From: Vulcanimicrobiota bacterium
Lineage (GTDB): Bacteria; Vulcanimicrobiota; Vulcanimicrobiia; Vulcanimicrobiales; Vulcanimicrobiaceae
Assembly (NCBI GenBank): GCA_963777315.1
Contig: CAVZQC010000004.1
Location: 1-64,000 of the forward strand
DNA length: 64,000 nt
Direction: 5' to 3'
The translations under genes were made by a program, and so were the position numbers. This document shows, piece by piece, positions 1 through 64,000 of the stretch. The notes below the pieces were generated by a model. The model did not search any database. It was not told the DNA's origin and worked only from the letters and a program-made list of their open reading frames with translations. Each line of letters starts with the position of its first letter. Within the stretch, counting starts at the first letter, position 1.

Positions 1-1353
1 ATCGCGTTCGGTGCGGTCGGTTTGCGCGATAGCCGCTGCGTTGTACGTAGATGAAAACGAACCGCCGTCGACTTCGTTGTATGTGCCGCCCGATATGGTG
101 TGCCGTCGCGCGGTCGCGCTCAGATACGCGCCGTAGTTGAACCACGGATACCTGCCGCTCGAGTAATACGGTATCGATACGCCGTTTACGCCGCGATTGG
201 GTTCGGCGTCGGCAGAATCGTAGTGCCCTTTGTTGACGAAGAGATTGTACTGCAGGTGGCCGGCAAGCGAGCCGAAGCTGATGGTGTTCACCGCGGTCGT
301 GGAGCGGTCGTTGTTGTTTGGGCCCAGTCCGCACGGGAGCAGCGTGGTCGCGCTCGCGCAAATGTACGAGTTGCTGCCGTCGCCGGTGAACAGCGAATAT
401 TTCAAACTCGATACGGGCGAGAGGGTGAACGCCGCTTTGAACAGGTTCGCCGTGCGCGAAAAGCCGCCGGTGTGCGTGTACGCTTTGCCGGATTCGTCCG
501 CGTAGTACATGCCTTCGAGCGGCGAGTCTTCACCGCCGGCCGTGTGCTGCAGCGCGAACGCCGATTTGCCGCTGCCGCCGGTTATCGACCAGGAACCCAG
601 CGAGTTGGCATAGTTGCCGACCACGCCCGTGAAGGCGTAGTTCCACTCCTTGGTGGGCTGCAGCGTACGAAAGTCCACGCTTCCCGCCCTTCCGAGTGCG
701 CTGGGCGCGAAATCCACCGATGCCCCGCTGAAAAGGTCCTGAAGACCACCGATGGCTTGCGCCGATGCTCCGCCCACGTGCACGCCGTTGATCGAAAATG
801 CCGTTTGCGAAGGGTCCGCACCGCGCAGCGAGACGTTGAACGCCGAATCCGCGCCGTACAGTTGATCGTCGACGTTGACGCCGGCGAGTTTGTTGAGCGC
901 GTCCGAAAGCGATTGGGAAACTTTGCGCTGCGCGCTTTGGGCATTCACGCTTTCGACCGAGACGTTCACGACCGAACGCGAGCGCACTGAGGCGATCGTC
1001 TTGAGCGGGCTTGCGAGTTTCACGGCCACGTCGACGCGCGCGCCTTCGCCGACCTCGACGTCGACCGAATCCGTTGGGTTGTAACCGTCGGCTTCGACTC
1101 GTATCCGGTACGATGCGGGCTGCAGATTTTCAAAGATCAGCAGACCTTTGGCGTTGGTCAGCGACGTTTGCGGCGTGTCGCCGCCCAGCAGAAAGACCTG
1201 CGCGTTGTCGATCGGTTTTCCCGTTGCGGCATCGGTTACGGTAACGACGATCGCGCCGGTTTCCTGGCTTTGCGCCGGCGCGGGCAACGGCGCTGCCAAC
1301 AGCGATACGAGTACGATGGCGCGGCAAACTGCGAGCAATCCTCGCACGAACAT
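1..1353 (-). CDS. TonB-dependent receptor with N-terminal carboxypeptidase-regulatory-like domain (partial, runs off window start)
   Basis: Hand translation from ATG at 1353 (absent from the ORF track): signal peptide MFVRGLLAVCRAIVLVSLLAAPLPAPAQ, beta-sandwich GAIVVTVTDAATGKPIDNAQVFL, plug-like LSDALNKLAGVNV...NVSLRG...FSINGV; frame stays open to position 1. Confidence 0.85.
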   Translation of the reverse strand, partial: MFVRGLLAVCRAIVLVSLLAAPLPAPAQSQETGAIVVTVTDAATGKPIDNAQVFLLGGDTPQTSLTNAKGLLIFENLQPASYRIRVEADGYNPTDSVDVEVGEGARVDVAVKLASPLKTIASVRSRSVVNVSVESVNAQSAQRKVSQSLSDALNKLAGVNVDDQLYGADSAFNVSLRGADPSQTAFSINGVHVGGASAQAIGGLQDLFSGASVDFAPSALGRAGSVDFRTLQPTKEWNYAFTGVVGNYANSLGSWSITGGSGKSAFALQHTAGGEDSPLEGMYYADESGKAYTHTGGFSRTANLFKAAFTLSPVSSLKYSLFTGDGSNSYICASATTLLPCGLGPNNNDRSTTAVNTISFGSLAGHLQYNLFVNKGHYDSADAEPNRGVNGVSIPYYSSGRYPWFNYGAYLSATARRHTISGGTYNEVDGGSFSSTYNAAAIAQTDRTERD

Positions 1354-1486
1354 GAGAGCACGGGTTCTGCGCGCTCAGCCGGCATTCCGGGTCTGAATGG
1401 GTTAAGCAAGCAGCGATTCCGTTGCTCTTGGTCCGTGGAGCGGGTAAGAAGCGCTAACAGGCACTGCTATGAGAGGAACACCTGAA

Positions 1487-1828
1487 ATGAAAATTGCCTT
1501 CGGCAAAGGCACAGCGAGCTTCGCATTGGCGGCAGCGCTTGCTGTGACGCCGTCTTTTGCGCTTGCTCAAACGACGGGCGCCAGTCCCGCTGCCAGCCCA
1601 ATGGCAACGACCGGCACAACCACCAACGCTTCGCCGGTTGCTTCACCGATGACGGGAACCACGACTACCAGCGGCACGACGACCACCGGTACGACGACCG
1701 GCGGCGGCGGTTCTTCGGGCTGGTGGGGGCTCATCGGGCTGGTCGGGTTGCTCGGTCTGTTCGGTATGGGCGGACGCCGCAGTACCGTAGTCGACACGTA
1801 CGACACCACTACGACTCGACGACCATAG
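1487..1828 (+). CDS. WGxxGxxG-family small exported/membrane-anchored protein
   Basis: Signal peptide, Thr-rich linker, C-terminal WWGLIGLVGLLGLFG followed by basic residues; RBS GAGGA before ATG 1487. Confidence 0.85.
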   Translation: MKIAFGKGTASFALAAALAVTPSFALAQTTGASPAASPMATTGTTTNASPVASPMTGTTTTSGTTTTGTTTGGGGSSGWWGLIGLVGLLGLFGMGGRRSTVVDTYDTTTTRRP

Positions 1829-1845
1829 CGTAAACGGAATGCCAG

Positions 1846-1876
1846 GCGGCGTTTGAGGCGAAAGCCTCAACGCCGC
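1846..1876 (+). terminator. GC-rich stem-loop after the WGxxGxxG gene
   Basis: GCGGCGTT-TGAGGC-GAAA-GCCTCA-ACGCCGC inverted repeat; no clear U tract. Confidence 0.45.
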
Positions 1877-1908
1877 GACGCTTTCGCTCCAGCGCGGTTT
1901 GCCGCCAT

Positions 1909-3165
1909 GTGGAGACATTGCTTATGGAGATGCTCGGTCCAGCCACTTTCCTACGTTCGCTCGATTCGTATCTCGATTCGCTTTCGCAAGAAGACCTCAG
2001 AGCGGTCGTGTTGCGAAGCATCAAACATCTCGACGGCGCGCATCGCACTCAGCTCGCGCTGTTCTTAGGCTTGCAGCCCCCCGACGATCCCGCGGGCGAT
2101 CTCGACGGTTCGAACGTCGGAGAAACCGAGCTGCGGCCGTTCGTGGAGTCCGAATCGTGGGGATTGCTGCGCGAACGCTTCGCCGCATTTTTGCGTGAGA
2201 ACCCCAGAGCAATTCAAGCCTTGGAGCCGGCTGCGGCAGCGCGCATCCTTCCGGGTGAACGCCCAGCGCCGAGCGGTTCGGTCGTCGCGGCGCTTTCAAA
2301 GGTTCGTCCCGAAACCGCGGCGCTTGCTGCACTCGTGCTGCTGGCCACCGTCATCCCGTTTGCAGCGCAATACGCGCGCCAGCGCTCGATGATCGGCGAC
2401 GTGCCGAATCTCTCGAATTCCACCCCGTTTGCCAGGCTCGCCTCGATTGCGGTACCGCGCCCGCGGATGCTCGCCGTGCAAAGAGCGCCGGCCCAGCCTC
2501 GCGTGCGCGTCAGCCATGCAACTGCGCGCCGGCATTTGACGCCTCATCGCTCCGTGTTGCCTCGCGTAGCTCTTGCTCCCGTGCGCGTCCGGCATGTTCG
2601 CGCGCGGCACGTAGCGTTTTACCGCAGCCGGCGGCCACGGCATACTCGCATAGCGCGCGCGTGGAAGTTCGATCCGAAGTACAACCCGTACTTCAACCGT
2701 CGTCGCTGGCGCGGCGCTCGTGAAATTGCCGCTCGCGAAGTGCGCGACGCCGCCAAAGCGCGCAGCATGAGGCGGCCTCGTGTCATTGCTGCGCGCCCGG
2801 CGCCGCCGAGTTTTGCCGGCCGCGCGCGATTGATGGTCAGCTCGTATCTGGCTGCGGTCATTGCCGGCAATATCGGCGCGGCATTACAGCACCTCGGCCT
2901 GCCCGCGAACGCCAATCCCGCCAATGTGAGCGAACTGCCGATCGTTTCGCGCACTGCTCGCGCGCGCGTCGTGGGCTCGAGCGCTCAAGCCAATGGCAGC
3001 GAACGCGTCGAGGCCGAAATCGAAGGGAGCGCGGGCGAGTTTTTCGAGATCTTTTACGTCGCGCGCGACGGTCCGGCGGCGCGAATCGTGAGCCGTTACT
3101 ACATTCCGGTGAACCGAAGCGCTGAAGAGCGCGCAGCGCGGATGCTGGCGCAGGACGGGCATTAA
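1909..3165 (+). CDS. hypothetical protein with one TM segment and an Arg-rich linker
   Basis: 418-aa ORF, hydrophobic AALAALVLLATVIPFA, stop overlaps the galK start region; no family recognised. Confidence 0.65.
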   Translation: METLLMEMLGPATFLRSLDSYLDSLSQEDLRAVVLRSIKHLDGAHRTQLALFLGLQPPDDPAGDLDGSNVGETELRPFVESESWGLLRERFAAFLRENPRAIQALEPAAAARILPGERPAPSGSVVAALSKVRPETAALAALVLLATVIPFAAQYARQRSMIGDVPNLSNSTPFARLASIAVPRPRMLAVQRAPAQPRVRVSHATARRHLTPHRSVLPRVALAPVRVRHVRARHVAFYRSRRPRHTRIARAWKFDPKYNPYFNRRRWRGAREIAAREVRDAAKARSMRRPRVIAARPAPPSFAGRARLMVSSYLAAVIAGNIGAALQHLGLPANANPANVSELPIVSRTARARVVGSSAQANGSERVEAEIEGSAGEFFEIFYVARDGPAARIVSRYYIPVNRSAEERAARMLAQDGH

Positions 3166-4270
3166 CCACTCCGTTCGATCGCAAGCGCCCGGACGCGTCA
3201 ACCTCATCGGCGAGCACACCGATTACAACGGCGGCTTCGTCTTGCCGTGCGCCATCCCGTATGCTACGCAAGTTTTTGCATCGGAGCGCCCGGATCGAAT
3301 CATCAACGCGCAATCGGGAACGCGCGAGGGCGTGGCCTTCGATCTGGACCGGCTGCCGGCGCGCAGGAGCGCAACCTGGGACGATTACCTGCGTGGAGTT
3401 CTCATCGAGCTGGGCAATGCCGGCGTTCACCTGCGGGGTGCAGATCTTCGAATCGAGAGCGACGTGCCTATCGGCGTCGGCCTGAGTTCGTCGGCGTCGC
3501 TGGAGATCGCGATTGCTCTAGCCGTCATCGCGATTGCCGGATCGCAAGTCGACCGAACGCAGCTTGCGAAGATTGCCCAGACTGCCGAAATCGAGCACGC
3601 GGGCACGCGTTGCGGCATCATGGATCAGTTCGCCGTCGTGTTCGCGCGCGCCGGCAGCGCGCTTTTTCTGGATACGCGCAGCCTGCATTTCGAGCTGCTC
3701 GAAGTGCCCGAAAGCGTTGCCGTCGTTATCTGCAACTCGATGATCGAGCGTAAACTGTCGGAAGGCGCATACAACGATCGCCGGCGCGAATGCGAGGCGA
3801 GCGTAGCGCTGCTGCGCTCTCGCGTGCCGCACATCGCGCAGTTGCGCGATCTGTCGACCGAGCAACTGGCGATTGCGCGAGATGCGCTGCCCGAGGTGCT
3901 GTACCGCCGGGCGTTGCACGTCGTGAGCGAAAACGAACGGGTCCTGGCCGCTCGCGTCGCGCTGGTCCGGCGCGACCTGCGCCGGCTGGGCGCGCTGATG
4001 AACGAATCTCACGAAAGCTTGCGCGACGACTACGAGGTCAGCTGTACCGAGCTCGATATATTGGTGACGCTGGCTCGCGGGTTTCCCGGCGTTTACGGCG
4101 CGCGCATGACCGGTGCCGGATTCGGCGGATGTACGGTGAACCTGCTCGACGCCGCTTGCGCGCAGCAGTTTCGCACTGGCATTGCGGATGCATACCGGCG
4201 GGAAACCGGCATTGTGATGGAGGTCTACGATGGAACGCCGTCAGCCGGAGCGCAGCTGATTCATGGGTGA
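3161..4270 (+). CDS. galK: galactokinase (probable ATT start)
   Basis: The signature [21 protein letters not shown] lies upstream of the first TTG (3242); GLSSSA, CGIMDQ and [12 protein letters not shown] present. Confidence 0.95.
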
Positions 4271-5279
4271 ATTGCCTGCAGGGTCGCATCGCCGTTACAA
4301 CGCGCTCACCGGCGAGTGGGTGCTCGTCTCACCGCATCGTCTCGATCGGCCCTGGCTGGGTGAAACGTCGGCGGCGCAAGCGCAGCCGCGGCCCTCGTAC
4401 GATCCGCAGTGTTATCTTTGCCCCGGAAACGCACGCGCGGGCGGCGCGCGAAATCCGCAATACGGCGAAACCTTTGCGTTCGACAACGATTTTGCGGCCC
4501 TCACGATGGACTCGCCGGAAACGATCCTCGATCGCAACGGGCTCTTGATCGCGCGTTCCGAGCGCGGACGGTGCCGCGTCGTGTGTTTTTCGCCGCGCCA
4601 CGATTTGGACGTCGGTACGATGGATCCACCGGCGATTCGCTCAGTCGTCGACGCGTGGGCCGCGGAGTACGCGCAGCTGGGCGCGATAGCGTCGATACGC
4701 GCGGTGACGATCTTCGAAAACCGGGGTTCGATGATGGGCGCGAGCAATCCGCACCCGCACGGGCAAATTTGGGCAAACGCATCGATTCCGAACGAGCTGC
4801 TCAAAGAAGGTGTGCAACTTTCACGGTACCGCGAAACGCATGGCACGTGCCTGCTGTGTGCGTACCTGCAGCAGGAGTTGGCAACGGGCGAACGGATCGT
4901 GTACGCTGGCGAGCACTTTTACGCGCTCGTGCCGTTTTGGGCGATCTGGCCGTTTGAAGTGCTGGTTTTGCCGCGCCGGCATGCAACCTCAATCGACGAG
5001 TTGACCGGCTCCGAGCGCGACGCGCTGGCCGATACGCTCGGACGGGTGGTGCGCCGCTACGATGCGCTATTCGCAGTGCCGTTTCCGTATTCGATGGGGC
5101 TGCATCAACGGCCGACCGACGGGCGCGCGCACGACGAGTGGCATCTCCACGCGCATTACTATCCTCCGCTGCTGCGGTCGGCGAGCGTACGCAAATATTC
5201 GGTCGGGTACGAGATGCTGGCGCAGCCGCAGCGCGATCTGACCGCCGAAGAAGCGGCATTGCGGCTTCGCGAGGCGTGA
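4263..5279 (+). CDS. galT: galactose-1-phosphate uridylyltransferase
   Basis: [39 protein letters not shown]. Confidence 0.97.
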
Positions 5280-6974
5280 ACTGTCCCCATCCGCTCGTCT
5301 GCGGTGAGATGCACTATCCGCGGATTCCGCCCGAGTATTGGGCCGAGCGTCTGAAGATGGCGCGCGCGATGGGATTGCAGGCAATCTCCACGTACGTCTT
5401 CTGGAACCGGCACGAGCCTGCGGAAGGCCGCTTCGATTTTTCCGGCGGAAACGATCTCGGCCGCTTCATCCGTCTGGCGCAGCGTGAAGATCTCGCTGTC
5501 GTCTTACGTCCCGGGCCGTACGTCTGCGCAGAGTGGGATTGGGGCGGTTTGCCGGCGTGGCTGCTCAAAGACGCGGTGGCCGTGCGCACGGCCGACGAGA
5601 CCTTCATGGCGCCCGTGCGCCGCTGGCTGCGCAGGCTCGGGAAAGAAATCGCCGGTCTGCAGCGCCGTCGCGGCGGTCCGATAATCGCCGTGCAACTCGA
5701 AAACGAGTACGGCGCGTTCGGATCGGATAAGGATTACCTGCGCGCGCTGCGCGCAGCGCTGCGGGACGCCGAGCTGGACGCATCGCCGCTCTACACGATC
5801 GATCAGCCCGGCGATCTGGCGCGCGGAGCGCTGGACGATCTGCCCATTGCGGTCACGTTCGCGCCGGGCGATCCCGGGGCGCAATTCGAGCAGCTGCATG
5901 CGCTGCGCCCGCAGGCGTCGCTGCTGTGCGGTGAATACTGGGCGGGATGGTTCGATCATTGGGGCGAGGCGCATTCGCGGCTGGACGACGAGGCGCAAGC
6001 GGCGGATCTCGATTGGATGCTTTCACGCGGCGCGTCGGTGAACGTCTATATGTTTCACGGCGGAACCAACTTCGGGTTTTGGAACGGTGCGAACGCGTTC
6101 GAACCCAGCCCGTATCAGCCCACGACGACCAGCTACGATTATCAGGCGGCGCTCGACGAAGCGGGTCGCCCCACCGCAAAGTACTTTCGTTTTCGGCAGA
6201 TCATCGAACGGCGAACCGGCACAACCGCGCCGGCCGTGCCGCCCTCTCCGCAGACGGTCGAAATTCCGAGACAGTGTTTCGAGCGGGCGCTGCCGCTTGG
6301 CGCGTGTTTGCCGCAGCCCGTTCATCATAGCGATCCGCTCTCGATGGAAGCGCTCGATCAGGCATACGGATACGTCCTGTATCGCACGACGCTTCCAGGG
6401 CCCGGCGACGGCGTTTTGGAGATCGACGAAGTTCGCGATTACGCGGTCGTGATGCTCGACGGGCGCGTCGTGGCGGATTTGGACCGGCGTTTGGCGCAGT
6501 CGCAATGCGCGCTTGAATCGCGGGAACAGTGCGCAACCCTCGACGTTCTCATCGAAAACTGCGGCCGCATCAATTACGGCCCGCAGTCTGGCGTTCGAGC
6601 GAAAGGGTATTACGCGCGCCGTGCGTTGGAACGGACGCGAGCTCCATGGATGGAGCATGTACGGTCTGCCCTTCGAGCGTTTGGAACTCTCCGGCTGGTT
6701 GCGCGAGCCAGTTGATGCGCCCGCCTTGTATCGTATGTCTTTCGACCTGACCGAGCCGGCGGATACGTTCCTGGACGTCGGCGAACTGCACAAAGGTGCG
6801 CTGTGGGTGAACGGACACAATGCCGGACGCTTTTGGCGGATCGGTCCGCAACGCTCGCTGTACGTGCCCGGCGTTTGGCTGCGTGCGGGTTCCAATGAGA
6901 TCGTAGCGCTCGATGTGTTCGGCCACGCATCGTTTCCGGCAGTGTGCGGGAGAACGGATCCCGTTATGCTATAA
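5276..6974 (+). CDS. beta-galactosidase, GH35 (one frameshift near 6587, probably a sequencing error)
   Basis: [42 protein letters not shown]-terminus ([24 protein letters not shown]) continues in another frame; GTG overlaps the galT stop. Confidence 0.9.
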
Positions 6975-6975
6975 T
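6967..6975 (+). promoter_or_regulatory. extended -10 promoter of a probable leaderless peroxiredoxin transcript
   Basis: TGcTATAAT ends 6 nt before ATG 6982; no SD sequence. Confidence 0.7.
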
Positions 6976-6981
6976 CCCTCA

Positions 6982-7485
6982 ATGGCGATTAAGAAGGGCC
7001 GAACCTCCACGGCCGGCAGAACATCGACGCTGGAGGCCGGTGCGCCTGCGCCGGACTTCGAACTGGAATCCCACACCGGAACGCATTGGCGGCTCTCCGA
7101 TCAACGCGGAAAGCACAACGTCGTCGTGGTGTTTTATCCGTTCGCATTCACACCCGTTTGAACCAGTCAAATGCCCGGCCTCGAGAAAAATCTCGATCGG
7201 TTCGAAGGGCTCGATGCTCAAGTTGTGGGCATCTCAATTGATTCCAAGCATACCAACAAGGCGTGGGCCGATTCTTTGGGCGGCCTGCGCTATCCGCTGC
7301 TGTGTGATTTTTGGCCGCACGGAAACGTCGCGCGCGCGTACGGAGTTTTCGACGAACAGGCGGGCCGGTCCGAACGAGCCGTTTTCGTCATCGACAAGTC
7401 CGGAATCGTACGCTACATCGACGTGCACGACATCGGCGAACAACCCGACGAGGAGCAGATCCTCGAGGAACTCGCCAAGCTGTAA
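6982..7485 (+). CDS. AhpE-type peroxiredoxin, probable selenoprotein (TGA 7159-7161)
   Basis: Two track ORFs are one frame split by TGA: GAPAPDFEL...VVVVFYPFAFTPV-TGA-TSQM...LLCDFWPHGNVARAYGVF...RAVFVIDKSGIVRY; TGA occupies the peroxidatic Cys of PxxxTxxC. Confidence 0.85.
7175..7200 (+). promoter_or_regulatory. candidate SECIS-like hairpin
   Basis: CCGG-cc-TCGAGA-AAAA-TCTCGA-TCGG begins 14 nt after the TGA; loop lacks the usual G. Confidence 0.45.
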
Positions 7486-7497
7486 GAGGGACACTCA

Positions 7498-7647
7498 ATG
7501 CAAGGCGATCTTCGAACGATCGAGCAGCACCTGGCAACGATTGCCGGCGAGCTGCGGTTGATCCGCGAAGCGTTGGAAGCGCAAGGCGGTTACGAAGGCG
7601 ACGAAGACGAAGAGTACGACGACGACGAGGCCGGCGAAGAGGAGTGA
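7498..7647 (+). CDS. small protein (49 aa) with amphipathic helix and acidic tail
   Basis: RBS GAGGG; MQGDLRTIEQHLATIAGELRLIREALEAQGGYEGDEDEEYDDDEAGEEE; below the track cutoff. Confidence 0.75.
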   Translation: MQGDLRTIEQHLATIAGELRLIREALEAQGGYEGDEDEEYDDDEAGEEE

Positions 7648-7656
7648 ACCCCTGCC

Positions 7657-7902
7657 TCAACTCTCGAGCGCGCGCTCGAGCGTACTCCAAATCATCGCGC
7701 GCGGTATGAAGAACGGTACTTCTTCGAGCGTCAGCGTGAGCGTCTGCGCTTGCGCGTCGTATGCGTAGCGTCCTTTAACGCCCTGGCTCTCGATCGATCC
7801 CGAGTCGCCTTCGGGCAGTTTGACGTACGATGCGATGGCGCCGCGCAGCCGATCCGCTTTTGCGCGGTCCACGTTGTGATAGACTCTCGATTCGTCGGCC
7901 AT
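7657..7902 (-). CDS. hypothetical protein (81 aa)
   Basis: Protein-like composition, directly downstream of the ROK kinase gene. Confidence 0.7.
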   Translation of the reverse strand: MADESRVYHNVDRAKADRLRGAIASYVKLPEGDSGSIESQGVKGRYAYDAQAQTLTLTLEEVPFFIPRAMIWSTLERALES

Positions 7903-7911
7903 AGCGGCGCA

Positions 7912-8808
7912 TTATGGCCAAAGCATCGCGGCTCCTCGTACGCCGCTGGAGTCGCCGTGACATGCGCGCAGGATTCGCGTACGCAGGCGATCCGAAAACA
8001 CGTACCGCTCGAGCAGCGGCGGGAGCGCTGCATACAAACGTTCGGCGTTCGACAGCCCTCCGCCTAGAACGATCGCGTCGGGGTCGAGCACGTTCACGAC
8101 GGTGGCGAGCGAACGCGCCAGTCGTTCCTCGTAGTCGGACATAGCGCGCTGCGCGAACGCATCGCCCTCACGTGCCCGCGACACGATATCCTCGGCCGCT
8201 ACGCCTTGACCGCCGAGTTCGGCATATTGCCGCGTGAGGGCCGGACCCGACAAGAACGTTTCGATGCAGCCGCGCTTTCCGCAGTAGCATGGGGGCCCGG
8301 GCAGTTCTTGCGGTGCAGGCCGCGGCAGCGGATTGTGGCCCCACTCTCCGGCGATCGCATTTGGGCCTTGTACGATGCGCTTGTCGACCGCAATGCCGCC
8401 GCCGACCCCCGTGCCCAGAATCACGCCGAAGACCACGCTCGCATCGCAAGCGGCGCCGTCAATCGCTTCCGACAGCGTGAAGCAGTCGGCATCGTTCGCC
8501 ATGCGGATCTCGCGCCCAAGCGCCCGCTGCAGGTCGAGTTTGAGCGGCCTGCCGATGAGCACGGTGCTGTTGGCGTTTTTGATGAGACCGGTATCCGGCG
8601 CGATCGCGCCGGGCGTGCCGATGCCGACCGTCGCCGTAGCGCTCAAGGCACGTTCCGTCTCGCGCACGAGATTCGCGATCGCGTCGAGCGTGGCATCATA
8701 ATCGCCGGCGGGCGTCGGGATGCGCCACCGCATCAACATTTTGCTCGACGCTAGCGCAACGATCTCGATCTTGGTGCCGCCTAAATCGACACCGATACGA
8801 ACGGACAT
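7912..8808 (-). CDS. ROK-family sugar kinase (fructokinase Mak-like)
   Basis: IGVDLGGTKIE, NDADCFTLSEA, ILGTGVGGG, GEWGH, CYCGKRGCIE, HGDSSGVRGAA. Confidence 0.92.
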   Translation of the reverse strand: MSVRIGVDLGGTKIEIVALASSKMLMRWRIPTPAGDYDATLDAIANLVRETERALSATATVGIGTPGAIAPDTGLIKNANSTVLIGRPLKLDLQRALGREIRMANDADCFTLSEAIDGAACDASVVFGVILGTGVGGGIAVDKRIVQGPNAIAGEWGHNPLPRPAPQELPGPPCYCGKRGCIETFLSGPALTRQYAELGGQGVAAEDIVSRAREGDAFAQRAMSDYEERLARSLATVVNVLDPDAIVLGGGLSNAERLYAALPPLLERYVFSDRLRTRILRACHGDSSGVRGAAMLWP

Positions 8809-8863
8809 CCGCAGGTTGTGCGTGGCGGCGGAAGTGCGCTCCTTCGAATGGAAAAGATAACGC

Positions 8864-9987
8864 GTGCGCATCGTCGAGATTCGCGAGCGTCCCGTACGCA
8901 TTTCGCGTTTTAAGGATCCGCTGCTGCCGTCGGGTGGCTTAACGACCAGCATCGTGGCGATCACCACCGACGTAGCGCTGCACGGCCAACCCGTAATCGG
9001 CTACGGTTTTTCATCGATTGGCCGATTTGCGCAGAGCGGGCTGATCCGCGAGCGGTTCGCGCCGCGATTGCTCGCGGCAAAAGAGGATGTCGATCCGGCG
9101 CGTGCCTGGCGGATCATGATGCAGGGCGAAAAGCCGGGAGGTCATGGCGAACGCTGCGTCGCCGTCGGAACGCTGGACATGGCGCTTTGGGATGCGGCCG
9201 CGAAAATTGCCGGAGCGCCGCTGCATCGTTATATAGCCGCGTCCGTCCCGCCGCTCGCGCGTCCGGCGGAGAGGATTGCCGTGTACGCCGGCGGCGGCTA
9301 CCCGTATCCCGGCAACGATGCGGCGCAGCTGACCGAGGAGGTTCGCGCCCCACTCCGCGCCGCTCGATGCCGATCTGCGCAGAATCGAAGCGGTGCTCGC
9401 GGTAATCGGCAGGCCGGAGTGTCTGGCGGTAGATGCAATGAACGCCTACGATGGCGAGCAGGCATTAGCGGCTGCACGGGCGCTTGAGCCGTACGGGTTA
9501 TGGTGGTTCGAGGATGTCTGCGACCCGCTTGATTTCGGAAACGCAAGCTCGCATTGCGTCGGAGTATTCCGGCGCCATCGCGGCGGGCGAAGCGCTGTTT
9601 TCCTCGGCCGAAGCGAATCTGCTCCTGCGCTACGGCCGATTGCGAAGCGACCGCGACATTCTGCTCTTCGATCCGGTGCATTGCTATGGCCTCGGAGGTT
9701 TCATGCAAATCCTGCAGACGTTTGACGCGCGCGGCTGGCCCCGCTCGGCGTTTTGGCCGCACGGCGGGCATTTGTTCGCGCAGCACGTCGTCGCCGCGTT
9801 TGGTTTAGGCGGCGCTGAAGTAAACCCCAGGAGTTTCGCTCCATTCGGCGGCCTGGCGGACGCAACCGCGGTTCACGAGGGCACCGTTGCGCCGCCCGGC
9901 GCGCCGGGAATCGGCTTCGAGCGCAAGCGCGACTTGTTCGAGCTGTTTTCCGATTTGGGAGAGCGGGATCGCGTTACAGCCTGCTGA
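8864..9987 (+). pseudogene. enolase-superfamily enzyme (mandelate racemase / D-tartrate dehydratase-like), disrupted
   Basis: EKPGGHGERCVAVGTLDMALWDAAAK, AVDAMN, WWFEDVCDPLD and WPHGGH spread over three frames; breaks near 9350 (the KxK strand appears missing) and near 9537. Confidence 0.75.
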
Positions 9988-10053
9988 GGCGGCCCGGAGT
10001 CGATGCGCTCGCCGGCGAGGGTGTTCAAACGCGACGGAAAAAGATAGTAGCGG

Positions 10054-10387
10054 TATGGAAGGGTTTCGCGACGGAAAACTCATGCGGATCTTCGTGGACG
10101 AGAAGGATCGTCGCGGGCTGCAGCCGTTGTACACTGCGATAGTGGAACTGCTGCGTCGCGAGCATATTTCGGGAGCTACCGTATTCCGTGGAATCGAAGG
10201 GTACGGGTCGCACGACCAGCTGCACGTCGCAAAGGCGCTTTCGTGGTTTCCGAACCTTCCCATCCTGATTGAAGTAGTCGAAGAAGAGGATCGGCTGCTG
10301 ACCATTTTGCCCAGTCTCAAAGCGATGATCGGCGAAGGAATGATCACGCTGGAAGCGGCCAGGTATTTGCGCTTGGGGAAACCGTAA
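10054..10387 (+). CDS. DUF190 (PII-like) protein
   Basis: LMRIFVDEKD, GATVFRGIEGYG, LPILIEVVE, GMITLE. Confidence 0.9.
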
Positions 10388-10441
10388 CGATATCGCAAAG
10401 GTGCAGGAGGGGCCGCCCGGCACGGAAAATGCAGCGTCAAC

Positions 10442-10502
10442 GGCGGAGGAGTTCGCCGGCGAAGAAGTGCTTCGCGAACCGCTCGCACGCCAATGACTCC
10501 TG
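10442..10502 (+). promoter_or_regulatory. fluoride (crcB) riboswitch aptamer
   Basis: GGCGGAGGAGTTCGCC...AACCGC...AATGACTCCT matches the consensus; GGAGT/GACTCC pseudoknot; upstream of DUF190-crcB. Confidence 0.9.
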
Positions 10503-10538
10503 ACAACGCGCTCGACGCGAACTGTCTGGAGTTTTTTT
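10496..10538 (+). terminator. riboswitch expression platform (terminator / RBS-sequestering hairpin)
   Basis: ACTCC-t-GACA-a-CGCG-loop-CGCG-aac-TGTC-t-GGAGT followed by a T run and ATG 10539. Confidence 0.75.
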
Positions 10539-10874
10539 ATGAATATCGAAACGCGAACGCTGCTGCGAATCTTCCTTAGCGAAAGCGCGCGGCTCCAAAA
10601 TCGGCCGCTCTACACCGTGCTCGTAGAAGAGTTGCGGCGGCAAGGCATTCCGGGAGCCACGGTGCTCAAGGGCATTGAAGGTTTCGGCCAGCACGGCCGC
10701 GTTCGCACGGTGCGCGCGATCGATTTTGCCGGCGATCTTCCGGTGATCATCGAGGTGATCGATACTCGCGAAAAGATCGAGGCAATCGTGCCCTGGCTCA
10801 AAGAAAACATTGCTCGCGGGTTACTGACGCTTGAAACGGTGCAGCTCATTCCGATCGACCGAGCGGCGCCGTGA
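10539..10874 (+). CDS. DUF190 (PII-like) protein
   Basis: LLRIFLSES, GATVLKGIEGFG, DLPVIIEVID, GLLTLE. Confidence 0.9.
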   Translation: MNIETRTLLRIFLSESARLQNRPLYTVLVEELRRQGIPGATVLKGIEGFGQHGRVRTVRAIDFAGDLPVIIEVIDTREKIEAIVPWLKENIARGLLTLETVQLIPIDRAAP

Positions 10875-11260
10875 TCGATTGGCGTACGGTGATTGCGGTG
10901 TTCGCGGGCGGCGGAATAGGATCCGCATGCCGTTACCTGTTGGGCGTTGTGTTTCTGCAGCGATTCGGGCCGGGCTTCCCTTACGGCACCATGACGATCA
11001 ATTTGTTGGGATGCCTGCTCACCGGCGTCATATCCGAGTTCGCCTTGTCGCGATCGATCTGGATAACGCCGTTAACGCGCAGTTTCCTGGTTGCGGGCGT
11101 GCTCGGCGGCTTCACGACCTTTTCGAGTTTTGCATATGAGTCCGTCACAATGGCCGACGGCGCAGCTGCCGTGCCTGCAATAGCCTATGTGGCCATTAGC
11201 GTAGGCGGCGGATTTCTGGCTGCGTTTGCGGGGATGGCGCTTGTGAGAAGTTTCGTCTAA
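10871..11260 (+). CDS. crcB: fluoride channel CrcB/FluC
   Basis: GGGIGSACRY, FPYGTMTINLLGC, GVLGGFTTFSSFAYE. Confidence 0.97.
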   Translation: MIDWRTVIAVFAGGGIGSACRYLLGVVFLQRFGPGFPYGTMTINLLGCLLTGVISEFALSRSIWITPLTRSFLVAGVLGGFTTFSSFAYESVTMADGAAAVPAIAYVAISVGGGFLAAFAGMALVRSFV

Positions 11261-11391
11261 CGCCGGCCGGAAAAGGTTTCCGCGATACGCGAAAATATGC
11301 TCGCACGCGAGCGTTGCGGTTCGCGCTTACGCTCCTGTGCTGCTGCGGCAGCCGTAGTGGCCCCGCAACTGGAACACGCGCACGATGCCAT
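11257..11391 (-). CDS. small Cys-rich peptide (44 aa)
   Basis: GGAGG RBS then MASCACSSCGATTAAAAAQERKREPQRSRASIFSRIAETFSGRR; hand-translated. Confidence 0.55.
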   Translation of the reverse strand: MASCACSSCGATTAAAAAQERKREPQRSRASIFSRIAETFSGRR

Positions 11392-11408
11392 ATCGGCCTC
11401 CGTTCAAA

Positions 11409-11612
11409 TCACTCCGGTACGAGCGTATCGCCGTGCCGCACTACGTGCGAGGACTGTCCGGTGGTATCGTTTGCCGCCGGGTTGTCGGCATTGCACTGCG
11501 GGCACGTCCATGCGCCATCCGGTGCGTCCTCGAGCGGTTCTGCGCCGCATTCGGCGCATGCGGGCTTGACGTCGACTTTGTGCGATTCGCCTCGGCCATG
11601 TTGCATTCGCAT
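11409..11612 (-). CDS. small zinc-ribbon protein (67 aa)
   Basis: CAECG...WTCPQC, two CxxC knuckles. Confidence 0.65.
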   Translation of the reverse strand: MRMQHGRGESHKVDVKPACAECGAEPLEDAPDGAWTCPQCNADNPAANDTTGQSSHVVRHGDTLVPE

Positions 11613-11813
11613 GACGGCTGTATACCCGGTTTGGTTCTAAAAGCCGACATACTCATGACGGGACGAAGCAGAGTCCAAGCGAAACTGAGTCCATGAACGG
11701 GACCGAGCCTGCCGGGGCTGTTCCGGGTGGGACTCGAGCGCAGTAGCGCTGAGTGGAGGTAGCGATGGAAAACTCAAAATGGCGATTCCAGTTGCGATCG
11801 AACCAGGTCTGAA

Positions 11814-11981
11814 ATGGGCAGACAGGCAGCTAACGTGCTTTACGTGGTGGCGATGGCAGCCATCATAGTCGGTGTAGATTTCGCGTTCTTCAGAAACCGA
11901 TTCTGGGAACGGCTGATCGTGAATATTGGAATCGTCTTGGTGTTCGCAGCGTTCTACTTGAGATTCTTGAAGGGTTCATGA
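11814..11981 (+). CDS. small two-TM membrane protein (55 aa)
   Basis: MGRQAANVLYVVAMAAIIVGVDFAFFRNRFWERLIVNIGIVLVFAAFYLRFLKGS; hand-translated. Confidence 0.75.
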   Translation: MGRQAANVLYVVAMAAIIVGVDFAFFRNRFWERLIVNIGIVLVFAAFYLRFLKGS

Positions 11982-12020
11982 ATAAGGGGCGACAGCGACA
12001 CCACGCACGTTTGCTCTTAC

Positions 12021-12128
12021 GAACTGCTGCACAACCTCGGCATCGCGCCTCCGTATGTCATGATTGGACGTTAACTCGGCGGCCTTGGCGTAGCGCTTTT
12101 CGCGACCGAACCGACGAATCCGGAGTAA
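12021..12128 (+). pseudogene. alpha/beta-hydrolase remnant
   Basis: LLHNLGIAPPYVMIGR*LGGLGVALFA resembles PPYVLVGHSLGG with a stop at the nucleophile Ser position. Confidence 0.55.
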
Positions 12129-12174
12129 GCTATCGCTAAAACGGAATTGCTCGACGCTCCCGTCACGCTCTTTT

Positions 12175-12978
12175 TTATGTCGTCGTTAGTTCCGTTTTCG
12201 GTGGCGCTTGTACCATTTTAAGAAAGACGGCTCCAAGGCATTCATCACCCGACTTAAACTGCATGACGCCAATCCCTGAAACATTGACACTCAAGCCTTC
12301 GGGGTGGGTATCATAAGTGTTTATTTCAGAAAACGGCGCGTTCGCGATGTCATTCGTGTCAGCCTTGAACAGAATGCGCTGGTTGGAAACGTACACCGTT
12401 CCCATTGGGCCCCAAGCGAAGTCGGTAACGTTCTGCGATGCGCCTTGATAACCGCCAACCCGAACCTTTAAGCCGTGTCCCAACGGAACGTACAGCGCAG
12501 GATTTTGTCCCCGGTGAGTTGCCCGTTTCTGCGTCTGTCCATATTGGCAACGCTGCTCCCAGAAAAATTGCTCGCCGTTTCGTGGCATGACGCCTTGAGG
12601 AATGAACGGGGTTAGATGACCGCTTTGAATATCGGCTAACTTCTGCGCAATGGCGCTTTCATGCTTCGTCTGTTGCGCTTTCGCGATTTTTGCAGGCGCG
12701 GCATAGTTACCCCTGGGCATGAAAGCCAATACAATCAACGGAACGATGAAAGTGAACATTGCAAGTACGACCCAGCCCGCAGGATTCCGTTGTTTGCTCT
12801 TGGCGAGATAATACGTTGCAATGAGGATTGCCCCCCATACACAGAAGGCAAGGACTCTACTGCCCTCGTCCCACGATTGAGCCGCAGCGGCTTTATGGGT
12901 AGCGGCTTGCGCGATGCCCACGACACAAACGACAAGCCCCAAGGAGAGTATACCTACTTGCGGCTTCAGCCTCTCCAT
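12175..12978 (-). CDS. hypothetical membrane protein
   Basis: 267 aa, three hydrophobic N-terminal segments, C-terminal GTVYVSNQRILF (PH-like fold possible); lower GC; RBS present. Confidence 0.75.
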   Translation of the reverse strand: MERLKPQVGILSLGLVVCVVGIAQAATHKAAAAQSWDEGSRVLAFCVWGAILIATYYLAKSKQRNPAGWVVLAMFTFIVPLIVLAFMPRGNYAAPAKIAKAQQTKHESAIAQKLADIQSGHLTPFIPQGVMPRNGEQFFWEQRCQYGQTQKRATHRGQNPALYVPLGHGLKVRVGGYQGASQNVTDFAWGPMGTVYVSNQRILFKADTNDIANAPFSEINTYDTHPEGLSVNVSGIGVMQFKSGDECLGAVFLKMVQAPPKTELTTT

Positions 12979-13155
12979 AGCATCCCTTTCCTCGTTCAGA
13001 CAACGTGCTTAGAGTATAGCGCTAGTTCGTTGCGCTGCCAACAAACGTATTGAGGAAGCAACGAGGATATACTGATTATTTGAAGCTGATCCTGACGGTT
13101 TACCAGGCTCTACCGTATAAGGCTCCTGGGTCGCTTGCCGGCGACATCGACGCGT

Positions 13156-13172
13156 GGTATAACAGTTATACC
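13156..13172. promoter_or_regulatory. operator palindrome of the toxin-antitoxin promoter
   Basis: Perfect inverted repeat GGTATAAC-A-GTTATACC ending 2 nt before the toxin ATG. Confidence 0.7.
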
Positions 13173-13174
13173 CG

Positions 13175-13453
13175 ATGCGGTTCGACTTCGACGAGCGCAA
13201 GAGCCAGCGATTGCGCGCCAATTTCCGAAGGGGCATAGGCTTTGAAGAGGTGCAAGAACTCTTCACCCATCCGTACTATCTCGACCAGCGCTCGGATGTA
13301 CCGGAGCAATACCGCGCAATCGGTTGGGCGCAGGGACTGTTGTATTCGCTCATCTTTGAAGTGCGTGAGGACGATGAAGGTGAGTTCTACCACCTGGTGA
13401 CGCTCTGGAAGGCGACAAAGGAGGAAAACCAGCTTTATGAAGGCCACACGTAA
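13175..13453 (+). CDS. BrnT-family toxin
   Basis: MRFDFDERKSQRL...RGIGFEEVQELF...EQYRAIG...TLWKATKEE. Confidence 0.8.
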   Translation: MRFDFDERKSQRLRANFRRGIGFEEVQELFTHPYYLDQRSDVPEQYRAIGWAQGLLYSLIFEVREDDEGEFYHLVTLWKATKEENQLYEGHT

Positions 13454-13721
13454 GAAAAAATTAGTCGCAACCGCTGAGGAAATTGCGCGTCTTGCGGAAC
13501 GTGGCAAGGATGTGTCGCGGTACTTTACTAACCGTGGCCGCATGATGGCACCGGTGCAAAGGGTGAACGTCGACTTTACGTCGCCGATGCTTGCCGAACT
13601 AGACAGGGCGGCCGACGAGCTCAATGTCAGCAGACAGGCGGTGATCAAAACGCTTCTTCGTCAGGCATTGGATCAGCACTATCTGGCTTCCAACGCTGCT
13701 TCGTCGACAAAGCGCCGCTAG
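13437..13721 (+). CDS. CopG/RHH antitoxin (BrnA-like)
   Basis: QRVNVDFTSPMLAELDRAADELNVSRQAVIKTLLRQAL; overlaps the toxin gene. Confidence 0.85.
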   Translation: MKATRKKKLVATAEEIARLAERGKDVSRYFTNRGRMMAPVQRVNVDFTSPMLAELDRAADELNVSRQAVIKTLLRQALDQHYLASNAASSTKRR

Positions 13722-13830
13722 CCACGCGCAGGGACGCCATCCTGAAACGACGCCGCGAACAGTCCCAACGATTCGAACATTTGAAAAGGGGCCCTAGCCG
13801 ATCCTCACCGTCCAAATCCGATACGGGCCA

Positions 13831-14061
13831 TTTCTGACTGATCTGTTACATTTTGTTACACGCCGAGCTGCGCTCAACGCAATCTAATCTGACGTGCCGA
13901 TGGATGTGATCTTGCATTTCAAAGAAGGGGCGTGAAGAATTCGATGAGCTCTTGGAAGCGCGTGACGCGAGCTTTTCCAACGCGACGCGAGAATCGATCA
14001 CGCGAGCCCGCCGTGGTCGAGAACGGCGCTCTTTCTGACCGATCTGTTAGATTTTGTTACA
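13831..14061. repeat. two 30-bp direct repeats (13831-13860, 14032-14061)
   Basis: TTTCTGACtGATCTGTTAcATTTTGTTACA vs TTTCTGACcGATCTGTTAgATTTTGTTACA, 28/30 identical. Confidence 0.85.
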
Positions 14062-14117
14062 GGGAGGCGTCACGCGGAATGGCGCTTGCAAGAAGCGTCA
14101 GTGCCGGTGTGTAGACT

Positions 14118-14726
14118 CTATCCCTTATCTGCTGCCAATGCGTCGGACGGAATCGGCAGCGGCTTTTCGTCGGTCTTGACGGCACAAACCTGTTGCGGAT
14201 GATCCACAACAGGAACGTACTCCTGACCTTTCGTAACTTCAACGTCCTTGTGACTGCCGAACATTCCTTGTCTGCGCCTATACTCAGAACGGTCAAACGC
14301 TACTTGGAGAGCAGAACCGCAGAACGTATATATCTTATCAACGCTCATTCGTAAATCTGCAGCCTTGTACCCGAAGCCATAAAACCCAGATTTTCCCTGC
14401 TGTGCTTCTTGGACGCTTCCTTCGGCTGTATCGCCCGCCTTAGCGATGAGGTAGCCTGACACGATGAAATCTTGGGCTACTTGAAAGCGCACCTTTTCGC
14501 CGCCTTGCGCCGCATATGAGTTTAGGCTTTCCTCAGTTTTCACGACAAGAGGAATATTTGCTGGCAGATTAACGCTGACGATGCCTGGAATCGGCGTAGC
14601 GAGATTGATGACCTGTGGTGTTGCATCAGTTTGCGGGGATGGGGACGGGGACGGCGGCGCGGATTGCGCGAGGGCAATCGCCGTAGTCATGGCGAGAGTG
14701 ATAAGTACACCGATGGCCTTCTTCAT
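14118..14726 (-). CDS. hypothetical exported protein
   Basis: Signal peptide MKKAIGVLITLAMTTAIALA, Pro/Ser linker, beta-rich domain (GEKVRFQVAQDFIVSGYLIAKAG). Confidence 0.75.
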   Translation of the reverse strand: MKKAIGVLITLAMTTAIALAQSAPPSPSPSPQTDATPQVINLATPIPGIVSVNLPANIPLVVKTEESLNSYAAQGGEKVRFQVAQDFIVSGYLIAKAGDTAEGSVQEAQQGKSGFYGFGYKAADLRMSVDKIYTFCGSALQVAFDRSEYRRRQGMFGSHKDVEVTKGQEYVPVVDHPQQVCAVKTDEKPLPIPSDALAADKG

Positions 14727-14960
14727 TGTATGAACCGCCCTTTTATGACGTTTGTTGCTGAATTCGCAGCCAACGCTGCGGTACGGAACGGTTTTCGCTT
14801 GAATAGCTAAACGCAACGGGCATAAAGCGCGTGCTTCATTGGAACCATTATACTGCTAGACGTCTGGCGCGCATATACCGGGCGGCAACATGCATACAGC
14901 GGCGTAGAGCGTCCTGTAATGTTTACTGTCGCGTAGCATCGAAGATTGCAGAACAAGGAG

Positions 14961-14984
14961 AAAAACGCCGATGTAAACCGGCGT
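14961..14984 (-). terminator. intrinsic terminator after the tRNA pair
   Basis: Minus strand ACGCCGGT-TTAC-ATCGGCGT followed by a T run. Confidence 0.7.
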
Positions 14985-14998
14985 CCCCGCAAAACTTC

Positions 14999-15071
14999 TA
15001 GCCCCAACGGGATTCGAACCCGTGTTACCGCCGTGAGAGGGCGGCGTCCTAGGCCTCTAGACGATAGGGCC
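14999..15071 (-). tRNA. tRNA-Glu (CTC), CCA not encoded
   Basis: Cloverleaf GGCCCTA...CCGCC-CT-CTC-AC-GGCGG...ACGGG-TTCGAAT-CCCGT-TGGGGCT-A. Confidence 0.95.
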
Positions 15072-15072
15072 G

Positions 15073-15148
15073 TGGCTCCCGGGCAAGGGATCGAACCTCG
15101 AGTCTCCTGGTTCAGAGCCAGGCGTGTTGCCAGTTACACCACCCGGGA
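15073..15148 (-). tRNA. tRNA-Gln (CTG), CCA encoded
   Basis: Cloverleaf TCCCGGG...CCTGG-CT-CTG-AA-CCAGG...CGAGG-TTCGATC-CCTTG-CCCGGGA-G-CCA. Confidence 0.95.
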
Positions 15149-15162
15149 ATAGCGCCGTGCCT

Positions 15163-15192
15163 ATACTACGCGACGCTGAACGGCTCATGCAA
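15163..15192 (-). promoter_or_regulatory. sigma-70 promoter for the tRNA pair
   Basis: TTGCAT-N18-TAGTAT on the minus strand, just upstream of tRNA-Gln. Confidence 0.6.
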
Positions 15193-15320
15193 GGCGACAT
15201 CACGCCGAGCGCACGCCGGCTTGCCGAATCGTTACCAACCTATCCCGAGGGGAAAGCTCGTATACAGCGGCGGAATTCGTTCAAAGTTCGCTTGATGTAC
15301 GCTTCTGCGGAGGGTCGCCC

Positions 15321-16382
15321 GTGCAGGCAATCGTGTTGGTCGGCGGCGAGGGCACGCGGCTGCGCCCCCTGACGTTTGGAACGCCCAAGCCGATGGTTCC
15401 GATTGTGAACGTGCCCTTCTTAGCGCGAACGCTCGAGCGGCTGCGCGAGGCGGGGATCTGCGACGTCATTCTGCCGGCGGGCTACATGCCGCAAGCCATT
15501 ACGGAGTATTTCGGCGACGGCTCGCGCATGGGCATGCGCATCACGTACGTGATCGAAGACGAACCGCTCGGCACTGCGGGCGCAATAAAGAATGTCGAGC
15601 AGCACATCACCGGACCGTTCTTCGTGCTCAACGGCGACGTGCTCACCAGCCTTGATTTGCAAGCGATGATCGACTACCACGCGCGCAAGGGCGGCTTAGG
15701 CGTTTTGCACCTGATTACGGTCGACGATCCGTCGGCGTTCGGGTGCGTCGTGCACGACCGGGACGGGCGAATTTCGCAATTCGTGGAAAAGCCTCCCAAA
15801 GGCAGCGAGCCGACCAACGAGATCAACGCCGGAACGTATCTGCTCGAACCGGCCGTGCTGGCCATGATACCGCCCGGGCGCAACGTATCGATCGAGCGCG
15901 AGACGTTTCCGAAAATTTTGGCCGAACATCAAGCGCTGTACGCGTACACCACCGCCGACTACTGGATCGATCTGGGACGCCCGGAGCACTATCTGAGCGC
16001 CCACCGCGACATTCTCTCGGGCGCGATGCCGCTCAAGTTCGAGCCGGGCGTGAAAAACGCGCGCAACGTGATCGAGCCGGTGCACGCGGAAGCAGACGTG
16101 CGCATCGATCCGACCGCGAAGGTCGGGCCTAATGTCGTGCTGGGTCGAGGATGCAGCATCGGTGCGAACGCCGTCGTACGCGACAGCGTTCTGTGGGACG
16201 GCGTCAGCGTAGAAGACGGAGCGACCGTCGAGGAAAGTATCGTCGCCAGCGGTTCGCGGGTGGGAAAGAACGCACGAATCGAAGCCGGCAGCGTGATCGG
16301 ACACGATGTCGTGATCGAACCGGGTACCGTCGCGCCCGCGGGTTCGCGCATCGGACCAACTGCGCCCATCGGAGCCGGCTAA
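15321..16382 (+). CDS. NDP-sugar synthase (mannose-1-phosphate guanylyltransferase-like)
   Basis: LVGGEGTRLRPLT...PKP, EPLGTAGA, FVEKP, INAGTY, WIDLG, C-terminal hexapeptide repeats. Confidence 0.92.
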   Translation: MQAIVLVGGEGTRLRPLTFGTPKPMVPIVNVPFLARTLERLREAGICDVILPAGYMPQAITEYFGDGSRMGMRITYVIEDEPLGTAGAIKNVEQHITGPFFVLNGDVLTSLDLQAMIDYHARKGGLGVLHLITVDDPSAFGCVVHDRDGRISQFVEKPPKGSEPTNEINAGTYLLEPAVLAMIPPGRNVSIERETFPKILAEHQALYAYTTADYWIDLGRPEHYLSAHRDILSGAMPLKFEPGVKNARNVIEPVHAEADVRIDPTAKVGPNVVLGRGCSIGANAVVRDSVLWDGVSVEDGATVEESIVASGSRVGKNARIEAGSVIGHDVVIEPGTVAPAGSRIGPTAPIGAG

Positions 16383-16436
16383 GCGCACGCTGGTGCGTGT
16401 AGAGAGTAAGCTTCCGCAACCTCTTGTAGTGCCAAG

Positions 16437-16464
16437 GGTTTACCCTAGATGAGACCAAGGGTAT
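16437..16464 (+). promoter_or_regulatory. SigB/SigF-type promoter
   Basis: GGTTT-N17-GGGTAT in the intergenic region before the GT4 gene. Confidence 0.55.
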
Positions 16465-16559
16465 AAATTGCACGTCGAATCGCAGGAGGGTAGCCGCCAG
16501 CTTTGCCCGCCTGCCGTGCATGGTATTCCTCCGAGCTGGCGTTTGGAGATCGAAAGGTC

Positions 16560-17759
16560 ATGGGCCGGTCCCAAGACGCGCTCGCCGTGGCTGCTGTTCC
16601 GCGCACGCTGTTCATGGGCTCATTCCCTCCGCGCGAATGCGGAATCGCGACGTTTACAAAAGACGTGGTGGACTCGTTCGACAGAGCCTTCCACACAAGC
16701 AGCGAGATCATCGCGATCGATGAACCGGGCGGGGAAGTTCGCCAGTACGGCCCTGAAGTGGTCGCCCGCTTGCAAGAAGACCGTCGCGAATCGTATGCCG
16801 ACGTCGCAGCCATCGTCAATGCGCACCCAGCCGGCGTGCTGAACATTCAACACGAGTACGGCTTGTTCGGTGGCGATCGCGGCGAATGGCTCATCGATCT
16901 CCTGGCCGCCGTGGAAAAACCGGTCGTTCTTACGCTGCACACGGTATTGCCAGAGCCCGACGAAGTGATGCTGCGCGTAACGCGCGAGGTGTGCCGCTAT
17001 GCCGCCACCGTCATCGTACTCTCCGAAACCGGACGCGATTTGCTGGGACGCGTTTACGGCATCGATCCGGCCTGCGTGCAGGTGATCCATCACGGCGTGC
17101 CCGACGTCGAATTCCGCGATACCGCGCCGTTCAAAGCCTCGTTCGGAATCGGCCAGCGCATGATGATATCGACCTTTGGATTGATCAACCGCGGAAAAGG
17201 GTTGGAGTACGCGATCGAAGCCATGCGCGACGTCGTCAAGCGCCATCCCGAAACGCTGTATCTGATTTTGGGTGAAACGCACCCCGTCGTGCGCCGGCGC
17301 GAAGGTGAATCCTACCGGGAATCGCTGCAGCAGTTGGTGCGCGATTACGGCCTGCAGAACAACGTGCAGCTGATCGACAAATATTTGGATTTCGACGAAT
17401 TGGTCGGCTATCTTGAAGCGACCGACATCTATCTGACGCCCTATCTGAACCCCACGCAGATCGTGAGCGGCACGCTTGCATACGCGGTCGGATGCGGCAA
17501 AGCGATCGTGTCGACGCCCTATCTCTACGCCCAGGAAGTGCTCGCCAACCACCGCGGATTCTTATGCGAATTCCGCGATGCCAAGTCGATCGCGCGGATC
17601 GTTACCGCATTGCTCGACGATCAGGCGCTGCGCCGCGCTACGGAACGGCGCGCGTACCGGTTCGGCCGCCAAATGACCTGGCCGCACGTCGCCGCCGAGT
17701 ACGGCAAACTGTTCGCAGAACTCGCGCCGCAAGAAATGGAGCTGATCCATTCTGCATAG
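16560..17759 (+). CDS. glycosyltransferase family 4
   Basis: PPRECGIATFT, IQHEYGLFGG, KGLEYAIEA, SGTLAYAVG, STPYLYA. Confidence 0.92.
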   Translation: MGRSQDALAVAAVPRTLFMGSFPPRECGIATFTKDVVDSFDRAFHTSSEIIAIDEPGGEVRQYGPEVVARLQEDRRESYADVAAIVNAHPAGVLNIQHEYGLFGGDRGEWLIDLLAAVEKPVVLTLHTVLPEPDEVMLRVTREVCRYAATVIVLSETGRDLLGRVYGIDPACVQVIHHGVPDVEFRDTAPFKASFGIGQRMMISTFGLINRGKGLEYAIEAMRDVVKRHPETLYLILGETHPVVRRREGESYRESLQQLVRDYGLQNNVQLIDKYLDFDELVGYLEATDIYLTPYLNPTQIVSGTLAYAVGCGKAIVSTPYLYAQEVLANHRGFLCEFRDAKSIARIVTALLDDQALRRATERRAYRFGRQMTWPHVAAEYGKLFAELAPQEMELIHSA

Positions 17760-18825
17760 ATTTGACGGCGTTCGCTCGCTGCCCACGCTGGAACATCTCA
17801 TAACTCTCAGCGACGACGTCGGTGTTATTCAGCACGCCCTGGAAGACGTTCCCAACCGCTCGACGGGATACTGCACCGACGATGTTTCGCGCGCATATAT
17901 GGTCGTGCTGGCCAAGCTCCAGATCGATCCGCACGATGCCGCCGCGCAGCGGCTGGCCTCGACGTACCTGTCCTTTTTGCACGACGCCCAGCTGCAGGAC
18001 GGCCGGTTTCACAATTTCATGGGATACGACCGTTGCTGGCTGGATGCGGTCGGCACGCACGATTCGGTCGGGCGTGCGTTGTGGGCGCTGGGATACGGAA
18101 TGCGGTACGCGCCGCGCGGTTCGTGGCGCCGCGTTTCGCAGCGTCTTTTCGGCAAGGCGCTCGGTTCGCTCGAATGGCTTTCCTACCCGCGTTCGCAGGC
18201 GTACGCGGCGATAGGGCTCGCCCATGCCTGCGAGGCGAGCATTGCGGACGGCGACGTGCCCGCATATCAACGCCGGCTGCGAACGCTGGCCGAGAGCCTG
18301 AAACAAAAGTATTTGGACGTGCGCGACGGCGACTGGCAGTGGTACGAAAACGCATTGACCTATGACAACGCGCGCTTGCCCGAAGCCATGCTGCGTGCCG
18401 GTCTATCGCTTCGCGACGACGAACTGATCGCAATCGGGGTGCGCACCTTCGATTTCTACCGGCGCGTCGCGGTCGAAGACGGCGTGCACGTTCCGGTGGG
18501 CAACCACGGCTGGTTTCAGCGCGGCGGGGTCAAACCCAAGTATTCGCAGCAGCCGGTCGAATCGGCGGCGCTGGTCGATGCCGCGCTGGTGGCGTACGAT
18601 GCGACGGGCGATCCGGCATATCGCGGCACCGCGCAGCTGGGGCTGGACTGGTATTACGGCCGGAATTCACGCGGCATCGTCATGGCGCGCAACGGCGGCT
18701 GCTTGGACGGCCTAAATGAGACCACGGTAAACTTCAACATGGGCGCGGAGTCCACGCTTTCGTACTTGGCGGCGGCATACGTGCTCGCAGCGCGTCCGGC
18801 CGCAACCCTGTCGGTGGCCCGCTAA
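17749..18825 (+). CDS. GT4-associated (alpha/alpha)-barrel domain protein, stand-alone (non-canonical ATT/CTG start)
   Basis: Conserved LEHLITLSDDVGVIQHA...GYCTDD lies upstream of the first ATG (17899); LTYDNARLPEA, QQPVE, NMGAESTLS. Confidence 0.8.
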   Translation: MLHRFDGVRSLPTLEHLITLSDDVGVIQHALEDVPNRSTGYCTDDVSRAYMVVLAKLQIDPHDAAAQRLASTYLSFLHDAQLQDGRFHNFMGYDRCWLDAVGTHDSVGRALWALGYGMRYAPRGSWRRVSQRLFGKALGSLEWLSYPRSQAYAAIGLAHACEASIADGDVPAYQRRLRTLAESLKQKYLDVRDGDWQWYENALTYDNARLPEAMLRAGLSLRDDELIAIGVRTFDFYRRVAVEDGVHVPVGNHGWFQRGGVKPKYSQQPVESAALVDAALVAYDATGDPAYRGTAQLGLDWYYGRNSRGIVMARNGGCLDGLNETTVNFNMGAESTLSYLAAAYVLAARPAATLSVAR

Positions 18826-18888
18826 GCAACCCCCGACAAATATCGCCGGGCGCGCGGCCTGCCGAGCGGCGAGGCCGATTTTCGTCGC

Positions 18889-21063
18889 GTGTCGAAGAGA
18901 CAAAGAATGATCCTCGAGACCGAAGTCCTTAACGACGTACAATCTGCCGCCGTTCGCCACGCGAATGGCCCGTGTCTGATATTTGCCGGTGCAGGCAGCG
19001 GAAAAACGCGCGTGCTTACGCATCGCATTGCATATTTGCTCGAAGAGCTCGACGTTGCGCCCGACCGTATTTTGGCCGTAACGTTCACGAACAAAGCTGC
19101 CGGCGAAATGAAGACGCGCTTGGAGCGCATGGTCGGAAACGCCGCGCGCGATTTGTGGGTCGGCACGTTTCACTCGATGTGCGTGCGAATGTTGCGCCGC
19201 GACGGCCGCCGCATCGGCATCGCAGCCAATTTTGCGATCATCGACGACGCCGATCAGCGTTCGCTGGTCAAGGACATTCTTTCCGATTTGGATTACGACG
19301 AGCGCCAGCTCACGCCCGGCGCATGCCTTGCGGAAATCAGCAAAGCCAAGAACGCGCTCGTGTGGCCGGAAGCCTATCATCAGAAGAACGCTTCCTTTTT
19401 GGGCGAACGCTACGGCAACGTCTACGCGGAGTACCAGCGCCGTCTCTCCGAGTCCAACAGTTTGGACTTCGACGATCTCATCGTGCGCACGATCGATCTC
19501 TTCGAGAAAGACGAACCGACCCGCACGAAATGGCAGAAGCGTTTTCAGTACATCCTGGTTGATGAGTATCAGGACGTCAATTTCGCGCAGTACCGCCTCA
19601 TTGCAATCTTGGGCGAAAAGCACAAGAACGTCACGGTCGTCGGCGACGACGACCAATCGATCTACTCCTGGCGCGGCAGCGACTACCGCATGATCCTGCG
19701 CTTCGAGCAGGATTTTCCCGGCGCGAAGATCTTCACGCTCGAAGAAAACTATCGCAGCACCCAGACGATTCTCGATGCCGCCAACACGCTGGTCGGCAAT
19801 AACAAGACGCGGCAGGCCAAGAACCTGTTCACCAAGCGCGCGCAGGGTGATAAGATCACGGCGTTCGGCGCCGATACCGAACGGTCCGAGGCGCGGTACG
19901 TCGTTGAAAAAGTCAAAGAACTCGTGCGCGAAGGCTCCGCGTATCGCGACTTCCTGGTTCTCTATCGCACCAATGCGCAGTCGCGCGTGTTCGAGGAAGC
20001 GCTCATTGCCGAAGGTATTCCATATCGCGTCGTCGGCGGCGTCGGTTTCTACGCGCGCGCCGAAATCAAAGACGTGGTCGCGTACCTGCGGTACATCGAA
20101 AATCCGTCCGATGCGCTGGCATTCAAGCGGATCGTCAACGTTCCGCGCCGCAGCATCGGTCAGCAGACGCTCGCGAGTTTGGTTGCTGCCGCCGGGCAGG
20201 CCGGGATGTCGGTCGGCCAAGCCGTTTTCGACAAAGACCTGCTCAAGAAGGCCGTTCCCAAGAAGACCAAGGAACTCGAACGATTCGCTGAGCTGATCGA
20301 AACCCTGCGCGATCGCGCCAAGGACTACTCCATTGCGGATCTGCTCGTGGCGGTGATGGAGGAATCCGGCTACGTTCGCGAACTGCGCGCAGAGGATACC
20401 GCCGATGCCCGCACGCGCCTGGAAAACCTGCAAGAGCTCGTCGGTGTGGCGCGCGAGTACGAGCAAAACGAACCCGAGGCTACGCTGTCGGCGTTTTTGG
20501 CCAACATCGCGCTCATCAGCGATCTCGATGCGCTGGACTCCGAATCGTCATACGTGACTTTGATGACGCTGCACGGCGCCAAGGGTTTGGAATTTCAAAA
20601 CGTGTTCCTCACCGGGCTGGAAGAAGGCGTCTTTCCGCATTCGCGCGCGCTCGTCGACATGACCGAATTGGAAGAAGAGCGCCGGCTGGCATACGTAGGC
20701 GTTACGCGCGCTATGGACCGGCTGTTCTTCTCGTATGCCGAGCGGCGCACGCTTTTCGGTAATACGTTTGCGCATCCCAAGTCGCGCTTCTTAGAGGAAA
20801 TGCCCGACATCGAGATGCTCGGGGGCGTCGTGCTGCCGCGTCCGGCGGGCGGCCGCTGGCGCGAAGTTTCGATTCACGAGACTGCCGGCGCCGGCATAAA
20901 GATGAATCTGCAAAAGGGCGATCGCGTGCGGCATCCCAAATGGGGTGAGGGCACGATCGGCGACGTCGTCGGAGCGGGCGGCGACGGACTGGTGACGATC
21001 GACTTTCCGAACGTCGGACAGAAGATGGTCATGCTCAAATACGCGCCGCTGGAAAAAGTCTAA
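18889..21063 (+). CDS. pcrA: ATP-dependent DNA helicase PcrA/UvrD
   Basis: AGAGSGKT, TFTNKAA, VDEYQD, LEENYRS, TLHGAKGLEF, EERRLAYVGVTRA, C-terminal GDRVRHPKWGEG. Confidence 0.97.
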   Translation: MSKRQRMILETEVLNDVQSAAVRHANGPCLIFAGAGSGKTRVLTHRIAYLLEELDVAPDRILAVTFTNKAAGEMKTRLERMVGNAARDLWVGTFHSMCVRMLRRDGRRIGIAANFAIIDDADQRSLVKDILSDLDYDERQLTPGACLAEISKAKNALVWPEAYHQKNASFLGERYGNVYAEYQRRLSESNSLDFDDLIVRTIDLFEKDEPTRTKWQKRFQYILVDEYQDVNFAQYRLIAILGEKHKNVTVVGDDDQSIYSWRGSDYRMILRFEQDFPGAKIFTLEENYRSTQTILDAANTLVGNNKTRQAKNLFTKRAQGDKITAFGADTERSEARYVVEKVKELVREGSAYRDFLVLYRTNAQSRVFEEALIAEGIPYRVVGGVGFYARAEIKDVVAYLRYIENPSDALAFKRIVNVPRRSIGQQTLASLVAAAGQAGMSVGQAVFDKDLLKKAVPKKTKELERFAELIETLRDRAKDYSIADLLVAVMEESGYVRELRAEDTADARTRLENLQELVGVAREYEQNEPEATLSAFLANIALISDLDALDSESSYVTLMTLHGAKGLEFQNVFLTGLEEGVFPHSRALVDMTELEEERRLAYVGVTRAMDRLFFSYAERRTLFGNTFAHPKSRFLEEMPDIEMLGGVVLPRPAGGRWREVSIHETAGAGIKMNLQKGDRVRHPKWGEGTIGDVVGAGGDGLVTIDFPNVGQKMVMLKYAPLEKV

Positions 21064-21091
21064 GCCGGACATCGCGGCACCGACGGGGCAC

Positions 21092-21787
21092 GTGCTCAAA
21101 GTCGCCGTTTCAGGCGTGCTTGGACGCATGGGGCGGCTCGCGCGCGAAACGGTCAGCTCCGCAGCGGACATGCAGTACGCGGGCGGATTCGCGCGCACGG
21201 CAGCACCGAACGAGGCCATTGACGACGACGTGCGCCGGCTGCTTGCGCACGAGCGTCCCAACGTGCTGATCGATTTCACCGCTCGTCCTGCCACGCAGCA
21301 ATGCGCGCGCGCTGCAGTGGAGGCAGGCGTCCGCCCAGTCATCGGTTCGAGCGAATGGAATGAAAGCGAACGCGAAGAGCTGAGCGCGCTGTGCGATCGG
21401 CACGGCGTTGGAGCGCTGCTGGTTCCCAACTTTGCGATCGGCGCCGTGCTGATGATGCGCTTTGCCCGTCAAGCGGCGGCATTTTTCCCCAGCGTCGAGA
21501 TCGTCGAAATGCACCGTCGGGAAAAGCGCGACAAGCCCAGCGCAACCGCAACCGCAACCGCAGCGGAGATCCGCCTTGGCGGAGGACCCGCGGCCGTGCC
21601 GATACACAGCATGCGGCTGCAGGGAGCGCTCGCGCACCAGCAGGTCGTGTTCGGCGGCGCAGGCGAGTTGCTGACAATCGGCCACGATTCTCTCTCGCGC
21701 GACTCGTTTGCGGCCGGCATTCTGCTCGCGCTGCGCAACGTAGATCGCTGCACCGGCTTGCAGATCGGTTTGGAGTCCCTGCTGTGA
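21092..21787 (+). CDS. dapB: 4-hydroxy-tetrahydrodipicolinate reductase
   Basis: GVLGRMG, IDFT, PNFAIG, EIVEMHRREKRDKPSATA. Confidence 0.9.
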   Translation: MLKVAVSGVLGRMGRLARETVSSAADMQYAGGFARTAAPNEAIDDDVRRLLAHERPNVLIDFTARPATQQCARAAVEAGVRPVIGSSEWNESEREELSALCDRHGVGALLVPNFAIGAVLMMRFARQAAAFFPSVEIVEMHRREKRDKPSATATATAAEIRLGGGPAAVPIHSMRLQGALAHQQVVFGGAGELLTIGHDSLSRDSFAAGILLALRNVDRCTGLQIGLESLL

Positions 21788-22704
21788 ACGTCGCCGTCGT
21801 GGGCGCAACGGGGCTCGTCGGCGAAACGATCGTTCGCGTCTTGCGCGAGCGCAACGTGCCCGTGAGCAGCATCGGGCTGTTCGCTTCACGGCCGCGCGAC
21901 GGCGTACGCGCCACGACACCGCAAGCGCTGCAAGAGTACGGTGCCGTTTTTTTCGCGAGTTCGGAAGACGCGAGCAGCCGGTACGCGCCCGCGATTGTGC
22001 AGCGCGGCGCCGTCGTGATCGACAACGGCGACACGTTTCGCATGCGCGCGGACGTTCCGCTCATCGTGCCCGAAATCAACGCGTACGCGATGCTGCCCGA
22101 ACAGCGGCTCTTTCCGGTGGGGAACTGCACGGCCATCATTCTGTGCGTGGCGCTCGCGCCGATTCGCGATACGGCCGGACTGCGCAGCGTGCGCGTGGCG
22201 ACGTATCAAGCCGTCAGCGGCGCGGGCCGCGCGGCGCTCGAAACGTTCGATCGCGGGCAAGGCAACGTCGTCGGCAACGCCGTGCCCCAGATCGGTCCGC
22301 TTGACGACGACGGCGAGAGCGGCGAAGAGCGGAAAGTGCGCGACGAAACGCGCAAAGTGCTCGAGTTGCCGGAGTTGCCTGTATTCGTTACCGCCGTTCG
22401 CGTGCCGGTGCGCACGGCACACTCCGAAGCGGTCTTCGTGGAAACCCAGCGCGAGACGTCGCTGCAAGAACTGGCGCAGGCGTTCGAACGCGCCGCGGGT
22501 GTGGTGTTTCATCGCAGCGGCGCGGTCACACCGCGCGACGTGGAAGGCACCGACATGGTGCACGTTGCTCGACTGCGCGCCTGTGGGGCCAACCCGGGAC
22601 GCTCGTTCCAGATGTGGATCGCCGGCGATCAATTGCGCAAAGGCGCGGCGACCAACGGCGTGCAGATATTGGAGCTGTTTCTCGCCCGGCAGAAGACCGC
22701 ATGA
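21784..22704 (+). CDS. asd: aspartate-semialdehyde dehydrogenase
   Basis: GTG overlaps the dapB stop; VAVVGATGLVG, VPLIVPEIN, GNCT, YQAVSGAG, VRVPV, DQLRKGAATN. Confidence 0.93.
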   Translation: MNVAVVGATGLVGETIVRVLRERNVPVSSIGLFASRPRDGVRATTPQALQEYGAVFFASSEDASSRYAPAIVQRGAVVIDNGDTFRMRADVPLIVPEINAYAMLPEQRLFPVGNCTAIILCVALAPIRDTAGLRSVRVATYQAVSGAGRAALETFDRGQGNVVGNAVPQIGPLDDDGESGEERKVRDETRKVLELPELPVFVTAVRVPVRTAHSEAVFVETQRETSLQELAQAFERAAGVVFHRSGAVTPRDVEGTDMVHVARLRACGANPGRSFQMWIAGDQLRKGAATNGVQILELFLARQKTA

Positions 22705-23917
22705 GTACGATTGTCGTGCTCAAGTTCGGAGGCACGTCGCTGGCGACTCCGCAAGTACGCGCGCTGGCCGTTTCGCGCGTGCGCGAAGAGTGCGACCGCG
22801 GGCACGCGGTGGTAGCGGTCGCTTCGGCAATGGGGCGCGCACCGGACCCGTACGCCACCGACACGCTGCTTTCGCTCATCGGCGGTCGCGGGGGTACGCG
22901 CACCAGCGATGCGCTGCTCGCTTGCGGAGAGATCGTGTCGGCGTGCGTATTTGCCGATGCGCTCGAACAGGCGGGTCTCCACGCGCTTTCGCTGACCGGC
23001 GCGCAAGCCGGCATCGTCAATCGGGGCAATCACGGCGACGCGCAGATTCTGCGCGTCGAGCCGGCGCGCGTCCGTCAAGCGATAGACGAAGGTTCGATCC
23101 CGGTGATTGCCGGCTTTCAAGGATTGAGCGAAAGCGGTGACGTCACTACGTTGGGCCGCGGCGGAACCGATTTGACGGCGATTGCAATTGGGCACGCCCT
23201 CGAAGCCGAGCGCGTCGACATTTATACCGACGTAGACGGCGCGATGACGGCCGATCCGCAGCGGATTTCCGGTGCGCATACGATCGCGCGCGCCAGCTGG
23301 AAGAGATGACCGAACTGGCACAGCACGGAGCCAAAGTCATGCACCACAAGGCTGCCGATTTTGCGCAGCGCAATGCGACGCCGTACGCGATCAAAGGATT
23401 GCGCACCGGCGCCGGCACCGTAATCGACGAATCCGTCGAGCACGAAAAGCCCGTAACGGGCGTCACGGCGTCCGGGCGCGTGACGTGGATTCGCGTCATT
23501 CGCGGCGATATCGAACACGCCCGGCGGCGCATGCAGGTCGAGCTGCAGATGTTCGCGCGCATCGCCGACGCGGGCGTCTCCATCGACCAGGTGACGATCA
23601 ATCAAGCCGGAGTGATGTTCGTGGTGGAAGGCGATCGCGGCGGCGAAATTCGCACGCTGCTCGGAGACCTGAATTTGGCGGTGCGCGTGCGTGAAGGATG
23701 CTGCAAACTGTCGGTCGTCGGCGCGGCAATGCGGCATACGCCCGGAGTAGTACGCGATATCGTTCGAGCGCTCTCGGCCGCCGACGTCGAAATCATTCAT
23801 TGCACCGACAGCAGCATTACGGTCTCGGTCCTGGTGCCTTCGCAGGACGCTCAGCGCGCCGAGCAAGCCGTGCACGACCGCTTTCATTTGGCGCAGATCC
23901 CCGGGGAAACCGCATGA
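22701..23917 (+). CDS. dapG: aspartate kinase, DapG-like (frameshift near 23298, probably a sequencing error)
   Basis: KFGGTS, SAMGRAPDPYATDTLL, TTLGRGGTD, YTDVDG; continues in a second frame with ELAQHGAKVMH and ACT domains. Confidence 0.88.
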
Positions 23918-24807
23918 ACGCTCTGGGCACGATCGTAACCGCGATGGTCACGCCGTTCGACGCGCGCGGCGAGATCGACATGCAGGAGGCGGCGCATCTG
24001 GCGCTGTGGCTGGTCGCCCGCCAGAACGACGCGCTTGTGGTTGCAGGGTCCACCGGCGAGGGCCAAACGCTTACGCGATCGGAGCGTGCGGCGTTGTTTA
24101 CCGCGGTCAAACAGGCCGTCGGCGCTCGCGCGCGGGTCATCGCGAACGCCGGAACCAACGATACGCGCGAGTCGGCCTCGCTGGCCGTCGACGCCGAAAA
24201 GGCCTGCGCGGATGCAATTTTGGCCGTCGTTCCGTACTACAACAAACCCACGCAGAGCGGCATGCTCGCGCACTTCGGGCACATCGCCGACGCGACGACT
24301 CTGCCCGTCATCGTTTACAATATCCCTGGACGAACCGGCGTCAACATGCTGCCCGAAACGCTGCTCGAACTGGCGCGCCGGCATCCCAACGTAGCGGGCG
24401 TCAAAGAGTCCAGCGGCGATCTGCTGCAAATCGGTACGATTCTGTCGCTGCGTCCCGCGCAGTTCGCGGTTTTTTCCGGCGACGATTATTTGTTTTTGCC
24501 GTGCTTGGCAATGGGAGCCGACGGCGTAGTTGGGGTGGCCTCGCACCTTTGCTCGCCCCAGTACGCGGCGATGGTCGCCGCCTTTCGCAATGGAAATGCT
24601 GCAGAAGCTGCCCGCATTCATCTCTCGCTGCTGCCGCTGATGCGCGGGTTGTTTGCGACCACGAACCCGATCGCGGTGAAGTGGGCCATGCGCGCTCTGG
24701 GATTCAGCGTGGGGCAGTGTCGGCTGCCGCTGGACGGCATGCCCGACTCGCTCGCTCGCGAGCTGCTGCCGATCGTCGAACGCTACCGAGAACCTGCCGT
24801 CCTTTGA
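23914..24807 (+). CDS. dapA: 4-hydroxy-tetrahydrodipicolinate synthase
   Basis: TAMVTPF, GSTGE, PYYNKP, YNIPGRT, GVKES, TNPIAVK. Confidence 0.96.
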   Translation: MNALGTIVTAMVTPFDARGEIDMQEAAHLALWLVARQNDALVVAGSTGEGQTLTRSERAALFTAVKQAVGARARVIANAGTNDTRESASLAVDAEKACADAILAVVPYYNKPTQSGMLAHFGHIADATTLPVIVYNIPGRTGVNMLPETLLELARRHPNVAGVKESSGDLLQIGTILSLRPAQFAVFSGDDYLFLPCLAMGADGVVGVASHLCSPQYAAMVAAFRNGNAAEAARIHLSLLPLMRGLFATTNPIAVKWAMRALGFSVGQCRLPLDGMPDSLARELLPIVERYREPAVL

Positions 24808-25562
24808 GCCCGCCTGCATCGCTGGAGATCTTGGGGTGCCGGCTCGACGTGCTCGATGCGGATGCGGCTGCCGACGCGATACTGCGGCTTGCGGACCGCG
24901 GCGCCGGCGCCCAAGTCGTTACGTTGGGCACGGAAATGGTCGTCCACGCGCACGGCGATCCGCAGTACCGGGCCGTGCTCAACGCGTGCGCGATTTCGCT
25001 GTGTGATACGGTGGGACTGCTGGCCGTCGCGCGCTTGCAAGGAGCGCAATTGCACGGACGCGTGAGCGGCGTGGAGATGATCGAGCATCTCTGCGCGCGG
25101 GCGGCTCGCGAAGGCATCGCGGTATTTCTATTCGGCGGCGCCGCGAACGTCGCGCAAGAAGCTGCGCGCGCGCTGCAGCTGCGCTATCCCGGTTTGCGGG
25201 TCGCCGGGACCAGGAACGGATACTTTGCGCCGCAAGAATCGAACGAAATTGCGCAGCAGATCCGTCACAGCGGGGCGCAGCTGTTGTTCGTAGGGATCGG
25301 CTTTCCGCGCCAGGAGTTCTGGCTTGCGCAGTACTTGCCGCAAACGGGATGCGGCGCGGGCATCGGAGTCGGCGGCTCGTTCGACGTCATCAGCGGAAAA
25401 CTGCCGCGCGCGCCGGGGGTGTGGCGTCGCTTGGGTTTGGAATGGCTGTACCGCCTGTTCAAAGAACCGTACCGCTGGCGCAGGCAGCTGGCGCTGCCGC
25501 GCTTTGTGCTGCTGGTGGCGCTTGACGGCGTGCGTTCGCGCTTTGCGAAGGGAAAGACGTAG
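24804..25562 (+). CDS. WecB/TagA/CpsF-family glycosyltransferase
   Basis: TTG overlaps the dapA stop; RVSGVE, GIGFPRQEFW, GVGGSFDV, LGLEWLYRL. Confidence 0.93.
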   Translation: MSPPASLEILGCRLDVLDADAAADAILRLADRGAGAQVVTLGTEMVVHAHGDPQYRAVLNACAISLCDTVGLLAVARLQGAQLHGRVSGVEMIEHLCARAAREGIAVFLFGGAANVAQEAARALQLRYPGLRVAGTRNGYFAPQESNEIAQQIRHSGAQLLFVGIGFPRQEFWLAQYLPQTGCGAGIGVGGSFDVISGKLPRAPGVWRRLGLEWLYRLFKEPYRWRRQLALPRFVLLVALDGVRSRFAKGKT

Positions 25563-25565
25563 GCG

Positions 25566-26564
25566 ATGAGAGCGATGATCTTGGCGGGTGGTTTGAGCAC
25601 TCGGCTCTATCCGCTGACCAAACAAGTGCCCAAGCCGTTGGTCCCTGTGATCGGGCAGCCCAACGCTGTGCACGTGATCCGCTATCTCAAATCGTACGGC
25701 TTCGATGAGATCGCGATCAACGTGCATTATCTGCCCGACATGATCCTTGCCGCGCTCGGCGACGGCTCACAGTTCGGCGTGCGCCTGGAATACCTGCACG
25801 AAAACGCGTTGCTGGGCAGTGCCGGCGCGGTCGAACAGATGCGCGCGTATCTCCACGGCGGTCCTTTCGTCGTGGTCGGATGCGATGATTTGACGGATCT
25901 GCCGCTGGACGATCTGCTCGAATTCCACGCGCGCACAAAAGCGCTCGCGACGATCGGTCTGGTCGAACGCGAGAAGGTGGATCAATACGGCGTCGTGGTA
26001 ACCGGCGCCGATGGCAGGATCACGGGCTTTCAGGAAAAGCCCGCTGCAGGCACCGAGCGCAGCAAGCTCGTCAATACCGGCATTTACGCCTTCACTCCGG
26101 AAATCTTCGCGCACATTCCGGCCGGCGTGTTTTACGATTTCGGCAAGAACGTGTTTCCCTCGCTGCAGCAAGCCGGGGAAGCGTTTTACGGTTTCGATGC
26201 GCGCGGTGCATATTGGTGCGACATCGGCACGCCCGACGAATACAGACGTGCGACCAACGACATCCTGCGCGGTACCTTTGCCATCCCGGGTGAAACCCGG
26301 CTGACCTGCGACGTGTGGACCGCTCCGGACGCCGCCGTCGCGCCCGATGCAGCGATCGTAGGGCCATCGGTGGTCGGCGGCGGTGTGGAGATCGGCGCGG
26401 GCGCACGCGTCGAGCGTTCGATCGTGTGGCAAGGTTCGCGCATTGGTTCGGGAGCGCTGGTTCGCGATGCGATTGTCGGGATGGACTATACGGTTGCGCC
26501 GGGCGCGGTGCTGGACGGCGTCATAGTAGCGAACGAACCGGACGCGACGCCGGCGTGGCTTTAA
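25566..26564 (+). CDS. NDP-sugar synthase / nucleotidyltransferase (second paralog)
   Basis: MILAGGLSTRLYPLT...PKPL, LGSAG, FQEKP, VNTGIY, WCDIGT. Confidence 0.92.
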   Translation: MRAMILAGGLSTRLYPLTKQVPKPLVPVIGQPNAVHVIRYLKSYGFDEIAINVHYLPDMILAALGDGSQFGVRLEYLHENALLGSAGAVEQMRAYLHGGPFVVVGCDDLTDLPLDDLLEFHARTKALATIGLVEREKVDQYGVVVTGADGRITGFQEKPAAGTERSKLVNTGIYAFTPEIFAHIPAGVFYDFGKNVFPSLQQAGEAFYGFDARGAYWCDIGTPDEYRRATNDILRGTFAIPGETRLTCDVWTAPDAAVAPDAAIVGPSVVGGGVEIGAGARVERSIVWQGSRIGSGALVRDAIVGMDYTVAPGAVLDGVIVANEPDATPAWL

Positions 26565-27807
26565 GTTCGAACAGCTTGCGCTGCAGAAAAGCGCGTTCCG
26601 AATCATTGCCGCACAGCTCGAGCGCGCGCCGATAGGCCCGGGCGGCTTCCTCGAACCGATCCAGAAGCTCGAGCGCCCAGGCACGTGCGGCGTGCACGTA
26701 ATGATAGCGTGCAGCTTCCTGCGTGCGTGCCAGCGGATCCAGGCGAAGCAGAGCGAGGTGAGGGCCGAATGCGAATCCATGCGCGACGGCAGCATTGACC
26801 TCGACCGCGAAGCTGGGCGAGACCGAGCGCAGGCGATCGTACGAGGCCGCTATGGCTTTCCAATCGATCCGATCGAAACTGTCGGCGCGAACGTGTTCGG
26901 CCGCGATGGACGCTTCCAGGACGAACTGGCCTGTAACGCCGTGACGCTGCGCCCGATCGTAGAGCATGAACGCCGCTGCAATTTCATCGCATTTCCATTG
27001 AGCGCGATCTTGGCGTTCCAGCGGAACGAGTTCGCCTGCGGCGCTTACGCGCGCGTCACGGCGAGCGTGCACCAGCAGCAGCAAAGCGTTGAGCGCGAGC
27101 GCCTCCGGCTCGTCCGGCATGAGCGCGCTAAGGGTGTGCGCGAGATACATCGCCTCCTCGCAAAGGTCCGTGCGCACCAAATCGGTTCCGGACGAAGCGG
27201 CATAACCCGCATTGAAGATCGCGTAAACGACGCCGAGCACAACGCTCAGCCGCAACGGCAACTGCGCCGCACTCGGTATGACGAACGGAATGCGAGCCTG
27301 CGCGATTTTGCGCTTGGCGCGAACCAGACGCTGCGCAACGGTGGGCTCGGGTTCGATGAGCGCGGACGCGATTTGGGCGGTCGAAAGTCCGCACAGGGCG
27401 CGCAAAATGAGTGCGACCTGGGCTTGCTCCGCGAGTGACGGATGGCAGCACGCGAAGATCAGGTTGAGGCGATCGTCGGCGATCACGGGTTCTTCGAGCT
27501 CCTGCGGCGATGCGATGTTGCTCTGCGCGAGCGCCGCCAGCTTCGCGCGGCCGCTTTGCTCGCGGCGCAGCCGGTCGATGAGCGCGCGCTTGGCGGTCGT
27601 AAAGATCCAAGCAGATAAGTTGGGTGGAAGCGGATTGCGTTCGAAATGCGAGAGCGCGATGACGTACGCGTCCTGCACGGCATCCTCGGCGACTTGCAGG
27701 TCGCCGAAGATGCGGGCCAGGGTTGCAACGGCGCGCGCAGCTTCATGCCCGAACGTGCGCGCAAGCGCATCAGTTGTCGGCGACGGGCCTGACTTCAACG
27801 GATCCAT
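26521..27807 (-). CDS. ECF sigma factor with C-terminal TPR extension (YCII-associated, ECF42-like)
   Basis: AEDAVQDA, DDRLNLIFACCHPSL, VAQRLVRAKRKI; start uncertain. Confidence 0.9.
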   Translation of the reverse strand: MDPLKSGPSPTTDALARTFGHEAARAVATLARIFGDLQVAEDAVQDAYVIALSHFERNPLPPNLSAWIFTTAKRALIDRLRREQSGRAKLAALAQSNIASPQELEEPVIADDRLNLIFACCHPSLAEQAQVALILRALCGLSTAQIASALIEPEPTVAQRLVRAKRKIAQARIPFVIPSAAQLPLRLSVVLGVVYAIFNAGYAASSGTDLVRTDLCEEAMYLAHTLSALMPDEPEALALNALLLLVHARRDARVSAAGELVPLERQDRAQWKCDEIAAAFMLYDRAQRHGVTGQFVLEASIAAEHVRADSFDRIDWKAIAASYDRLRSVSPSFAVEVNAAVAHGFAFGPHLALLRLDPLARTQEAARYHYVHAARAWALELLDRFEEAARAYRRALELCGNDSERAFLQRKLFELKATPASRPVRSLL

Positions 27808-28117
27808 CCCGCGCGCCGGGAATCTGCGCGGCCCAGTCCAAGGCTTCGTCCAGATTGTTGCACTGCAGCTCGTAAAAGCCGCCTAGTATCTCTTTGGTTT
27901 CGGCAAACGGACCGTCGGCGACGAGGCGTTTTCCGCCTTTCACGCGCACCGTGGTCGCCGCACCGGCAGGCGCAAGGCGTGCGCCGCCGGTCACGACGCC
28001 TGCGGCTTGGGCCCGCTCGGTGAAGGTGGAGTACTCTTTAAAGAGAGCGTCGGCGTCGGCGTCGGGCATGTTCTCAAAGAGGCCGGCCGGATTGTAGATC
28101 AGGGCGATATATTTCAT
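27770..28117 (-). CDS. YCII/DGPF-family protein
   Basis: MKYIALIY...DGPFAETKEILGGFY...VEVRP. Confidence 0.93.
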   Translation of the reverse strand: MKYIALIYNPAGLFENMPDADADALFKEYSTFTERAQAAGVVTGGARLAPAGAATTVRVKGGKRLVADGPFAETKEILGGFYELQCNNLDEALDWAAQIPGARDGSVEVRPVADN

Positions 28118-28236
28118 ATGGAATCTCCTCTCGTGCGGTGTTTCGTACCATAGACGAATGGAAATCGCGAGGATCGACACGCGCAAGAAAAAAACTGCGC
28201 TCTTGCTTCCCGCGCGGCCCGCCGTGATTGGCCGCC

Positions 28237-28824
28237 ATGGTGTTCCGCCAAGTCGTCGACTTACTTTTTACGCCGCAATGCGCCGGCTGCGGCGCGGTGG
28301 GAACGGGGGCGTGCAAACGATGTTTGCCGCTCGGCGCAGGCCGCAGCTCGCGCCTCAAGACGCTTGAGGTGACGGCGCTGGGCGCATACGACGGCACGCT
28401 ACGGTCGATCGTCCTGGCGCTCAAAAGCGGACGCCGCGACGTTGCGCGTGCGGCAGCGGAGCGGCTCGCGCACGTCGTGCCCTCGCGCGGCATACTCGTT
28501 CCCGTCCCCACAACCGCAGCACGCCGCCGTCAGCGCGGGTTCGACGGATGCGAGTTGATCGTGCGGCTGATTGCCGCGGGCAACGAAGCGTCGGAATGTA
28601 GTGGTCTTGTGCAGGTTCGCGGCGACCGCCAGCGCGGGCGCGGACGCCAAGCCCGCTTGGCCGCGCACGGGCGCTTCGCATGGCGCGGGTGCGACGTCGC
28701 GGGGCGGCGGCTCATATTGCTCGACGACGTCGTAACCACCGGAGCAACGCTCGAGGACTGCGCGTCGACCTTGCGCGCGGCAGGCGCATGCGTCGAACAG
28801 GCAATTGTGTTAGCCAGAGCCTAA
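28237..28824 (+). CDS. comF: ComF-family phosphoribosyltransferase-like protein
   Basis: CAGC/CKRC zinc site, LVPVP, RGFD, LLDDVVTTGATL. Confidence 0.88.
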   Translation: MVFRQVVDLLFTPQCAGCGAVGTGACKRCLPLGAGRSSRLKTLEVTALGAYDGTLRSIVLALKSGRRDVARAAAERLAHVVPSRGILVPVPTTAARRRQRGFDGCELIVRLIAAGNEASECSGLVQVRGDRQRGRGRQARLAAHGRFAWRGCDVAGRRLILLDDVVTTGATLEDCASTLRAAGACVEQAIVLARA

Positions 28825-28834
28825 TAGTCTTGGG

Positions 28835-29932
28835 GTGCATCCTCTGGACCGGCTCTACATCGAACGCGCCTGCGAACTGGCGCAGCGCGCAGCCGGAAGC
28901 ACCTCGCCAAATCCTCCGGTGGGCGCCGTCGTCGTCCGCGATGCAACGATTGCCGGCGAAGGCTATCATCATCGTGCGGGCGAGCCGCATGCGGAAGCGA
29001 ACGCGCTGCAGGCCGCGGGAGAACTGGCGCGCGGTGCGACGCTGTACGTTTCCCTGGAGCCCTGCAATCATCAAGGCCGCACGCCCCCATGCACGCATGC
29101 GATCGTGCGTTCCGGCGTAGCGCGGGTCGTTGCGGGGGTTGCCGATCCGGATCCAAGGACGAACGGAAGCGGCGTACGGTATCTGCGCGGTCGCGGCGTG
29201 GCCGTCGACGTGTGCGACGATGCCGGAGCGATCGCGCTGATCGAACCGTTCGCTCGCGCGGTTCGCGCGATGCGTCCGTATGTTTCGCTCAAGATGGCGA
29301 TGTCGCTCGACGGCTACGTTGCCGCTCGGCCGAACGGCCGCGAATGGCTGACGGGATCGCAGGCATTCGATCTGGTTCGCGATATGCGCATCGCTCACGA
29401 TGCCGTCGTTGTGGGAGCCGGTACGGTTCGCGTCGACAATCCGCAACTGACCGTGCGGCCGCCGCACCACCGCTTGCGCGAGTACGTTCGCGTCGTTGCA
29501 TGCGAAAACGATGCGGTCGATCCCGGCAGCGCGATCTTCATGCCCCGGGAAGGCTACGCGAAAACGATCGTTCTTGCTCCGGGCGGCGCGCGCGCGCGTT
29601 TTTCGGCGCTGGAATCCGTTGCCGAGATCGTCTTGATCGGCACGCGCGATTGTATGCAGCTTGACCTGTCGGCTGCACTGCAAGCGCTGCGCGAGCGCGG
29701 AATATCCAGCGTGCTGTGCGAAGGCGGTCCCACCATGGCAGCGCACTTGTTCGAAGAAGGTTTGGTGGACCGATTTCACTGGCTCATCGCGCCGCGTTTG
29801 CTGCGCTCGCAAACGTCGGTTCCGGTCTTGAGTTCGGGCTCGCTGAGCGGCCTGCGGGGCCTTCGATTCGATCGCGTCGAACAGCTGGGAGAAGATGTGC
29901 TCGTTTCCGGAATCGTCGACGCTGATGTTTAG
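28835..29932 (+). CDS. ribD: riboflavin deaminase/reductase
   Basis: PNPPVGAVVV, HAE, LEPCNHQGRTPPC, SLDG, EGGP. Confidence 0.96.
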   Translation: MHPLDRLYIERACELAQRAAGSTSPNPPVGAVVVRDATIAGEGYHHRAGEPHAEANALQAAGELARGATLYVSLEPCNHQGRTPPCTHAIVRSGVARVVAGVADPDPRTNGSGVRYLRGRGVAVDVCDDAGAIALIEPFARAVRAMRPYVSLKMAMSLDGYVAARPNGREWLTGSQAFDLVRDMRIAHDAVVVGAGTVRVDNPQLTVRPPHHRLREYVRVVACENDAVDPGSAIFMPREGYAKTIVLAPGGARARFSALESVAEIVLIGTRDCMQLDLSAALQALRERGISSVLCEGGPTMAAHLFEEGLVDRFHWLIAPRLLRSQTSVPVLSSGSLSGLRGLRFDRVEQLGEDVLVSGIVDADV

Positions 29933-30515
29933 CGGGTTGATCGCGTATCGCGGCAGAGTGCTGCAGAGGACGGTTTTCGAAGAGGGCGGCCTGCTGTTGC
30001 GCGTGCAATGCGAAGGAGCTTCGCATGAGGACGCTCGAGCAGGCGATTCGATTGCCCTCAACGGCGTTTGCCTGACGGCAGTACGCGTCCAAGGGGATGC
30101 GGTCGATTTTCAGGTCCTTCCCGAGACGGTGAACCGTTCGAATTTGGGTTCGCTGAGCGAAGGGGACGCCGTCAACGTCGAATACTCGCTTCGCTTGGGT
30201 GATCGCATCGGCGGTCACTTCGTCTACGGACACGTCGACGCGGCCGCGGAGGTGCTCGGCCGCGTATCCGAAGGGCAGGGCGAACGCATGCGCATTGCGC
30301 TCGATGAGCGCCTCCAGCGGTATGTTTGCGAAAAGGGGTTCGTGAGCGTCGACGGCGTGAGCGTGACGGTCGCGGCGACGGGGCTGAACTGGTTCGAGCT
30401 CGCGCTCATTCCTGAAACGCTGCGCCGCACGACGCTCGGCTCGCGCCGGCTCGGCGAGCGCGTAAACCTGGAAATCGATCCGCTCGCGCGATATGCCGCT
30501 CATGCCCCAGTATAG
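29925..30515 (+). CDS. ribE: riboflavin synthase
   Basis: MFSGLI, GDSIALNGVCLT, GGHFVYGHVD, KGFVSVDGVSVT, VNLEID. Confidence 0.95.
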   Translation: MFSGLIAYRGRVLQRTVFEEGGLLLRVQCEGASHEDARAGDSIALNGVCLTAVRVQGDAVDFQVLPETVNRSNLGSLSEGDAVNVEYSLRLGDRIGGHFVYGHVDAAAEVLGRVSEGQGERMRIALDERLQRYVCEKGFVSVDGVSVTVAATGLNWFELALIPETLRRTTLGSRRLGERVNLEIDPLARYAAHAPV

Positions 30516-30948
30516 AGACACCACGCCGCAGGGTGCGCGCGTATTTGAAACGCAAGTCATGGTGCAGTGGGCCGACGTGGACGTTGCGGGCATCATGTAC
30601 TTCGCGGCTTACCAGCGCGCCATCGAGCGCGCGGAGATGGATTTTTTCGGCGAACTGGGATTACCGTACAGCTCGATCTTCGAAACGTACGACATTTGGC
30701 TGCCCCGCGTGCATGTCGAAGCCGATTACCACAAGCCGGCGATGATGGGCGACTGGCTCACGCTGCGCACGCATTTACAGGCAGTGGGAGCGTCCTCGAT
30801 CCGCTGGCAGACCGTCGTTCACAACGATCGTACCGGCGAAGCCGGAGCGGTGTTCGAACTCATCGTTGCGTGCATGGATCGGCGCACGCACAAGAGCCGC
30901 CCGCTGCCCGCGCAATTGCGTTCCGCGCTGGTCGCATGTCTGGGATGA
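30493..30948 (+). CDS. acyl-CoA thioesterase (4HBT/YbgC-like)
   Basis: VQWADVDVAGIMYF hotdog-fold motif. Confidence 0.88.
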   Translation: MPLMPQYRDTTPQGARVFETQVMVQWADVDVAGIMYFAAYQRAIERAEMDFFGELGLPYSSIFETYDIWLPRVHVEADYHKPAMMGDWLTLRTHLQAVGASSIRWQTVVHNDRTGEAGAVFELIVACMDRRTHKSRPLPAQLRSALVACLG

Positions 30949-31970
30949 TGCGCTGCGCCGTGCTGGTGGAACCCAAACGGATCGAGTTGCGCGAGGTGCC
31001 CATTCCGGACGCGCCGCCGGGGGGAATCGTCGTTCGCGTTCACGCCGCCTTGACCGACGGAACGGATCTCAAAGCCTATCGCCGAGGCCATCCGCACATG
31101 CCCATGCCTACGCGATTCGGCCACGAATTTTGCGGAAACGTCGCAGCAGCCGGCGCGGGCGTCGACAAATTCACCGCCGGAGACGGCGTGATGTGCGTGC
31201 ATTCCGCGCCGTGCGGGCGCTGCTTTTGGTGCGAGCGCGACCAAGAGGAGCTGTGCGAATCCGTGATGACGACGATGATACTGGGCGCGTACGCGCAGTA
31301 TATCGAGGTGCCTGCCCGCATCGTCGAACGCAATTGCTATCCTAAACCGCCTGAATTATCGTATGCCGCCGGTGCGTTTTTGGAGCCGCTTGCGTGCGTG
31401 GTACATTCGGTGGAAGTCGTGAATCCGCGCGCCGGCGACACGGTGCTCGTCATCGGCGACGGCGGGTTCGGACAGCTTCACGCGATGCTGCTTGCTTTGC
31501 ACGGCGCGCGTGTGGTGCTCGCGGGTCGTCGCAGCGAGCGGCTTGCGCTGGGCTTACGGCTGGGCGCGCGGCACGCCGTCAATCTGCGCGAATCCGATCT
31601 GCAGGAGCGCATCGCCGCGCTTACGCACGGCCGCGGCGTAGATGCAGCGATCGAATGTACCGGCGCAAAGCAGGTATGGGAAGCGGCGCCGGCTCTCGTG
31701 CGGCGCGGCGGAACCGTGTCCTTTTTCGGTGGATTGCCGTGGGGCGAGCGTGTATCGTTCGACGCCGCGCGCATCCATTACGATGAGGTTCGTCTGGTCG
31801 CTCCGTTCCATTTTCGCCCGGCGTCGGTTCGGCTTTCGCACGAACTGCTCGCCGGCGGAGCGATCGATCCCACCGCATTAATCACTGCAAGCGTGCCGCT
31901 CGCGCAGATCGAGGGCGTCTTCGAGCGGCTCGACGTCGGCGACGGTATCAAGTTCGCGATAGTGCCATGA
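30945..31970 (+). CDS. zinc-dependent dehydrogenase (MDR family)
   Basis: FGHEF, CGRCFWC...C, EPLAC, GDGGFG. Confidence 0.9.
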   Translation: MMRCAVLVEPKRIELREVPIPDAPPGGIVVRVHAALTDGTDLKAYRRGHPHMPMPTRFGHEFCGNVAAAGAGVDKFTAGDGVMCVHSAPCGRCFWCERDQEELCESVMTTMILGAYAQYIEVPARIVERNCYPKPPELSYAAGAFLEPLACVVHSVEVVNPRAGDTVLVIGDGGFGQLHAMLLALHGARVVLAGRRSERLALGLRLGARHAVNLRESDLQERIAALTHGRGVDAAIECTGAKQVWEAAPALVRRGGTVSFFGGLPWGERVSFDAARIHYDEVRLVAPFHFRPASVRLSHELLAGGAIDPTALITASVPLAQIEGVFERLDVGDGIKFAIVP

Positions 31971-32983
31971 CGCCGAAGAGAATGCAAGCCGCCGTGCTGT
32001 ACGACGTCGACGACATTCGCATCGAGGAGCGCGACGTCCCGGCGATCGGCCCCGGAGAATTGCTCGTGCAAACACGCGCGAGCGGCATCTGCACCGGCGA
32101 TGTAATGGGTTGGTACATTCGCCGCAAAGCTCCGCTGGTGCTGGGGCACGAGCCGGCCGGCGTGATAGCAGCGGTAGGGAGTGATGGAGCGCAGCACGGC
32201 TTCAAGGTCGGCGATCGCGTCTTCGTGCACCATCACGCGCCATGCTTGGAGTGCCGCGCGTGTGCGCGAGGCGATTACGTCCAATGCGCGACGTGGCGCA
32301 AAACCGCGATCGTTCCGGGTGGACTGGCTGAATATTTCCGCGTTCCGGCAGAAAACGTGGCGGACACGCTGCGGTTGCCGGACAGCGTACCCTTTGCGGA
32401 TGCCGCTTTGGTCGAGCCGCTGGCCTGCGTCGTGAAGTCGCTGCGGCGCAGCGGTCTGCGGCGCGGCGATCGAATGCACGTTATCGGGCTGGGCGTGATG
32501 GGCCTCATGCACGCACTCGTCGGCCGGCACATGGGCGCGGACGTTTCAGGCACTGACTTTCTGGAAGACCGGCGCGCATTTGCCCGAGGTTTGGGCGTGC
32601 GCGAAATGGCGCCGTCCGAACCGTTCGACGGTGCCGACGTCGTAATTTGTGGTCCCGGTTCCGCTCAAGCCTTGCGCGATGCGATTGCCGCCGCGGCGCC
32701 GGCCGGAACCGTGGTGATGTTTGCGCCGATCGAACCCGGCGTAGCACTCACCCTGGACCCAAACGATTTGTACTTTCGCGATATTCGTCTTATTGCCAGC
32801 TACTCGTGCGGACCTAACGATACGCGCGAGGCGTTGAATCTGATTATGCGCCGTGTGGTCACGGCGCAGCTCTTGGGCGCGGTGCTGTATCCGCTGAACG
32901 AAACTGCGCAGGCCTATTCGGCACTGCGCAGCTGCGAAATCACCAAGCCGATCGTAACGTTTCAGCCGTCGCTTTTCGACTAA
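31967..32983 (+). CDS. zinc-dependent dehydrogenase (MDR family)
   Basis: GICTGD, LGHE, CLECRAC...C, EPLAC, GLGVMG. Confidence 0.9.
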   Translation: MTPKRMQAAVLYDVDDIRIEERDVPAIGPGELLVQTRASGICTGDVMGWYIRRKAPLVLGHEPAGVIAAVGSDGAQHGFKVGDRVFVHHHAPCLECRACARGDYVQCATWRKTAIVPGGLAEYFRVPAENVADTLRLPDSVPFADAALVEPLACVVKSLRRSGLRRGDRMHVIGLGVMGLMHALVGRHMGADVSGTDFLEDRRAFARGLGVREMAPSEPFDGADVVICGPGSAQALRDAIAAAAPAGTVVMFAPIEPGVALTLDPNDLYFRDIRLIASYSCGPNDTREALNLIMRRVVTAQLLGAVLYPLNETAQAYSALRSCEITKPIVTFQPSLFD

Positions 32984-32986
32984 AAC

Positions 32987-33559
32987 CTACGCGACGGGTT
33001 TGCCGGTTTGCCAAACCGATGCGATCTGCGCCCGGCTTGCCGCCACGTCGGTGGATGTAATGGGCAGCCCGGTTTGCTGGAGATCGCGCACGACAACCTC
33101 GGGCATAGCGCGTCCGATGTCCATGATGGTTTCGGCGTAGTCGCGCATGTGACGTTCCGCCAACTGAGCAATCTCCGGCGCCCCGTACGCATTTGCGGTC
33201 GAGAGGAGCATGCCGTAGGAAACAGTGCATAGCGAAAGCGCGGTGTAATCGTCGCGCAACGCTTTGGCGATCTTCGTTTTGCGCATTTTGTCGATCGCGC
33301 TTGCAAACCACCCTTCAATGCTCGAAACGGTGCCCTTGACCGCATGCGCCTCGTGACCGCCCGCGGCGGCAAGCGCCGAACGCAGCGACTGAATGTGCGC
33401 GTTGGATAGGTCACTCAAGCGCCGAAGGAGCGCATCGGCCCCGGGATAGTCGGGAAGGTCTTGGTCGTTGAGCTGCGTCTCGAACGGCACGCGCACGTGC
33501 TCTTCGAGTGCCAGCATGTCGCTGATATACGTCTGTAAACTGTGTTGAATGTCGGCCAT
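32987..33559 (-). CDS. ferritin-like (DUF892-like) protein
   Basis: YISDMLALEEH...H...ALRDDYTAL...YGML helical-bundle pattern. Confidence 0.7.
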   Translation of the reverse strand: MADIQHSLQTYISDMLALEEHVRVPFETQLNDQDLPDYPGADALLRRLSDLSNAHIQSLRSALAAAGGHEAHAVKGTVSSIEGWFASAIDKMRKTKIAKALRDDYTALSLCTVSYGMLLSTANAYGAPEIAQLAERHMRDYAETIMDIGRAMPEVVVRDLQQTGLPITSTDVAASRAQIASVWQTGKPVA

Positions 33560-33844
33560 AGTCCAGACCCCTTACCCAACTCGGCTCCTGCGCCTTGAAT
33601 GGCTGGGAAATAATGCCGGCTACCAGCCGCTCGCATGCACTTGGCGCGCCGACGGGACCTTGTTACGTGGCTTGGCTGCAAGCGGACTGCTGTACTGACG
33701 TTGGCGTGCTTGCGGGGCTCCAGCTCAGCCGAACGCAGAAACCCCACGCAGGACGGCTTGGGCTGAGGGAAACCCCACAAGAAGGGCAAGTCAAGGGAGC
33801 GCCACCTTCAAGACCGTCCGCCGCTTGGGCAGGTTTTGTACGAT

Positions 33845-33870
33845 AAAAGCGACTTAACAGGCGCTTTTTT
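33845..33870. terminator. bidirectional-type terminator
   Basis: AAAAGCG-N10-CGCTTTTTT. Confidence 0.55.
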
Positions 33871-34140
33871 GTGCAGCGTGCCGATTTTGTGAGCAGGCGA
33901 ACAAGGGGACTGGCTTTAGCCAATCCCCATCCGTAACTTCAAGAACGTCAACCTGCTGGAAAGAGCATGAACTAGAAGGGGCTGTTTCGCAAGACCGATT
34001 ATACCGCGGGCTCATCGTTAAGCGTCGGCTCAATAAACGCGGACGACTGCAGAGCCTGCACTCCCACACGATAAGGGGCGCTTTTTGAACGTGAGGTCGG
34101 CGCGCTGCGAACGCGATGGATAGTCTATGCGTCTACCGAC

Positions 34141-34308
34141 AAGCGGGGAATTTGCCCGGTCTGTAAGGGGCACTTCGATATAGGCGACATGGACGCCGAT
34201 CATATTACCTATGGAGTCGAGTAAGGCGGCAAGACAGTGAGTGAGAACTGTCAGATGCTTTGCAAGCCCGATAATAGGGCCAAAGGCGGCAGGTGGTCCG
34301 GCAAGTAA
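34141..34308 (+). pseudogene. HNH endonuclease domain remnant
   Basis: KRGICPVCKGHFDIGDMDADHITYGVE*GGKTVSENCQMLCKPDNRAKGG; in-frame TAA at 34222; no upstream body. Confidence 0.8.
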
Positions 34309-34317
34309 GCCCGGTGT

Positions 34318-34353
34318 TGTCATATTGACAGCATTGGATAATCCTGATATTCT
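34318..34353 (+). promoter_or_regulatory. higBA promoter with palindrome
   Basis: TTGACA-N17-TATTCT ending 6 nt before GTG 34360; inverted repeat TGTCA-TAT-TGACA over the -35 box. Confidence 0.75.
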
Positions 34354-34359
34354 CGGTCC

Positions 34360-34647
34360 GTGAGGATGTTGGGCGGCGTTGAATTGCAAGCCGGCGCGCG
34401 CAAACACGCAGATGCCGCCAAGCCGTTGTCGCTTTGGCGAAAAATCGTCTTGAGCGCACGATGGGAGTCGCTCGTGCAGTTGCACGGGGACTTTCCATCG
34501 GCCGACTACGTTAGGCCGTTCACGGTGTTTAATATTGGGGGCAACAAGTACCGCCTGATAGCCGTCGTAGACTACGCCGACGGCGTGGTGACGATTCGAG
34601 CGTTCCTAACTCACGCTGAATACACGAAGGGTAGGTGGAAAAAATGA
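34360..34647 (+). CDS. higB: HigB-family toxin
   Basis: FPSADYV, TVFNIGGNKYRLIAVVDY, FLTHAEY. Confidence 0.93.
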   Translation: MRMLGGVELQAGARKHADAAKPLSLWRKIVLSARWESLVQLHGDFPSADYVRPFTVFNIGGNKYRLIAVVDYADGVVTIRAFLTHAEYTKGRWKK

Positions 34648-35052
34648 CGGCTGTAGCAGAACGAGAGTACGGAGCTTTGCTCCAAGAGCGACGCCCGCAC
34701 GTGATTCGCTCGAAACGCGCGTACAGCGAAGCGATGCGCGAAATAGAGGCATTGGCGATTCGCGGCAGCGCGCGTTCGTCTGCGGAGACGGAATACTACC
34801 GGGTTCTCTGCGCCTTGGTGGCGGACTACGAACGCTCCGTTGGCGCGGATGAGTGGGAAGTCGAGATGGCGCCGCTCGAAGCGTTGCGAGAGCTTATGGA
34901 GCTGAAAGGGCGTTTCTCAGGCGCAAGTGGCGGAAGCCATCGGGGATCGCGGAAACACGTCGGCTATTCTCAGCGGGCGGAGAAAAATCAGCAAAGCGCA
35001 GGCAAAGGTGCTTGCGAAGCTTTTCCGAGTGGACGCCGGGCTATTTATTTAG
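34644..35052 (+). CDS. higA: HigA-family antitoxin (frameshift near 34905-34910)
   Basis: PHVIRS...ALVADYE...PLEALRELME, then the HTH SQAQVAEAIG...SAILSGRRKISKAQAKVLAKLF in the next frame. Confidence 0.85.
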
Positions 35053-35201
35053 GGCGGTGCTTTCCCGTTCCCGAGCGTCTGCACACAAAATTCGCGCCAC
35101 TGCATACAAAAAGGGAGCCCGCCGAGCCATTTTCTGTGCAAAGCCGACCTGACTCACCAGGGTGCCACACAGGTGGAACAGCCCAAGTATAGGCTTGGAG
35201 C

Positions 35202-36512
35202 ATGGAAACGCCGACCACTCTCCTCCAAGCCGTGACATTCTTTTCCGATCCCGAGCGAGCGTTTGAGTACGCGGTTAAACTGCGCTGGCCGAACGGTATC
35301 GCGTGCCCGCGCATGGGCTGCGGATCGGCAGCGGTACAGTTTATCTCGACCCGCAAGATTTGGCGCTGCAATGAGTGTAAGCGACAGTTTTCCGTAAAAA
35401 CCAAAACTATCTTTGAGGAATCCCCCCTGTCGTTCACCAAATGGCTTCCGGCGATTTGGTTCCTGGCGAATACCAAGAACGGCACATCCTCGCACGAACT
35501 TGGCCGCGCCCTGGGCGTAACGCAGAAAACGGCGTGGTTCATGTTCCATCGTATTCGCGAAGCCATGAAAACGGACGACGGCGCAGCCTTTTCCGGCGAG
35601 GTCGAAGCGGACGAAACCTTCGTCGGCGGCAAAACGCGCACGAATTACTTTTCGCGCAGCGGCTTTCGCAAACTCAAGCACGGACCGGCGACCGGCAAAA
35701 CGACGGTCTTCGGCATGGTTGAGCGCAGCGCCCAGAAAAAACACAGCCGCGTTCGCGCCTTCGTCGTTCCGAACCACAAGGCGTCCGTCTTGTTGCCCAA
35801 GATTTACGCGAACGTCGAGCTCGGCTCGGTTCTCTATACCGACGCCCTTCGGTCGTATCGGCAAGTCGTTCCCGACTACGTTCACGCCTTCGTGGACCAC
35901 TCTATCCGCTACGTTGACGGCCACGTTCATACGAACTGCATCGAAAACTTTTGGTCGTGCCTCAAGCGGACAATCAAGGGGACGTACATCGCTCCGCGTC
36001 CGTTCCACTTAGACCGCTACATCGACGAACAGGTGTTCCGCTTCAATGCCCGCGAGGGCGACGACGCGCAGCGGTTCCTGAATGTACTCAAGAACAGCGA
36101 CGGCAGGCGTGTGACGTATAACGTCTTGCGGAACGAGAACGCGAAACTGCGCGAGGGCAGCGCGGACCTATTCATCAGCCTCCGGCTCTTCCTCGGTAAT
36201 CTCGTCGGTATCGTCGCCGTCTTCTTTTGGGGCCTGGAACAGTTTTCGGCCCAAGTCCTCGAATCGCTTCATGGCTTCATCGCCGTTTACATCGTCATTC
36301 ATTTCGTGCACCTACTGCTCGTCTTTCGGCACAAAGTAGATCAACTTGTACATGACACCGAACCCGGTTTGGCGGCGCGAGCCGTTGCCTTGCACCTCAA
36401 ACCGGCTAATGCGAAACTGAATATGCCTTTCCCCGGGAGCAAGCGCCAAAAAAGGACCACGAGAACATGCCGCCCTGAGATTGGTCGACATAGCCATTAT
36501 TTTCGATACTGA
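35202..36512 (+). CDS. IS1595-family (ISXO2-like) DDE transposase
   Basis: RWPNGIACP..C...WRCNEC zinc ribbon, VTQKTAWFMFHRIREAM, VEADETFVGG, YTD, VHTNCIENFWSCLKR, YIDEQVFRFN; last ~110 codons are run-on over antisense genes. Confidence 0.93.
   Translation: METPTTLLQAVTFFSDPERAFEYAVKLRWPNGIACPRMGCGSAAVQFISTRKIWRCNECKRQFSVKTKTIFEESPLSFTKWLPAIWFLANTKNGTSSHELGRALGVTQKTAWFMFHRIREAMKTDDGAAFSGEVEADETFVGGKTRTNYFSRSGFRKLKHGPATGKTTVFGMVERSAQKKHSRVRAFVVPNHKASVLLPKIYANVELGSVLYTDALRSYRQVVPDYVHAFVDHSIRYVDGHVHTNCIENFWSCLKRTIKGTYIAPRPFHLDRYIDEQVFRFNAREGDDAQRFLNVLKNSDGRRVTYNVLRNENAKLREGSADLFISLRLFLGNLVGIVAVFFWGLEQFSAQVLESLHGFIAVYIVIHFVHLLLVFRHKVDQLVHDTEPGLAARAVALHLKPANAKLNMPFPGSKRQKRTTRTCRPEIGRHSHYFRY
36168..36302 (-). 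CDS. small acidic protein (44 aa) facing the transposase
   Basis: AGGTG RBS; MNDDVNGDEAMKRFEDLGRKLFQAPKEDGDDTDEITEEEPEADE. Confidence 0.6.
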   Translation of the reverse strand: MNDDVNGDEAMKRFEDLGRKLFQAPKEDGDDTDEITEEEPEADE

Positions 36513-36969
36513 TCGGCGGTCGAAACATGTACGAACGGACCGGCTCAATGTGCCAATAGATGTGAAGTTTACCCTGCGCCGGAAAAACGAAATCGGCTTG
36601 CAGTTCTTGGCCGAATGGATATTGCAAGGGGAATTGATCGATCCAGGGCAACTTCTTTAGGTTGAAATCCCACAGAAGCGATTGCTCCTGAACCGCTTGG
36701 ACGCGAGCGTTGTGCGCCGTCCAACGCTCTACAGTGCTGTTTTTTGGGTGGGACAGCGAATAGAACCCAAGCGCGCAAAGGACTAGGCTTGCAAGGGACA
36801 GCGCCAGCATGACTTTTTCTCTGCCCGTGGGCCGCTCAAGGAGCCCGGCCTTAGCCACGAACTTCTTCGCAACCCGATGGTCGATGCGGAAATAGGCGAG
36901 CGGAGCACCTAGGGCGCCGATAATTGCCAGAATAAATTCGATGTGCGCCGCCATGCTGGCTAGGTCCAT
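36312..36969 (-). CDS. hypothetical membrane-anchored passenger protein (probable frameshift at the 6-nt homopolymer 36448-36453)
   Basis: Two N-terminal TM segments; removing one T joins ...GGMFSWSF to LALAPGERHIQFR... Confidence 0.55.
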
Positions 36970-37022
36970 ATATCGCGAGGCGCTTAAATCCGCTTGGTGA
37001 GTCAGGGAGTCAGGTATATCAA

Positions 37023-37053
37023 CTTGACAATTGTTAAGCCCGCGGCGTAACCT
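37023..37053 (+). promoter_or_regulatory. ribBA promoter with overlapping palindromic operator candidate
   Basis: TTGACA (37024-29)-N18-TAACCT (37048-53)-N6-GTG; CTTGACAATTGTTAAG (37023-37038) is self-complementary at 14/16 positions. Confidence 0.75.
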
Positions 37054-37059
37054 TTTGGC

Positions 37060-38490
37060 GTGCCGCCCTTCGCTGAAGAGCTCAAAACCGCCATGGATGC
37101 GGCCGGCCTATCGGCTGCCGACTTGTCCGAGCGCAGCGGCTTAACGGAGGCGGCTATTTCGTATCTGCGTTCGGGTCAGCGCGAACCATCGTATCGTTCG
37201 CTTCAACGGCTCACGCAGGTGCTGCCGGATCTGGCCGGCACGCTCGAACGCGCTTCGCCCTTCGACTCGATCGACGACGCCGTCAAAGACATTCGAGCCG
37301 GCAAGATGGTCATCGTGCTCGACGACGAGGATCGCGAAAACGAGGGCGACCTGGTGATGGGCGCGCAGATGATCACCCCGGACGCCGTCAACTTCATGCG
37401 CAAGCACGCGGGCGGATTGATTTGCGTGCCGATGATCGGCAAGCGGCTGGACGAGCTGCATCTGCCGCAGATGGTCTCCGAGAACAGTGCCGTGCACGAA
37501 ACCGCATTCACCGTTTCGGTTGAAGCGCGCGGCCGAACCACCACGGGTATTTCAGCACACGATCGCGCCGCGACGATTCAAGCGCTGCTCGATCCGGCGA
37601 CGAAACCGTCGGACCTGCTGCGTCCCGGCCATACGTTTCCGCTGCGTGCACGGGAAGGCGGCGTGCTGGTGCGCGCCGGACAGACCGAAGCGTCGGTCGA
37701 TTTGGCGCGGCTGGCTGGCCTGTATCCCGCCGGCGTTATCTGCGAGATCATGGCCGAGGACGGCACGATGGAGCGGCTCGACGGACTGATCGCGTTCGCC
37801 AAACGCCATCAGCTCAAACTCGTCACGGTCAAGGATCTCATCGCACACCGCTGGCGCAACGAGAAACTGCTCAAACGGATCGCCGAGTTCAAGCTGCCCG
37901 CACACACGGGTACCTGGACGGGCTACGCATTTGAGAATACGATCGACGCCAACACTCACGTCGCGCTGGTCATGGGGGACATCGGGGACGGAAAGGACCT
38001 GCTGGTGCGGGTCCACTCCGAGTGTCTGACGGGCGATGCGCTGCATTCGCTTCGCTGCGACTGCGCCGCGCAGCGCGACGGCGCGATGCGAATCATCGCC
38101 AAAGAAGGCCGCGGCGTCTTCTTGTACCTGCGCCAGGAAGGACGCGGAATCGGCCTGGCCAACAAATTGCGCGCGTACCAGCTGCAGGATCAAGGCGCCG
38201 ACACGGTCGAGGCAAATCTTGCGCTGGGTCTTCCCGTCGATAAGCGGGACTACGGCATAGGATCGCAGATCCTGGCCGACTTGGGGGTGCGGGACATGCG
38301 CATCATCACCAACAATCCGCGCAAGATTTTCGGCCTGGAGGGATACGGCTTGAAGATCGTGGGCCGCGTGCCGATGCACACTGAACCGACGCAATACAAT
38401 AAGCGGTATATCGCAACGAAACGCAGCAAATTGGGTCACATGTTCGAGGAGCCCAAGGCCGGTCCGCTGCCGCACGGCGATCACGCGTGA
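37060..38490 (+). CDS. ribBA: XRE-HTH fused to bifunctional DHBP synthase / GTP cyclohydrolase II
   Basis: N-terminal FAEELKTAMDAAGLSAADLSERSGLTEAAISYLRSGQREPSYRSLQRL, then DRENEGDL, RPGH, GQTEA, RVHSECLTGD..SLRCDC, QEGRGIGL, TNNP. Confidence 0.95.
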   Translation: MPPFAEELKTAMDAAGLSAADLSERSGLTEAAISYLRSGQREPSYRSLQRLTQVLPDLAGTLERASPFDSIDDAVKDIRAGKMVIVLDDEDRENEGDLVMGAQMITPDAVNFMRKHAGGLICVPMIGKRLDELHLPQMVSENSAVHETAFTVSVEARGRTTTGISAHDRAATIQALLDPATKPSDLLRPGHTFPLRAREGGVLVRAGQTEASVDLARLAGLYPAGVICEIMAEDGTMERLDGLIAFAKRHQLKLVTVKDLIAHRWRNEKLLKRIAEFKLPAHTGTWTGYAFENTIDANTHVALVMGDIGDGKDLLVRVHSECLTGDALHSLRCDCAAQRDGAMRIIAKEGRGVFLYLRQEGRGIGLANKLRAYQLQDQGADTVEANLALGLPVDKRDYGIGSQILADLGVRDMRIITNNPRKIFGLEGYGLKIVGRVPMHTEPTQYNKRYIATKRSKLGHMFEEPKAGPLPHGDHA

Positions 38491-38984
38491 CCGGTGCGGC
38501 CAAAGCGAATGCGATTGACTGCAGCGGCAAACGCTTTGCAATCATCAGCGCGCAATTCTACGAAGATGTGGCGGCGTGGCTCGAGGACGGTGCGCGCCGC
38601 GCTTTGGCCGACTGCAACGTGCGCGAGGAGGACATCGCGCGCTATCGCGTTCCCGGATGCTTCGAGCTGCCGCCGGCAGCCAAACGACTGATCGAAGCGG
38701 ATGAGAAGTTGGATGCGCTGGTCGCGCTCGGTGCTGTCGTGCGCGGACAGACGCCGCACTTCGAATACGTGGCCGGAGAGTGCGCGCGAGGCATCATGAC
38801 CGTGCAAATTGCAACCGGCGTCCCCATTGGATTCGGCGTGCTTACGACCGAGACGCTCGACCAAGCGCAGGAGCGGGCCGATCCGGCACGCGGCGACAAG
38901 GGGTATCATGCCGCCATTGCGGCGGCGATTTTGCTGCACGTGCCCGAAGAAACGGCACCCAAGGCATTAGGCTTTCGGGCATAG
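38487..38984 (+). CDS. ribH: lumazine synthase
   Basis: VPGCFELP, LGAVVRGQTPHFEYV, PIGFGVLT. Confidence 0.95.
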   Translation: MTGAAKANAIDCSGKRFAIISAQFYEDVAAWLEDGARRALADCNVREEDIARYRVPGCFELPPAAKRLIEADEKLDALVALGAVVRGQTPHFEYVAGECARGIMTVQIATGVPIGFGVLTTETLDQAQERADPARGDKGYHAAIAAAILLHVPEETAPKALGFRA

Positions 38985-39006
38985 CAGCGCCAAAAGAGGC
39001 TGTAAT

Positions 39007-40023
39007 TTGCAAAACCGCAACCGCGTAGAGACCATTCGCTGGACCGGTGACGCCATCGAGTACATCGATCAGCGGCTGCTTCCGCACGAAGAAGTGGTGC
39101 GGCGCGCGGGCACCGTGGACGAAATCGAAAACGCGATCAAAACGCTGGCCGTACGCGGCGCACCGTGCATAGGCGTGTTCGGCGCATACGGCGTTGCTCT
39201 GCTGCGTCACGTGCTCGACGACGGGGCCGCCTTCCACGCCGCGGTGCATCGGATAAAAAATGCGCGCCCCACCGCCGTGAATCTCACGTGGGCCATCGAT
39301 CGCGTGCTGCGCGCGCAGGACATGGTTGCCGAAGCCCACGCCATTCACGCCGAGCAGCGCGACGTCGACCGGCGAATCGGCGAAGCCGGGGCCGAGTTGA
39401 TCTGCGACGGTGCGACGGTTCTCACGCACTGCAATACCGGCCCCCTCGCCACTGCCGGTGAAGGAACTGCGCTGGGCATTATCATCGCGGCTGCCCGAAC
39501 CGGCAAACGCCTGCGCGTATTCATCGATGAAACGCGTCCGCTGCTGCAAGGAGCGCGCCTAACGTACTACGAGCTCGAGCAGGTTGGGGTCGATGCGGTT
39601 CTAATCGTCGACTCTGCCGCCGCGATGACGATTCAGCGCAAAGGAGTCGACGCCGTTCTGGTAGGCGCGGACCGCATCGCCTGCAACGGCGATACGGCCA
39701 ACAAGGTCGGCACGTACGCCCTGGCAATCGCTGCTGCGCATCACGGCATTCCGCTTTATGTGGCCGCGCCGCGTTCGACGTTCGATTTCTCGCTGCGCGC
39801 CGGCGCGGACGTCGAGATCGAAGAGCGCGCAGCCGACGAGGTCACCGCGTACAACGGCACGCGCACGGCGCCGGAAGGGGCTCACGCATACAATCCGGCG
39901 TTCGACGTTACGCCCGGCCATCTGGTGACGGCCTTCATCACCGAGTACGGGATCGTGCGGCCGCCCTATGCAGAATCGGTGCCGGATCTGCAGACGCGCC
40001 CCATCCTCACGGCGCCGGCATGA
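39007..40023 (+). CDS. mtnA: methylthioribose-1-phosphate isomerase
   Basis: DQRLLP, VRGAP, RPTAVNL, THCNTG, ETRPLLQGARLT, ANKVGTY, NPAFDVTP. Confidence 0.95.
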   Translation: MQNRNRVETIRWTGDAIEYIDQRLLPHEEVVRRAGTVDEIENAIKTLAVRGAPCIGVFGAYGVALLRHVLDDGAAFHAAVHRIKNARPTAVNLTWAIDRVLRAQDMVAEAHAIHAEQRDVDRRIGEAGAELICDGATVLTHCNTGPLATAGEGTALGIIIAAARTGKRLRVFIDETRPLLQGARLTYYELEQVGVDAVLIVDSAAAMTIQRKGVDAVLVGADRIACNGDTANKVGTYALAIAAAHHGIPLYVAAPRSTFDFSLRAGADVEIEERAADEVTAYNGTRTAPEGAHAYNPAFDVTPGHLVTAFITEYGIVRPPYAESVPDLQTRPILTAPA

Positions 40024-40817
40024 AGCACCGGTACGGAGAAATGACGTGGCCGGAGATCAAGGATGCGGCCGCCGCGGGCCGCGTTGCCGTTATTCCGATT
40101 GCCACGATCGAGGACCACGGTCCGCATCTGCCGGTCGACACCGACGTGATGCTCTGCGTGTCGGTGTGCGAAGCGGCGGTCGAGCGCGCCGGCGATCGCG
40201 CCGTGCTGGTTCCGCCCATCAATCACGGATACAGCCCGCATCACATGGACTTTCCCGGACCCATAACGATCGGCGCGGAGACGCTGATCCGCTACGGCGT
40301 CGACGTGTGCAAAAGTTTGGCGCACCATGGATTCAAACGGATGCTGATCGTCAACGGGCACGGAAGCAATACGCCCTTTGTCGACATCATTGCGCGGTTA
40401 ACGGTGGTGGAAACCGGCTGTCTAGCCGCAGGCGTGAACTACTGGGCCGCTCCGGGTGTACGTGAAATCGTCGAATCGCTGCGCGAATCAGAAAGGGGCG
40501 GCATGAACCATGCCGGCGAGTTCGAAACGTCGATGTACATGATGCTGCGCCCCGATCTCGTCGACATGTCCAAGGCCGTTGCGGAAATGAACCATCGGCC
40601 CACCAAAAATTACTGGACCGATCTGATCGCCGGCGACGGGCCGCTGATGATGATGGAACCGTGGAGCGCTTTGAGCGAAAGCGGGGTCATGGGCGATCCC
40701 AGCAAGGCTACCCCCGAAAAAGGCCGCCGCTTTTTCGAAGCAGCGGTGAACGGAATCGTCGAACTCATCGGAGAGATGCGCGACCGGGCGCCGGCGGTTC
40801 GCAAGGATCGCCATTAG
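40020..40817 (+). CDS. creatininase-family amidohydrolase
   Basis: EDHGPHLPVDTD, NGHGSN, HAGEFETS, GVMGDP. Confidence 0.92.
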   Translation: MKHRYGEMTWPEIKDAAAAGRVAVIPIATIEDHGPHLPVDTDVMLCVSVCEAAVERAGDRAVLVPPINHGYSPHHMDFPGPITIGAETLIRYGVDVCKSLAHHGFKRMLIVNGHGSNTPFVDIIARLTVVETGCLAAGVNYWAAPGVREIVESLRESERGGMNHAGEFETSMYMMLRPDLVDMSKAVAEMNHRPTKNYWTDLIAGDGPLMMMEPWSALSESGVMGDPSKATPEKGRRFFEAAVNGIVELIGEMRDRAPAVRKDRH

Positions 40818-42456
40818 CCTGCGCGCGCTGCACGCTGTAGCGTTTGCAGCGGCGCTGCTGCCCGTTTTGAGCGCGTGTGCGCAGCCCGAGCACGGCGGCA
40901 GGCGCGGCGGCAATCCTTGGACGATTCCGGGCGTGCTGCGCATCGCGGGGCGCCAGCAGCCGGACAACCTGAATCCGCTGCTGGGCACGCAAACCGTCGT
41001 TACCGATCTGTCGATGTTTTGGGGCGGCTATCTGTTCGACTGGAGCGACCGCGACGCGCTGGTTCCCGAGCTGGCCGTGCGCGTGCCGAGCATGGAGAAC
41101 GGCGACATTTCACGCGATGGACTGCGCATAACGTATCATTTGCGCCGCGGTGTAAAGTGGCAAGACGGCGCGCCGTTCGACGCCGGCGACGTCATTTTCA
41201 CCTGGCATGCCATGATGAACCCGCGCAACCTGGTCGTGAGCCGGTTCGGGTACGATTTGATTGCGGCGATCGACGAGCGCGACCCGTACACGATCGACGT
41301 TCATCTCAAAAAGAGGTTCTCAGCGTTCGTCGATACGTTCTTTACCATGGCCAACCACGCCGACTGCATTTTGCCGCGGCATCTGCTCGCGCGCTACCCG
41401 GACATCAACCGCGTAGCGTACAATTCACTGCCCGTGGGCACCGGACCGTTCCGCATGGTCAACAACCAAAAGGGCTCTGCGCTTACGTTCCTGGCCAACG
41501 ATTCGTACTGGCGCGGCCCTCCAAAACTGCGGCGCATAGATTACCGGATCATCGAAAGCGACAACACGATGCTGACCCTGCTGCAAACGCACGCGATCGA
41601 TTTTTACTATCGGGCCTCCGAGAACCAGCTTTCGAGCCTTCGCAACATTCCCGGAACGCGGGTAGTGATTTCGCGGTTCACTCGTTTCGCCGATCTCGGG
41701 CTCAACGCCGCCAACCCCGCGCTGGCGGACGTGCGGGTTCGGCGCGCGCTGGCGTACGCTTTGGATCGAAACGCGCTGGTGCGAAAAGTTACGCACGGGG
41801 TCGCCCTGGTCGCCGACAGCGATCAACCGTCGACGTTTTGGGCATACGATCCGAATATCATGCGCTACCCATACGACCCGAAGCGAGCCGCGGCGCTGCT
41901 CGACCAAGCCGGATGGCGCGTCGCAGGCGGCGGAATCAGAACGAAAAACGGCGCGCCGCTGCGTTTGGAACTGGTCAGTTTCACCGGTTCCGCTACCGCG
42001 GAGGCGACCGAAGTGTTCGTGCAGGAAGCGTGGCATCAAATCGGCGTCGACGTCGCCATCAAGAATTTCTCGTCGTCGCAGCTCTATGCTACACTCGGCG
42101 GCGGCGGCATCGAGCAGTCGGGCAAATTCGACGTTGCCTTCGAGAACTGGGCCAACGGCATCGATCCGGACGACTCGATTCTCTTTCGCTGCGACATGGC
42201 TCCGCCCGCCGGTTGGAACATCTATCATTTTTGCAGCCCGAAGTTGGACCGAGCCGAGGACCGCGCGCTCTCTGCGTACGACCGCCCAACGCGCAAGGCG
42301 ATGTACGCGCGCGTTCAGAGCATCGTCGCGCGGCAATTGCCCATTATCGTTCTGTGGTACCAACGCGAGCTGGACGTGGTCAACACCGATTTTCGCAATT
42401 ACAAGCCGGCGCACGCGGTCACGCCCTTTTGGAACACGTGGGAGTGGGCGATTTGA
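40813..42456 (+). CDS. peptide ABC transporter substrate-binding lipoprotein (probable ATT start)
   Basis: The signal peptide (I)SLRALHAVAFAAALLPVLSA-C needs a start upstream of TTG 40867; family-5 SBP motifs LRRGVKWQDG, PVGTGPF, VRRALAYA. Confidence 0.9.
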   Translation: MSLRALHAVAFAAALLPVLSACAQPEHGGRRGGNPWTIPGVLRIAGRQQPDNLNPLLGTQTVVTDLSMFWGGYLFDWSDRDALVPELAVRVPSMENGDISRDGLRITYHLRRGVKWQDGAPFDAGDVIFTWHAMMNPRNLVVSRFGYDLIAAIDERDPYTIDVHLKKRFSAFVDTFFTMANHADCILPRHLLARYPDINRVAYNSLPVGTGPFRMVNNQKGSALTFLANDSYWRGPPKLRRIDYRIIESDNTMLTLLQTHAIDFYYRASENQLSSLRNIPGTRVVISRFTRFADLGLNAANPALADVRVRRALAYALDRNALVRKVTHGVALVADSDQPSTFWAYDPNIMRYPYDPKRAAALLDQAGWRVAGGGIRTKNGAPLRLELVSFTGSATAEATEVFVQEAWHQIGVDVAIKNFSSSQLYATLGGGGIEQSGKFDVAFENWANGIDPDDSILFRCDMAPPAGWNIYHFCSPKLDRAEDRALSAYDRPTRKAMYARVQSIVARQLPIIVLWYQRELDVVNTDFRNYKPAHAVTPFWNTWEWAI

Positions 42457-43493
42457 AGTTCTACGATTTCGTCGACAAAAAGCCGCCCATCGGCAAGCTC
42501 GTTATCGTCGAAGGCACCGAACGCGTTCTGGCCGACCGGGCACTGGAGCTGGTGCTGGACTGCGTTCTTCCTGCGGACGTGCGCGACATGAATCTCGAGC
42601 GTTTCCCGGCCGAGCAGCTCGACGGTACCACGCGCCTGCGGGAAGCGGTGCAGGCCATGCCTTTTTTGGCCGCGTCCCGCGCGGCAGTGGTTACGGACGC
42701 ACAGACGCTCAAAGCGGCGATGCGCCGCGAGTTGTGGGACGTTGCGCAAACGGTGCCGGACGGCAACACGCTGGTTATTTGCGATTTGCTTTCGCCGCGC
42801 TCAAAACGGCCGGAACCCCTTGGCGCGGGAGGCTCGCACGGCGCTCTGCGCATCGACACGAGCGCCAATGAGGACGTGCGCTCACGGTATATCCGGGAAA
42901 CGCTCGAAGAATTGCACGTTACGGCGCATCCGCGCGTGGTTGCCGTTCTGGCCGGCAGCCAGGCGGATCTGGCGTCGGTTCGAAACGATCTCGAAAAGCT
43001 TGCGCTCGGCGGGCGGAAAATTACGTATGCCGACCTGGAACGGGAAAGTTTGTCGGTGGAAGACCCCAAAGCGTACCAGTACGGCGGCGCGCTGGTGGAA
43101 GGACGCGTAGCGCACGCGATGCAGATTGCGCACGAACTGTTCGCAAACGATCGCCGTTCGGCTGCGATAGCGCTGATCTCCGCCGCCGCGACCGAGTGCG
43201 CAATACTGTGGGAGCTCGCGCGGGGCGGCGAGATTCCGGCGCGGCTGCGCTGGCGCGAGCGCGTTTTGCGACCGATTGCCGCGCGCGTGGGCGAACGCCG
43301 GGCTCGTCGCGCATTCGAGCGCGCCTTGAGCGCCTTTGAAGCCGTCGTGACCGGCAAGGTCGACGACCCTGAACTCGTCGTCGACATGCTCACCGCCGAA
43401 CTCTCCACGCTCGATCCGGCCAGCCGTCGGGCGCACGGTCCCCACGGCACGAGGGCGCCTGTGCCCGAACGCGAAGAGATTCCGACCCCATGA
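42453..43493 (+). CDS. holA: DNA polymerase III delta subunit (divergent)
   Basis: TTG overlaps the upstream stop; LVIVEGTE, MPFLA...VVTDA, DLASVRNDLEKLAL. Confidence 0.8.
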   Translation: MKFYDFVDKKPPIGKLVIVEGTERVLADRALELVLDCVLPADVRDMNLERFPAEQLDGTTRLREAVQAMPFLAASRAAVVTDAQTLKAAMRRELWDVAQTVPDGNTLVICDLLSPRSKRPEPLGAGGSHGALRIDTSANEDVRSRYIRETLEELHVTAHPRVVAVLAGSQADLASVRNDLEKLALGGRKITYADLERESLSVEDPKAYQYGGALVEGRVAHAMQIAHELFANDRRSAAIALISAAATECAILWELARGGEIPARLRWRERVLRPIAARVGERRARRAFERALSAFEAVVTGKVDDPELVVDMLTAELSTLDPASRRAHGPHGTRAPVPEREEIPTP

Positions 43494-44905
43494 AATACGA
43501 CACCTACGCTTCTCCGTTCTCGTGGAGATACGGTCGCGCGGAATTGCGCGCGCTTTTTTCCGAAGAGCAGCGGCGCAAGTTGTGGCGGCGCGTATGGGTC
43601 GAGCTTGCGCGCGAGCAAAGCCGCAACGGCTTGGTGACGCCGGCGGAGCTTGCCGACATCGAGGCGCACGCCGGCGACGTCGACATCGACGCCGCTTTAG
43701 CGGTAGAACGCGAAATTCATCACGATTTGATGGCGGAGATTCGCGTGTTTGCCTCGCAGGCTGCGGTGGGCGGCGGAAAGCTGCATATGGGATCGACCTC
43801 GATGGACATCGAAGACACCGTCGAAACCTATCGTCTTCGGCGAGCCTTGTCGGTCGTTGGGAGCGCGCTGGGAGACCTGCTGCGGGCGTTCGGCGGCAAA
43901 ATCCGCGAATACGCCGACTTGGTCTGCATGGCGTTCACGCATTTGCAGCCCGCCGAACCCACGACGCTTGGATACCGGCTTGCGGTCTACGCTCAAGATT
44001 TAGCGATCGACCAAGGCAATCTGCGCTTCGTATTCGACAACTTGACCGCAAAGGGATTGCGCGGTGCGGTCGGTACGTCCGCGTCCTACGAGCAGCTGCT
44101 CAGCGGCAACGGCTCGTCGGCCAAAATGGAACAGGCGGTGCTCGAGCGTTTCGGCATCGACGCACGCGAAGTCAGCACGCAAACGTATCCTCGTAAGCTC
44201 GATTACCTGTTGCTTACCGCGCTTGCCGGTGTGGGTGCGTCGCTGTCGAAATTTGCGGCCGACGTGCGCATCTTGAGCTCTCCGGAGTTCGGCGAAGTGT
44301 TCGAGCCGTTCGAAAAAGCGCAGGTCGGCAGTTCGGCCATGCCGTTCAAACGCAATCCCATTTTATGCGAGCGCATCGGTTCGCTCGCGCGCTTGCTGCC
44401 CGCATATGCCGATGTGGCCTGGCAAAACGCTGCGACCAATTACCTGGAACGCACGCTTGACGACAGCGCGAACCGCCGGACGATACTGCCCGAGGCATTG
44501 CTGTGCACCGACGAGATCGTGTCCATTGCCGGGCGCGTAGTCGTTGGGCTTCGCGTCGATGCGCAGCGCATGGCACAGAATCTGCGCACTTACGGCCCGT
44601 TTGCCGGAACGGAGTCCGTATTGATCGAAGGCGTGCGCGCGGGCGGCAACCGGCAGCAGTTGCACGAAGTGCTGCGCGCGGCGGCAATGGAATCGTGGAA
44701 TGCGATCGCGCAGGGCAAAGACAACCCGCTCGGACGCCTCCTCACCGAGGAGCACGAGCTGACCAGCCGCGTCGATCCGGCCGAAATCCGGCGCATGCTG
44801 GATCCCGGCAAACATATCGGGACGGCAGCGGAGCGAGCGCGTAAACTGGCTGCGCGAATCGATTCGCTGCCTGCGTTTCCCCAGCAAAAGGACGTCGACG
44901 CGTGA
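43490..44905 (+). CDS. purB: adenylosuccinate lyase
   Basis: SPFSWRY, HDLMA, FTHLQPAEPTT, QTYPRK, GSSAMPFKRNP, ERTLDDSA. Confidence 0.96.
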   Translation: MKYDTYASPFSWRYGRAELRALFSEEQRRKLWRRVWVELAREQSRNGLVTPAELADIEAHAGDVDIDAALAVEREIHHDLMAEIRVFASQAAVGGGKLHMGSTSMDIEDTVETYRLRRALSVVGSALGDLLRAFGGKIREYADLVCMAFTHLQPAEPTTLGYRLAVYAQDLAIDQGNLRFVFDNLTAKGLRGAVGTSASYEQLLSGNGSSAKMEQAVLERFGIDAREVSTQTYPRKLDYLLLTALAGVGASLSKFAADVRILSSPEFGEVFEPFEKAQVGSSAMPFKRNPILCERIGSLARLLPAYADVAWQNAATNYLERTLDDSANRRTILPEALLCTDEIVSIAGRVVVGLRVDAQRMAQNLRTYGPFAGTESVLIEGVRAGGNRQQLHEVLRAAAMESWNAIAQGKDNPLGRLLTEEHELTSRVDPAEIRRMLDPGKHIGTAAERARKLAARIDSLPAFPQQKDVDA

Positions 44906-46104
44906 ACAAAGGCATCGAAATAGCCCGCGGCAAGACGAAGATGCTGTATGAAGCTGCCGGTCAGCCGGACATGCTCGTGATCAAGCAAACCGACGCCATT
45001 TCCGCGGGCGACGGCGCGCGCCGCGACGAGATCGCCGGAAAGGGACGGCTTGCGGCGCAAACGACCGCGCGCGTGTTCCGGCTGCTCAATCTTTGCGGCT
45101 TGCCCACGCACTACTTGAACGGCGGCGAAGACGACGACGACAACGAAATGCTGGTTCGGCGCTGCAACATGATCCCGCTCGAGGTCGTCGTGCGCGGCGT
45201 CGCGGCCGGTTCGCTGGTACGGCGCAATCCTGGCCTGCAGCGCGGTTCTCTTCTGGTGCCGCGCATGGTCGAGTTCTTCGTCAAGAACGATGCCGAGCAC
45301 GATCCGCTGATCGCTCCGGACGCGATCGTCGCGCAAGGCATCGCAAACCCGGCTGAAATCTCCGCGATGACCGAAATTTCGCGCCTGGCTTTTGAGGTGC
45401 TCGCGCACGCCTGGCGCAAGCGCGACGTGCTCCTGGTCGATCTCAAAGTGGAATTCGGGCGGCTGGGAAGCGGAGAGAACAAAGGCCAGCTGGTCATCGC
45501 CGACGTGATCGACAACGACTCCTGGCGAATTTGGCCGCAAGGTCGTGAAGATCGCATGCTCGACAAGCAGATGTACCGCAATCTGGAGATCGTCGACGAT
45601 GGAGCGCTCGCGAGCGTGAAGAGCGCGTACGAGCAGGTCGCCGAAATGGTCGGCGCGTTCCCGGTCATGCGTCCTGGGATGATCGCGCTGATCGCCGACT
45701 CCGCCGACTCGACCGCACAGCTCAACGCCGTAGCGCAGGCGTTGGGACAGCTCGGGCTCCCGGTCATCCGGCACGTTGCCAGCGCGGCGCGCACGCCCGG
45801 GTACGTACTGCAGCTGCTCCAACAGCACGATGCCACCTTTGCGCGGCTGCTGTACATCACGTTCGGCGGTCCGGATCTCGCGCTCTACGCAATGGTGCAG
45901 AACGGCACGAGCAATCCCGTAATCGACGGCTCCGGCGATCCGAGCGGCATCGCGCTGCACTGTGCGAAGATCCTCGCACTCGAGGACACGGTGCTTTTCG
46001 GGCGCACGCTGCTGGTGCAGACCAACGCGCGCTCGGCGGTGCTTGCCGCGGACGCTCAGCTCAACGCCCAGCAGCAACCCGTCCAACAATCCACTCTTGC
46101 ATAG
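44902..46104 (+). CDS. purC: SAICAR synthetase with degenerate C-terminal PurE-like domain (PAICS architecture)
   Basis: GKTK, IPLEVVVR, VDLKVEFG, ADVIDNDSWRIWP, DKQMYR; C-terminal VASAARTP...YITFGG...NPVI. Confidence 0.9.
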   Translation: MNKGIEIARGKTKMLYEAAGQPDMLVIKQTDAISAGDGARRDEIAGKGRLAAQTTARVFRLLNLCGLPTHYLNGGEDDDDNEMLVRRCNMIPLEVVVRGVAAGSLVRRNPGLQRGSLLVPRMVEFFVKNDAEHDPLIAPDAIVAQGIANPAEISAMTEISRLAFEVLAHAWRKRDVLLVDLKVEFGRLGSGENKGQLVIADVIDNDSWRIWPQGREDRMLDKQMYRNLEIVDDGALASVKSAYEQVAEMVGAFPVMRPGMIALIADSADSTAQLNAVAQALGQLGLPVIRHVASAARTPGYVLQLLQQHDATFARLLYITFGGPDLALYAMVQNGTSNPVIDGSGDPSGIALHCAKILALEDTVLFGRTLLVQTNARSAVLAADAQLNAQQQPVQQSTLA

Positions 46105-48403
46105 CTTTCGCGTTCTCGGCCTGCGCGACGACGAACTCAAAACCGCCGCCGCACACGCCGGTCTCGCGCTGCGCGTCGACGAACTGCGCCGGATCGCCCG
46201 GCGCCTGGAGCGCGACCCGACAATGGTGGAAGTGCGGGCGTTTGACGCACAGTGGAGCGAGCACTGCTCGTACAAGAGCAGCCGCCACCACCTGCGTAAG
46301 CTGCCCGTGCACGGGCCTACCGTCATGCAGGGACCGGCCGAGGACGCGGGCATTCTGCATTTGGGCGAATGGAACGGCGAGAAGTGGGGCGTCGCCATCG
46401 CGCACGAGTCGCACAACCACCCTTCGCAAGTCGTTCCGTTCGAGGGCGCCGCAACCGGCGTGGGCGGGATCGTGCGCGACGTGCTGTGCATGGGCGCCGA
46501 AGTCGTCGCGCTGGCCGATCCGCTTCGGTTCGGGCGCATCGACGATCCGCAATCCCACCAACGCTACGTCGCGCAGAGCGTGGTCGACGGCATAGCGGCC
46601 TACGGCAATGCCATCGGGGTGCCGAATATCGCCGGCGACGTGTATTTCGACGAAGGCTTCGACGACAATTGCCTGGTCAACGTCGTGGCGCTGGGCTTGG
46701 TAAAGGAAAGCGACGTCATACACTCCGCAGCGCCGGCGCAGTCTGCCGGCTGGGACATCGTGCTCGTGGGCAAGGCGACCGACACCAGCGGTTTCGGCGG
46801 AGCCGCGTTCTCTTCGATCGCCCTCGACCAAGCCAACGAAGATGCCAACAAAGGCGCCGTGCAAGTTCCGGATCCGTTCCTCAAAAACGTGATCATGCGC
46901 GCAACGTACGCCGTGTTCGCCTACTTGCGGGCGAACGCGATTGCGGCCGGTTTTAAGGATCTGGGCGCCGGCGGCATCATGGGCTGCAGCGCGGAACTGT
47001 GCGCGGCTGGCGGCTTGGGCGCGATCGTCGATTTGGACGACGTCAATACCGCCGTTGACGGTATGGCGCCCGAAGTGATTGCGGTCGGCGAAACGCAGGA
47101 GCGGTTGTGCTGGATACTGCCCGGCGACGCGACGGCTCGCGTTCTGCAGATCTATAACGAGGAATATTCACTACCGCAAATCGCGCGAGGCGCTTGCGCT
47201 ACGGTGATCGGTGCGGTACAACCCGAGCCGCGTTACGTGCTGCGCGCCGGCGGTGAGACGGTAATGGATGTGCCGATCGACTTTTTGACCGGTTCGATTC
47301 GCGACGAGCTGCCGGTGCGGGCGATGAGCGAACGCCACGCCGATCGCGCGGAGCAGCGATATATTACCGGCCGCCACCGCGTTGGCGATCTCTTACCGGC
47401 GGTGCTAGCGCATCGCGACGTGTGCTCGCGCGAGCCGCTGTACGTGCGGTACGATGGTGTCGTGCGCGGTACGACGGTCATCGCGCGTGGAGCAGCGTGC
47501 GCGGGGGTTATTGCGCCGCTGCACGGCGCTCCGTTCGGGATAGCGCTCGCAGTTGCAGGCAATCCGCGATACGGCAAGCTCGATCCGATTCTGGCCGCGC
47601 AGCATGCAGTGCTGCACGCCGTCAGAAAGGTCGTTTCGGTTGGCGCTAGGCCGTTGGGGCTTACAGACTGTCTGAATTTCGGCAATCCTCACAACGTCGG
47701 ACAGTATTCGCAGATGGTCGCATGCATTGACGGCCTCGCGCTTGCTGCCGGCCGGCTCGAGGTGCCGTACGTTTCCGGCAACGTCAGCCTGTACAACGAA
47801 TCGCGCGGCGGAGGCGCCGTTCCGGCTTCGCCGATCGTTGCTTGCGTGGGAGCCTTGCAGCACGTCGCCGGGGTGATTACCGCGCCGTTGAAATGCGCCG
47901 GCAGCACGCTGTTTTTGGTGGGGCGTCCGCACAACGCCGTCGGCGGCGCAGCCTTTGCAGAACTGCTCGGGCAAACCGGCGGCCCCGTTGCGCCGATAGA
48001 TTACGACCGCGCAAACGCTGAGATAGCATTTATGCTCAGGGCCGCGCACGACCGACTCGTCCTGTCGGCGAGAAGCGTCGGGAACGGCGGCGCGATTGCA
48101 GCGGTGTGCCGAATGGCATTCGCGACGCCCGCCGACGCGCCGATCGGTGCTGAGCTGTCCGCGGCGCAAACCTGGACGAACGGCGCGGTGGGCGAGCTCG
48201 AAGCGTATTTCGGTGAATCCGGCGGGTTCGTCGTCGAGACCGCGCAGCCCAAAGCGCTCGTGGCGCTTGCGCCGCAAGCGCTCGACTTGATTCCCATCGG
48301 ACATACCCGTTCCGGAGCGCTGCTCGAGATGGCGGAGGCTTCGTTCGACTTGCGCGAACTGCATCGCGCCTGGCAGGCTCCGCTCGCGCAGGTGTATGCG
48401 TAA
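46097..48403 (+). CDS. purL: FGAM synthase subunit PurL
   Basis: WSEHCSYKSS, ESHNHPS, GAATGVGGIVRD, DLGAGG, DCLNFGNP, SGNVSLYN. Confidence 0.96.
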   Translation: MHSFRVLGLRDDELKTAAAHAGLALRVDELRRIARRLERDPTMVEVRAFDAQWSEHCSYKSSRHHLRKLPVHGPTVMQGPAEDAGILHLGEWNGEKWGVAIAHESHNHPSQVVPFEGAATGVGGIVRDVLCMGAEVVALADPLRFGRIDDPQSHQRYVAQSVVDGIAAYGNAIGVPNIAGDVYFDEGFDDNCLVNVVALGLVKESDVIHSAAPAQSAGWDIVLVGKATDTSGFGGAAFSSIALDQANEDANKGAVQVPDPFLKNVIMRATYAVFAYLRANAIAAGFKDLGAGGIMGCSAELCAAGGLGAIVDLDDVNTAVDGMAPEVIAVGETQERLCWILPGDATARVLQIYNEEYSLPQIARGACATVIGAVQPEPRYVLRAGGETVMDVPIDFLTGSIRDELPVRAMSERHADRAEQRYITGRHRVGDLLPAVLAHRDVCSREPLYVRYDGVVRGTTVIARGAACAGVIAPLHGAPFGIALAVAGNPRYGKLDPILAAQHAVLHAVRKVVSVGARPLGLTDCLNFGNPHNVGQYSQMVACIDGLALAAGRLEVPYVSGNVSLYNESRGGGAVPASPIVACVGALQHVAGVITAPLKCAGSTLFLVGRPHNAVGGAAFAELLGQTGGPVAPIDYDRANAEIAFMLRAAHDRLVLSARSVGNGGAIAAVCRMAFATPADAPIGAELSAAQTWTNGAVGELEAYFGESGGFVVETAQPKALVALAPQALDLIPIGHTRSGALLEMAEASFDLRELHRAWQAPLAQVYA

Positions 48404-49167
48404 TGATCGCCAGAGTTGCGGTGCTCGTATTTCCCGGCACGAACAGCGAGAGCGAAACGCTGCGCATTTGCCGCGACGTCGGTTTGGACGCCGAAGTCGT
48501 CCACTGGAGTCACGCGCGCAAACTGCCGCAGTTCGACGCGTACGTGCTTCCGGGCGGATTCGCCTATGAAGATCGCATTCGCGCCGGTGCGATTCCCGCG
48601 CACGATCCCATGATGGATTATGTGATTGAAGCAGCCCAAAACGGAAAGCCCGTGCTGGGCGTGTGCAACGGGGCGCAGATCTTGCTCGAAGCAGGATTGG
48701 TGCCGGGCACCGCCGGCGTACGCAAGCCGACTGCGGCGTTCACGCACAACGGTCCGCAGCCGCATTTCGTGTGCAAGCACGTGCATCTGAAGCTGGGCAT
48801 CGAACCATCGCGCTGCGTGCTCACGGCCGCGCTGCGCAGCGATGCGCTGATCCCGGCATGGGCGGCGCACGCTCAAGGGCGGCTGGCGGCCACGCCGGAA
48901 CACTTGCGCGAAATTACCGAAGGCGGTCATGTGGCCTTCGTCTACGCTCACGCCGATGGAACCGTGGACGAAACGGCAACGCCGAACGCTTCGGCACTGG
49001 GCTGCGCGGGACTGACCAACCGCGAAGGCAACGTGCTGGCGATCATGCCGCACCCCGAGCGCGATGCATGGAATTACAACCATCCCGATCGGCGGGAAAG
49101 CTCCGACATGCTTGCTCCGTCGGGCGGTTCGCAACTGTTTGCGGCGTTCGCCGCGGCGTTGAGATGA
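48403..49167 (+). CDS. purQ: FGAM synthase glutaminase subunit
   Basis: FPGTNSE, PGGFAYED, LGVCNGAQIL, MPHPER. Confidence 0.96.
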   Translation: MIARVAVLVFPGTNSESETLRICRDVGLDAEVVHWSHARKLPQFDAYVLPGGFAYEDRIRAGAIPAHDPMMDYVIEAAQNGKPVLGVCNGAQILLEAGLVPGTAGVRKPTAAFTHNGPQPHFVCKHVHLKLGIEPSRCVLTAALRSDALIPAWAAHAQGRLAATPEHLREITEGGHVAFVYAHADGTVDETATPNASALGCAGLTNREGNVLAIMPHPERDAWNYNHPDRRESSDMLAPSGGSQLFAAFAAALR

Positions 49168-49607
49168 CTCGCACGGTTGCGATACGCCTGAAGATTCCCG
49201 ACAATGAGGCCTACACGGCGCTTACGGCGCTGCGGCGTTTGCACGTCGATGTCGAGAACGTGGAACGTGCGGAGATTTGGACGCTCGACGATTCGGGCGA
49301 TGCCCAAAACTTCGTCGCGCGCGTGCAGCGCAACGAAACGCTTTTCAACGTCAACAAACACGCACTCGATCTGCTCGAGCAGGCGCATCCGCGGCAAGGC
49401 GAAGTGTGGATCGAAACGCTGGGGCAGTTCGATGGCGACGATCTGGCCCGCGCGGGCGGAAGAGGGATTGCGGGCGTTTCCCGCGGCCGGCGGTATATCG
49501 GCTGGCGGTTGTTCGGGCCCGATCGCTCGTTTGCCGATGAGTCAACGGTTCGCTGCGCTGCCGAAAAACTGTTGTGCAACCCCGCCATCGAGAGGGCTCT
49601 CTTCTAG
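49164..49607 (+). CDS. long PurS-like protein (147 aa)
   Basis: ATG overlaps the purQ stop; N-terminal VAIRLKIPD...ALRRL and C-terminal EKLLCNPAIE resemble PurS. Confidence 0.65.
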   Translation: MTRTVAIRLKIPDNEAYTALTALRRLHVDVENVERAEIWTLDDSGDAQNFVARVQRNETLFNVNKHALDLLEQAHPRQGEVWIETLGQFDGDDLARAGGRGIAGVSRGRRYIGWRLFGPDRSFADESTVRCAAEKLLCNPAIERALF

Positions 49608-50630
49608 ATGAACAAACCGTACACGATTGCGACGCTGGGCTCACACTCGGCGCTCCAAATCCTCAAAGGAGCGCACGACGAGGGTTTCCGCACGCTCGCG
49701 ATTGCGAATCGCGACACCGAACGCCTGTACCGCTCGTTCCGCTTCGTCGACGAGGTGATCGGCATCGATCGCTATCAGGAATTCCCCAGTTTGCTGGGCG
49801 AACTGCAGAAGCGAAAGATCGTCATCGTGCCGCACGGCTCGTTCGTCGCCTATCTTTCGCTGGACGAGCACAAGCGAATGACGGTCCCGTACTTCGGGAA
49901 TAAAGCGGTCCTGGACTGGGAAGCCAGCCGCGAGCTGCAGCGCCAGTGGCTCTCGCGCGCCGGACTGACGCTGCCGCGCCAGTTCACCGGCGGCGGCGAG
50001 ATCGACCGCCCGGTGATCGTCAAACTCTACGGCGCCGCGGGCGGCAAGGGTTACATGTTCATTCGCGACGCAACCGACTTCGAGTCGCGAGTCCGCGATC
50101 TCAAAGAAGCCTACATCATTCAAGAATACATCATCGGCGTGCCGCTCTACATCCACTATTTCTATTCGCCGTTGGAAGACAAGCTGGAAATCATGAGCAT
50201 GGACAGGCGCTACGAAACCAACGTGGACTCGCTGGGGCGTATTCCGGCGGCGGCTCAGGAAGGCATGGACGTCAGCCCAGACTACGTGGTGGTCGGCAAC
50301 TCGCCGGTATCGCTGCGCGAGTCGATGCTTGCGCAGGCATACCGCATGGGGGAGGACGTCGTGCGCGTCAGCAAAGAAATCTGCGGTCCCAAAGGGTTGT
50401 TCGGCGCGTTCTGCATCGAAACGATCATCACGCCGGACATGCAGTTCTACGTGATGGAGATTTCGGCGCGCATCGTTGCGGGTACGAACCTGTTCATCGA
50501 CGGCTCGCCGTACTCGTACTTGAACTACTCCGAGCCGATGTCGACCGGGCGGCGAATCGCCCGGGAACTCAAAAACGCACTTTTGACCAACAATCTCCGT
50601 TTCGTATTAGATGATTCGAGCGTCCTGTAA
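49608..50630 (+). CDS. purP: formate-dependent FAICAR synthetase, archaeal PurP family
   Basis: IATLGSHSALQILKGAHDEGFRT, VPHGSFVAY, VVGNSPVSLRES, EISARIVAGTN, MSTGRRIARE. Confidence 0.92.
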   Translation: MNKPYTIATLGSHSALQILKGAHDEGFRTLAIANRDTERLYRSFRFVDEVIGIDRYQEFPSLLGELQKRKIVIVPHGSFVAYLSLDEHKRMTVPYFGNKAVLDWEASRELQRQWLSRAGLTLPRQFTGGGEIDRPVIVKLYGAAGGKGYMFIRDATDFESRVRDLKEAYIIQEYIIGVPLYIHYFYSPLEDKLEIMSMDRRYETNVDSLGRIPAAAQEGMDVSPDYVVVGNSPVSLRESMLAQAYRMGEDVVRVSKEICGPKGLFGAFCIETIITPDMQFYVMEISARIVAGTNLFIDGSPYSYLNYSEPMSTGRRIARELKNALLTNNLRFVLDDSSVL

Positions 50631-51729
50631 AGTCTTGGCCTTGGCGCTGTGCGCCCTCCTCGCCGTCGCCCCGCTGCGTTCGCGGGCGGCCTTCATGGCC
50701 GATCCCGATGCGTTGTACCGCGAGATGAAGGCGGCGTACGAAAAGGGGAACGCGCAAGGCTGGACGTTTTATAACCAGGAGTACTATCTCTCGACGCTGT
50801 TCAACGCCGGGCGCGCGTATTCTCTGCAGCGTCCCGACGATCCGGCGTACGCGCCGATCCAACAGACGACCGTCGACGTCGCGGCGGGCGTTCATTACGA
50901 TCCGCTGGTCAACCACGAAGCGGTTCCGTGGTACGTGCGGGAGGCAGCGCTGTACGTGCAGCGCGTCAACGCCAATCCGGCGGAGGTCTCAAAGGCCAAA
51001 GACTTGCTGGCGCGCGTCGATGCGCTGGAGGATCCGGCGGCGCTCGCGCGCTTTGCGGACGAAGATGCCGCCGCCAACGAGGCGCAGTACCCGCACGACT
51101 TCAATGCGACCTTGCAGCGAGTCGAAGCGAACTGGCGCGGATGGCTGATCACGCATGACACGTCGTGGCGCAGTTTGGCGCTGGAACGCGCCGCTGCGCC
51201 GGAATTCCCAATCGCCGATCTGCCCACGTCCTGGGGTCCGGCCTTCCTCAAAGCGGTAACGGACGCGGCCGCCGGCGCGGACGGCTATACCGCCGGAGAT
51301 CAGTCCAACGCCAAAACGATCGTGGATCGCATCGAGAAAATAACCCCGCTCAAAACGATCGAAAGCGTCATAGCGGCGCCTTCGCACGCACGCCAGATGA
51401 CCACGCTCGCGCCCGCGGACGAATACTTCGGTCCGATGGGCATGTCGATCTTAGGCATACGCAACGAGCTCAATCACGTCAACTACATGATCGGCTACGG
51501 GTACGCGCGTCAAGAGAGCAGTATCGCCGTGCAGATCGCCGTTTCGATCGACGATTTGCACAAGGTGTATCCGCGGGATCGCGATCTGCCCAAACTGTTG
51601 GCCGACGTTTACGACACGCTGACCAAGATTGATACCTCGGACGCGCAGGCAGCGCGCGCGCACGTGCGAGCGATTTTGACCGTGGAGTACCAGGACAGCA
51701 AACAGGCTCAAGATTTGCTGCACGCCTGA
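50611..51729 (+). CDS. hypothetical exported helical protein
   Basis: Signal peptide; APADEYFGPMGMSILGIRN segment; no family recognised. Confidence 0.75.
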   Translation: MIRASCKVLALALCALLAVAPLRSRAAFMADPDALYREMKAAYEKGNAQGWTFYNQEYYLSTLFNAGRAYSLQRPDDPAYAPIQQTTVDVAAGVHYDPLVNHEAVPWYVREAALYVQRVNANPAEVSKAKDLLARVDALEDPAALARFADEDAAANEAQYPHDFNATLQRVEANWRGWLITHDTSWRSLALERAAAPEFPIADLPTSWGPAFLKAVTDAAAGADGYTAGDQSNAKTIVDRIEKITPLKTIESVIAAPSHARQMTTLAPADEYFGPMGMSILGIRNELNHVNYMIGYGYARQESSIAVQIAVSIDDLHKVYPRDRDLPKLLADVYDTLTKIDTSDAQAARAHVRAILTVEYQDSKQAQDLLHA

Positions 51730-51732
51730 TCC

Positions 51733-53028
51733 CTACGGCTGAACTGCGGCCAGCGAGCCTTCGAATGCCTCCAGAAATTCGCGCGAATCGTCGTCGGTGA
51801 AGATCAGCGGAGGCTGAATGCGGATGATGTTGCTGAAGCGGCCGCCCTTACCGACCAGGACGCCGCGCGTGCGCATCTCTTCAAGCAGGCGTGTTGCCTC
51901 CTTGGCGGCATGAGCTTTGGTGCTGCGGTCGGTGACCAGTTCGACGCCGATCATCAGGCCGCGGCCGCGCACGTCGCCCACGATGGGATACCGCGTCTGC
52001 AAATCGCGCAGTCCGGCCAGCAGCCTTTCGCCCTGGCGCTTCGAGTTGCCGATCAGGTCGCGCTTTTCGACGACGTCGATCGTCACCTTCGCGGCCCGGC
52101 TGGACAGCGGATTGCCCCCGAACGTGTTGATGTGCGGGCCTTTGAAGACGTCCGCCAATTCCGGGCGGGTAATGGTGATGCCGATAGGCACTCCCGATCC
52201 CAAACCCTTGGCCGACGTGATGATGTCCGGCACGACGCCGTACGTCGAACTGATGCCGAACATTCCGTCTCCAAGGCGGCCCCATCCGGCCTGCACCTCA
52301 TCGGCGATGAGCAGCGTGCCGAACGGTTCGAGCGTTTCGCGCAAGACTTTGAAGTATTCCGGCGGAGGCGCGATGATGCCGCCGACGCCCGCGATCGTCT
52401 CGGCAATCATGGCCGCGGGCGCGCCGTCGGTTTGCGTTTCGATCGTTCGTTTAGCCGACTTCGCGCAGGCGATCCCGCAGGACGGATACGTGAGGTTGAG
52501 CGGACAACGGTAGCAGTAGGGAGCGGGCACGAATGCTACGTGCGGATACTGCGCCGCGAAGTTGCGCCAGTTGCTTTGCCCGGCCATTGCAACGGTGTAC
52601 ACGGTGCGCCCATGATAGGCGTTTTCGAGCGCCAGGAAATCGGGCGACTTGCGGACCGAACGCGCGACGAGCGCCGCGACCTCGTTGGCTTCCGATCCCG
52701 AATTGCTAAAGAAGCTCTTGGTCATTCCCTGGGGAGCCACGTCGGCCACTTTTTCAGCCAGATCCAGCATCTCGTCGGTCAAATAGAGCGTTGAAACGTG
52801 AATCAGCTTTTGAGCTTGCTCCGCGACGGCTTGCGCGACTTCGGTGTCGCCGTATCCGACGGTGTTGGTGGCGATGCCCGCAAATGCGTCCAAGTAGTCG
52901 CGTCCGGCATCGTCGCGCACGCGCGCGCCTTCGCCGCCGGTGAGCGTGAGCGGCTGTTCGTAATACGTCGCCTGCGAGGCGAAGAGATGATCTTTGGCGC
53001 GCTTGGCGTTGTTCTTGAGTAATCGCAT
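51733..53028 (-). CDS. class III aminotransferase (beta-alanine aminotransferase, PydD-like)
   Basis: YLDAFAG, NSGSEANE, IADEVQAG, SAKGLG, DVRGRGLM; last gene of the pyd operon. Confidence 0.9.
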   Translation of the reverse strand: MRLLKNNAKRAKDHLFASQATYYEQPLTLTGGEGARVRDDAGRDYLDAFAGIATNTVGYGDTEVAQAVAEQAQKLIHVSTLYLTDEMLDLAEKVADVAPQGMTKSFFSNSGSEANEVAALVARSVRKSPDFLALENAYHGRTVYTVAMAGQSNWRNFAAQYPHVAFVPAPYCYRCPLNLTYPSCGIACAKSAKRTIETQTDGAPAAMIAETIAGVGGIIAPPPEYFKVLRETLEPFGTLLIADEVQAGWGRLGDGMFGISSTYGVVPDIITSAKGLGSGVPIGITITRPELADVFKGPHINTFGGNPLSSRAAKVTIDVVEKRDLIGNSKRQGERLLAGLRDLQTRYPIVGDVRGRGLMIGVELVTDRSTKAHAAKEATRLLEEMRTRGVLVGKGGRFSNIIRIQPPLIFTDDDSREFLEAFEGSLAAVQP

Positions 53029-53032
53029 CCGG

Positions 53033-54523
53033 TTAGGCCTCCGTGGGAAGGAGCGTTGAAGGTGATTCTTCGGCAGTAGCGGATCGCCGTTCGCCGCGCA
53101 TGAGCAGCCAATATGCCAGCGAACCGCCCAGCAGGCTGAAAATCCAGCCGCCGCTCCACAAAAAACGCAGCGCCGGAAAGGCCAGTCCCAGCAGAGCGAC
53201 GCCCCATCCGGCCAGCAGCGCCAGAACCGCGCGCACGTTGAACCCGCGCGCGTACGAATATATTCCGCCCGGTTTGTAGAGCTGCAAAAGGTCGAGCCGT
53301 TTCTTGCGCACCAGCCAGTAATCCGCAATCGCTATGCCGTCGAACGAACCGAGCATTGCCCCATACGTTCCCAGCCAAGTGAAGATGTACGTCGCGAACG
53401 TTGCCAGCACGTACCACGGCTGCATGGCTAGGCTCAGCAAACCGGTGATAACGGCGCCGGCCGCAAAGGTGACGCGCTGCGGCCAGACGTTCTCAAACGC
53501 GCGCGCAGGCGCCATGACGTTTGCGCCCACGTTGATCGTCACCGACGACAAAATAACGATGATGCCCGCCACGACGGCAACGCCCGTGGGGAACTTGACG
53601 ATAAGATCGATTGGATTCCACAGCGCCGTTCCAAAGAGCAGCACGGTGGCCGAGGTCACGGCAATGCCGACGAACGAAAAAATCGCCATCGTGACGGGCA
53701 TGGACAACGCTTGTCCCAGCATTTGGCCGCGTTGGGTGCGCGCGTAACGGGTGTAGTCGGGAATGTTCAGCGCCAGCGTCGCCCAAAACGCGATCACTCC
53801 TACGACCGAAGGGTAGAAGGCGTTCCAAAATGCCGGGCCGTGCAGTTTAGCCGGCGTCGACAACATCGGCCCGAAACCGCCCGCGCTTACCGCCGCCCAT
53901 GCCAGCAATGCAGCGGCGCCGAGCGCTAGCGTGGGAGCGGCAATCTGCGCGAGTCTTCCGATTGCCTGTGGGCCTCGCGCTGCAATTGCGACGTTGATGA
54001 TCCAAAAGACGGCGAACGCGATGGGAAGATGTGCCGCAAGCGTGTGCCATGATGGTACGGTCCTGAGCAGTATGGCGTCCAACGCTTGACCGCCGAACCA
54101 GGAGTTGATACCGAACCAGCCCGCGGCAATGAGCGCGCGCGCGAGCGCAGGTACGTGCGCGCCCCGCGTGCCGAACCACAGGCGCGCGAACACCGGATAA
54201 GGGATGCCGTACTTCGTTCCCGCGTGCGAGACCAGCAGAATGGCGCCCATGACGACGATGCTTCCGGTAAAAACCGTGAGAACCGATTCCCACCAGTTCA
54301 TACCCAGCGCAATCATGCCGCTGGCCAGCGAGTACGTCGGCAGGCACAAGCACATTCCGATCCACAGCGCGGCGAACTTGCCGCCCGGCCACGAGTGTTC
54401 GGCAATCGTGCAGGGGCGCAAGTCTTCATTCCACATCGAGCCGTTCTGCGCCGCAGCTGCCTGCGCTTCGTCGGTCAGCACGATGAAGTCGCCTACGCGC
54501 ACCTGCGTGATCGGCGGTTGCAT
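53033..54523 (-). CDS. NCS1 nucleobase:cation symporter
   Basis: GTKYGIPYPVFAR..FG, GWFGINSW, FWATLALNIPDYTRY, IADYWLVR. Confidence 0.93.
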   Translation of the reverse strand: MQPPITQVRVGDFIVLTDEAQAAAAQNGSMWNEDLRPCTIAEHSWPGGKFAALWIGMCLCLPTYSLASGMIALGMNWWESVLTVFTGSIVVMGAILLVSHAGTKYGIPYPVFARLWFGTRGAHVPALARALIAAGWFGINSWFGGQALDAILLRTVPSWHTLAAHLPIAFAVFWIINVAIAARGPQAIGRLAQIAAPTLALGAAALLAWAAVSAGGFGPMLSTPAKLHGPAFWNAFYPSVVGVIAFWATLALNIPDYTRYARTQRGQMLGQALSMPVTMAIFSFVGIAVTSATVLLFGTALWNPIDLIVKFPTGVAVVAGIIVILSSVTINVGANVMAPARAFENVWPQRVTFAAGAVITGLLSLAMQPWYVLATFATYIFTWLGTYGAMLGSFDGIAIADYWLVRKKRLDLLQLYKPGGIYSYARGFNVRAVLALLAGWGVALLGLAFPALRFLWSGGWIFSLLGGSLAYWLLMRGERRSATAEESPSTLLPTEA

Positions 54524-54527
54524 GCGC

Positions 54528-55412
<885 letters not shown>

Positions 55413-55428
55413 ATTACTCTCCTCGGCT

Positions 55429-56820
55429 CTAGAGAGCCGCCGGATGGAACGCGGCGCTCTTTTGGAACCGGCCCGCGCCCTTTTTGCCCACGAACGCATT
55501 GCCGTCGGCAACCATGCGGCCGCGCGAAAATACGTAGCGCGGACAGCCCTCGATCGTCATGCCTTCGAACACGTTGTTGTCGACGTTCATGTGATGTGTT
55601 TGCGGCGAAATGGTGCGCTTCTTGGCGGGATCCCACACGACGATGTCCGCATCGCTTCCGACCGCGATCGTTCCCTTGCGCGGAAATAAGCCGAAAAACT
55701 TCGCGGGATTGGTCGAGCCCAGCGCCACGAAGTTGTTCAACCCCAAAACGTTGCGGTTCACGCCCACCTCGTACAGGATCGATAGACGGTCCTCGATGGT
55801 AGGCGCGCCGTTGGGGATCTTCGAGAAGTCGTTTCTGCCCAGTTCCTTTTGCCCGCATAAATTGAACGAGCAGTGGTCCGAACCGAAGCTGTGCAGTTCC
55901 ATGTTCATCAGCTTGCGAAGGAGCACGTCCTGGTTCCATTTGTCGCGAATCGGGGGCGACAGCACGTATTTGGCTCCCTCGAAATTGGGACGTTCGTAAT
56001 CGGCGAATTCGCAGACCAAATATTGCGGACACGTTTCACCGTAGACGTGCAGGCCGCGCTTGCGGCCGTCGGAGATCGCGTCGGCCGCCATGGCGCTGGA
56101 AACGTGCACGACGTAGAGCGGTGCGCCGGCAATCTCCGCCAACCGAATCGCGCGCTCCGTCGCCTCGCCTTCGCACTCCACCGGACGGGTGAGCGCGTGC
56201 CATTTCGGCTCCGTCTTGCCTTCCGCGAGAGCTTGCTTTGTGATCACGTCGATCACGTCCCCGTTCTCGGCGTGCACTTGAACCAAACCCCCGTGCTTGC
56301 CGCACGTCTGCAGGGTCTTGAAAATCGTTTCGTCGTCGACTTGCAGCACGTGTTTGTACGCCATGAAAACCTTGAACGAGTTCACGCCGTGCTGCGCGAT
56401 CATTACAGGAATCTCGTTCATGGTATCCTCGCGGCCGTCCGCGATGGTCAAATGGAAGGCGTAGTCGATGCACGCTTTTCCGGAGGCCTTCTCGTGCCAA
56501 GCGTCCAGTGCGTGCGCGAGGGAATCTCCGCGCGTGTGAAGCGCGAAATCGACGATGGTCGTCGTTCCGCCCATGGCGGCGGCTCGCGTGCCGCTTTCGA
56601 AGTCGTCGGCGGTGACCGTTCCTCCGAACGGCATGTCCAAATGCGTGTGCGGGTCGATGCCGCCCGGAAAGACGTAACCGTCGCTTGCGTCGACGATTTC
56701 GTGCGCCGCGCCGTCGAGATTGCGCCCGATCGTCGCAATGCGCTCCCCTTCGATGAGAACGTCGCCGCGGTACATGTCGCTTGCGGTCACCACCGTACCG
56801 CCCCGGACCAATGTGCCCAA
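55429..56820 (-). CDS. hydA: dihydropyrimidinase
   Basis: PGGIDPHTH, GGTTTIVDF, SFKVFMAYK, HAENGD, SDHC, GSDADIVVWDP. Confidence 0.95.
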   Translation of the reverse strand: MGTLVRGGTVVTASDMYRGDVLIEGERIATIGRNLDGAAHEIVDASDGYVFPGGIDPHTHLDMPFGGTVTADDFESGTRAAAMGGTTTIVDFALHTRGDSLAHALDAWHEKASGKACIDYAFHLTIADGREDTMNEIPVMIAQHGVNSFKVFMAYKHVLQVDDETIFKTLQTCGKHGGLVQVHAENGDVIDVITKQALAEGKTEPKWHALTRPVECEGEATERAIRLAEIAGAPLYVVHVSSAMAADAISDGRKRGLHVYGETCPQYLVCEFADYERPNFEGAKYVLSPPIRDKWNQDVLLRKLMNMELHSFGSDHCSFNLCGQKELGRNDFSKIPNGAPTIEDRLSILYEVGVNRNVLGLNNFVALGSTNPAKFFGLFPRKGTIAVGSDADIVVWDPAKKRTISPQTHHMNVDNNVFEGMTIEGCPRYVFSRGRMVADGNAFVGKKGAGRFQKSAAFHPAAL

Positions 56821-56830
56821 CGCAGTTTCC

Positions 56831-58084
56831 TTACGGCGGCGACGCCGCCGCGCGCTCTTTCCAGGATTGCGGCGGCAAGCCGGTGTCTATTTCGACCATT
56901 TCGATGCAGTGTTCGACTGGGCACACCATGTGGCACAGGTTGCACCCCACGCAGTGCTCTTCGTCCACGACCACCATCGCCGAACCGTTGGCGCCGATGC
57001 GGTCGATGCACTGGTGAGCCGCGTCTTCGCACGCGATGTAGCACTTGTTGCAGCGAATGCACTTGTCCTGATCGATGCGCGCGACGACCTTGTAGTTCAG
57101 ATTGAGATTCTCCCAGGTCGTGACGCGGTCTGCTGCGGCGCCCTGCAACTGTGAAACGCCGGCCATCCCGCGCGAGTCCAAGTACGAGGACAGCCCGTCG
57201 ATCAGATCGTCCGCGATCCGGAAACCATGGTGCATGACCGCAGTGCACACCTGCACGTTGGTCGCGCCCAGCAAGAGAAACTCGGCTGCATCGCGCCACG
57301 TTTCGATGCCGCCGATGCCGGAAATCGGAACGTTCACCTGTGGATCGCGCGCGCAGTCGTTGACCATGTTGAGCGCGATGGGCTTGACCGCCGGTCCGCA
57401 GTATCCTCCGTGGCTGGTTTTTCCGTCGACCTGCGGGATGGGGTCCCACGATTCCAGATCCACCCCGATGATGCTGTTGATCGTGTTGATCAGACTGATT
57501 GCGTCGGCTCCGCCCTGCGCCGCGCCGCGGGCGGCCCACCGGATGTCCGTGATGTTGGGCGTGAGCTTGACGATAACGGGTACGCGTGCAGCCTCTTTGA
57601 CCCACTGCGTGACCTGCGCTATCAGATCGGCGTGCTGTCCCACCGCGGAACCCATCCCGCGTTCGCTCATGCCGTGCGGGCAGCCGAAGTTCAGCTCGAA
57701 GCCGTCGATATCGACTTCTTGAACCCGCCGGACCAGCTCGTGCCAGGCCGCGCGCTCGCAGCGCTCCATCAGCGAAGCGACGATCGCGCGATCGGGAAAC
57801 GCAGCTTTACACTCGGCGATTTCGCGCAGGTTATCTTCGAGCGGCCGGTCCGTAATCAGCTCGATGTTGTTCATTCCGACGATCTTAGTCTGCCTGTAAT
57901 CCAGCGCTGCGAAGCGCGACGTGACGTTGACGATGGGCGTGCCGAGCGTTTTCCATACCGCTCCGCCCCAGCCGGCTTCGAAGGCGCGCATGACTTGATA
58001 TCCGCTGTTGGTCGGCGGCGCCGATGCCAGCCAAAACGGATTGGGGCTCACGATGCCGGCAAGGTTCGTGCGCAAGTCTGCCAT
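56831..58084 (-). CDS. preA: dihydropyrimidine dehydrogenase subunit PreA
   Basis: NPFWLASAPP, NIELITDR, LNFGCPHGMSERGMG, KLTPN, two C-terminal 4Fe-4S motifs. Confidence 0.96.
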   Translation of the reverse strand: MADLRTNLAGIVSPNPFWLASAPPTNSGYQVMRAFEAGWGGAVWKTLGTPIVNVTSRFAALDYRQTKIVGMNNIELITDRPLEDNLREIAECKAAFPDRAIVASLMERCERAAWHELVRRVQEVDIDGFELNFGCPHGMSERGMGSAVGQHADLIAQVTQWVKEAARVPVIVKLTPNITDIRWAARGAAQGGADAISLINTINSIIGVDLESWDPIPQVDGKTSHGGYCGPAVKPIALNMVNDCARDPQVNVPISGIGGIETWRDAAEFLLLGATNVQVCTAVMHHGFRIADDLIDGLSSYLDSRGMAGVSQLQGAAADRVTTWENLNLNYKVVARIDQDKCIRCNKCYIACEDAAHQCIDRIGANGSAMVVVDEEHCVGCNLCHMVCPVEHCIEMVEIDTGLPPQSWKERAAASPP

Positions 58085-58086
58085 GG

Positions 58087-59400
58087 CTAGCGCGCTCTTT
58101 CAACCGACGACACGTACGCGTCGACGCTGCGGGCCGCGCGTTTGCCTTGTTCGGCCGCTTCGACGACCATCGCCTCGCGCATCCCTTTTTCGAAAATGCA
58201 GTCGCCTGCGGCAAAAATTCCCGGGCGCGTGGTTTGCAGCTGCGCATCGACGCGCACGACGCCGTCGTCGTGCGCAATGCGCAACCCATCGAATATGCCG
58301 AGCAGCCGGCTTTGGCCCACCGCACGAATGACGGTGTCGGCCGCTTCGACGAATTCGCTGCCCGAAATCATTTCCGGTACGGCGCGGCCTTCCCGTAAGA
58401 CGGTGCGGACGAACTCGACCGCGCTTGCGCGGCCGTTCTGCGCGATGATGCGCGTGGGCATGCAGAAGAAGCGGAATTCGACACCTTCCTGTTTGGCGAA
58501 CGCGTACTCGAACTCGTAGGCCGTCATCTGCTCCTGACCGCGCCGGTAGTAGCACGTCACTCGCGCCGACGGAGCGATCCGTTTGCTGCACGTAAGCGCA
58601 TCGATTGCGGTATTGCCTGCGCCGATGACCGCGACCCGCTGCCCTAACGGTCCCACGTCCTCTCCGAGCTTGGCGCGTTCGATGAAGTCGAGGGCGTCCC
58701 ACACTCCTTGCAAGTCTTCGCCGGGAACGTTCAATCGGGGAACGCTGCCCATCCCGCACGCCAAAATGACCGCATCGTAGTCGCGCGTCAGATCTTCGAT
58801 GCGAACGTCTTCGCCGACGCGCGTGGACGTACGGACCGTAACGCCCATCGCCGCGACCTGGGCGGCTTCCCAGAGCGCGGTTTCCAAATCGAGCCGGAAG
58901 GGAACGATGCCGTACGTGTTCAAACCGCCCAGCGCATCGTGCGCCTCGAAAATGGTTACGGCATGGCCCATGCGCCGCAAGTCGCGCGCTGCCGAAAGAC
59001 CTGCCGGGCCGCCGCCGACGATTGCGACGCATTTGCCCGTTTCCGCCCCGGCTTCGAATAGCGTTGCAGCATCGCGCATCACGCTGTCGACGGCGTAACG
59101 CTGCAAGTCGCCGATGCGGATCGGCGAGTCCCCGGCCGCGTTGTACACGCACGCGCCTTCGCACAGCTGCTCGGTCGGGCAAACTCGCGCGCAGCTGGCT
59201 CCCATCGGGTTTGCATCCATGATCACGCGCGCGCTGCCTTTGACGTTGCCGGTGGTGATCTTGCGGATGAAGGACGCGACGTCGATATGCGTGGGACATG
59301 CGTTCATGCAGGGCGCGTCGTAGCAGTTCAGGCACCGGTTGGCTTCGAGCCGCACCTCCACGTCGGAGAGCGTGCGGTGAATGGATTCGCCCAAAATCAC
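58087..59400 (-). CDS. preT: dihydropyrimidine dehydrogenase subunit PreT
   Basis: GTG overlaps the mmsA stop; [38 protein letters not shown]. Confidence 0.93.
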
Positions 59401-60900
59401 GTGGGGAAGCCTAAGTTGATTCCCGCGCCGGCATCGTGCCAGCGCGCAGTTATCGCTTTTCCGCGCGTGTAAAACCGGAATCCGTCCTCGCCGTAAACGT
59501 GCAAATCGCCGAAGAGCGACGCCTTCCAGCCGCCGAAGTCTGTAGTAGCCCACAGGTACGGGGATTGGGACGTTGATGCCGACCATGCCGGCATCGACCT
59601 CGCTTTGAAATCGGCGCGCTGCCGCGCCGCTTCGCGTGAAGATCGACGCGCCGTTGCCGTACGGGTTTGCGCGCAAAACCGCGAGCGCAGCCTCGAGCGT
59701 GTCGACCCGCACGTTCACCAGGACGGGACCGAAGATCTCGTCACGGTAGATCGACATCCCGGCGTCCACGCCGTCGAACAGCGTTGGACCGACGAAAAAG
59801 CCGCTTTCATGCCCGGCAACACGCAGCGAACGTCCGTCGAGCACCAGCGTTGCGCCTTCGCGCTGTCCCTGCTCGATGTACTTGACGATGCGCTCGCGTG
59901 CGGCGCCGCTGATAACGGGGCCCATGTCGTTGCTCGCGTCGTGTCCGGGGCCGATCTTCAGTGCGCGCACACGCGATTTCACGCGTTCGAGCAGCGGTTC
60001 CGCCGCCGAACCGACGCAGACCGATGCCGAGATCGCCATGCAGCGCTGGCCGGCGGATCCGTACGCAGCCGAAACCAGCGCGTCGGCGGCGGCGTCCATG
60101 TCCGCATCGGGCATGACGACCATGTGGTTTTTGGCTCCGCCCAGCGCCTGCACGCGCTTACCGTTCGCGGCAGCGGCGGCGTAAACGTATTTCGCGATCG
60201 GCGTCGAGCCTACGAAACTCACCGCGTTGACCAGCGGGTGTGCGAGCAGCGCATCGACGGCGGCTTTGTCGCCGTGCACGACGTTGAATACGCCGGGCGG
60301 AAGCCCGGCGCGTTCGAGCAACTGCGCGACCAGCACCGAAGCGGACGGATCGCGTTCGGACGGCTTGAGCAGGAACGTATTGCCGCACGCGAGCGCGATC
60401 GCGAACATCCACGCGGGCACCATCATCGGAAAGTTGAACGGCGTAATGCCGGCGCACACGCCGACGCTCTGGCGAATCGAATACGTGTCGACGGCCGTGG
60501 AAACGTTTTCGCTGTATTGCCCTTTGAGCTGGTGGGGCAGCGAGCATGCGAAGTCGACGACCTCCAGCGCCCGCGTCACCTCGCCCGCGGCGTCGCTCAC
60601 GATCTTGCCGTGCTCGGCCGAAACGATTTGCGCCAGCTGCGCCGCGTTGTCTTTGAGCAGCGCGCGGAAGGCAAAGAGAACCTCGGCGCGCTTGCCGAGC
60701 GGCGTGCGGCTCCAGGCGGAAAAGGCGCCGGCGGCGGCCCGGACGGCAGTATCGACGGTCGCTTCGTCGGCAAGCGGAACGCGCGACTGCACGCAGCCCG
60801 AAGCGGGGTCGAAGACCTCGCCGAAACGCCCGGTTTGCGCATGGTCCAGCCGTCCATCGATGTAGTGCGCGACGGTGCGAATCGTTGCCGGAGCTTCCAT
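59397..60900 (-). CDS. mmsA: CoA-acylating (methyl)malonate-semialdehyde dehydrogenase (one extra base near 59539)
   Basis: ITPFNFP, KPSERDP, FVGSTP, GGAKNH, AGQRCMA, EIFGP; tail [11 protein letters not shown] in the next frame. Confidence 0.92.
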
Positions 60901-60959
60901 ATTTTGAGATTCTCTTATGAGGCGGGGAGCTCCCGTAGCAGCGTCTAAGCTGCCGCCTC

Positions 60960-62084
60960 GTGAACGACGGCTTGCTCGCGGATTACGACCGCAACGGCCT
61001 CGCGCTGTGCTGCATAGGCAGTCACTCGGCGCTGGAAGTGGCATACGGAGCACGGGCGCAAGGCCTGCGCAGCCTCATCGTCACCGCGCGCGGCCGCGAA
61101 AAAACGTACGCGAACTATTACGCGCGCAAGAGCGATCCCACGCGCGGCTGCGTCGACGAAACGCTGGAGCTCGAGGCGTTCACCGATCTGCTTTCCGAGC
61201 CGGTCCAAAAGGAACTTCGCAATCGCAATGCGATCTTCGTGGCCAGCCGCTCGTTCGAAGTCTACTTGCACCAGAAGTTCAGCTATGATGAAATCGAGCG
61301 CGGCATGCAGGTTCCGATGTTCGGCAATCGCAGGCTGCTGCGCGCCGAAGAGCGGGACGAGGCCGACAACCAGTATGCGCTTCTGCAGCGTGCCGGAATC
61401 CGGCACCCGCTGCAGTTTGCGTCGCCCGATGCCATCGACCGGCTCGTTATGGTCAAAGCGCCGCACGCGAAGATCAGCTTCGAGCGCGCGTTCTTTTTGT
61501 GCGCTTCGCCCCAAGACTATCGCAGCGTTTCCTCGCGCATGATGCGCGAAGGCATGCTCGATGCCGCCGGCTTAGCCGGCGCAGTCATCGAGGAATATGC
61601 GCTCGGACCGTCGATCAATCTGAATTTTTTTTACGCGCCGATTTCGGGCGAACTCGAGCTGTGCGGTACGGACACGCGACGCCAGACGAACCTCGAAGGG
61701 TTTCGCAACGTGCCGCCCTCGGCGTGGGAGTCGCTGCGCAGCGTTCCAATGCGTCTGGAGGAAGCCGGCCATATACCGGCGACCCTCACCGAATCCATGC
61801 TCGAAAAAGCGTTCGACATGGGCGAGCGCCTCGTGCGCGTTGCGCGCGAGCTCTATCCGCCCGGGATAATCGGACCCTTTGCGCTGCAGTGCATCATCGT
61901 CGCGGGTCCGCCCAAAGAGTTCGTGTGCTACGACGTCTCGCTGCGCATCCCGGGATCGCCGGGAACGCGCTATACGCCGTATTCGGCCTATCGCTGGGGC
62001 CGCGACGTTTCGGTGGGCGAGCGCATCGCAATGGAGATCGTTTTCGCCCGCGATGCCGGCCGGCTGCCCGAGGTGCTCACGTGA
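60960..62084 (+). CDS. PurP-like ATP-grasp protein (second paralog)
   Basis: GSHSALEV, RSFEVY, FGNRRLLRAEER, FERAFF, DTRRQTN, GPFALQ, DVSLRIPGSPG, GERIAME. Confidence 0.88.
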   Translation: MNDGLLADYDRNGLALCCIGSHSALEVAYGARAQGLRSLIVTARGREKTYANYYARKSDPTRGCVDETLELEAFTDLLSEPVQKELRNRNAIFVASRSFEVYLHQKFSYDEIERGMQVPMFGNRRLLRAEERDEADNQYALLQRAGIRHPLQFASPDAIDRLVMVKAPHAKISFERAFFLCASPQDYRSVSSRMMREGMLDAAGLAGAVIEEYALGPSINLNFFYAPISGELELCGTDTRRQTNLEGFRNVPPSAWESLRSVPMRLEEAGHIPATLTESMLEKAFDMGERLVRVARELYPPGIIGPFALQCIIVAGPPKEFVCYDVSLRIPGSPGTRYTPYSAYRWGRDVSVGERIAMEIVFARDAGRLPEVLT

Positions 62085-63629
62085 CGTCCCCGGCAACGGT
62101 GTTCATTTTGGACTTCGGCGCGCAGTACAGCCAATTGATCGCGCGGCGAACGCGTGAATCCAACGTCTATTGCGAAATCGTGCCGTACGACACGCCCTGG
62201 CGAACGCTGGCCGAGCGCAGTCCCGCAGCGGTGATTCTCAGCGGCGGTCCCGAAAGCGCACTGGTTCCCGGAGCGCCGCGCATGGACGTCGGCATCCTGC
62301 GCGGCGGCGTGCCGGTTCTCGGCATTTGCTACGGCATGCAGTTGATGGCGCACGAACTGGGAGCGCGTTTGGTCAAGCTGGACCACGCCGAGTACGGCCC
62401 TGCAACGTTGCGCACGGAAAACGCGCAAACCCCGCTGTTCGACGGTATCCCGGCCGAGTCGCGGGTGTGGATGTCGCACGGCGATTCGGTCGTGGAACTG
62501 CCCGCAGGCTTCTCGGCGGCCGGCTCGACCGAGCGATGTGCCGTCGCCGCGATGGCCGACGACCGGCGCAGGATGTACGGCGTGCAGTTTCATCCCGAAG
62601 TCGTCCACACGGATTGCGGTCGCCGGCTGCTGAGCAACTTTCTGCACGGCATTGCCGGCATATCGCCGGATTGGCGAATGGACAACTTCGTCGAAACGGC
62701 CATTAGCGATATCCGGCGCAAGGCCGGAGCCGGCAAAGTGATCTGCGCGCTTTCGGGCGGCGTGGATTCCGCGGTGGCCGCCACGCTGGTCGCGCGCGCC
62801 GTCGGAAAACAGACTCACCTGCATCTTCGTCGACCACGGGCTGCTGCGAAAAGACGAAGCTGCGCGCGTGCTCGAGGCGTTTCGCGACGTGATGCATCTG
62901 GACGTAATCGCGGTGGATGCGCGCGAACGTTTTGTCGGCAAGCTTGCCGGCGTGAGCGATCCCGAACGCAAGCGCATCATCATCGGGCACGAGTTCATCG
63001 CGGTGTTCGAGGAACAAGCGGCACGCATCGCGGGGGTCCGCCATCTCGTGCAAGGCACGCTGTATCCCGACGTCATCGAGTCGAAAACGCCCGAAAGCAA
63101 AGCGGGACACAAGATCAAGTCGCACCACAACGTCGGCGGCCTGCCGGAGACGATGAAGTTGGAACTGATCGAACCGCTGCGCGCGCTGTTCAAGGATGAA
63201 GTGCGCGAGCTGGGTCGAGTACTGGGCCTGCCCGAACACATCGTCGAGCGCCAGCCGTTTCCCGGTCCCGGTTTGGCGGTGCGCATCATCGACTCCGTAA
63301 CGGAGGAGCGGCTCGCAATCGTTCGCGGGGCCGATGCGATAGTGTGCGAAGAGATTGAGAGCGCGCAGCTCGATCCTAAACCCTGGCAGTATTTCGCGGT
63401 GCTGACGCCGGTGAAAAGCGTGGGCGTGATGGGCGACGGTCGCACGTATTCGAATTTGGTCGCCGTGCGAGCCATCACGAGCGAAGACGGTATGACGGCC
63501 GACTGGGCTAGGCTGCCGCACGACCTGCTCGAGCGCATCAGCACGCGCCTGATCAACGAAGTGCCCGGCGTGAACCGAGTAGCCTACGACGTCACGTCCA
63601 AACCGCCGTCGACCGTCGAGTGGGAATAG
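62081..63629 (+). CDS. guaA: GMP synthase (one extra base near 62813, probably a sequencing error)
   Basis: [28 protein letters not shown]; then [37 protein letters not shown] in the next frame. Confidence 0.95.
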
Positions 63630-63633
63630 CGCC

Positions 63634-64000
63634 GTGAGGATTCTCGTCGTCGGCAGCGGCGCGCGCGAGGACGCATTGTCGTGGCGGCTGGCGGCTTCGC
63701 CGTCGTGCGATGCGATTTTCGCGGCTCCCGGAAACGCCGGCACGGCTGCGCGCGGGCAGAACTGGAACCTGAGCGCCACAGACGGCAAAGCGATCGTGGA
63801 TCGCTGCCGCAGCGAACGCATCGACCTCGTGGTTCTGGGGCCGGAATCGTCGATCGCGTCCGGCGTGGGCGATCGCCTGCGTGAGGCTCGGATTGCAACG
63901 TTCGGCCCAAACCGCTCGGGTGGCCGGCTTGAATCCAGCAAAGTCTTTTCCAAGCGTTTCATGGAGCGGCACGCCGTTCCCACCGCGCGCGCCGTCATCG
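63634..64000 (+). CDS. purD: phosphoribosylamine-glycine ligase (partial)
   Basis: Hand translation MRILVVGSGAREDALSWRL...APGNAG...VVLGPE...FGP...LESSK. Confidence 0.93.
   Translation, partial: MRILVVGSGAREDALSWRLAASPSCDAIFAAPGNAGTAARGQNWNLSATDGKAIVDRCRSERIDLVVLGPESSIASGVGDRLREARIATFGPNRSGGRLESSKVFSKRFMERHAVPTARAVI

Follow-up and report, generated by a model that had tools for sequence, protein, structure and literature searches.

The riboflavin biosynthesis enzyme RibBA of the bacterium studied here carries a DNA-binding head of the helix-turn-helix (HTH) type, and this conserved HTH-RibBA very probably represses its own gene. The fusion itself is real: in the window (by which we mean the whole stretch of 64,000 nucleotides that was analysed) it is encoded by one open reading frame with a GTG start (37060-38490, + strand; 476 aa), in which an XRE-HTH is followed by RibB and RibA. 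In all likelihood the protein is a working RibBA that would autorepress ribBA-ribH through a RibB-mediated dimer. Because head and palindrome have been gained and lost together, and because an unrelated group has built a similar fusion with another palindrome, we regard the enzyme as very likely self-controlling, independently of the usual RNA switch. For lineages that lack an FMN riboswitch, the HTH fusions offer a tangible DNA-binding candidate, and an operator for it is predicted in each of two unrelated groups. Its head has been overlooked; databases label these proteins plain RibBA or RibB.

The initial annotation had described an XRE-type HTH fused to an intact RibB-RibA, and profile searches bear this out. 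Pfam HTH_3 matches residues 8-55 with an E value of 4.5e-7 for the whole protein and 1.4e-8 for the domain alone (30-35 bits against the Pfam curated cut-off of 23). The XRE/Cro-CI type HTH domain spans residues 1-56 (37060..37227, + strand) and includes the recognition helix region TEAAISYLRSGQREP; five helices are seen in the AF2 model (4-15, 19-26, 30-38, 45-54 and 56-63), 12 columns are invariant among 30 orthologues, and the HTH heads have regulator matches in PHROGs. Residues 57-67 (37228..37260, + strand) form a linker that is variable by comparison of conservation and length, with a mean conservation of 0.44 against 0.78 for the HTH and 0.87 for RibB, and a length range of 6 residues. 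The RibB (DHBP synthase) domain (37261..37854, + strand), which contains the predicted dimer interface, has the acidic loop RENEGD, the Cys, TTGIS, RPGH and CEI motifs, and its catalytic-site motifs are invariant. In the RibA (GTP cyclohydrolase II) domain with its zinc-binding Cys motif (37876..38442, + strand), C322, C333, C335, Y373 and R396 are invariant in 45 sequences. The roles of the RibB motifs, and of the zinc cysteines and catalytic Arg and Tyr of RibA, are those we take them to have from general knowledge. DHBP_synthase (residues 73-262) and GTP_cyclohydro2 (273-438) both score above the Pfam cut-offs, and the NCBIfam models PRK09311, TIGR00506 and TIGR00505 are all passed. These models begin at residue 65 or later, i.e. 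past the HTH; PRK09311 covers the whole enzyme part (616 bits, cut-off 569), which with its catalytic motifs thus resembles bifunctional RibBA (PRK09311; PDB 4I14), while residues 1-62 are covered by none of 21 PDB sequence matches. A fold search gave RibBA, RibBX, RibB and RibA among the matches listed. HTH-ribBA is the sole ribBA copy in the window genome (90% complete), which argues for enzyme activity of the product. From the HTH up to Met83, located inside RibB, there is no in-frame ATG, GTG or TTG, so that a start after the HTH would cut RibB; the annotation had named translation from such a start as what would speak against its interpretation.

Upstream of the gene, the sequence confirms the arrangement TTGACA-N18-TAACCT claimed at the outset, with a putative -35 box TTGACA of conserved spacing (37024..37029, + strand) and, 18 nt after it, a TAnnnT-type -10 box TAACCT (37048..37053, + strand) ending 6 nt before the GTG at 37060. 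The -35 box is the left half of the palindrome CTTGACAATTGTTAAG (37023..37038, no strand), the candidate operator, which would occupy about -37 to -22 for a transcript that begins at the GTG. This sequence is self-complementary at 14 of its 16 positions. Such palindromy alone is weak, being reached by 2969 of 2,825,504 genomic 16-mers (22 of them equally AT-rich); we take the palindrome as real because it is conserved across orthologous loci. A strict sigma-70 scanner did not call the TTGACA-N18-TAACCT promoter of HTH-ribBA. A position weight matrix (PWM), derived from 41 of the loci and therefore partly circular in its scores on them, found one strong site in the own genome, that of HTH-ribBA (28.9; next 12.8). 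No operator was found before ribD-ribE (28835..30515, + strand; 6.5 kb upstream of HTH-ribBA), and hence only part of the riboflavin pathway would be controlled. The possibility that the spacer half is a general extension of -35 boxes was rejected: it occurs in 1 of 26 TTGACA promoter-like sites of the own genome, which is this one.

Enough upstream DNA was available for 117 loci, and removal of unpublished ones and duplicates left 91 distinct regions. Counts over these 91, in which related genomes are not independent of one another, leave out loci obtained from the unpublished genomes G008, G019, G021, G028, G029, G048 and G059; the weak-match, riboswitch, extra-match, tandem-site and distribution tallies and the PWM include them, and the distribution tally further includes the unpublished G206, G234, G250, G288, G372 and G392. 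The site is present in all 91 regions, so the palindrome is indeed conserved in orthologues. In its spacer half-site, which sigma-70 does not require, the bases hardly vary (G 91, T 90, A 90 and A 91 of 91). The one position of the right half that does vary is the counterpart of a G fixed by the -35 role alone. Spacing between the -35 and -10 boxes is a normal 16-18 nt across loci. In 61/91 loci the end of a TAnnnT box is separated from the start codon by 6-8 nt, and a Shine-Dalgarno (SD) core occurs in 8/91, which leads us to predict a leaderless mRNA. One site is found in 82 loci and two in the other nine, mostly about 29 bp apart; some two-site loci read TTAAC, TTAGC or TTTAC in place of TTGAC, from which we derive the symmetric consensus TTnACR-NN-YGTnAA. 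A search with a strict tandem-site pattern picked out 3 of 401 genomes; the pattern proved too stringent to be of use. Residue 42 co-varies with the half-site, Glu going with ACA/TGT in 66/66 cases and other residues with a CG variant in 11/25; this is mostly confined to one clade and thus not independent evidence, and the tree used here contains one aberrant long row and an incomplete careful search.

The distribution was assessed in 400 other genomes of the phylum with a profile of the HTH and the start of RibB (threshold E < 1e-30). This survey detected the fusion in 269 of the 296 genomes of the own family (Vulcanimicrobiaceae) and in 5/5 of its sister family, and in none of the 99 other Vulcanimicrobiota genomes (0/30 in the other family of the class, 0/69 in the rest of the phylum). 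In that other family 27/30 genomes match the profile with a best E of 3e-21, the level of RibB alone. Seventeen genomes of the own family gave no profile match, and in the two of these that were checked no ribBA could be found at all. Another ten gave weak matches. Three of them are truly HTH-less, two are frameshifted with HTH and site retained, four are truncated by the end of a contig, and in the last one the query had no match. Across all GTDB species the recognition-helix pattern gave 155 confirmed stretches, the best 80 of which comprise 77 in frame with a RibB motif, one with a variant motif, one at a contig edge and one broken; three of the records carry titles of other phyla. The system evidently belongs to one order, of soil bacteria, and not to the whole phylum.

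Where the head is missing, the site is missing too. The usual order in the HTH-less family is ribD-ribE-ribBA-ribH, and no site was found in 18 of 18 HTH-less sister-order loci (best PWM score 11.5). Within the own family, G127, G178 and G192 are devoid of both HTH and site (best PWM scores 1.4, -0.9 and 2.8); G127 retains TTGACA-N17-TAGCCT-N6-ATG, the spacer half alone having decayed. The RibBA proteins of these genomes occupy three separate positions within the fusion clade, where the starred branches force three changes, and a single clade of the fused proteins was rejected (AU p=0.012) in a quick LG+G4 family tree that carries a long-branch warning at the outgroup. By this comparison, head and site have been gained and lost together. 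Two curiosities of the survey may be mentioned. A sister-family genome (L042, G041:C136) has an HTH-ribB fragment plus site on another contig in addition to a ribBA that starts without HTH, which may be a second copy or a binning error. Two records with one isolate title (L078 and L126) each have an HTH-ribBA with its own site, possibly through duplication or a mixed bin.

An HMM search of 1.84 billion representative sequences revealed other HTH-RibB proteins among its best 150 matches. A Hyphomicrobiales fusion family yielded 599 matches, the named ones in the best 120 being Aestuariivirga, Parvibaculaceae and Rhizobiales; since in these best 120 of 599 RENEGD is kept throughout (120/120) and the zinc-Cys motif in none (0/120), we designate the proteins HTH-RibBX. 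Of 222 metagenome loci found for this family 80 were examined, and 62 of these are fused. The palindrome TATTAGC-N3-GCTAATA was matched at 12 or more of 14 positions in 51/57 distinct leaderless upstream regions, and at none of 219,733 other positions of the same loci (about 3 kb flanks); it covers the -10 box and ends 6-8 nt before the ATG in 52/57. The palindromes of the two families do not cross-match, and their recognition helices differ (TQGRVSQ versus TEAAISY; 27% identity between the profiles). Five unfused homologues with examined neighbours are short cro-like genes that face a CI-like repressor and have the same promoter layout, and the linker ATG is kept in 53/57 fused Hyphomicrobiales proteins, with an SD core in 41; these features point to a captured prophage cro gene that would have lost its stop codon. 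The birth of an enzyme-regulator is traceable in this case: the alphaproteobacterial version still displays its cro-like origin and the old enzyme start codon. As internal ATG and SD core are kept, one HTH-RibBX gene (L152-L216) may yield two products, the repressor and an enzyme without the head. Eight alphaproteobacterial loci (L189, L191-L193, L195-L197 and L202) have a pair of weaker operators, in most cases separated by about 33-35 bp, which parallels the two-site subset of Vulcanimicrobiales.

A third small fusion group, from Dehalococcoidia/Chloroflexota, consists of three proteins, and its RibA motif is intact in both full-length ones; an unnamed RibB with a Cro-like head is possibly a fourth fusion. 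In a tree of 38 RibB domains the Vulcanimicrobiales fusions stand beside their unfused relatives, and a single clade of all fusions was rejected with an AU p of 0.008, in a quick LG+G4 analysis with a long-branch warning and with unfused RibBX left out. HTH-RibB(A) fusions evidently have at least three origins, a head having been joined to the N-terminus of RibB each time. Besides RibB clusters, the Atlas search gave one Pseudomonadota cluster below the threshold, in which 33% of the members carry HTH_3; it serves as a lead only. The single 520-aa protein P0150, in which a TetR HTH and RibB are joined via an apparently frameshifted stretch, may be an artefact.

We propose that the RibB homodimer holds two HTH heads together, and that the paired heads would occupy both half-sites and thereby obstruct RNA polymerase; negative feedback would then set the levels of RibBA and RibH. 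The controlled unit is probably ribBA-ribH, which includes both entry steps of the pathway; ribH (lumazine synthase; 38487..38984, + strand) is likely its second gene because the ribH GTG overlaps the ribBA stop codon, and it follows ribBA in 14/14 longer loci. The probable starting point of the module is a small leaderless XRE gene that regulated itself, which would have landed with promoter and operator between ribE and ribBA and then fused to ribBA; the parallel event in Hyphomicrobiales would have involved a prophage cro-like gene. We infer DNA binding, the sign of regulation and the dimer geometry. Repression is the likely sign, as read solely from where the site lies: over a normally spaced -35 box here, and over the -10 box in the second family. 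Autoregulation through the palindrome had been claimed from the window sequence, and three comparative observations argue strongly for it: the conserved spacer half-site, the three separate co-losses, and a second family with a different helix and palindrome. All solved RibB structures are homodimers according to the available parts of PMC10366380 and PMC13151069. A dimer model of residues 1-270, formed via the RibB surface, scored 0.82 against 0.00 for the best control (pLDDT 92; 98% of contacts agreeing between runs), passing a mark that is reached by 20/30 solved pairs and 1/23 single chains. Given the likeness to solved RibB dimers, this pass was expected. The confident interface includes no HTH residue and says nothing either way on contact between the HTHs.

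Within the autorepression reading, plain dosage feedback has a chance approaching even, and feedback gated by a ligand on the enzyme part (FMN, ribulose 5-phosphate, GTP or a metal) is a serious though somewhat doubtful possibility. The latter is a stronger form of the same explanation, with a riboswitch-like job: the RibB or RibA/RibX part would sense one of these ligands and switch DNA binding, a proposal to which we give roughly one chance in three. In favour of it, the RibB N-terminus acquired a head on at least three occasions, once where the GTP cyclohydrolase II (GCHII) half is degenerate. Wang and co-workers are said to have found in 2019 that FMN inhibits RibB. R114, A117 and G118 of RibB differ from the outgroups, with R114 and G118 falling in the predicted dimer interface; however, the three HTH-less revertants retain this signature, and the linker varies in sequence and length. 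RbkR is a tested precedent in the riboflavin pathway (PMC5397151, in part), and RibX regulates RibB activity according to the parts available of PMC10012899 and bioRxiv 2025.05.05.652280; against this, a review states, in the part available (PMC13151069), that riboflavin levels do not regulate the rib enzymes directly. A substrate-sensing repressor, moreover, must release DNA upon binding its substrate, and nothing here indicates such coupling. If a ligand gates binding, HTH-RibBA would found a new trigger-enzyme family and might serve as a biosensor for flavin or a precursor. A broader and more speculative proposal, which we think rather unlikely, is that bacteria have more than once captured phage-type repressor heads, complete with leaderless promoter and operator, and mounted them on the RibB dimer, RibB being the sensor. 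If true, a protein stand-in for the FMN riboswitch would have arisen on at least three occasions, in Vulcanimicrobiales, Hyphomicrobiales and Dehalococcoidia, and the enzyme that opens flavin synthesis would turn out to have an allosteric function coupled to a ligand.

Autorepression has to be weighed against activation, or activation at low and repression at high level, as in RbkR, lambda CI at PRM and the C proteins of restriction-modification systems. RbkR is a proposed activator (PMC5397151, in part), C proteins are often leaderless members of the XRE family with two operators (PMC2632904, in part), and two sites occur in nine of our loci as well as in the eight alphaproteobacterial ones. 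We nevertheless consider activation improbable: the site lies over a consensus -35 box with a normal 16-18 nt spacer and is single in 82/91 loci, and in the second family it lies over the -10 box and the head is Cro-like.

Still less probable is a passenger HTH, with some other transcription factor acting at the palindrome. Near-identical palindromes (TTGACA-N2-TGTCAA; L062:1984-1997 and L064:2004-2017) do precede arsR-like genes of arsenic-resistance-type operons in two sister-order genomes without HTH, so that the palindrome word can serve other regulators; these are probably ArsR operators, the arsR naming being a reading of the sequence. Against a passenger HTH stand the three separate co-losses of HTH and site, a recognition helix as invariant as the catalytic residues, the presence of one site per genome, and the second fusion family with its own site. 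A wider regulon was considered and rejected, since the PWM scan gave one strong site in the own genome and the ten further exact matches inspected in relatives are insert junctions, arsR-like promoters and unrelated places; the regulon apparently comprises the own promoter alone, without ribD-ribE.

That the palindrome is a by-product of an insertion sequence (IS) end or of the -35 box, with no regulatory role, is largely refuted and has a near-negligible probability: the site adjoins an IS1595-type end both in the window and in 14/91 loci, site copies flank inserts in two genomes, and 14/16 palindromes are common in the genome, but 77/91 loci have the site without that end, and the spacer half is conserved across two families and decays on HTH loss while the -35 box persists.

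The IS1595-type terminal repeat (37009..37026, + strand) abuts the operator and regenerates its left edge, formally providing the first 4 nt (CTTG) of the window palindrome. An IS origin of the palindrome, raised as a concern in the initial annotation, was rejected on the count just given, and the site is for that reason to be seen as target and not product of the IS. In G002 and G020 the opposite flank of the insert bears the inverted end and a second site copy with the same centre. This fits elements with ends CAAG.../...CTTG that would insert into the palindrome and rebuild it through an 8-bp duplication, which is presumably the target duplication size of the IS1595 family. A matching left junction of the IS1595-type element was not found in the window. 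The stretch before the operator (window 33600-37026; L244-L247 and L249) is a hotspot of nested IS1595-type elements, and a second type of IS end lies within 40 nt of the palindrome in 6/91 loci.

Bacterial riboflavin genes are controlled by the FMN riboswitch, and some lineages have none, according to the parts of the literature available. The initial annotation had seen no leader at HTH-ribBA that could hold such a riboswitch, and RF00050 was found in 0/20 loci and in 0/61 and 0/151 phylum genomes (control 7/14). The HTH-less relatives have neither fusion nor riboswitch, from which it follows that control by the HTH is dispensable and that the fusion fills a gap instead of replacing a riboswitch. 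No paper on an HTH-RibB or HTH-RibBA regulator was found in a full-text literature search that covered few subscription papers and no supplementary tables.

Among known systems, the archaeal riboflavin kinase/regulator RbkR is similar in that a DNA-binding domain is fused to an enzyme of flavin synthesis, binds rib operators, occurs where FMN riboswitches are missing and is lost in some lineages (PMC5397151, in part). According to the same source, RbkR differs in having a winged HTH on RibK, a late FMN-binding enzyme, and a multi-operon regulon that it probably activates. HTH-RibBA is bacterial, with an XRE/Cro head on the first enzyme and a candidate site at its own promoter only. It is not a member of the RbkR family: its domains are HTH_3, DHBP_synthase and GTP_cyclohydro2 and not a winged HTH with a CTP-dependent riboflavin kinase, and its own genome has one strong site in place of a regulon of several rib and transporter operons. 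The head of NadR is of the XRE type. BirA, NadR and PutA are trigger enzymes with a repressor domain on a pathway enzyme (PMC5397151, in part); HTH-RibBA likewise joins a DNA-binding domain to an enzyme of the regulated pathway, with enzyme motifs intact. These three differ in their other enzyme domains and in their proven ligand control, and HTH-RibBA would work as a trigger enzyme only if ligand gating holds, which is conceivable without being the favoured case. C proteins and phage Cro/CI share the XRE HTH and palindromic operators on their own promoter, are often leaderless and sometimes have two operators (PMC2632904, in part); they are stand-alone proteins, whereas the HTH-RibBA head sits on a housekeeping enzyme, and no restriction genes were seen adjoining HTH-ribBA. 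RibBX, i.e. RibB with a degenerate GCHII domain (PDB 6MNZ; PMC10012899, in part), is the enzyme part of the Hyphomicrobiales fusion, in contrast to the window protein, which keeps an intact RibA with zinc cysteines; the part of PMC10012899 available describes no DNA-binding head on RibBX.

Between ribD-ribE and ribBA lie genes for a thioesterase, two dehydrogenases and a ferritin-like protein (so read from the sequence, without a Pfam match), higB and an IS1595 family transposase (35202..36512, + strand; Pfam and NCBIfam profiles), a neighbour outside the regulatory unit. Inside this mobile region, higB (Pfam HigB_toxin) is followed by an apparently frameshifted higA-like frame (34360-35041), and a 187-aa ORF without Pfam match (36406-36969, - strand) between transposase and IS end is likely a passenger gene. 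Downstream, the order ribH-mtnA-(unnamed ORF)-purB-purC-purL (window 38487-48403; L256-L269) is common to fused and unfused genomes; two loci of this gene-order set show no site solely because the examined stretch ends before it. A tie of the fusion to purB-purC-purL was rejected, as HTH-less genomes share this gene order, which therefore predates the fusion. The purC frame in the window has an additional C-terminal part that resembles AIR carboxylase.
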